From positions 1,364,001-1,428,000 of the forward strand of contig CP145413.1 in assembly GCA_036867785.1 (NCBI GenBank): a stretch of DNA of 64,000 nucleotides. The letters run 5' to 3'. The position numbers and the translations under genes are program-made. Positions 1-64,000 of the stretch are shown one piece after another. Each line of letters starts with the position of its first letter. Within the stretch, counting starts at the first letter, position 1. The notes beneath the pieces were generated by a model. The model was not told the DNA's origin and made no database searches. It saw only the letters and a list, made by a program, of their open reading frames with translations. This DNA is from Plasmodiophora brassicae (lineage: Eukaryota).

Positions 1-3000
1 GTGCTGACCCGATCACAACTTCGATCCTGAGCACCAGGAACCGCACCGCCAGCATCATCGGGCGCAACGCGACGCTGACAATCACTGGGGTCAACCTTCC
101 ATCGGGGGTCGGCACCATCACCATCAACAACGTGCCAATAACGTCGCCGGGCCAGACGATTCAGGCCATCTCGTCGGACATGTCGTTGACGTTCGCTCAG
201 GCGCTGGGACACACCGGGACGCCGATCGCCTCCATTGACGTCATCCTGTCGGTGCGTTCCCCCGGATTCACCCTCACGCAGCACGCCACCATCGTCATCA
301 ACGTGCGGTTGAACACGAGGCCGGTCGCCGGATCAGCAGGCAGTGCAACGTGGCTGGATGGCATTCAGCAGTACTTCATATCCCCATCGCTCGCCTGGCC
401 ACGTATCCAGCCTTCAAATGGCCTCTCCGCGATCACCGTCGAGTTCTGGGCGTATTTAGACGCGTCCTGCGCTGGGGACACCGCCTTCTTCAGTCTGAAC
501 GGCAACGGCGAGCAGAACCAGCCTTGGCCGATGGAGTTCGGCGCGAACCGTCGCTGGGGCCGCTGGCACGTCCAGATGCCGGACGGGAACAACAACATCA
601 ACTGGAACATTGGCAGCGACAACCTGGTGACGCCGGCGACCCCGTTCTATAACGGCTGGGCCCATTACGCATTCGTCGCCGACCACGTCCAGGGCACACA
701 GGCGGCAATCTACATCAACGGGCAGATGGTGGCCAACATGACCCGGGATCACGACGGGTTCCAGAACGTGGCCTCTCCGGGCGGGTATAATCACATCACG
801 GTCGGCACCTGGACCTTCTGGAGCGAGGTCTACAACAAGGGCATCTACGATGACCTGCGCTTGTGGAATCGGTCGCTGTCGGGTGAGGAGATTCGCCACC
901 GGATGTGGCAGCAGCTGCAGGGAGACGAACCCGACTTGTACGCGTACTGGACATTCGACGACAATTCGGGCGGTGTCGTACGCGATCTGACGCGACGCGG
1001 CCACGACCTGATCGCCGGCGGATGCGTCCCCTGTGAACCCCGATTCTACTGTCAACCCGACTTCGTGACGTGGGCAACTGAGCCAGTGCCTCCGCTGGAC
1101 TCATCGGCTTGTATTCCTTCGGCGAAATCGACATCATCGCCTGCGTTCCTGACGCGCACCTGCTTCGGCGGTACGCATTGCTTCCTGGGCAACGAGGACC
1201 CCGTCACGCGCCCGGGTCAGATCATCTCGTCGGCACCGATTGGCGGGGTCGTGTTCAGTCCGGTTGGGTTGACCGGGCACTCGATCGGCGTCATCCTGAA
1301 CGGGACTGATCCGGACGGGGACCCGGTCGCGTTCGCGGTCACCAGTTTTTCTTCGCATGGCGTTGTCCAGTATTGGAACGGGTCGACCTGGCACACGATC
1401 ACATCGTCGCCGGCAACGCTACCGACTGCCAAGTTACAAGTCCTCACGAATCAGGGAGACGGTGGCATGCCGTTTACAACGATCACGTACGTGGTCAGCG
1501 ACACGTACTCGGCGTCGACTCCTCTGACCGTCAACGTGAACGTCATGTGCACCGAGGGCACGTACCTGAACCAGACAGCGCGCCAGTGCCAGGCGTGCCC
1601 CGTCGGTACCTACGCACCTCTGCCGTCATTCAACACGTCGTGCATGCCCTGCCCGGTGAGCATGTTTCAGCCGAAGACGGGTGCGGTCAGCTGCGAACCG
1701 TGCGTGCCGGGGCGAACCTTCACTGCGCAGCCGGGTGCAGCTCAGTGCGCGCCCTGCAACGGCACACTGTCGCTGCACGATTCGCGCCTACCGCTCTCCA
1801 CGACGCTGTGTCGCGCGTCCTACCAAATCCCAAACCCAGTGGCAACTACAGGCGGGTCCATTTCGTACATCGAGTTCGCGCCATTGCTGATCGACATGAC
1901 GCCAAGCGACGCGCGTGTCATCATTCGCTCCATGCCCCAGTACGGCACCCTGCACCAAGTAGCTGAGGACGGCATCAGTGTCGCTGACGACGACGTCGGC
2001 CAGTACCAGTACGCGCCGATCGGCATCATGCCTCAATGGGTCGACCACGTTGTGGATGTCACATCTTCGGCAGCTGGATACCCGGCTGGTGCCTTGGTCG
2101 GTGCGTCCGACGTGCGCCTCAGCGGGGCCTCATCCAACGCTTGGTCACCGGACGGCCCTGTCGTCGCTACACTTACTGTCGGGTTCGCCGAGGCCGTCTA
2201 CACAACGGGGGTCAGCGTCTACGAGAACACGGGAGGCGGGGCGGTGCAACGTATTGAGGCGCAACGACCTGATGGCCGATGGGCGACGATCTGGTCGGGC
2301 GCAGTACTGCCTGTTGGGTTAACCGCGATGCGCACCTGGCAACCACCCATCTGTCCGACCAACTTCCCCACCCAGACGCTGCGCCTGACGGTGAACGCCC
2401 TGAAGAGTAAGGGCTCGCACGGTATCGATGCGATTCAATTGGTCGGCGCACCGTACCTGAATGGCACCGCCGAGATCATCATCGCCAACACCAACCTGAC
2501 CATCGCGTATCGCTCGCCGTCACTGTCGTCGATTGGTGCATCACCCGGGTACCAGCTGGTGGACAGCATCAGCTACGAAATTGTGTCTTGCCCAGCGGGA
2601 CTGGCTTTGATGACGTCGGGGACCCAGCAGTTATCAGTGACTTTGGGAACAAGCACGACCGCGCTTGCTGCGTTTACAGACGCCAGTTTGGCATCTGTCA
2701 TCGTTAGTATGGCGGTCTCGATCCTAGGCACCGTCGTCTGCATCGCATCCGCTGTTGTTATCTACATGTGGAAGGAGCAGCCGATCGTCAAGGCAGGTTC
2801 GGTCTACTTCCAGTTCGTTATGCTGTTCGGCATGTTCTGCGGGTTTCTGCTTCTGTTCCTGTCGGCCCTCTTCGAATGGAACCGTGCCTTATTGCCCGGG
2901 TTCTGTTCTGTTCGCCCGTTCCTGCTCTCTGTGTCTTTCGTTATGATAACTGGATCTATCATTGTGAAGACCGGGCGCATCCTGTACATTTTCATCTATG

Positions 3001-3653
3001 TCGATGGTAAGAGAGTGACCAAGGTGTTGAACTGGCAATTGTCAGCCTTGTTGGCCGTCATGTTCGCCATTGACGTGGCTATCGACCTGACCTGGCAGCT
3101 TGTCGATCCTCTCCAAACAACGATCGTCATCGACAGTACCGGCAGGGAGTACCACATGTGTTCGGGAGCGAACGCCCTGTCTGGGTTCTTCTACACGACC
3201 AGCGTCATCTACAAAAGCATTCTCATTGCCATCAGCATGCTGTTTGCCCTCAAGGTCCGCAACGCTCCATCCGTGTTTAACGAAGCCAAAGCCCTGTCCT
3301 TCATGGCGTACGCCATCTCAACGCAATGCCTTATCTTCCTGGTCCTCAGCAGCCTGATCGCCGATAACGCGTCTGCTTTGCTGTTCGTCACATGTTTCAA
3401 CATGGGCATTGCCCTGTTCTCAACCTGGACGATCCTAATCGGGTACAAATTCTATGTCGTCAAGTACTTGCCCGAAGAGAACATCGTGAAAATCATCAGA
3501 ACCGAAAACCGCAACAGCAACTTCGCTACGTTCAGAGCCCGCGACGCCCAGAAGAAGGAAGACCAGCTCACCCAAGGCACCAAGTCGTCCTTTGACGAAA
3601 CGGCAACCGCCGTCAACAAGAACCACTCCTTGGCGTCCGGTGCGGCTCTCTGA
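1..3653 (+). CDS. Large class C (GABA-B/7tm_3-like) GPCR with LamG/pentraxin, Ig/cadherin-like, Cys-rich (GCC2/ephrin-receptor-like) and pappalysin-like ectodomains; 5' truncated by window
   Basis: Frame is open from base 3. LamG motifs (TVEFW, WAHYAFV, DDLRLWNRSLS), DPDGDPVAF repeat, CxxCPxGTY repeats; seven hydrophobic segments with class C signatures (PIVKAGSVYF, KTGRILYIF, KVRNAPSVFNEAK). Confidence 0.88.
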   Translation, partial: ADPITTSILSTRNRTASIIGRNATLTITGVNLPSGVGTITINNVPITSPGQTIQAISSDMSLTFAQALGHTGTPIASIDVILSVRSPGFTLTQHATIVINVRLNTRPVAGSAGSATWLDGIQQYFISPSLAWPRIQPSNGLSAITVEFWAYLDASCAGDTAFFSLNGNGEQNQPWPMEFGANRRWGRWHVQMPDGNNNINWNIGSDNLVTPATPFYNGWAHYAFVADHVQGTQAAIYINGQMVANMTRDHDGFQNVASPGGYNHITVGTWTFWSEVYNKGIYDDLRLWNRSLSGEEIRHRMWQQLQGDEPDLYAYWTFDDNSGGVVRDLTRRGHDLIAGGCVPCEPRFYCQPDFVTWATEPVPPLDSSACIPSAKSTSSPAFLTRTCFGGTHCFLGNEDPVTRPGQIISSAPIGGVVFSPVGLTGHSIGVILNGTDPDGDPVAFAVTSFSSHGVVQYWNGSTWHTITSSPATLPTAKLQVLTNQGDGGMPFTTITYVVSDTYSASTPLTVNVNVMCTEGTYLNQTARQCQACPVGTYAPLPSFNTSCMPCPVSMFQPKTGAVSCEPCVPGRTFTAQPGAAQCAPCNGTLSLHDSRLPLSTTLCRASYQIPNPVATTGGSISYIEFAPLLIDMTPSDARVIIRSMPQYGTLHQVAEDGISVADDDVGQYQYAPIGIMPQWVDHVVDVTSSAAGYPAGALVGASDVRLSGASSNAWSPDGPVVATLTVGFAEAVYTTGVSVYENTGGGAVQRIEAQRPDGRWATIWSGAVLPVGLTAMRTWQPPICPTNFPTQTLRLTVNALKSKGSHGIDAIQLVGAPYLNGTAEIIIANTNLTIAYRSPSLSSIGASPGYQLVDSISYEIVSCPAGLALMTSGTQQLSVTLGTSTTALAAFTDASLASVIVSMAVSILGTVVCIASAVVIYMWKEQPIVKAGSVYFQFVMLFGMFCGFLLLFLSALFEWNRALLPGFCSVRPFLLSVSFVMITGSIIVKTGRILYIFIYVDGKRVTKVLNWQLSALLAVMFAIDVAIDLTWQLVDPLQTTIVIDSTGREYHMCSGANALSGFFYTTSVIYKSILIAISMLFALKVRNAPSVFNEAKALSFMAYAISTQCLIFLVLSSLIADNASALLFVTCFNMGIALFSTWTILIGYKFYVVKYLPEENIVKIIRTENRNSNFATFRARDAQKKEDQLTQGTKSSFDETATAVNKNHSLASGAAL

Positions 3654-5193
3654 TGATGAACGGTTGCGCTCAGGTTGAACAAACTTGACAAAATTGCCTT
3701 CTTTAGAGCACTTCCGATGACCGTTGTTTGAGCTGGTGTAATCGATGTCAGAGCTGTAGCCGACGGGATCAGACTAAGCGGAATAGGCTCTCCGCGACCC
3801 CAGCAGTGACCATCACGACCTGGTCGGTTTGTTGGAGTGCCCCCGGTCCATCCTCATGCAGAGCCCTTGTGCAGGTATTTACCGGGACTCGCTCATTCAT
3901 TGGCAGGTTGGCCATGAATATGTCGAGCCACGGGCGCAACTGAATCAACATTCAATTTCCACCTAATCGCGCCGTAGCTTGACATTCCCTGTCCAGCATC
4001 ATTCGCGTCCGCCCGTATGCGTGCGTTGCCACACAATAGCAACAGATCATTGTAACTGCGTTCCAACAGCTGGTCGTGTCAGTGCCTATAGGGATCATCT
4101 GGCCGCTCGGGTCCGTGTCGTTGGTTAACCCATGAACCAAATTTGCTTGCATTGGCGTGCCCTCGGAAGACAGCCCGGCTATCGACCTCATTGCACATCC
4201 TGTTCGACGGGAGGCTACTGCGTTACCACGACGACGGCGGTCCGCGCCTCGCGACCGACGAGTGTTGAGCTTCTCCTTGAGCTACAACGGCCGTGCTCTG
4301 GATAGCGCCTTCCGGATTGCAATGTTCAAGTCGCGCTCGCCAGGACGCAGGACGACACATGTGGACACTGTTCCAAAGACGTTCGCTGGCAAACGGGCGA
4401 CTGCGCGTAGTTCGACGTAATGCGAGTGAATTTCAGGCATGATGAACGCGCCGTATCGAGTAAACCCTTCAAGACATGTTAAGTAGAAGCCAGGCGCGCC
4501 TACAGGTACCTGCAGGTGCATAGTGAGCCGATAGAAGGTCATTGAACGCTCGTGGTCAGATTGGCTTCGTTCGGTTCCTGGAGAAACGCATCGATTCAAA
4601 GTCGTCGCTGTCGCGCGTCTTGCAAGACGACTGTTGCACCGTATTCATCCTGTTATTCATTATCCTTATCGCGGAAGATTCAGCCTACGTGAAGAATTCG
4701 GTTATGGTTTCGGCCATCGCCGCTGCAGGCCCCTACACGTTCCTGTTTTCATTGTACGCTAGCTAGAACACGGTCGTCAGCGATGTGGAGTGATACGCGG
4801 GCGTGTCTCAGGCATATACGCGTTTCTTGCTCGTCTGTACTCGTTTGGTACTGTGAATGTTTGTCGATGATGGCGATCTGCATAAGGTCTCCGATTTTCG
4901 CCGTACCCACGTCATTTCGTGGACAACCCATTGGGATGGACGGTATGCTTCTTGTCGACTTACTGCTGGCGTGCACTCCATAACGCCTCCCGAGTGAAAA
5001 TGAACACACCCTCGTTACCACGGCAGGCAAGTCAGCCGCACATGCAGGTTCGTCGAGCCCCGTAACTAAAGGCGTCAATTCACAGGCTACTCCAATTAAG
5101 TAATGATCTCAGTTCAGAACCGTTGCCTTGTCTGTTAAGTACGTAACGACGGATCATATGGGTTTCTTATGCGACAGTGGGAAAGTACTGGGA

Positions 5194-5720
5194 TCACCAG
5201 AAGAAGCGAAGAGAGAAGAACAAGAATCCCCAGCAGCATATGCCCGCGATCAAGAGCACCTTGCCGAACATGAACCCGACATCCTGGATGATGCCTTTGG
5301 CGGAACGCAGGATCGCCAAGTACGCCCCAGCGAACACGGTCAGCAGCGGCGGCACGATCGAATTCGTTTTCAGGAGTTCGCGGCGACGCTTCACGCGCGC
5401 GTCTCTTTCCGACTGCGCCTGTTCAGTTGCTCCCGCCGATTCAACGTCTGTTACTGGACGGGCACAGGCACTCAGTATGGGTCGGATACGTCGAACGACA
5501 CACAGGAAGCCAAACCTTTCACGTCATCCACAAAACGAAGGATGTACGCATTGTAGAACAGGGACGTGAACGACAGCAACGCAAGCAGTAGGCCACACGT
5601 GCCGCAAATCAGCCCATATATCATCAGTTCCAAATCCATACATCGCTGCGCTGAATCCATTATCCATAGGCCCGTGCTGAAGAAGACGCCGACGGCGACC
5701 ACAATGCAGGCGCGTCGCAT
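5194..5720 (-). CDS. Small ~4-TM membrane protein of unknown function (2 exons)
   Basis: ORFs 5472..5963 and 5194..5394 join in frame through a GT..AG intron (~5515-5454); four hydrophobic stretches. Confidence 0.55.
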
Positions 5721-6233
5721 GCCCAGTTCCTGCAAGGGCACAATCGTGTCAGCTCGGCGGCCATCGTCTGCAGCAACCACCGTACATGTATGGCCGCCCC
5801 GAACAGCTGGGACCCAGCTTGCGCTGCCAGCGTACCTTCGTGCATCGTTCACCAGCCGCTCACCCAGCAATCGCGTCAGGAGGTGTGTCCAATCGACAGC
5901 AACCGGCGTCCTATTTCTGGCGACTTCCCGAGCTCGGTCGATCCGAGCCGAGACCCTGGTCAACGGTCCAGTACGTCGTCAAGGACGCTTCGCTTCCGAC
6001 ACTCCAACGCTTATCACGTTGCGCAGTAGCGCTGAAGCAGGCAGACGCCTACATAGGTCCTGTCCTGATGTGGTGAGGCGCCCGCAGTGCAACGGGCGTT
6101 TCGCTGATCAGTGATCGGCAACAAACTTGAGGGCGAAAAACGGCAGGTCGTCCTCGGCGTGGGCGCCACGGGTCGATGCGGTTTTATAACTGCGCGTGGC
6201 ACACACCCACCCACACGCACCCACCCACCGACC

Positions 6234-7388
6234 ATGGCGAGCGGCGTCCTGGATTGGCTACGATGGTCGATGACGCAGGACGCATGGGTCTACGCCAAGG
6301 CGCCGATGTCGTGGTACCCGTCCGGGGCGCCGAGGTCCATGCACCCGACGATCGACGACCTGGCCTGGGCGATCCCCTGCGCCATCGTCTTGTCCGTGTT
6401 GCGTGCGGCCGCCACCAGGTGTGCCGTGCCGTGTGCGGGACAGCACTGCTGCGTGATGATGTTTGACACGCGCGTTTGCGACAGGTTGATCTATAAGCCG
6501 GCAGCCATTCATTTCCTGTCGGCGCGGAACAAGAGCGAGCCGGTGGCCGTCAAGAAGTTTACCGAGTCGGCGTTCAAGTGTACGGCGTACATTGTCCTGA
6601 GCGCCCAGGGCCTGACCATTCAGTTCCGCGAGAAATGGTTGCTGGACACGAGCGAGTACTGGAGAGGTTGGCCTCAGGTGCTCGTCCCGGGTATGCGATT
6701 GTACTACATAACGGAACTGTCATTGTGTAAGCGTGCTTGCTGGATTCGCACTGCTGCTGAACCGTCGCTGACTGTTCGTAGACCTTCATCTACTCATCGC
6801 ACAGTTCTTCGACACGCGACGGAAGGACTTCGTCGAAATGTTCATCCATCACATCGTAACGATTCCATTAATCGTCGCCTCGTACTGCGTCAACTTCGAA
6901 CGCATTGGCGGGACGATCATGATCGTGCATGATCTCAGTAAGGGTGCGCTACGGTCAGCTGTCTCCGCGTCCTGACAGCTGCTGGCAGGTGATGTGTTCC
7001 TCGAAGCCGCTAAACTGGCAAACTACGCGAACGCGCGCATGCTGTGCGACTCGTTGTTTGTGGCCTTTGCCATCGTGTTCTTCTGTACGCGTCTCGTTAT
7101 CCTGCCGTGGAAGGTTGGTTCGCCGAAGGCGCGCTCGCCACGTATTGCTCATTCGACCCGCAGATCATGTACACGATCATGATCGAATCCCTGGACTACG
7201 TCATCTCTCCCATCGGATGGCCGTTCCACTCCGGGTTCATGGCCGTGCTCATCGTCCTCCACGTGTTCTGGTTCCAAATCATCCTGCGCATGGTGTTCAA
7301 GTTTCTTCGGGCGGGCAGCGTCGAGGGAGACGACCGCAGCGACGACGAAGACGAGGAATGCACCACAGAGCAGAAGAAGTCCAAGTGA
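6234..7388 (+). CDS. Ceramide synthase (LAG1/LAC1, TLC domain), multi-exon
   Basis: KKFTESAFK; spliced [28 protein letters not shown] Lag1 motif; C-terminal DDRSDDEDE. Confidence 0.92.
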
Positions 7389-7688
7389 AGCGATGCTCTT
7401 ATATAGGTCGACTTTCCCGCGGTCTGTAGTGTCCCCGAATACAGTGTCGGCTTGTCGGTGATCCCGTCCATGCACTGCGACCGAGAGAAGGTGTTGTCCT
7501 CATCCTGCTTCGGTGGGTCGTTTTTGCGCGGCGTGAAATTTGCGCCGAAGTTCTTGAATCGTCGTCGACGATTTCAACGCCCGGCATTATCCAGAAGACC
7601 CGCCAGCGCAATTTCGCGTTCCAGAACAGACCGGGTCGAGGTGGTGGTCGCGCGCCATTTCTAGTCGTGGACGTGCAACGGCAATCTG

Positions 7689-8868
7689 ATGGCCGATGTG
7701 ACGGCCGGCCAGGCACCGCCGCCGCTGGCCAACATCGCTGCGGACCGCCTGCAGGAAGCGGAATCGGGACCTCGGATACCAATTGTGTACGGGTCCTGCA
7801 CTCGTCAAGGTACAGACAGGATCCGCTTTGCGTGCAAATCCCATCATCTAAACGCAGTGTAGGTCTGGACCATGAAAACGAGGACAGAATATGCATTTCT
7901 GACCACGATGACTTTATGTTCTTCCTTGTTTCGGTGCGTTCGTCCTGAAACCTCGGATCATACATGTTTGATGGATTCGCATGTCAGGACGGGCATGACG
8001 GCCCTGAAGCAGCATCGTTCGCCGAGCAACACCTCAACTGGAACACCAAACGGGCGCTGGATGGATCGGCGCAACAAGATGCTAACGATGACGTTGTCAC
8101 CCTTGATCATGCTCTCCGGGAAGGGGTTTTAAGTACCGACAGCCAGGTGATCATTCAGCTGCCGTTTAACTGCTGTCCGTTTACATGGCCTAATCGGTGG
8201 GCAGTTCTGTCAGAAGGCTCGAAGAAACGGGTGGACTGCGGGTGCCTGTGTTGCTGCTTGTGCTGTCAGAGGTCACCATTTCGCCGCTGCGTCTGCAGGC
8301 GACTGTGCTGTTGTCTATCATGACGAGCATGGCGAGTTCGGGTTGCTTTGTCATCGTCACGTAGCGACTGATGCCGCAGAAGCGGCGAGAATCCGCGCTT
8401 GTGGCGGATTCATAAGGGACGGTCGCATCCTGGGCATTTTAGCACCGTCCAGAGGCATTGGCGATACCGACGTTCGTGACAATTGCCCCGGGGCGACCAT
8501 TCCTGATCCCCATGTCCAATCCCGAATCCTTCCACGGAAGTTCGTGGAGAACGGCCCGCCTGTGTTCGCTGTCATCGGATCTGACGGCGTCTTCGATTCG
8601 CTACCGCTCGACGTTATTGTGTTATCGACCAAGAGGTAAACCTTTGCGGTACTCCTGCGTGGTCGCTGGCTGTTGACAAACGTTTCTGCAGGGTTCTTCT
8701 GCTGAACAGGCAAAATCCGAACCGGGCGGAGATCGCTGCGAAGAGGATCGTCAAGCAATGCATTCCTCATACAAGGGACGATATTTCCGTTGTGGTCGTA
8801 TGTTTCGGCCCATGACGCGTTACCAAGCCCAGAGATGGCGTTTTTCAGCAAGGCATAATGGAGATATA
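7689..8868 (+). CDS. PP2C-family protein phosphatase, multi-exon (ends approximate)
   Basis: ENEDR, DGHDG, LAPSRGIGD and GSDGVFD motifs spread across exons. Confidence 0.82.
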
Positions 8869-9602
8869 CTGTGCAATATATTAATAAGAAAGCAGTCGAA
8901 TTGCACATGGCGTTCCAGTAGCCGCTCAAAGAGGACCTACCTGTCATCGGACCCAGCAGTGAAAACAGTGATCATGGGTATCATCATCTCAACGGTTGGC
9001 CAGCGCGCTCCTGCAACGTTTAACGCAGCACTGAAACCGACATGTCGTATGCTTGTAATGTATCCATTGCACGTCTGGTGAGACCCGACGCAAGCACAAC
9101 GCCAAGGAAGATGAACATGGACAGGGCAGTATGGGGCCATGCACGATGGCACGAGCGCGGTGTTTTGGGGTTGCCTGAACGCAGCCGTCGTTGACTCGTT
9201 GTGCTGGCCTGGGTCTATTTCGCGCCCCGGTCTTCAGAATGTTCCGGAACACGACGCGGTCGCGCAACCGGCTATATTTGAGCACGCAACTGCCGCGAGC
9301 ACAATGCGCCCGGTGACTATTCCTGGTCGGCTTGTAGCGCCGGTACAGGCCCAACAACCGTTTATCCACACCGGGCCAGCGGTCTGGTCGAAAACGCAAC
9401 CGGAGGTCGTCGGTTGAGATAGTGGTCTGTGCGCGAGCCACCCGTCTGTTGCGTCGGCTATAGGCGCTGGCTCGGCCGGCGGCGAGGTGACCGTGGCCCC
9501 CGAGAGCGGCCGATCACGGCATTTTTTGGGCGTCATGCAACTCACGCGATTTCTGCTGCGTGACTGACGTGGGTCAGGTCATTTGACACGGCGGACCTGG
9601 GG

Positions 9603-12600
9603 ATGCCGGACGACCGGGAGGGTTTTGTCGACGACGACCCGCGGCTCATGTCCCTGGACCTGTCCAGCGATGACGGCGATGAGTTCGTGCGCAGCGAGCA
9701 TCGCGAAAAGGTCCTACAGGAGCGTATCGTCGCGCTCCAGGCCCAGGTCACCGAGGAGCGCGACTTGCGCCGTCAAGCGCGGCGGCAGGTGGCCGCGAAC
9801 CGCGTCGAATCGCCAACGAGCTTCCGTCTCCTGGTTGTCGCCAACCGTCTTCCCATGTCGCTGACGAAGGACGAATTCGGGCAGTGGTCGGCGACAATGA
9901 GCTCCGGCGGCCTCGTCTCTGCCCTGATGGGCGTCAAGAACATGGAAATGAAGTGGATCGGATGGCCTGGTGCCACGATCGACAACGACGCCGATCGGCA
10001 AGCCATCGTCACGCTGCTCGCCGAGAAGAACTGCAAACCCGTGTTCCTGTCGAAGAACCTAACCGACCTGTACTATTCTGGGTACGCCAACAACGTCATC
10101 TGGCCGTTATTCCACTACATGCCGCCGCCGATCGACCACCTGAAGAACTCGAACTTGATGTTCGAGGCGTATGAGACCGTCAACCAGATGTTTGCCGACG
10201 AGGTCCTGTCTGAATACCGCCACGGCGACATCGTCTGGGTCCACGATTACCACCTCATGCTTCTGCCGGGCATACTGCGGACGGCGTCCCCCAAGATGCA
10301 GATCGGGTTCTTCCTGCACACGCCGTTCCCGTCGTCCGAGATCTACCGAATCCTGCCGCAGCGGGACGAGATCGTGCACAGCCTGCTGTCCAGCGACCTG
10401 ATCGGCTTCCAGGTCTATGATTACTGCAGGTAATGTTATTGGGCAACTGCTGCGACGTCCGTCGCAGCCGCCTGATTCGTTCGCCAGGCATTTCATGACG
10501 TCGTGTACGAGGGTTCTAGGTATGGACAACCCACCGAATGGCGGCCAGCTTGGCAAGGGGCTTGCAACGGTGGGCGCGTTTCCGATTGGCATTGACCCGA
10601 CGCGGTTTACGAGCGCTGTCGGCACGCCCCGCGTCATACAGTACATTGACGAGTTCAAGAAACAGTTCAACGGCCTCACTGTCATTGTTGGTATTGATCG
10701 GCTCGACCCGATCAAAGGCATTCTGCACAAAATCCACGCCATGGAACAGTTCTTCAGCGACAACCCGAACTGGTATGGTCGATGCGAGTTGCACGTCTCG
10801 CTCGATTCCTGACGGTGGTGTGCGCAGGGTCGGCAAAGTTGTCCTTGTTCAAATTGCTGTTCCTTCGCGTTGCGACGTACCTGAGTACCAGCGGCTCGCC
10901 AAGGAGACTCATGAGCACGTTGGGCGCGTCAATGGTCGCTTCGGATCGATCTCGCATGCGCCCATTCACTTCCTGGATCAGTCGATTGAATTCGAGAAGA
11001 TGTGTGCATTGTATGCACTGGCCGACGTCTGTCTGATCACCTCACTTCGGGACGGTATGAACCTGGTGTCCTTCGAGTACGTTGCCTGCCAGACAGCCAT
11101 GCAAGGGGAAGGTGTCCTGCTCCTTAGTGAGTTCTGTGGCGCGTCCCAATCTTTAGGCATGTCTTCCCGTGTACTGTTTCTATTGGGCAAGTCTTAACAT
11201 TTCAATGTCAGGAGCGGGCTCCATCCGCATTAATCCATGGGATGTCATTGAGACTTCAAAGGCAATCCTGTACGCCCTGGAGATGTCACCGGCCGAGAGA
11301 AAGGTGGGCCATTGTTTGGATTCGCTCGTACAGTGGCGTGTGCTGATTGTTACGTTCGCTCTGTCTAGGAGTACCATCGTTACGCTCTGAACTACGTCCA
11401 GTCGCATTCCGCCCAGCATTGGGCGGATTCGTTTGTTTCAAAGCTTCGTCACTGTAAGAAGGACGTCGTTCAGGTGCCGGTTGTCCCTCGCCGTCTCGAT
11501 ATGGACGACGTCATTGAGGCGTTTCAGAAATCGTCAAAGTAACATCTGCATGCATTTGTGATGTACTTGTGTTTGACTGTACTCTTCTTAGCTGCCATCG
11601 AGTCCTGGTTCTCGGCCTCGTCGGAACTCTGATTCAGCGGCGCGCCAGGTAACACCCGAATGCCGCTTACCTCGCCCCACCTGGTTCCGATATCTGAACC
11701 GTTGCAGTGGCATGCCGTACGATCGTTTTCAAATGTTCGCGAAATGCTCTGCGGCTACCCTCAAGGCCCTCCAGAAGCTCAGCAATGACCCGCAGACAAC
11801 CGTTGTTGTTCTGACGTCCCGGAACCGATCGCTATGCGATGCTGTCTTGGGCAACAACCCAGTTTGGGTCGGTGCCGAGAACGGTATATTCCTGAAGCGG
11901 GGCTCTGGTGCCGAATGGGAGAATCTGCAGGTACGTTTCGTTCGTTGATTGGTAGTAGTTTGTATTAAGCTGCGGTCAGGAAACCGTTGATCTATCGTGG
12001 ACGGACGAGGTGCTGAAAGTATTCAATTACTTTACCGAGCGTACCCCCAAATCCTTTGTCGAGAAGGAGTCGACGTTCATCTCGTGGCATTACCGCGACT
12101 GCGATCGCGAATTCGGAGAGCTTCAAGCGCGCGATCTGCTGATGCATCTCGTAGCGGGACCTCTGGTCAACACGTCTACGGAAGTTGTCCACAGCTCCAA
12201 GCTCATTCAGGTTCGACCGGCCGGTGTCTCGAAAGGTGCGTTTCCCCCGATCACGTGTACGCGTCCTATGCTGACGTTCCTGTTCAGGAAACATGGCCGA
12301 TCGAATTATTTCCCTGATCCAACAAGAACATCCAAACATCGGCTTCCTCGCTTGCCTTGGCGACTTCCTTAACCGCGACGAGGACCTATTCCAGCACATT
12401 GCTGGCAGCACGGTCTCTGCGCGGTCGCCCTTGATGCCTTGGCTGGTTTGCTGACGATGTATTCCCCAGTCCACCACCCCGCGACGATCGGCGTCGTCAC
12501 TCTGCCTACCCAGATCCTGCTATATCGCGACGATCAACGTCGGCGCGAAGGCCGGCCACGCGATGAAGTACGTACGCAGCTCTGTCGAGGTCGAACAGAT

Positions 12601-12688
12601 CCTCGGCAAACTCGCCGACACGATCCCGAATTCGTCGTCCGCGTCGTCGCTGTCGAACGGCAAGAACGAAAGGCGTGGCGTTCAGTGA
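9603..12688 (+). CDS. TPS1: Trehalose-6-phosphate synthase/phosphatase (GT20 + HAD), multi-exon
   Basis: VVANRLP, SSGGLVSAL, WVHDYHLMLLP, GFFLHTPFPSSE, GIDRLDPIKG, SLRDGMNLVSFE, AENG, WHYR, RPAGVSKG. Confidence 0.95.
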
Positions 12689-12821
12689 TTCCATAAACAG
12701 GCAGCCAGTTTTATCGTAATGCCAGGGGGGCGGCGGCACGATTGACCATTGAACTGCTACGCGACCGGTCCGTCGTCGACGGTCGAGACTGAAAACTGCG
12801 GCGCTGTCGATCGAAACGCCA

Positions 12822-13707
12822 ATGTCTGGCAAAGGTGGGGCGCGTGCGGCGACTTCGTCTGCTGGGCCGCCCGCCAAGCGGGAGCGGCGCGAGAACATTG
12901 AGATGTGGATCGCGAAGGTGCCGGGGTTCGTCGTCGACGAATGGGACAAGCGCAGCGGCGAGCGGCCGTCGGACCCGGTCGCCCAGCTGATTCCCGATGC
13001 GTCGTCGTCGACGGCGTCCGGCCTGCCGACCAGGATGACGTTGCAGATGGCGGATGGCAGCACCCTGGAGTTCGTACCACGTCCCGAGTACCTCCCTGGG
13101 TCGGAGATCAAACCGCCAACCATGGTCATCGTTTCTGACTCCGACGGGACGGCCGTCGTCGAAGGCAAGGCGACCATATTCGCTGACGTGCGTCCGGCGG
13201 CGGCCCTGTCTTCCTCCTACCAATCAATGGTGGATACCAGGAAGACGCGGTACGGGTCCGATCTGCAGACGCAGAAGATGGAACTGGATGCTGGCCTGGA
13301 GAGCGGCGGGGCGATGTCGCAGCAGTTCAAGATGCTGTCTGGTCTGCCGTCCGGCAGTCGCCCTGTGCGTCCGATAATGAAGAAGAGGGAGGAGCGTGCC
13401 GTCGATAAGCGGGTGCGCATGGACGAGAAGCAGCTGAAGAGCCTCCTGTTCACCCTATTCGACAAGAAGTCGGAGTACAGGTTCAACGAGCTGGTGGACC
13501 TGACGGATCAGGTACGTTGAGCGAATCGGCAACAGCGGCGTCGTCGTGATCATCGTCGTCCATTGTATGCAGCCTCGCGTGTACTTGAAGGAGGTCCTGG
13601 ACCAGATTTGCACCCAGCATCGATCCGGCCCTCTCATGCATTACTACTCGCTGAAGGATAACTACCGATTAACGTCGGACGTGGCCGAATCGCCCGAACA
13701 GCAGTGA
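12822..13707 (+). CDS. Transcription initiation factor IIF beta subunit (RAP30/Tfg2)
   Basis: MWIAKVPGFVVDEW N-terminus; winged helix RMDEKQLKSLLFTLF..LVDLTDQ|PRVYLKEVL across intron 13512-13572. Confidence 0.85.
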
Positions 13708-13791
13708 CCGTGACCAGTACAATATGTTAATTAACGCGGACTACCTCGGTTCCTTTCAGGGCATAAATACGTTGACGGGTGACTCGATAGG

Positions 13792-15441
13792 TTACGATCG
13801 GGAAGCCGCTGCCGCTGCTGCTGCTGCCGCCGTTGCTGCTGCTGCTGTGGGGCTGGCTGGAGATGCATCTTGAACGGCATCGGCGACGCCACGCTCGTCA
13901 GCACGGCGCCACACGGTGATGGATTGGTCCCATCCGGCGGATAGGATCTGCGAGCCGTCCTCCGTCCAGGCTGCCGACGTCAGAATCACGGGCGCCTCGC
14001 GCGCGCTCAGCTTGATGATGAGCTCGCCGCTGAGGTTGTAGCTGTGCACGGACCCGTCGTCCGCCGGCAGCGTTAGCAGGGCGCTGTTCGGCGAGAAACA
14101 TAACCGATTGACGCGAGATGCACACGGGATCTCCGTCATAGGCTTCTTGGCAATGCGGATGTCCCATATGTGGGCCGTGCGATCGTCGCTGGCACTGGCA
14201 ATGATATCGGGCGTTCTGCCGTACGGGAACACGACCGACGTCACGTCCGCGGAATGCCCTCGAAACGTCATGCACGACGACGCTTGTCGCGTATCCCACA
14301 AACGAACCGTCTCGTCCTGCGATGCGGTCGCGACCAGCGGCGCGGACGGAGTCGTCGACAGGTTATGTATGCGCCCGGTATGTCCTTTCAGGACATGCGA
14401 GACGACGGCACGCCCATCGCCTGCACGGGGACTCAGACGGATGTTAAATGGCACAAGGGGCGTCTGCTGACCAATGTCCCAGATTCGACACTTCCCGTCC
14501 CAGGAACCAGTTGCGATTTGTGCCCCGTCGAGGACCTGCAGACGTGCGAGATGAGAGCACGCACCGACGAGCGACCCGGGTCGCATACCCAATCGGCACA
14601 AGAGACGACGGCGTTGTGGCCGGTTAACCAACAGTCTGGCTCGTCGATGACGTATGGTTTGGACGACGACGACGTGACCGACGCTGACCGGTTCCGTCCC
14701 ACTGCGTTATCGTCATGGTCGGCGTCCACGAGGGCTGTGGATTGGCCCGGCCACGACAGCGACCTGGAGAAACCCGGCGCCTGCGACTGGTTGTCGCCGT
14801 CCAGCGGTTCGTCGACCGCCGACGCAGACGACCCGCGACGCGCGCCTGTGGTCCGGGCCTTGATCGAAAGAACGCAGGCCGTCGTGTCTCCAGACGCCGT
14901 TACGACCAAGGCTTCCGTTGGATGGAACCGAACGCTGTTCACAGCGCCCTCGTGACGAAACCTGCGCACACAGGACTTGCTCAGAACGGATCGTCATGTC
15001 GACGCGAACTGGAACAGCATTACGTGAACGCCTGCGTGCGATAAGGAAGCCACCAAACGACCGCGGTGCCATCCGCGCAGGCGGTCTGGTCGCGACAGCA
15101 CGCTCAGCAAGGGAATACGAATTCAGAGGACAAGCAGAGTGTACCGCGGCCAACGAATTATCCCACGCGGCAGTGGACACATCCGCGATCCCGTCCTGGT
15201 GTCCGGTTAACCGGTACGACTGTATCCAGGACTGCACATCGGGCCTGGCCATCGACATCTTGAACATGTTCTTCAGCCGGTTATCGATACGGATCGTCGC
15301 CACACTGCCACCGGGGCCCGGCGCGCGGCCAGACAGGCGCGCCCGGCGCCGCAGCATCCGGTTCTCCTGCGTCAGCTCGTTGATCGCATCGGTCAGGTCG
15401 GCGAGCAGCACCTCCACCCGCCGTTCCAGATCGCTCCCCAT
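13792..15441 (-). CDS. WD40-repeat protein, WDR37-like, multi-exon
   Basis: N-terminal coiled coil (LTQENRMLRRR), then multiple GH..WD repeats (GHQDGI, HEGAVNSVRFHP, GHSADVTS). Confidence 0.85.
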
Positions 15442-15838
15442 CCGTCCCACCCGCGTCGTCGTCACCAGATGTGAAATGAACCGAAATGACCGCAACAGCA
15501 AAAATTCGCCATTCGTCGGTACCGCATTATTGGGTCCGCGTCGCCGCAACAGGCCCTGCACCGCGCGCTGGTCGCAGCACGGCAAGTCCCGCACGCATGG
15601 GCGGATTTCGCAGACGCCGACGAAGGCACGCTGCGGAATTTCCAGAGCACCGCTGCGATCAGACAGGCGCGGTCGCTGCAGAGCTGCATTTCGTACGGGA
15701 CAATATAGCTGCAGCTCGGGACGGGACAATCGCACCGGTGTGCTGCAGACAACACTCAGCAGGCCCTTTGTACTGTGTAGTCATCCGCGTCTGCGCAGTC
15801 AAACGTTCCGGACTGCGCGGGGCGTGCTGTTACCGGCG

Positions 15839-16843
15839 ATGACGAAGCCGAAAAAGCTGAGCAAGTCGGCGCTGAAGGAGCAAGGGCGGCGTGATGCGAT
15901 CCGCGAAGCGTTTTCCAAGTTCTATGGGGCGATGTACGAAGACGACGATCGCTGGGGGACATCGCTGCTTCCAGCGCTTCGAGTGCCGGTTCGGTATTCG
16001 TGCCTGGTGAACCGGTACGCCGCGGCACCGGATTCTGTCACTGGCGATGAGGGTGTTCGTCGAGTGGAATGGCTGCCCTCGTTCCAGGTGTACGTCAACG
16101 ACAACGACGAGGGGCGACCGCGTCCGTTCCCTCAACCGGTGCACGACCCGACGACAAACGTACGAACGCATTACCTTCTGGACCTCGCGTCGATCCTGGC
16201 TGTCGACGCGCTCGACGTTCGCCCAGCGGATCATGTCCTGGATTTATGTGCCGCTCCCGGTGGCAAATCGTTATGCATTGCGCAGAGACTGGACGCCGAG
16301 TCTGGTGGCAGGCTCCAGGCTAACGACCCGTCCAGCGCGCGACGTGCTCGTCTCTGTTCTGTTCTTCGACAGTACGTCCCTGAACGCGCTCGCGACAGCA
16401 TTATTGAAGTCACTGGCATAGACGTAACCTGCTCTCGACATGCCCTACTTCCAGTAGGAACATTTGATCGGGTCCTTTGCGACGCGCCCTGTTCGTCTGA
16501 ACGGCACGTCCTGCACGACGCGGACGAGTTGGGCAGGTGGACGCCGGGAAGGTCACGGCACAACGCGAAACGGCAGCTGGACTTGCTTCTGGCTGCGATC
16601 CGTGCCACGAAACCGGGCGGTCGCGTGGTGTATTCAACGTGTTCGTTGAGCGCGTTGGAGAACGACGGCGTCGTGGAAAAGGCGTTGGCGAAAAGCGAAT
16701 TCCGATGCGACGTGATTACCAGGTCGTTGTCGTGGCCTGTTGGTGAATCGACCAGCCTCGGTTGGATTGTCCTGCCCGATCGACCTGGCAGATGGGGCCC
16801 ACTGTATTTCTGTGTTTTCATCAAGCGCGAAGAGGCTGTATGA
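15839..16843 (+). CDS. NOL1/NOP2/Sun-family RNA m5C methyltransferase (NSUN3/4-like)
   Basis: YLLDLAS, VLDLCAAPGGKS, FDRVLCDAPCSSER, VVYSTCSL..EN. Confidence 0.92.
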   Translation: MTKPKKLSKSALKEQGRRDAIREAFSKFYGAMYEDDDRWGTSLLPALRVPVRYSCLVNRYAAAPDSVTGDEGVRRVEWLPSFQVYVNDNDEGRPRPFPQPVHDPTTNVRTHYLLDLASILAVDALDVRPADHVLDLCAAPGGKSLCIAQRLDAESGGRLQANDPSSARRARLCSVLRQYVPERARDSIIEVTGIDVTCSRHALLPVGTFDRVLCDAPCSSERHVLHDADELGRWTPGRSRHNAKRQLDLLLAAIRATKPGGRVVYSTCSLSALENDGVVEKALAKSEFRCDVITRSLSWPVGESTSLGWIVLPDRPGRWGPLYFCVFIKREEAV

Positions 16844-17211
16844 AAGCAATAGCCAATGAATAATCCGTATCAAGTTCTCGATATCGATACTGGGCATGAA
16901 GTAGTTAGCCCATATAGCATGTTTGACCACGGTAGCTGAAGACTGTGAAGAGGTACTACCGTGGAGTTCTGGAAGGACAGCGTCAGTGACTTAGTAACTA
17001 TGGGTCCGATTGGGTTAAGTACTCTGATATGAAACGCAGTTCCCCAGCGACCTCCGGCAGATGTACCTTTACCGTACAACCACGATGATGGGAAGCACGT
17101 GCAACTGTCGCTTGGATCTGCTGTCCCGGAGAGGTACTTCGGACGGAGATGTCCTATCTGAAGTTGGCTTACGCCACTCAACTGACGTTTGTACCACGCG
17201 AACAGCCGCAT

Positions 17212-17324
17212 ACACTGCTCAGTCCCAGTTAAGTGGCCTGCGTCATCAGTCATCACTCATGAGTCATGACTTACCCAAACACTGCTCAGTCCCAGTCAAG
17301 TGGCCGGTGACATCACTCATCACT
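17212..17324. repeat. Imperfect direct repeat (~46 bp x2, 67-bp period) upstream of tRNA
   Basis: acactgctcagtcccagt(t/c)aagtggcc...catca(g/c)tcatcact at 17212 and 17279. Confidence 0.8.
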
Positions 17325-17372
17325 TACATTCACGTTCCCAACGAGGAGCCAGTTCTCCTGCTCGGCAGGCGT

Positions 17373-17445
17373 GCCCGATTAGCTCAGTTGGTAGAGCATG
17401 CGTCTAATAAGCGCAAGGTCATCAGTTCGAGACTGATATTGGGCA
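17373..17445 (+). tRNA. tRNA-Ile (AAT), copy 1
   Basis: Cloverleaf: acceptor GCCCGAT/ATTGGGC, D arm GCTC/GAGC, anticodon arm TGCGT-CT AAT AA-GCGCA, T arm ATCAG-TTCGAGA-CTGAT; T-run downstream. Confidence 0.95.
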
Positions 17446-17520
17446 ACAACGTTTGGTTTTGCGCACTCCCGCACAAGTCGTTCCAAAATGAACATTACTG
17501 TGCCAGTTAAGGTCCAGGTA

Positions 17521-17849
17521 GGAGGGTAGAGACGGGACAGAGCGTCGGGGAGCGTGTTCAAGATTCCAGGACGATGGATGACCTCGAAATTATCGTGTCG
17601 AGCCATGCCATGATGGTCGGGTTCAACTGCTATTGTGTTCGCCCTGAAGCGCTTCCATTTTTATGTGTGGGGTCGCCGCTTCATTCTGTATACGGATCAC
17701 CGTGCAATGTCGTTCATGCTCTCACAACGGCATTTGAACCCGACCATCACGACATGGCTCGACACGAACCTCGCTTATAATTTCGAGGTCATCCATCGTC
17801 CTGGAATCTTGCACACGCTCCCCGACGCTCTGCCCCGTCTCTACCCTCC
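17521..17849. mobile_element. Ty3/Gypsy RT-RNaseH fragment arranged as an inverted repeat (arms 17521-17626 / 17734-17849)
   Basis: + strand translates FALKRFHFYVWGRRFILYTDHRAM..FEVIHRPG..PDALPRL (Gypsy RNase H end); the left arm is the reverse complement with a 10-bp deletion and a few substitutions. Confidence 0.88.
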
Positions 17850-17987
17850 ACGCCTCCAGCGCGCCATCACAGCCGCCGGAGAACCCAGCACGCAGGGTAT
17901 GCGTCTGTCTGCGATGACTGCCTTCGGTAGTGGATGTTGAGTTCTCGCTTGTTCACTTTTATTTGGATATTCCCTGCGTGTTCATGA

Positions 17988-18402
17988 TTGGGCGATGCTG
18001 GCGAGCAAGTTCTGCAGACTGCTGCTTTGATGGTCTCTTCGGACAATCGGCCAGCTTTTGAGAGCCTTGGCAATGCCAGCATTTCAGCTTGTGTTCGCCA
18101 TGCATGGAGGCGCTGCGCCCGTTGAGCACGGCGCATTCCAGCATCCGCCATCCACCAACCGTCCTAGCAGTCATCAGCGCGCTCGCCAATTGATCACCGC
18201 CAACAAGAGAGCATCAGGCGACCGGCAAACGGCAGAGGGACGAGACGACGCCGTCTTCAGACGGCGCGGTTCGGTGGACGGCAATGGTGGAGCCTCGATG
18301 AACGGTAAACATGCTGAAACGCTGGCATTGCCAAGATTGATGGATGACTGTCCGACAACACGTTCAAAGCAACATCATAACTTGCTGACCAAAGTCGCCC
18401 AA
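17988..18402. mobile_element. Probable retrotransposon gag zinc-knuckle fragment as a diverged inverted repeat (arms ~17988-18161 / ~18267-18402)
   Basis: - strand reads KCWHCQGSQKLADCP (degenerate CCHC knuckle); 18066-18088 matches the reverse complement of 18313-18335 at 22/23. Confidence 0.6.
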
Positions 18403-18711
18403 CCCATCGCCCTCATCCTGCTGTCGCAGGTCCTTCAGTACCTTTTACTGCGTCACGATCTTGCTAAATTCGCCATACCCTCTTTGGACCAGCTCGCCAA
18501 CAGGCGCTTCTTGTCCTTTTACCGACTCCTGAAATGCCGCCGTGTTTAATCATTCAACAGGCACATCCCGTCGAAGAAGAGGAACCCGTCCGGCAGGTGC
18601 CCGCATGGGAGCGGGCCAGAACCAGCAGCGGGACCCAGTTCATCTACTGCGATTCCGGCATATGCAAACTCTCCCGGACGCATGGTGTTCTCCTCCAGGT
18701 AAGAGGTGTTC

Positions 18712-18938
18712 TGGGGTGTGATCCGAGCCAAGCTAAAGCCCGCGCGCGCTGACGACGTCGGGAAGTCTGGAAAGCTGATACTGAGGTCGTGGACGTATAC
18801 GCGCAGAACATAAGTTGGTATCGCAAGGCCATATTCATCGGCTGTTCGAAGACGCCGAAAGCTAGCAATTTCAGCGTTCGATGACTTCCCGTCGCCAGCG
18901 CACGCGGGCTTTAGCTAATTAGCTTGGATCACGCCCCA
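18712..18938. repeat. Inverted repeat, ~56-bp arms (18712-18767 / 18883-18938), 115-bp loop
   Basis: tggggtgtgatccgagcca..agctaaagcccgcgcgcgctgacgac..gggaagtc vs gacttcccgtcgccagcgcacgcgggctttagct..agcttggatcacgcccca. Confidence 0.85.
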
Positions 18939-18979
18939 AACCGCGCAGCAGATTGGCTGCCTAGGTAGTCGTCAGACGT

Positions 18980-19052
18980 GCCCGATTAGCTCAGTTGGTA
19001 GAGCATGCGTCTAATAAGCGCAAGGTCATCAGTTCGAGACTGATATTGGGCA
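18980..19052 (+). tRNA. tRNA-Ile (AAT), copy 2
   Basis: Identical 73-nt sequence to 17373-17445, followed by a TTTTT Pol III terminator. Confidence 0.95.
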
Positions 19053-19821
19053 TCAACTTTTGGTTTCGCGCACTCCTGCACATGTTCCTCAATGACACCG
19101 AATTCCAAATACTTGAACGCGTTCTCGATAAACGCCGAATCCACCTGAACGCGATCTCGATATTGTCGGCAGTCACCGCTCAATCTCAACGAGGTCATGA
19201 GACGACTTTCCCAGACTTAACGAATGAGTTCGCCCAGTCCTGGAAGCGCAATCATGAATCTCTCGTTGACGGTCCTGAACGGTCGCCAATGGCGGACGAC
19301 CTGATAGTTTTGCACCTGGCTCAGACTGTCCAGTATAGCCAGCGGTAGATGCGTCCTCGCATGGGACTATCGCCCTAAAGGCGTCGTCCTCCACCGAGCA
19401 CAGCAGCTGAAATGTTTCGACTGCATGCAGCAGACATTCCAATGATACCTATTGTGTTTATGCCTCCATGGTAAGCTACATCCCTATTGGTCGCACGACA
19501 TCGTGCGAAACGTTCTTGAAACTTGCTGGCTGAGTCTGTTATGTAGACCGGACCGCCCAATTAGGGCGCCACGAGAGCAGCTGCTTTCGTGTCGCATCGC
19601 TAGGACGGCGCGATGGTTCAAACCCGTCGAAGCCTCGAAGCGCTGTGTCCGGCTTGTGCCGATTATTCGACCTGGGGCACGGCAGGTTCAACGAACGACG
19701 ACATGAAACCTTGTCGAATTTCGAATGATTAGACGGAATGCGCTACGTCTAATGCGACGAAGGACACTGTAGATCCCAGTATCCGAGTACAAATTACGTG
19801 TGGCTGCAGGATTGTCATATT

Positions 19822-20256
19822 TTAACTGGTTCGCTTGGAATTGTCCTTGTCGGCCCGAGCAGCAAGATCGGCGATGGCGGCGATGATTTCTTGCCGGTCG
19901 CGATATTGACGCGTATCGATGCCCAGCATTTCGCCGACCTGCGGCCAGACGAACACCTGCCCCGATTTCGTCGCGTAGTTGGCCGTCTTGACTGTGATAC
20001 CTCTGGCGCGCATGACACGAGCCACATTCGAGTAGTTGATGACCGTATCAGGACTAAAATTCCTATTGAACCGGCTGCGAACGGTCTGCAACGCATCGTC
20101 GGGCGACGCGCCCGATTCCACCGCCTTCAGATACGCTTGGCCGACGCAGATGCACTGCCCGAATGACTTCAGTCGACACGTCGGATCCGACCCCGACTTG
20201 CGCCCGGGATTGTAGCTGACCGACGACGATGCTCCTCCGCTATCAGCTTCCTGCAT
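19822..20256 (-). CDS. Hypothetical protein (possible upstream exon starting ~20473)
   Basis: 144-aa ORF with plausible composition; no family recognised. Confidence 0.45.
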   Translation of the reverse strand: MQEADSGGASSSVSYNPGRKSGSDPTCRLKSFGQCICVGQAYLKAVESGASPDDALQTVRSRFNRNFSPDTVINYSNVARVMRARGITVKTANYATKSGQVFVWPQVGEMLGIDTRQYRDRQEIIAAIADLAARADKDNSKRTS

Positions 20257-20738
20257 CTTTGTCTCAGCGAACCGGATTAGAACCTATGCGAAGCGCAATG
20301 AGGCGGTGCACTTCAGGCGTTAGACACTAGCGAACCTCGACCAGGCCGTCCTCAACGCGGCGCCCGAGCTCGCCACTCCAGCACGCGTCATTCGCGTCGC
20401 CACCCAGCTCGTCCAGCAACGTGTTCGTGACACTGCCGAAGAAGTCATCCAGCGCCGGCGCCCGGCCTGACATTGCGCGCGGCGCAACCGGCCCGCGCCG
20501 CCTCCTTCGCGAGTCGCTGCCCGACCCCGACCACCGGCTCGACCGCATCGAACTTCATCCTCCGACGCCCAACCCCATTTGTAAATGGCATCGCCATGCC
20601 CTTTTTTGTCGTTTTGGCTACGGTTGGGCCAAGGCTGAGTCGGAGCTGCACTTGTAACGCGTCTTCTCGGCGGGAGGGAAAGAAGGTTGGCGAGCACCGG
20701 GGTGCAGACTGCGGGCTGGAAGTCCGCGGTGGGTGCCG

Positions 20739-21621
20739 ATGGAGGCGGTGGCGGCCGCGCTGCATCGCGATGGGAAGGATCTGAACCTGGTCAACCTGCA
20801 CCGGCTGGATGCGGGTACGGACTCGGTCCTGTATACGGCGTCGTACGTCGTCCTGTACGTTCTGGTTGACATGCGATGGGAGCGTCACGATACGGAAGGG
20901 TCCATGTTCTGGGTCAAGCGCTCCTCCATGCCATGGTCGTGTGCCCCGGCCCTGTGTTCCCAATCACAACGGTGTCTATAAATCCTACATAGGCACAGAC
21001 TAGTGATCGTCAACCGACTCAATATCACAAATGTCACGGAAGACTTGGACCGATCCATGGCGATGGAATTCCAGAAACCGTTCGCCTTCTATCGAAGTTC
21101 AAACGGAGACGTATGGTTCCTCTATCGTCGCAGAACGTCCGCTCAGCTGACCTGGGTCCAATTCCAAACAGGTGTTTGCTATCTGGTTTTCACAGCAAAC
21201 CGATTTCGACGAGTTCCAGCAGAAATGGCAGACGTATGGTTGTATCGGGTCAATGCTCGTCACGATTCATTCACAGTGGCGACCCAGGTTTGCGGTTTCA
21301 AAGGGGTCCTCGTTGCCGCCCACGCCGATCCCACAGCAGCAGCAGCGCCCTAGCTTGCTGAGCGCGACGGCAGCGACCCCATTGCGACCCGCTGCAACGG
21401 CAGCACCCGTTCTGATATCGCCCGACTTCCTGCTGAAGTCGCCAAGCCCTTCTGTCAGCCGACTGGTCCCGAACACCGGTCGCGACAACGTCACGGCAAC
21501 CCCACGCCGCAAACGTCTTAATCGACGCGAGTTCGAACGGGCATTGCGGCGACTTGTGGACAGCGATGCGTTTGTCGACCAGCTGCACCGCCTATACTGC
21601 TCAAAGATGCCTACAGAATAG
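20739..21621 (+). CDS. DCP1: mRNA-decapping subunit DCP1 (EVH1 + C-terminal trimerisation helix), multi-exon
   Basis: LNLVNLHRLD..TASYVVLY..WERHDTEGSMF; IVNRLNITN; C-terminal FERALRRLVDSDAFVDQLHRLY. Confidence 0.88.
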
Positions 21622-21732
21622 CACGCATAACGAACGGGAAACGCACTGACGTCACGCGTAGCGATGGATGAGGATTGTTAGGCCCGTTTAACATATTCGA
21701 TGTGATAGAATGCAACTGGATAATCTAGCGCG

Positions 21733-22383
21733 TCACGACAAATACGAGAACTCGCTCCGCTTGATTTGCCGGGAGATGTAGTCTTGGTTGAACTTGGTGA
21801 ACGTATTGAACTGGTCTGAATTGGCGCGACAGCAATCGAGTCAGCAAACGTATATTCCCCCCTGTTGGCAGCGACAACCATACCGCAAAGCTGCTGGTGT
21901 AGTATGGCGTCGTACTCCAGCTTGATCTGTTCCGATGCGGACCGGACGGCTTGCTCAACCATGCTTTGCACCTCGGAAATCGAATACATCTGAAGGGACG
22001 TAAGACGGCGCGGGACCACGCCCAAATCACAATCAAAGCGTACCTGCTCTGACTCGTGACCACACCGGTTGCATATGCGACCAGCGCGAGACGGACGTTT
22101 CGGACGGTCAATGAGTTCGGCTGTGCACAGAATTCGGGTCAATTATCGATGACGTACAGAATTGGAGGCGAATATTCGTACAAATATTCAACGTCGCAGG
22201 GGGGAATGGCGACGTTCGCGTCGACGACTGGCTATCGTGATGCTGAAGCGATTGTGTCACGTCCAGTCGCGGCCGCTTGACGGCGGAAAGCGATGCGGCC
22301 GGCGGCGAGAACGCGCGATGGCACGAATCGGAATCGTCGTTCCAGTCAATGCGGCGTTTGATGGCCGTCTGCGAAGCCGCCAT
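21733..22383 (-). CDS. AKIRIN: Akirin
   Basis: N-terminal ..AIKR..SP..KRPR; C-terminal EQIKLEYDAILHQQL|DQFNTFTKFNQDYISRQIKRSEFSYLS*. Confidence 0.88.
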
Positions 22384-23017
22384 TGGCGAAGACGATTGCA
22401 AGCGCCAAGCGCGACTCGCAGCGACTGGGTCAGGCGAGCGGCCTCCTGCGATCTGACGTCCTTCGGGCAGACGGCGTCCCGAGACTGCCGCGCGCACTCA
22501 GCACTCACTCCGACCGACGACGACGGCGGTTCCTCCGGAAATCAAGGGCGCACCAGTCACGGATGGATCGCTCCAACGGTACCGTTCGGCTGGGTCAGCC
22601 TCTTTCGCTCTGAGCCCGCCGGCCGGGATGCCGCGCGATCTGAACCGTCCAACGCGTCACGGACTTTCCCGAGTGGCGCACCTTTTCACAACTGCACGCG
22701 CTCGCCACCCGACCACCATGGGCCACCACCATGGCCACCTTACTACTTCCTATACTCCTTGAATGCCATCCTGTCCTACTTGCATGCAGTGCCCGGAACA
22801 AACGGGCCATCAAGCACATCATTTGGCGTATAATAGTCCTTCGCGTTGGTCCGAACTTCGACGGTCCCCATGGGCAGCCCAGTTTGGGTGTATACAGTAC
22901 CAAGATTCGGCGCCAGCAGCCTGACTGGGATTGGTCGCCTGGAGATGATCTGTGACTGTCCAGATGTGAGTCGAATACCGTCACTGCCGTGGGGTGCTGG
23001 TGGCAGTATCGGCAGGG

Positions 23018-44907: not shown

Positions 44908-45358
44908 GTCCGGCCGTTCGACGACCGCTGTCGATCTCCAACGAGGTCCGTCTCGCGACAAGGCGGCCGAATGCAGTTGGTGCTCGCACTTGGGCGGAGG
45001 GCCGGAGCCAGGCCCCCCTTTTCCGCGCAGTTCTGGCCAACCAGTGATGTGCGGCGGTTGCAACAGCAACGCTGGTCCGACACCAACGCTTCGGGTGGGC
45101 CGGTTCCGATCCTGCCGACATTGTAACCCTTGGGGCCGTCCCATGTCGTGCGTTCCGATGGCGGGTACATGAAGCCCATCGGTCAGATACCGCCAGGCGG
45201 ACCTGACCATATCGGGAGTCGAGCACGACGTCATCGCCAGCAATCAAGTCGAAGGTACTTAATCTCATCCGCGAGGAGATGTACTTGTCGGCCGCCGGGG
45301 GAGACGATAACCGGTCCACTTGGGGGGCAGCTTTATTTTTAGAACCCGCTGGGTGGTC

Positions 45359-46134
45359 ATGTCGACGTCGACGCCATCGCGAACGCAGACGAGGTTCGGG
45401 ACGGTGACGCGGGTGTCGCCAGGCGGGGCGGCCCGGCCGTCGAAGCAGCAGCAGCAGCAGCGCCGAGTGAGCGGGGCGAACACGGGCACGGCCGCCAAGG
45501 TGAAGAGCTATGCGGAGCTGAAACGGGCGGAGCAGGCCGTCGTCGAGGAGAACCAGCAGTTGAAGGCGCTCGTCCGGAAGCTGACCGACGACATCGAGGC
45601 GCTTCGTGGCGACGACCGCGTCCAGGAGCTCGAACGCGAGAAGCAGCGCCTGGCCGAATGGGGACAGCAGTGCCAGATGCGATGCTCGGAGATCGAGTTC
45701 AGCGCCGAGGAACGACACATCCGTACGTACCTGCTACGCCTGACGCGTCTGTCGTCTGATGATTGTGGTGCTGATTTGATCGCAAAGACGACCGGGAAGC
45801 GTTCGAGAAGCAGTTGCAGGAGATGCGCGATCGGGTGGAGCAGAGCGAGACGGCGCTGGACGCCTGTCGTGGCGCGCTCGAGCGACATGGCATCAACGCG
45901 ATCTCGTTGGAAGAAATGTCAGCGCCGGTTGAAGGCGACGACGACGCGACCGTCATTTCCGACGGGATCCTCGACGACCTGGTCGCGTCGGAAACGATGG
46001 CGGAGCGGATCCTCGCCGAGCTCACGCTCATGTCCCGGCCGGATGCGCCGCCGTCCCGCTCCCGAACGCCGTCGCCGTCCAGCTCGATCGGTGCCGCCGA
46101 CGTCTTCTTCTCGCCGCTACGCTCCGTATCATAA
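45359..46134 (+). CDS. Coiled-coil hypothetical protein, 1 intron
   Basis: EENQQLKALVRKL..ELEREKQRL; second exon EKQLQEMRDRVEQSE. Confidence 0.6.
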
Positions 46135-46189
46135 TTCACGAAACGCGCCTGTGCACATTGACGGGGGAGGGCGGTATATTGACACAGGT

Positions 46190-46704
46190 TTAACGACGTC
46201 CAGCGAGCCACGGTTTGACGACGTTGGCGTGGAAGGCGACGGCGCCGAGGAACGACCCGAAGATGAGGAGCAGGGCGGTCAGCTTGCCCTGTTTCGAGGC
46301 GGCGTCCTCGAGCATCTCCCGCAGCGCCGACGCCTTCTCGTTATGCGGGTCGAGCTGCAGGACGCGGGCGACGTATTCGGCGGATTCGGACAGCAACCCC
46401 AGCTTGTACTTGCAAACCGCCTGCGCGTAACACGAATCGACGATCTCCAGGCCCTCCTCGATCATGTCTAGGGCAGGGTCGGGTTTAGAACGTCACCAGG
46501 CAGGGAAGCGAACTATTCCGTACCGTCGAGGATGTCCTGCGCCTCGAGGTGGTGCAGCCGGTCATCGGATCGGAGCAGGGCCTTGGCCAGGTCGAGCTGG
46601 ACGGCGTGGTCGGGGAACTCCCGGTCGCGTTCGTCGTTCCATGCCTGGCGCAGGACGATGATCTGCCCGGAGCAGTCGACATCGTCCTTGTCCTGCACCG
46701 TCAT
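46190..46704 (-). CDS. FIS1: Mitochondrial fission protein FIS1-like, 1 intron
   Basis: QLDLAKALLRS; CYAQAVCKYKLG..VLQLDPHNEKASAL; C-terminal TM plus basic tail. Confidence 0.8.
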
Positions 46705-46974
46705 GTTGTGTCGACGACGACGGATGCCAGCTGATCGGCCAGTGTGATCGCAGGCGTCACTCGCGACAACACCGTCGCTTAAATTGGCGACGCCACGGCA
46801 CTGGATACTTCGCGGCGCATTTTTCAAAAAACTCGTTGCTGCAACTGACCACAGCACACCGAACAGAGACCAATCACCAATGCCAATGGCACCACTGTTT
46901 GGCGATTCGGACGCTATGGGCGGTAGTCTTCACTTATACAGAGATGGTAAAACAGGACGAAGAACATGAACTCG

Positions 46975-47802
46975 CTACGTGTCGACGTTGATGCCGGCGT
47001 TGCGAGCATCCCTAATCGCCTTGGCGAGTTCAACCCTGCGCTGTACGTCGAAGAACTTCTTCGACGTCTCGTCCATGTTGGTCGTGTCGATGGTGAACAA
47101 GTTCAACCGGTTCTGGTCCCTGGCGTTCTCATTGTGGACGCGCATTTCCCGAACGACCTCCCTTAGCAGCAACGTATGGTCGTCGTTGGCGACACGATCG
47201 TCACGTGGTGGTGGGCTGTCAGGCCAGGCGGCACCGTCCTGCGGATGGTTATGCACTGGCGCGCTAGCACTGGGCGAACCGTGGGACAGCAACAACGACG
47301 TCGTGAGGAGGTTCCTCGGCGAGCCCGGCAGCTGGTCATGTTCGGAGGCGGCGCCGGGCGCCTGTGCAGGCAACGGCCCAGGTGCGCCGCCGGCGAGTGG
47401 AATGCGCTGGCAATCAGCGTTCCCGCTCGCAACGTGATCGATTCGCGCATCCGGGTTGCGCATGTACTCCCAGATATGACAGTACGAGAACGCGTCCTTC
47501 TCGTAGAACTTGTACTTCTCGATGGCCATCCGCATCAACTGTTCATAGGTCCATCCGGGGTGCTCACGCTGGGCGGCGGCGAAGTGCTTCGTGAAGTTCG
47601 CAAGCGACAACTGGATTTTTCGCCAGCGACCGGCCACGGTGGCCGGCGTCCGCAGCGTCAGCGGCTGCGTCGCCTTGAACTCCTCGAACGCACGCGCCCA
47701 GAACTGATCCTTTCCCCTATACTCTCCACCGCGTCTGGTGCGGACGACGGCACGCGCCACATCGAGCTCTTCGCGAACCTTCCATTCCGGCCCGCGACCC
47801 AT
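46975..47802 (-). CDS. Myb/SANT-like + NAM-associated domain protein (Harbinger ORF1-related family)
   Basis: GPEWKVREELDVARA..QFWAR..RT...RW; FSYCHIWEYMR; C-terminal FTIDTTNMDETSKKFF. Confidence 0.72.
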   Translation of the reverse strand: MGRGPEWKVREELDVARAVVRTRRGGEYRGKDQFWARAFEEFKATQPLTLRTPATVAGRWRKIQLSLANFTKHFAAAQREHPGWTYEQLMRMAIEKYKFYEKDAFSYCHIWEYMRNPDARIDHVASGNADCQRIPLAGGAPGPLPAQAPGAASEHDQLPGSPRNLLTTSLLLSHGSPSASAPVHNHPQDGAAWPDSPPPRDDRVANDDHTLLLREVVREMRVHNENARDQNRLNLFTIDTTNMDETSKKFFDVQRRVELAKAIRDARNAGINVDT

Positions 47803-48497
47803 TGCGCTGTCTTCGAAAATTACCACGTGAACTTTTTGGGAACGGATCGTCATAATACCCCATGCAGCAGTGTAGGTTCCCGTCCGCAATGCGTTTGGCT
47901 GATTGCTCTGTTCCCTGACGACAACCGGCGGTAACCTTCGCTGCTGACTGACCTCCGTGCATCACTGTCCTCGGATGCACTCGGTGTGACAGACAATCCA
48001 TGCCCCGCACTTCGTCGGGCAGTCGCCAGTCGGTCGGTCACGTGCGAACTGGCGCATGCAGTCGCGGTGTTTTCGACCGCGTCCTGTCCGGCCGATCGGC
48101 TGCGGGTCACATCCTGCGATAGTCGCCGTTGCCCTATCCTAGCGCACGCCGGAATGGCACCCGGGTTCGCCGATCCTGTCAGGCCATCTACTGGGCGGCG
48201 GCCATCCACGACGACGCGCCGTTGGATCGCGTTCACTCCGAGCCACCCGGCAACCTTGCGTGGTCATGTGCCCCGCCTGCCCACTGCGCCCAGCTGTAAA
48301 CGTTGACAGCGACAAGGTCACGATCGGCAGAGACGACGCCGGGCGACATCTGGACAACGGGCTCGCGTGTCTTCCAGGTTATTCGTTTTGTTCCCTATTT
48401 TTGGGTCACCACTTATCATTGGTCAGCCCTACCCGCGGCGATACGTGCCTCGCGTTGTCCTGCTGTCCCGATCGCCCGCTTGCGGTGCGGGTTGGCA

Positions 48498-49683
48498 ATG
48501 CGGCAACGTCGCCGGCGATGTCGCCCGTCGCTTCTGCCGATTACTGCCTTGTCGTTATCGACGATCGCGCTGGGCACGTTGCTTCTGTGGGGGGTTGAGC
48601 GCCCGGCCACGAACAGGGTGTCGCCGGTCGCGATCCGGTCGTCTGATGTGATGGACGCGCCGCCGGTCTGCCTCTACCAGGGCCTGACAGGATCGATGAA
48701 CCCTGATGCCATCCTGACGCTCGTGATCACGCCGAAATCGCTCTCCTCGCATCGGAACGCGGTCAGCGAGGCGAAAGTTCGCTTCGCGTTTCGAATGATG
48801 GCTTCGCTGCCCGACGTGAACGTCGTCGTCCTGTCCAGAAACTGCCAGGTTTTACTGCTTGCTCGTGAGATGGGCCTGCCCACGTTTCAGTTCACAACGG
48901 GCAGCGACGTCGAGGACCTGACGTACCGCCATGTCCTGCACGTCGTTGATCGTGTCATACCGTCGACGAGCCCGGCGGTCGGGTTCTCGAACAGCGATAT
49001 CATATTCGACCGGTCGCTGGGCGACACGGTCAGGGCCGCGCTGGCACATGCGACCTCCAGTGGATGGCGGAGCTGGTTCCTGCAAGGCACCAGAACGAAC
49101 TTCGACCTACCACCTGAAAACCTCGACTCGCTTATGTCGTCCTGGAATGCGGAGCATCCGCCTGCCCTCAAAGACATCGTTGCCGCCAGCGGCAGAACGT
49201 TCCATATCGACGCGCAGGACTACTTCATCTTCAACAGGGGCATCGAACTCAACTGGCATTGTATGCCGCCGTTCCTGCTGGGCGGGGTGTACTTTGGTAA
49301 CCGGACGGGCGTGCCGCGCGCGCGCACCGATCCGCCTGCTGATACGTCTCTGCATAGACAATTGGTTCGTCGGGCTTGTCAACACGAAGCCCGGTATGGA
49401 AGTGATCGATGGGAGCCAGACGATCCTGGCGGCCCATATTGCGCATGGGGCGCATCGGAAGGAATCGCATGCGACGTCGGCGTCCGAGATCAATCTGTTG
49501 CTCGGTGAAAAGCACTTCTGGGCCCATGGGTTCATTCCGGACGCGCGATGGTCGGCAATCAAAGGCGATGGCATCGCATTCACGTCCAAACACGACAGCG
49601 ACTTCAGGTCGACGCATTACGACCAGTATTGGGCGTGTGTGGCCGATCGAGGCGTTCGCGACGAAATCGACCAAGCCGCGTGA
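48498..49683 (+). CDS. Type II membrane glycosyltransferase-like protein (GT-A, DxD-like), 1 intron
   Basis: RRRR + TM at N-terminus; GFSNSDIIF, QDYFIF, F|DNWFV motifs. Confidence 0.65.
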
Positions 49684-49813
49684 TCCAACTGATTGACACG
49701 GTACCTATGGAGTCCTTCGTGGCGAAGATGTGTTTAGCTTCGGCGTTGTGGACGTACTCTGTACCTCCGAGCGGGCGCTGTGTAGGTAGAGATGCGTGTC
49801 CACTGGTAAACTA

Positions 49814-51911
49814 TTACAGTTCATGGATTAATGGGTTGCCGTCTTCGTCGAGTACGGAGGCGATCTGGTCGGCAACGACCCGCATTTGGTCATAGGTGAT
49901 GGCGGGAAAGTCGCCGTGCATGGTGCCACCCGGGATGTGACCCAGAGCCAGGTAACGTCGGTTCATCATGCGCGCCAGGTGCTCGTAGCATCGGTTGACA
50001 TGGCGGTCCGGCGTGATTTCCAGCAAGGCGGCCCCAGCGCCAGTGAACACGAAGTTGGACAACCCTGCACCGTGAATGCCGGCGACGACCTTCGCCTTCG
50101 CATAGGCCGTCATCTGCTCAACGAGCGTACCAGTCCCGTCATGCACGTTGATCCTGGGCCCGAACCGTTTGCGTAAGAAACGCTGCACGTCCACGATTAG
50201 CAGGCAGAACAGGTCGCCCCCACGGCCCGTGACGTACCTGAAGCTCTGCATCGTTTGGAAACGTGCGCGTTCGACGACTGACGTAGACGATGTCGCCGGC
50301 AGCGTTCGTGGCGGGACGCACGTGGGTAGACGGGGCGAAATCCTGAACGGCGTGAATGGCAAGTCTTGGTGGCAGGAACGCGCTCCAGATATCGCCGCCG
50401 AAGCGATCGTCGTCGTCGGGGACCCTGTCCCAGTCGATGACATAGAGACCTTGTCGGAAGTTCACCGTCGTGTGACCGGCGTCGTCGGGACATCGCAAGA
50501 TGATCTCGGGGCGCAGCTCGGGAATCATCTCGACTGCTTCGTCTATGACGCGCGATAGGCCTTGACGCGGTAGCAGGAGCCGGACGTCGCGGTACTCAGG
50601 ACGGGATAGGACGTAGCGATGCAACAGCAACAGCTTGGGCAGGACCTCGATCACGGCGTGATAGTGGTTGCCGACGAAGAAATCGAGAACCGACGCCAAT
50701 GGTGCGTCGACGATCTGGACCGTCTCAGTCGCCAGATGCGACAGACGGTGTTGATCGACGCTGGTCGCCTGCCGGCCTCCTGACAACAACCCGTCAACGG
50801 TATGGCTGCAGGCCGTTTACCGGATCGTACCAGTGTGCACAGTGCATTCGGTCGTGATTGCTCCCGTCCCGGAGATGGAGCCTTTCTTGATGAACACGAG
50901 GTGTACGTTCTCGCCCAGCACCGTCACGACGATGTCGTTATTGCGTTTGGCGTCATTGCCCCAGCGACGCGAAATTCGCCACCGACCCGATGGACAGTAC
51001 GTCGGATGTGACGGCGTGCCTGCCGTCGCCATCGTCAGCGCCTCATCTGCCAGCGACCGTGCCAGGCGATCCCCAGCGAAACAGAATGATCGGATCAATG
51101 CGGCCATTCGTAGGCGATCCGGGGAACGTTCGAGGCGAAGCGCTTGGTCGGCATTCGTCCACGCCTCGTCGTATCCACCAGTGTTCAGCAACGTCAACGC
51201 CAGGTTCATATGCGCGTTCGACAATGCGGGTGGATCGAGCCGCCCCCCAAACTGGACAATCATCCTCCGGAACACGCCGGCCGCCTCCCGTGCTTCATTA
51301 TTGTACCCGAGCACAGCCCCGTATGCGGTGAGAACGTCAAGGTCGTCGGGCAGCATTTCTGCAGCGACTGTGTCAGGGGCGGGGTCGCATCCTGGCAAAC
51401 CTCAACAGTGGACCTGCTGCGAGGCGGCACATCCTTGCCATATCCTGGCGCCCCATGGGCAAACGCGCTCCCAGCTGCTGCCTATCGTTCAGTAGCGAGT
51501 TGACCGCCTTGCACAGCGACGAATGCATCGTGGGATCGTTCGGGAACCGGCGGCACCCTGAAGAGCGCCGTTAACGGTGCGTGCGTTTGCACACAGCCGG
51601 ATTCCAACCGTTGCGGTACGTAACGACTGCAGATTCCGGGTCCCCTGAACGCGACAGCGCCGTGCCCAGGTTATAGTAAACGGCCCTAATATCGGGCGCC
51701 ATCCGCTGTGCCGTTCGCAGCGATGATGCAGCTGCCGCAGTGTCGTTCGTTACAGACCCCGCACGCATCGAATCAAACAGGGGCCACCTCGTGCGAAATC
51801 GCCTGCGGCGAACGCCTGCTGGCTGGCGACCAGGACATCCTGCAGCGTCGTCGGCGATGGCGCCGCGGCGACCCCGGCGATGCACAACGTGACGGCGCAC
51901 GCGACGAACAT
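49814..51911 (-). CDS. Secreted TPR + GT61 (DUF563) glycosyltransferase, multi-exon
   Basis: Signal MFVACAVTLCIAGVAA; TPRs (YYNLGTAL, HMNLALTL); NHYHAVIEVLPKL; AKVVAGIHGAGLSNFVF. Confidence 0.82.
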
Positions 51912-52034
51912 TAGTGCGGACTCGTCGGCGCGTGGGCGAACGACGACGCGTCGCTATGCAATCGGACACGTACCCGAAATGGACACATTAACAGTCGGAG
52001 ATGGTCATATACATAGGGACACGTTCAGCAGGTG

Positions 52035-53330
52035 CTACGCGCAGCATTGTTCGTAGAGCAGCATGTAGGCACGTGCTGATAGGACGGACTGCAGAGTGCA
52101 TTCCCGGACCAGGTCGTCGCTGATGTCGTACCAGGCGCCGTGATCGGGCGGGATGCCACGACGAAAGACAGTGAAATGGCCACCGGCGCGACCGTGATGG
52201 CTGGCCACCATAACGGCTTGTAGAGCGTAACGCCGGCCAGGGTAGTGGGACAGAGAGGTGCGGCACAGGTCCAGGTGCACTGGGAATTCCACAAACGATG
52301 CATTCACTTCGATCTGCGAGACGCGCCGGTTGATGTGCAGGACCAGGGCGCTCGGGTACCTCGCGAAACGAGTTCGTTTGCGGGCGCGCAAGCCCGTCTT
52401 ATTGCACTGGTCGCATCGGACACCCTCGACCAACTCCGACGCCGTGAACGCTTCCAGACAGTCCATCAGCGAATGGGAATCGCCCCGCGGAACAGGTATC
52501 GATAACGCCACCTCACTGGAGAGCAGAACGTCGGACTGAGGAACCAAACCCAGATTGGTCAAGAACCCGTGGCAGAACAGGACTAGGTAGTGCGATTACC
52601 TCGTGGGCGCATTCGTCAAACGACAATGACGACTGCAGCACGAACGAGAACCTGATAGGATAGCGGGTGAATGTTGCACAGAGGCGTACGGCGAACCACA
52701 ACGGAGCCTACGGGTTCACAGCAGGACGAGGATGGTTGCCAATGTCAACCGCAACGACCATGCCCGTGGATGGATCAGCTTCGGCCCTGAACACGTCGTA
52801 CATTTCCATGAGGACGACGAAAAACTCGTGGGCGTCCTGTTACGAAACGTGAAGGGTGAACTCCATTCGGAGTCGGCCAAACCGGCAGCAGGCAGGGTAC
52901 CTGTTCCTGGAACCGAGCGAACCGCGGGCACTGCTGGCGGAACTCGTCGTAGACGGTGAGCGGATCAGCAAGCGGATCGTCTGAAACGCACCGAAGGGCG
53001 TGGTCAAACAGGCGCGTGAACCGGGACCGATATCTGCGGCGGGATTCGCCCTGCAGAGCCTGACGAAGCTCGTTCGGGAATGTCGCCGAACCTGCCACGA
53101 GCATCATCTAGGCGGAGACTGAGACCAGGATAGAAAACGGTGACGGCCCCTGTGATTACGACGGCGTTCATCCAGCAGGTGTTGCCGGTATTGGGCAGGC
53201 CGCGAATCCGGAGACGCCGGCGCCCCTTCCGTCTCCTGCCGTAGGTACCCGGTTGCCAGTTGGCGACGGCGATACAGGCCGCTATACCCAGAATCGACAG
53301 CACAGCTGCCGTCCTCTGACCGGGTACCAT
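52035..53330 (-). CDS. Ubiquitin-specific protease with N-terminal membrane anchor (USP30/Ubp16-like), multi-exon
   Basis: Cys box GLPNTGNTCWMNAV; QDAHEFF; His box HHGRAGGHFT..WYDISD..AYMLLYE. Confidence 0.88.
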
Positions 53331-53732
53331 CGCAGCGGGCCGTCACCGCAGTGGGTGTCCGGCCCGGCGACCCGCGCGCCGCAGTGGAAGCTGCACCTGG
53401 ATGCAGTCCTGGCGGACTCGGAGCAGCGCATGCGCCGCCCGGGGCATCCGACCGGGGTCCTATGTACGTACATACGCAACGGCGATAACCACCGAGCCCA
53501 CTGAACGGGAAGGTGCTCATGACGCAGCCATACTCCGACCTAGGCTAGGCGCGTGTGCAACGCAGCGACAGTGCACCCGTCCAAGACCCAGCCCATGTGC
53601 ATACCGTAGCGTGCATCGCGCGTTGGTCGAATGGTGTTGCGCGACGGGGTTCCGGTTACGCGCGCCCTCGCACGGCCGGGTTCGACGGAAGCGACGCCGC
53701 CGGCAAAACGCTGACGTCGACGTGGCGTGCTG

Positions 53733-56700
53733 ATGCCACTGTCGTTGTGCTGGGCGTCGGCCGCCCTTGTCGGCGTCATCGTGGCCGTCGCCGCCGCGTC
53801 CGACGTGGACGTCGAGTTACGGTCCGAGTTCCCGCCCGGGTCGCTGACACACCAGGCGCTGTGCGTTGTCACACCCGACCGGAGGTTGTCGTACGTCTGA
53901 AGTTTTGATCGGTAGGGAGTTCTATGGCGAGCTGTCGCTGTTCTGGGAAGCGGTCGCGATCGCTGCGGACGCCCATCAGGCGAACGGGACGGAACAGGAC
54001 GAATTCGCGCGTATCATGTCATCCTGTCTCGAACATCATACCGCATCGGTCTGCTCGGTCCTGCAAATGACCTTGGTACGACGATGGGTTATCCGCTTTG
54101 TTCCCATTTGTAACTCGTTCGCAATCAGGCCTTGAATGCATATTCGCCACGTCTCGAAACCAATCGCCAACTCCTCAAGGTCCTTCCCGAGGAATGCGCG
54201 CCCCGGAATCGGGATACTGAATCCGTCTCAGGAGACGTTACGCAGGAAGGGTCCTGTAACAGCGTGCTCCAAGGCTGCTATTGTTTCGTATGGCGACGAG
54301 GCGGTGTCGTGCGGGTTCGATGAGAGCCTTGCTGTCTCGGTTTCGAATGCGTCCATCTTCAGTTTCGACCACTTGCACCCGCTGTCGTCGTCACCCGGTG
54401 GGGTACACATTCGTGCCTTTTATCTCGTCCGCTTACTCTGGTTTCATTACAGGTCGTCCTGTCATTGTTTACGCTGACCTAGGAAGACAAGGGTTCGCCG
54501 AAATCCACAAACGGATTACGGAATCGAGGGTATTTGATGTCGGGCTTCCGCGTACATCTGTTGACCCGTTCCGCAGAGCCTCGCTTACGTTGTTCGTCTC
54601 GTCTCCCTGGATGATATTGAGGACGCCAGAGTGCCCTCGTTCAATCTCAATGGGTACGGCATTGAGCTGGCTTTCAAGAATATGGAGTACAATGTCCTGG
54701 ACGACCGAAATGCCGATTCCGAGCAGAAGCAAGAGGCTGCTGTCAATGGTTTGCCTGGCAGTTGGTGACGCTTTGCATACCCACCGCCTCACTTGCGTGC
54801 AGGCGTTTTCTTTGAAACGTTATCCAAACGGTATCCAAAGAGCGCGTCCGCCCTGCAGAAGATGAAGGGTGAAGGCGATGACATCAAAGTTTGGGACATG
54901 GGTGAGGTGCAGAACATTACATGGAATTGAGAACCATTTATGCCGGTTGCAGGAAAATTCGGACTGCAAGCGCTGCAACGGATCGCTTCAAGCAAAGACA
55001 GCTTGGGGACGCTTGCATCGCTTGCCGGCGATTTCCCTAACTATGCTGCGTCCCTTAGGAAAGTCAGGGTGCCGAAAGAAGGTCAGTCGACGTAACCGGG
55101 TGGGTAATCTGCGGTTTCATGCTGTCGAGCAGTGTCTGAGAGCGTCGACGCATTACACGCCAGCGGGATTCCCGCGGGGTTCAGTGCCCTGACACTCAAT
55201 GGCATATCGTTGGATTCGAGCGACCTGGACATTTTCGATATACATGCCATTGCCGTCAAGGAAGCCGCCTATATTGCCTTGCTTGACAAGATGGGTCTAG
55301 ACCATAGTCAGGTCCGGAATCTGCTTCAACCGCCAAGTAACCTGAGCTTGGGTTGTTCCTCATTGGCGAATCTTACTCAGTGTCCATTACAGATAATGGC
55401 CGCCCGCCTTCCCCAGCTACTCTGTTTGCTAGGGTTGCCGATAACAACGGCGTCCGATTGGATACCCGGGACGATGTCATCGTATGGATGAACGATTTGG
55501 AAAAGGGATCCAAACAGTACCGGGATTGGCCGCGATCATTCTTCTCGTTGCTTCAGATTGGATACCCAGGCCAAATCCGGGCGCTGGCTCGCAACGTTTA
55601 CACCTGTGTTGCCATCGTTGACCCGACGACTACCGATGGGCTTGTTCTTGTTGATTGGCTGAAGGAGTTCGTCAAGATGAATGCACCGCTCCGTGTTGGC
55701 ATCGTGTTCAATATTGACCATGGGTGCGCCACGTGATGAGCCCGAGTTTCCTATCATATGACAATGTTTATCAGGGGTGAAAACCGTGGTGCCAGTGAGG
55801 TCGCTGCGCGAGAGGTATTAGTTACGAGATTGTCACTGTTCGCATTGTCAATTGATGGGATCTGCCAGGTACTGGGACCCGACCTCCGCGAATCGCTTGG
55901 AGTCAACGGTACCACTAACCAGCCGGAACGGTCTGGCAACAGCCAGACGTCTGGTGCTGTCATTGCAGCAGTATTCAAAGCGTTGTTTAAGCTGTCGAAG
56001 AAAAAGTATGCTCAGTGGCTGGTGGATCCAATGCGCTCTCTCAATTGGTGTTCAGGGCATTCACTTTCCTTTCAAAATTGGCAACGCATGTGCAATCGCC
56101 CGCCCCTCCCACCTTGTCCACCATCCGCTTCTGTATGCCCTCCTCAGATCGAGCACTGCTGGATACCGCCGTTGACGAGTTCAACGACTACATTGTATCC
56201 TGCAAGCAATACGTCAAGGGCCGCCGTCTCAACTCTGGTTCGCTCTTCTTTGTCAACGGCGTCGCGCATGTCTTCGACTCCCTCGTCGGCCGACAGGCAT
56301 TCCAGCAGCGTCTTATTCGTATCATATATCTTTGGCAGCACGCAGGTATTGCTCGCTCGGCCTTCCACTTTCATAATTGCAACCTGACGCTCGCCGCAGT
56401 GAGCTTGGCCGTGCGCGATGGTCTGCTTAACGACGACACGGATCTTGAACGCTTCATGTTCGATGCCGACGATGTCGTACAAGTTCAGTCAGACGTCGTT
56501 GCTGTTCCCAAATCGTCACACAAGTACGTTGGCGACTACCATGTGGTCGCGGCTCCGTCAGGGTTGAGATACGTATCGGAGGGGTTCACAACCGTATGGG
56601 TTAACGCCGATCTCGACACTGACCTTGGCGCCCGTATCGCATTCAATGCTGTCCAGTTCGCAATTCGTAACGGCGACGTGCGTCTCGCCTTCGTCTTCCC

Positions 56701-59412
56701 AACGTCCGTTACTGCGAACGGGCAGGCTTCAGACAGGTACTTTCATGGCCGTTATTGCTTGCTGCTGTCGTATAACATCGTTTTCAGGTTGACGAGTGTT
56801 AACTGGGTTGTTGCGTCGTTGCAGAACGTGCAGGACATTGCCCGCGTCCTTGCGGTTAAGTGCTCCCAGTCTCTTTGGTCCCCAACGGTGACCGTGGAAC
56901 ATGCGTTATCCCTTGTTCTTGGATCGGGTGCAGCATTGCGGGATGACCTTCCAAGTCTGGGCGCGTCATTCCCAGATCCAGCAGTAGTCGTCGACGGCAG
57001 GGTCTTCGGCCCCTTGTCCCGGCCTCTTGATATATCGGAATTCGGTGTCGTTCTTCAAGGTCGCCAGGTCATTCCCGATGACATCGTGCAAGATAATGCC
57101 TGGCTAGTGCGGTCCATTCTTGGATGCCGCGCTCGTGATAGCTCAGTGCAGGCCCTGCCCGCTCTGCCCCATGGCCAGGCGACGTCGCTGCGATTCCCGT
57201 CGCCGTCGTCTTCCCTGTCTGTTACTGCCGTTATCGATCCGCTGTCGGAAACAGCGCAAAAGCTTGCTCCTGTCCTTCTGGCACTGCGAAAGGATCTCCA
57301 TTGGGATATCACCCTCGTTATCAATCCAACAACGCAGGCGACGTCGGTTCCAATCCAACGCTTCTACCGATACGTCTTTCGGCCTACCCTCGAGTTTCTT
57401 GCTAATGGCGCTAGAGACCATAGGTGATCATGCCTCGATTCGCAAGTATCCTGTTCACTAACTATGTACTTTGCCAGGGCTGCAACTGCCTCGTTTTCGT
57501 CTCTGCCGACGGCTCCCGTCCTTACGCTGTCTATTGAAACGAGCGAACCATGGATGGTTGAGTCTGTTGACGCCGCGGAAGACCTCGACAACCTTCAACT
57601 TGTTCAGAACGGTCGTGTTCAAGCAACGTTTGCTTTGAAGCACCTCCTAGGTCGGTTATTTTCCTCCCCAAACGTTTCGCGATTTGATTCCTGTCTCATT
57701 CAGTGTACGGATCATGCACTGACGCCGCAACTGGATCGCCGCCTGCTGGGCTCAAGCTTCTTCTCGGCACTCCTAGTGATCTGCATGTACAAGACACCAT
57801 CGTCATGGAGAACTTGGGATATTTTCAGCTGAAGGTAGCGTTGTTTAACTTGCCCCTAGGCGAAGGTCTAATCCAGCGGTTCGGCAGGCTAGCCCAAACA
57901 TCTGGGAACTGACCCTGGCTCCGGGCCGTGCCTCCGAAATATACGAGTTCCCGCAAGACGCCGGCCACGTGACAGGGTTTGCCACGGGATCTGTACGTTG
58001 ATTGTCGTTTCCGTATAACGTTGAGTAATTGTGCCTATGTAGGATGGGCGCCTGCGTGTCATCGTCCGCAGTTTCGTTGGATCGCATCTGAGGTTGAATG
58101 TAGCGCGACGACCAGGGATGGAACAGGTCCGGATATCGCCTTGTTGTTGACCACTGCCGTCACGCTGATATCCTCTGTCGCCCCAGGCTGACCTGTCACT
58201 TGAAGTCACTGCACCGGCATCTAAGGGATTCTGGGGTTCGATTAACAGCATGTTTGGCTCGGACAATGTCTGTATATGGTGATGCCTGCTCGAACGTTCG
58301 CTGACGAGAGACACAGAATCGGGGGAACGCAGCAGACAAGACGATCCACATCTTTTCTCTGGCGTCCGGCCACTTATATGAGCGGTTTCTACGAATCATG
58401 ATGCTGAGTGTCATCAAGCGAATGGCGGGCACTGGATACAGTGTCAAGTTTTGGTTCATTCGGCAGTTCCTGTCGCCACAGTTCAAATCAACCATCGGTG
58501 CATTTGCGGAGCAGCGTAAGGCCCTGTCACGATCGCGATATCTCGTTTGCTGCTAAGATGCTGTCAGACGGTTGTTCCGTCGAGCTTGTCACGTACAAGT
58601 GGCCGTACTGGTTGCGTCGGCAACGCGAGAAGCAGCGGGTCATTTGGGGCTACAAGATCCTCTTCCTCGACGTTGTCTTTCCCATACAACTGGACCGCAT
58701 CATCTTCATCGATGCCGACCAGGTCAGATCGGTCATCGGGTTTCCTAGCACACCCGTCCCTGACGGGGCAACCCTCGCGCAGGTCGTTCGCGGCGACCTG
58801 TCCGAACTGTGGAACCTGGACCTACGCGGGCGACCCTACGCGTACACGCCGTTCTGTGACAGCAACAAGGAGACGGAAGGTTTCCGGTTCTGGAAGGGCG
58901 GGTTCTGGCGCGATCACCTGAGGGGCAAACCGTACCACATCAGCGCCCTCTACGTGGTCGACCTCAAGCAGTTCAGGCGCATGCGCGCCGGCGATACGCT
59001 GCGCGCCCTGTATGATAACCTGTCGGCCGACCCGAACAGTCTCGCGAACCTGGACCAGGATCTGCCCAACTACGCGCAGGACCATGTCGGCATCTACTCC
59101 CTGCCACAGGAATGGCTGTGGTGCGAAACCTGGTGCTCCATGGGATCGCTGAGTGAGTGTGCACGATGACGCGCGCCCTGCCCCGATGTGGCTCTGACTT
59201 GTGGCTTGCTGGCAGAGAAGGCCAAGACCATCGACCTGTGCAATAACCCGATGACGAAGGAACCGAAACTGTCGCGCGCCCGTCGCCTACTCCCGGAATG
59301 GAACGAGCTCGACGCTGAAGCGAACCCTCGGGATGAATCTCGAGGCATCCCGAGCGTTCCCGCGTCGCCGGGCCGGCCCGCCCCGAACGATGACGAACGG
59401 AACGAACTGTAG
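53733..59412 (+). CDS. UGGT: UDP-glucose:glycoprotein glucosyltransferase, many introns
   Basis: Signal peptide; [77 protein letters not shown]-terminal NEL*. Confidence 0.96.
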
Positions 59413-59558
59413 GCCCTGGGTGAATACAACGGCCGGCCGTTCGGGATCGCCCTCTGGTCCTTCCAGCGCGTGCCGAACAGGCGGATCGCTGCTGTTCGTG
59501 AGCACGGCAACAGGTACTAGCCCACAGACAGCAGCGTCGCTTCGTGTCACACAGCGTC

Positions 59559-60277
59559 ATGTCGGGCGACGCCCAGCCGGCGACGTCGTCCGGCCCCGTG
59601 CTGTTCGTCAGCTCCGTTTCGTCGCCGAGCCGAGCCGTCTGGATGCTGGCGAAACAGGTCCACCCCAGTCTGCGGGTCGTCGAGGTCGACCAGGGCGAGC
59701 ACATGCCCGACCATCCCGCCCGGGTGCCGTGCTTCCGCGACGACGCCAACTATTCGCCACCGCTCGTCCTATACGAAGGCCATGCCATCCTCCGATACCT
59801 CGCCCGGGGGACCCCGTTCTACCCAGACGACCTGACCGCCTGCGCCATCATCGACAACGTCCTCGTCAGTGTGGACGATCGCCAGCAAACGTCCCTCGTC
59901 AACTGACGCGCCCCGCCTCGCAGGACTACCAGGGTCGCGTCCTGAATCCAGCGTTAACGAGAGGCGTCATGCCGCTGGCGAAGCCGACCCTGTTCGCAAT
60001 GGACGATCCGGAGCAGACGAAACAGCTGGTGAGGCACGGTCAGGCGGATCTGGCGAGGTCGCTGCGGCATCTGGACGCGGGCGTGCTGGCCGACGACGCG
60101 AGCGCGTACCTGTGCGGGCCGACCATGACGATCGCCGACCTCGCCGTCGGATCCGCCCTGATGATGCTGAGCCACCCGGCTGTCCAGATCGATCTGGCAC
60201 CGTTCCCCAGGGTGCAATCCTGGCTGGCGCGTTGCACGGCGTCCTCGACGTGGATCGGGCTGCCCCCGTCGTCCTAA
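59559..60277 (+). CDS. Glutathione S-transferase (theta-like), 1 intron
   Basis: SSPSRAV, RVPC, LYEGHAILRYLA, YLCGPTMTIADL, FPRVQSWL. Confidence 0.88.
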
Positions 60278-60299
60278 ACAGGAACGGTCCCGTTCGTTG

Positions 60300-61195
60300 T
60301 TATTGGATGACGTTGGGCAGCGCCGCCGGCTCCAGGGCATCGTCGGCGTGTTTGTGCTCGGTCAGGCAGCCGGATCGCAAGGTATCCGCTAGGCCCAGCA
60401 TGGACGGCGGCACGCTGTCGATCGGCGACGGCTTGCGTTTCAGGCTGCGATAGTAGGTGTCGATCAGGCGTTTCATGGCCCGTTTCGTGTCCTGGGCGGA
60501 CACGCCCGCGACGGTCAGCATGTCGCCCCAGATGCGGCTGTGCAGGGACGGCTGCCCAACACTGGACGACGACGCGCGTAGGTCTGCGTCGTCGGCCCGT
60601 TCAGCACGACGACGGCCGGCCGTTTCAACGGACTGGACGTACATGGGAGAAGGTTCTCGGACAGGATCAGATGGGGAGTGATGTTGTCCACGAGGGCCAC
60701 GTTCAGCGCGACGAAGGCTTTGACCTCGTCGTACACGGTGTCGACGGTCACCTGCACGGCAGACGGCTGAGTAAGACAGGGAAGCGCGCATCGTGCAATT
60801 ACGACGGCGCCGGTCTTACGTATCGCGACGGGATCGACCTCATCACGTCCTTCAGCGCTTCGAACGCCTTCTTGCCCGCGTCGGCGGACGACGGGCCGGC
60901 CTTGCGGTCCTTACTGCCGGGCGTCGGCGGCCTCTGGACGACACACACACACGTGTGAGGATGCCGTCGAGATGGCAACGCAATGGCGTCACACGGCAAC
61001 GGCGGCAGTGACAGGCGCCGCCAGGACGACGTTCGCCTTCGGGTCGCGCGAGGCGACCCACTCACGCAGCTTCATATCGATGGCCTCGATCGACACGTCC
61101 AGCTGGTCGACGGTCGCCTCGATCGACCGGAGCGCATCGAGGATCGCCCGCTCGGACGACAGGCTGGCGCCCGCATGGGCCACCGCTCCGTCCAT
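60300..61195 (-). CDS. Hypothetical protein, multi-exon
   Basis: Chain of short - strand ORF segments separated by GT-AG intron-like gaps; N-terminal coiled coil. Confidence 0.5.
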
Positions 61196-61463
61196 GAGGC
61201 GCGCCTCGGAGTCGTCGCCCGTGCCACACTGCCACACAGCGCACTACGTGTGTGCAGTGCACACGCACAGTGCGCGTGGGGACCGCTGCAGTTCTCCGAC
61301 TGGCAACTGCAGGCCGGCGGACCGTACACTAATCGATAGCTGGCCGACGGGCGCATCCAGGGCCCTGACAACTTCAATTGCCATATTGTAACTTTGTGAC
61401 AGACACTTGAACCAGGGTGGTTGCACCGTTCTGTATTGCCCGAACGCTCGATCTCTTGGGGAG

Positions 61464-62132
61464 TCAGACATTCAATTTGGAAGCGAGGGCCTCGCTCAGC
61501 CCATCGTCACCTTCAACGTCACTCTCCAACTGATCCTGAGCTTCATCGATGGTGTACTTCTCTGGATAGAGACGATCGGCATGTAAATCGCCAATTTCGC
61601 CCTCCACATAAAGAATGCCTCGCCAGCCTTTTACGAACGCGTCGGACTCCATGTCCTTCGCACCAGCGACCAATTCCGCAAAATCCTTGGCACTACTGAC
61701 TCTCCAGGCCGGTTTCCTAACTTCAATCGGGCCACTGACGAGTCTCTCTTGGGCCTTATTGGCGTAATTCTTCACGATATTTGGAACGTCGCGGTAGGTT
61801 GAGACGTCACGTACAGCTTCCTCTTCAATGTCGAACGCGATCACCTCGCGGTCGTCGTTGAAGAACGCCTTCCGCTGAACGGCATAGAAGAAGGCGTAAA
61901 TCGGGTCGACCGTGAAAGATATATAGGCCGTCTCGGCCCAGTATCTGTGCCCATACTGGATGTGGTCGAACTCGGTCAAGTCGCTATCGGGGTCTCTGGG
62001 GTGCAGAGACGGCATTTCAGCGCCAAGCTGGGTGTGGCCGAGGTTATACTTGTTGCAGGCTCGGTACAGTCGAATGTACCCATCAGCGGGAGGATCAATA
62101 TCGTCGAACTTCATTTCGGCCCAGACTAGCAC
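61464..62132 (-). CDS. Putative ADP-ribosyltransferase-fold (R-S-E) protein; start uncertain (MKFDD or upstream exon ~62284)
   Basis: IRLYRA ... YISFT ... AQERLVSGPI in the order and spacing of toxin-type ARTs. Confidence 0.6.
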   Translation of the reverse strand: MLVWAEMKFDDIDPPADGYIRLYRACNKYNLGHTQLGAEMPSLHPRDPDSDLTEFDHIQYGHRYWAETAYISFTVDPIYAFFYAVQRKAFFNDDREVIAFDIEEEAVRDVSTYRDVPNIVKNYANKAQERLVSGPIEVRKPAWRVSSAKDFAELVAGAKDMESDAFVKGWRGILYVEGEIGDLHADRLYPEKYTIDEAQDQLESDVEGDDGLSEALASKLNV

Positions 62133-62568
62133 GACGCCTACTTGGTATACTCCGATGTGAGTTTCGATATGCTGAAATGAGAATGGATCTGTTTACTGAG
62201 AATGGTTTGGTGTCAACCACCTTTGTTCCACAAATAGCGTGCACCAGATTTAGGGCACACCATTTCCCATACAAACGTTCCATTCTTAGACCGATGCATC
62301 GCTCCACAGAACGTTCGACCACACCGAACTATCGCTAGACGGCCGATAGAACTTGCCAGCACACGTCGTTGTCTGACAGATATGTATGACGGTTGACAGT
62401 CGACGACGACGGCGATGACGATGCGAAAGTAAGGATACTTCGAAGTAAAATCCCACGGCCCCGCCCGAGTCACGATCGTTACGTCACGCATCGTGCAGGA
62501 GCCGTCGACATCCCCCGTCCGGGCGGTCTGTGCGAACAACACGTGCGCCTGTCTGTATTGATCCCGTC

Positions 62569-64000
62569 CTAGACGACGATGGTGCCGAAGCAGTGGAAGC
62601 ACATGCAGGAGAGCGGCGCCGCGTCCGGTACCGCCCCGTCCTGCACGCACTCGTTGGCCCGGATGATGCACTCCTTCATCAGGCGCAGCTGGTCGGCCTT
62701 GACCTACGGTAGCGGGTCGGGGCGCGCTCATCCCAATCCCGACACGCGTCGCCCCGTACCTGGAGCTGCGTCCGCGCGCTGACGATATCGTCGACCGGTT
62801 CGAACAGCGTCGAGCGGCGCCGGCGACTGGCCTCCGCCTCCGCCGTGCTCGTCGCGCTCCCGCTCTTCACCGTCTGTCGCCGCGTCGCTTCGTCCTCCTG
62901 GGCGTCCGCGATCCCCGACAGGGCGTCCAGAATCTCGCCGTCGACCACGGTCAGCAAGTGGACGCGGGACGCCCCGGACCCGGTCACCGTCGTCGTCGTT
63001 GAAGCCCTGACCACGCACGAGTCGAGTCAGCACACCCGTCCACGACGCCGGCGGCGCCTGCCACCGCGTTACGCTCGGGACAGCTTCCAGGCCAGCGACC
63101 CCGCCATGCGGATCACGCGTTCCGTCCTGACGTCGCGCAGGTCGACCTGGAGATGGTCGACCAGGCCCAGGACGACGACGTCTGCCGCCGCCGCCGCCGG
63201 GGGCCGCCCGGGTCCCGCCCCGCCGTCGTCGTTCGCCCCGGGCAGGCCGACGGCCTGGATCACGACGTGGCCGGCGCCGACGAACGTGCCCGACGACGTG
63301 TGCAGGCGCGCCGTGAACAGGGCGGATCCCTGACGAAGTGGTCAGGCGCCAGCGAACGTTCGGCAGGTGCACGCGCGCGCACCTGCGCCTGGAATTGCAG
63401 GTCGAGGCGCAGGCGTCGCGTGTCATCGAACGTCCAGTGGCCGGACTGGACCGCCTGGGCCTGCTGCTGCTGCTGGCCGATGGACTCGTAGCAGGTGCAG
63501 GCGAGCGTGCGCGTCAGGCGACAGGCAGCCGTCACCGGGGCGACGTCGTCGAACTCGGCGACCATGACGGCGTGGCCGGCCGGTTCGGCCAGGCCGCTGA
63601 AGATCGAGGTCGGCAGGGGCACGACGGCCTGTGTCGCGCGCGAGCGGTGCTGGTCAGACGGCGGCACGGCCCGCCCGAGCGAAGGCGGCGAACCTTCTGG
63701 ACGGCGGCGGCGGCGCCGTTGAACCCGACGGTGGCCGGCTGCGACCCGCGCCGCTGCTTGACGAAGCACGAGTCGCAGACGCGGACGAAGCCCTGGTCGG
63801 GCGACAGCTCGCAGCGGTTCGACGAGCAGGACTTGCAGAAGAGCTGGCCGCACAGGCGGCAGTGATGGCGCCGGTTGAACATGTTGAACTTGCGCAGGCA
63901 GCCGAAGCAGGCGTCGTACGAGTGGTCGTGCACCCATCGGCGCGCCTCCCGGGGCGACACGCCCGTCGCCGCCGCCGCCGGCAGCGCCCTGGTCGCGTCC
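62569..64000 (-). CDS. FYVE zinc-finger protein, multi-exon, 5' end outside window
   Basis: WVHD..CFGC..F..FNRRHHCRLCGQLFC..C..RVCDSC; last exon ends CMCFHCFGTIVV*. Confidence 0.88.

What the first reader, a model, noticed from the sequence alone, without database searches (positions are those of the whole stretch)
17366..19082. tRNA-bracketed cassette of three tandem fold-back repeats: candidate hairpin-RNA/siRNA 'TE memory' locus
Seen: two identical tRNA-Ile(AAT) genes in direct orientation enclose ~1.5 kb with no intact gene. It holds three separate inverted repeats with ~105-115 bp loops: 17521-17626/17734-17849 (Gypsy RNase H), ~17988-18161/18267-18402 (gag CCHC-like) and 18712-18767/18883-18938. 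The three hairpins are unrelated to each other and differ in arm divergence, suggesting sequential acquisition. Established: hairpin RNAs feed Dicer/siRNA pathways, and tRNA loci attract retroelements and can act as chromatin boundaries. Inference: a compact array of short TE pieces captured as hairpins between tRNA genes could be a programmable anti-transposon silencing locus. Caveat: both tRNAs have T-run terminators, so Pol III read-through is not guaranteed.
Basis: partly seen in the sequence, partly recalled or inferred. Interest (0 to 1): 0.85.

Follow-up and report, generated by a model that had tools for sequence, protein, structure and literature searches.

The report
Fold-back DNA relics between two tRNA genes
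Between two copies of an isoleucine tRNA gene in the clubroot pathogen Plasmodiophora brassicae lie three decayed inverted duplications, one made from a dead retrotransposon fragment; they could feed the organism's unusual RNA-silencing system, but nothing seen here shows that they do.

Summary
Two tRNA-Ile(AAT) genes, identical over the mature 73 nt, bracket 1.5 kb with no credible gene and three unrelated inverted repeats. Their loops are 85-105 nt and arm identity is about 94%, 81% and 90%. All three fold far better than shuffles.

Only hairpin 1 is shown to come from a transposon: it is a Ty3/Gypsy RNase H fragment. The gag reading of hairpin 2 is a weak lead. Hairpin 3 has no identifiable origin.

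The window comes from Plasmodiophora brassicae. A 2026 paper reports two Argonautes and a Drosha-like nuclease in this species, but no Dicer and no RdRP. It also reports long-hairpin small-RNA loci that often sit in clusters. So the hairpin-to-siRNA idea is biologically plausible here.

Several results weaken the 'TE memory' reading:
- No listed mature miRNA maps to the cassette.
- No close parent element was found.
- T-runs would block Pol III read-through.
- A fourth fold-back in the window is neither TE-derived nor next to a tRNA.

Best reading: these are local inverted duplications that accumulated in a non-genic spacer, possibly helped by fork stalling at the tRNA genes. Any small-RNA output is untested. 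Interest is modest; if expressed, it is a new member of a known kind.

The parts
17373..17445 (+). tRNA-Ile(AAT), copy 1. The repeat unit with flanks is 17362-17478. A T4 run lies at 17457-17460.
17521..17849 (.). Hairpin 1. The left arm 17521-17637 is an inverted copy of 17723-17849. The 85-nt loop carries a T5 run at 17658-17662.
   Evidence: z -21
17626..17949 (+). Relic Ty3/Gypsy pol fragment, from the end of RNase H to the start of integrase. It runs colinearly through the loop and right arm of hairpin 1 and about 100 nt beyond.
   Evidence: RT_RNaseH, E 1.1e-10; 12 of 12 Gypsy polyproteins align at 17629-17844 or further
17988..18402 (.). Hairpin 2. Arms 17988-18161 / 18267-18402, about 81% identical, loop 105 nt. 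Origin unknown. A degenerate C-X2-C-X8-C motif lies at 18043-18081 on the - strand.
   Evidence: (z -6.1)
18073..18549 (+). Longest ORF of the cassette, 158 aa from its first Met. It runs through both arms of hairpin 2. Its only database relatives are the same locus in other data of the species, so it is probably not a gene.
   Evidence: (GC3 0.60)
18708..18941 (.). Hairpin 3. Arms 18708-18778 / 18871-18941, about 90% identical, loop 92 nt. Origin unknown.
   Evidence: (z -7.9)
18980..19052 (+). tRNA-Ile(AAT), copy 2. The repeat unit with flanks is 18969-19085. A T4 run lies at 19058-19061.

Best explanation
The cassette is the non-genic spacer between two tandem tRNA-Ile(AAT) genes of Plasmodiophora brassicae. 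Three separate local inverted duplications (fold-backs) have accumulated there and are now decaying.

Each probably arose in one step. One route is a replication template switch. Another is fold-back priming at a break, which copies about 70-170 nt of nearby sequence in reverse orientation and leaves an 85-105 nt spacer. Hairpin 1 was made this way from a stranded 320-nt fragment of a Ty3/Gypsy pol gene.

The tRNA genes are functional genes in their own right. Their link to the hairpins is most likely indirect. They may make this interval prone to fork stalling and repair errors, and it is one of the few gene-free stretches nearby where such junk can persist.

If the interval is transcribed, the hairpins would be substrates for the species' Drosha-like nuclease and would yield 21-nt small RNAs. 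That would most likely be a by-product, not a selected anti-transposon memory.

Shown: the structures, their clustering, the Gypsy origin of hairpin 1 and its A'-B-A-C layout. Inferred: the mechanism of formation, the role of the tRNA genes, and any small-RNA output.
For: 1. Layout of hairpin 1. The Gypsy homology runs colinearly on the + strand from about 17629 to 17949, through loop, right arm and beyond. The left arm is an inverted copy of the internal segment 17723-17849 only, with no TE sequence outside it. This is what a local inverted duplication gives. Two independent head-to-head insertions would not look like this. The left arm also carries a 10-nt deletion that breaks the pol frame, while the right arm keeps it.

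2. A fourth fold-back of the same design lies at 26230-27103 / 27157-28037 (862 of 869 aligned positions identical, 53-nt spacer). It is not TE-derived and not beside a tRNA. So the process is general in this genome.

3. No sign of a working target or parent:
- None of the arms recurs in the window.
- The best pol relatives among 5.8 billion proteins are 41-60% identical (12 hits among 158 candidates).
- The hairpin 2 ORF matches only its own locus among 1.84 billion representatives.
- The hairpin 3 ORF has no hit among 583 candidates.

4. No sign of constraint. Arms differ by 6%, 19-22% and 10%. Between isolates, the 4 amino-acid differences in the 158-aa ORF fall in the left arm, the loop, the right arm and outside, so the arms are not spared.

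5. Pol III read-through is unlikely. The + strand carries T4 at 17457, T5 at 17658 in the HP1 loop, and T4 at 17957, 18056, 18443 and 18517.

6. Background from papers, seen as search listing and abstract openings only:
- tRNA genes are fork-pausing and instability sites in yeast (PMC5413955; 10.1101/2020.01.29.925644).
- Template switching and fold-back priming create inverted duplications and new hairpins (PMC10710096, PMC8794818, PMC10622511).
Against: Clustering of 3 of the window's 4 inverted repeats in 1.5 kb is stronger than a uniform mutational process predicts. My rough estimate is P about 1e-4 over the whole window, and about 2e-3 if only an assumed ~20 kb of non-coding DNA is counted.

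The species does make abundant 21-nt small RNAs, mostly from intergenic DNA and then from TEs. It lacks RdRP, so it needs hairpin or convergent dsRNA sources. Its annotated hairpin loci are often 200-990 nt long and sit in groups of 2-3 within 1-2 kb, for example Pb-miR032, 033 and 034 (PMC13547706 section 2.2 and Table S8). That is the same design as this cassette, so a selected small-RNA cluster is not excluded.

The hairpin 2 region is present in at least two isolate lineages. No junction microhomology was examined. No replication or breakage data exist for this organism. The formation mechanism rests on analogy.
Confidence: 0.55

Rival explanations
1. Hairpin-RNA (hpRNA) small-RNA cluster. 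The interval is transcribed, probably by Pol II read-through from a neighbouring gene. The three fold-backs are cut by the Drosha-like PbDRL into 21-nt siRNAs loaded on PbAGO1 or PbAGO2. These act against the parent elements or genes.
For: The host has an RdRP-less, Dicer-less RNAi pathway whose siRNA precursors are unexplained. PbDRL cuts long dsRNA. [quoted passage not shown] Small-RNA loci are mainly intergenic, then TE (PMC13547706 sections 2.2, 2.3 and 3). Annotated hairpin precursors reach about 990 nt and often cluster (Table S8). All three hairpins fold strongly. The - strand of the cassette carries only one T4 run. Mu killer in maize is a precedent for a TE inverted duplication acting as a silencer (PMC3440606, abstract).
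Against: None of the 225 listed mature miRNA names begins in the cassette. Twelve share an 8-mer prefix, and none extends beyond 10 nt (the check was done by eye). Only 1 of 3 hairpins is shown to be TE-derived. No target of 90% identity or more was seen. Arms are decayed to 78-94%. siRNA and PHAS loci are listed only by coordinates of another assembly and could not be mapped.
Confidence: 0.3
2. tRNA-driven Pol III precursors. Read-through from tRNA copy 1 makes a tRNA-hairpin chimeric RNA, as in the tRNA-miRNA units of murine gammaherpesvirus 68 (recalled, not checked here).
For: The hairpins lie downstream of a tRNA gene on the same strand. The terminator is only T4, which is weak in some yeasts (recalled).
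Against: Hairpin 1 starts 75 nt after the tRNA, beyond the T4 run. A T5 run sits in its loop, so both arms would seldom be on one Pol III transcript. Four more T4 runs follow. The hairpins are 234-415 nt long, much larger than Pol III pre-miRNA units.
Confidence: 0.04
3. The hairpins are non-autonomous DNA transposons (MITE or TIR elements, or Foldback-like elements) that inserted near the tRNA genes.
For: Each has terminal inverted repeats. An automatic annotation of the species counts 812 TIR-type elements (Table S5 as quoted), some of which may be structures like these (my inference).
Against: No target-site duplication is visible at any of the three (read). There is no second copy in the window. 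The arms and loop of hairpin 1 are retrotransposon pol coding sequence.
Confidence: 0.05
4. Assembly artefact: chimeric or fold-back reads produced false inverted repeats.
For: The inner 740 nt of the 26-28 kb palindrome are perfectly identical, which can arise from read artefacts.
Against: The three cassette hairpins have diverged arms with indels, unlike read fold-backs. The hairpin 2 region is recovered independently in two other assemblies of public reads, one identical and one with 4 amino-acid changes.
Confidence: 0.02

Closest known systems
Mu killer of maize, a natural inverted duplication of a transposon that silences it
   Same: A partial TE sequence is duplicated in inverted orientation and could be read as a hairpin from flanking transcription (PMC3440606, abstract).
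   Different: Mu killer is about 4 kb, nearly perfect, derived from an active DNA transposon with live targets, and genetically proven. Hairpin 1 has 117-nt arms at 94% identity, derives from a retroelement with no close relative found, and has no expression data.
Long-hairpin 'miRNA' and palindromic small-RNA loci of Plasmodiophora brassicae (PMC13547706)
   Same: Same species. Hairpin precursors are of similar size (58-993 nt in Table S8). Groups of 2-3 hairpins often lie within 1-2 kb. Their location is intergenic or in TEs.
   Different: None of the listed mature sequences lies in this cassette. Nothing in the parts of the paper I read or searched links those loci to tRNA genes.
Inverted-duplication origin of young plant MIR genes and Drosophila hpRNAs
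   Same: A fragment of a future target is duplicated in reverse, giving a long imperfect hairpin that decays with age (PMC3237417, abstract opening; the Drosophila hpRNAs are recalled).
   Different: Those loci are shown to be expressed and processed and to have identifiable parents. Here the parents of 2 of 3 hairpins are unknown.
Template-switch mutations and fold-back inversions
   Same: An A'-B-A layout in which B-A is colinear with the source, with a short unique spacer (PMC10710096, PMC8794818, PMC10622511; abstract openings).
   Different: The title and abstract opening of the miRNA paper concern short stem-loops yielding ~22-nt products, and fold-back inversions in yeast and cancer are usually much larger (sizes beyond that are recalled). 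Arms of 70-170 nt with 85-105 nt loops lie in between. Junction microhomology was not examined.
tRNA-targeted Ty3/Gypsy-type insertion (Ty3 of yeast, DGLT-A of Dictyostelium; recalled)
   Same: A Gypsy-type relic lies next to tRNA genes. The homology between the two tRNA copies breaks down clearly about 11 nt upstream of the mature tRNA, near the expected Pol III start. A further weak stretch upstream was not established.
   Different: The fragment lies about 180 nt downstream of copy 1 and about 1 kb upstream of copy 2, has no LTR, and is 320 nt of internal pol. Targeting cannot be inferred.

Membership tests
TE-derived hairpin silencer (Mu killer / hpRNA type) | Inverted duplication of a TE fragment able to form long dsRNA | tested here: met
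   Hairpin 1 only: RT_RNaseH E 1.1e-10, arms 110 of 117 identical, fold z -21. Hairpins 2 and 3 are not shown to be TE-derived.
TE-derived hairpin silencer (Mu killer / hpRNA type) | One transcript spans both arms | not testable with these tools
   No RNA data are held. T-runs argue against Pol III. Pol II read-through from a neighbouring gene remains possible.
TE-derived hairpin silencer (Mu killer / hpRNA type) | Small RNAs map to the arms | tested here: inconclusive
   None of the 225 listed mature miRNA names maps (by eye). The 78,890 siRNAs are not listed by sequence, and PHAS loci are given only by coordinates of another assembly.
TE-derived hairpin silencer (Mu killer / hpRNA type) | Near-identical target copies exist in the genome | tested here: inconclusive
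   None in the 64 kb window. The best pol relatives in the protein collection are 41-60% identical. No whole genome is held.
Annotated P. brassicae miRNA locus (Table S8 of PMC13547706) | A listed mature sequence lies within the locus | tested here: not met
   Twelve listed miRNAs share their first 8 nt with the cassette, and none extends beyond 10 nt. Isolate differences could hide a match.
Intact Ty3/Gypsy LTR retrotransposon | LTRs, gag, protease, RT, RNase H and integrase in order | tested here: not met
   Only about 320 nt of RNase H and the start of integrase match. All 12 polyproteins hit nothing else in the window at E below 0.005.
MITE / TIR DNA transposon | Target-site duplication and several copies | tested here: not met
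   No duplicated flank at any hairpin (read). No second copy in the window. The rest of the genome was not testable.
Pol III tRNA-hairpin unit | Hairpin directly follows the tRNA with no terminator between or inside | tested here: not met
   T4 at 17457-17460 lies before hairpin 1, and T5 at 17658-17662 lies in its loop.
Local inverted duplication (template switch / fold-back priming) | A'-B-A layout with B-A colinear with the source sequence and a short spacer | tested here: met
   Hairpin 1. For hairpins 2 and 3 the source is unknown, so only the short spacer is shown.
Local inverted duplication (template switch / fold-back priming) | Microhomology at the switch points | not tested
   Arm ends are blurred by later divergence. 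No ancestral sequence is available.
Retroviral-type zinc knuckle (gag) in hairpin 2 | C-X2-C-X4-H-X4-C motif or a zf-CCHC profile match | tested here: not met
   No strict motif in any of six frames, only C-X2-C-X8-C at 18043-18081 on the - strand. No Pfam match at E up to 1. The Atlas nearest clusters carry zf-CCHC in 40-54% of members, but the score is 0.87, below the 0.9 lead threshold.

The most novel reading that the evidence does not exclude
In P. brassicae, which lacks both Dicer and RdRP, genome-encoded fold-backs like these are the main source of siRNA precursors. tRNA genes act as nurseries. Fork stalling there repeatedly folds nearby TE or gene fragments into hairpins, so a tRNA-bracketed spacer becomes a sequentially written, heritable record of past invaders that is read out as 21-nt RNAs.
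Probability: 0.1. Interest if true: 0.7.

Novelty: new member of a known kind. Interest (0 to 1): 0.3.

Why it matters
The 2026 description of RNAi in this crop pathogen leaves one question open: how dsRNA precursors arise without an RdRP. Fold-back loci such as this cassette, and the much younger 1.8 kb palindrome 8 kb away, are concrete candidates. The published small-RNA libraries could test them directly.

If the loci are silent, the result is still useful. It shows that short-spacer inverted duplications form and decay as ordinary mutations in this genome. It also suggests that automatic 'TIR transposon' or 'miRNA precursor' calls there may include such debris.

The tRNA bracket alone is not evidence of a system.

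Tried and rejected
- Whole genome: none is held. A genome-wide census of tRNA-flanked hairpins, a search for parent elements and a comparison of isolates were therefore impossible.
- Earlier notes of this scan: empty by place, by sequence and by words.
- Rfam: only the two tRNAs in the window.
- Pfam: of 8 cassette ORFs, only RT_RNaseH is credible. Six flanking ORFs gave nothing credible.
- Hairpin 3 ORF against longer proteins: none of 583 candidates reached E 0.1.
- Hairpin 2 ORF against 1.84 billion representatives: only its own locus.
- Atlas look-ups: zf-CCHC clusters at 0.87 for hairpin 2, a lead only, and nothing for hairpin 3.
- Metagenome scan with a 32-nt stretch of the hairpin 1 arm: 0 matches.
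- Exact look-up of 10 further ORFs (8 from the cassette and its edge, 1 from the large palindrome, 1 neighbour): none is in the collection.
- Bacterial-type promoter and terminator scan: uninformative for a eukaryote.
- The 49-nt direct repeat upstream of tRNA copy 1 occurs only at 17213 and 17280.
- Listed mature miRNAs of the species were compared by eye with printed 8-mer indexes of the cassette and of the 26-28 kb palindrome. No match extended beyond 10 nt. I did not type the published miRNAs into any tool, so the check is manual and could miss a variant.
- RIP-like mutation: rejected. Arm differences are 5 transitions to 2 transversions, 12 to 12, and 5 to 2, with no strong bias.
- Two independent head-to-head Gypsy insertions: rejected, because the left arm carries no TE sequence beyond the duplicated segment.
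- A weak tblastn hit upstream of tRNA copy 1 (E 0.013 at word size 2) did not recur with default settings.
Full report
**What is there**

The window holds exactly two tRNA genes. Both are tRNA-Ile(AAT) on the + strand (ARAGORN 17372-17447 and 18979-19054; Rfam 17373-17445 and 18980-19052, 63.9 bits each). They sit inside a 117-nt direct repeat, 17362-17478 / 18969-19085, at 94% identity. Read against the sequence, the 73-nt mature tRNAs are identical. All 7 mismatches lie in the flanks: 2 in the 11 nt upstream and 5 in the 33 nt downstream. The duplication is therefore not recent, and the tRNA bodies have been kept intact.

Each copy is followed by a T4 run, at 17457-17460 and 19058-19061. The 1531 nt between them hold no credible gene. 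The longest ORF, 158 aa from its first Met (18073-18549), has a GC3 of 0.60, against 0.65-0.78 for three neighbouring genes. Among 1.84 billion representative proteins its only relative is the same locus in other data of the same species.

**The three inverted repeats are real**

- Hairpin 1: arms 17521-17637 / 17723-17849, with 110 matches, 7 mismatches and one 10-nt indel. The loop is 85 nt.
- Hairpin 2: arms 17988-18111 / 18292-18402 under strict scoring.
- Hairpin 3: arms 18708-18778 / 18871-18941, with 60 matches and 7 mismatches. The loop is 92 nt.

As RNA they fold with z-scores of -21.0, -6.1 and -7.9. No shuffle folds as well (0 of 100, 100 and 200). They are unrelated to each other and to the rest of the window. 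A self-comparison of all 64 kb gives only four inverted pairs, three of them here. The clustering is therefore not chance.

**What the pieces are**

Hairpin 1 is a Ty3/Gypsy relic. The ORF 17614-17940 (+) matches Pfam RT_RNaseH (E 1.1e-10, 42.1 bits against a cut-off of 24.8). A search of longer proteins returned 12 hits among 158 candidates. Most (9 of 12) have the RT/RNase H/integrase architecture, many with a chromodomain; three are shorter RNase H-bearing fragments. Identity is 41-60%.

All 12 align to 17629-17844 or further on the + strand, up to 17949, and to the left arm on the - strand. They align nowhere else in the window at E below 0.005.

The layout is informative. TE homology runs colinearly through loop, right arm and about 100 nt beyond (B-A-C). 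The left arm is an inverted copy of A alone, with a 10-nt deletion that breaks the frame. This is the signature of a local inverted duplication of part of a stranded fragment. It is not what two insertions would give.

Hairpin 2 has no Pfam match and no strict CCHC knuckle in any frame. It has only C-X2-C-X8-C at 18043-18081 on the - strand. An Atlas look-up places it nearest to clusters in which 40-54% of members carry zf-CCHC, but at a score of 0.87, below the level at which such a hit counts as more than a lead. Hairpin 3 has no relative. So 'three TE pieces' is shown for one piece only.

**The organism and why it matters**

A kinesin-2 gene at 35918-38152 is identical to one member, and 99% identical to the others, of a cluster named from Plasmodiophora brassicae. 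I read sections 2.2 and 3 of a 2026 paper on this species (PMC13547706), passages of its other sections, and part of its supplementary Tables S5-S9. It reports the following:

- 90% of its small RNAs are 21 nt long, phased and 5'-C biased.
- Small-RNA loci are mainly intergenic, then TE.
- There are two Argonautes and a Drosha-like nuclease that cuts long dsRNA, but no Dicer and no RdRP.
[quoted passage not shown] - Table S8 lists 234 miRNA loci with precursors of 58-993 nt. Many lie in groups of two or three within 1-2 kb, such as Pb-miR032, 033 and 034.

In this organism, genome-encoded hairpins are the obvious way to make dsRNA, and multi-hairpin clusters do exist.

**Tests of the silencing idea that I could run**

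- I compared the first 8 nt of every listed mature miRNA (225 names) by eye with a printed index of all 8-mers of 17448-18978 on both strands. Twelve prefixes occur, and none extends beyond 10 nt. The same check on the 26-28 kb palindrome was also negative. The cassette is therefore not an annotated miRNA locus. Its status as a siRNA or PHAS locus could not be checked, because those are listed only by coordinates of another assembly.
- No target was found. None of the arms recurs in the window, and no pol protein above 60% identity exists in the collection.
- Pol III read-through would meet T4 before hairpin 1, T5 inside its loop and four more T4 runs. The - strand has only one such run, so Pol II read-through from the right-hand side is conceivable. 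That is inference.
- Between isolates, the 4 amino-acid differences in the 158-aa ORF fall in the left arm, loop, right arm and outside. That gives no hint that pairing is protected, although the numbers are tiny.

**A fourth fold-back changes the picture**

At 26230-27103 / 27157-28037 lies a much younger palindrome. It has 862 of 869 aligned positions identical, all 7 mismatches are in the outer 130 nt, and the spacer is 53 nt. Its arms carry head-to-head ORFs with a signal-peptide-like start and a Gly/Ser-rich body. They do not carry a TE, and no tRNA is near. Short-spacer inverted duplication is thus a general mutational habit of this genome.

Papers seen as search listing and abstract openings describe two such mechanisms: replication template switching that creates hairpins and new miRNAs (PMC10710096, PMC8794818), and fold-back priming at breaks (PMC10622511). 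tRNA genes are known fork-pausing and instability sites in yeast (PMC5413955; 10.1101/2020.01.29.925644). That could explain why three events lie between two tRNA genes.

**Verdict**

The most likely account (0.55) is accumulated, decaying local inverted duplications in a tolerant, possibly fragile spacer between two working tRNA genes. The main rival (0.3) is that the same structures are an expressed hairpin small-RNA cluster of the kind already described for this species. A selected, tRNA-organised 'TE memory' is the boldest reading that remains open (about 0.1).

The concept has clear precedents: Mu killer (PMC3440606, abstract), the inverted-duplication model for young plant miRNA genes (PMC3237417, abstract opening), and the long-hairpin loci of this species. 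At best this is a new member of a known kind.

A mapping of the published small-RNA reads to 17300-19100 would decide between the first two readings.

Noticed in passing
window 26230-28037: A near-perfect 1.8 kb palindrome. Arms are 26230-27103 / 27157-28037, 862 of 869 aligned positions identical, with all mismatches in the outer 130 nt and a 53-nt spacer. The arms carry head-to-head ORFs (26342-26929 on the - strand, 27330-27917 on the + strand) with a signal-peptide-like start and a Gly/Ser-rich body. The right arm ends inside the upstream part of an RPAP1-like gene. If transcribed through, it would be a strong dsRNA source. No listed miRNA maps to it.
   Followed up: partly
window 17209-17257 and 17276-17324: A 49-nt direct repeat (88% identity, 67-nt spacing) lies just upstream of tRNA copy 1. 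Its 26-nt core occurs only at these two places in the window, against 0 expected by chance. Its meaning is unknown.
   Followed up: partly
window 31489-34494 (- strand): A 1002-aa uninterrupted ORF encodes a PPR protein with a C-terminal DYW deaminase domain (E 1e-19). This is the architecture of plant-type RNA-editing factors and is unusual outside land plants.
   Followed up: no
window 3-3650 (+ strand): A 1216-aa ORF combines Laminin_G_3, ephrin-receptor-like repeats and a class C (7tm_3) GPCR domain.
   Followed up: no
P0133 / P0134 (Logan contigs of 1200 and 1225 nt): The hairpin 2 ORF is found on two short contigs assembled from public reads. Their length is close to the distance from the right arm of hairpin 1 to tRNA copy 2 (about 1205 nt). 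That would fit assembly breaks at the two repeats (my inference). Whether the reads are DNA or RNA is unknown. If RNA, they would show transcription.
   Followed up: no
PMC13547706 Table S5 (quoted): An automatic annotation counts 600 'Mutator' and 212 other TIR elements in a 25 Mb genome, roughly 2 per 64 kb. That is of the same order as the 4 fold-backs seen in this window. Some of those calls may be fold-back duplications and not DNA transposons.
   Followed up: no
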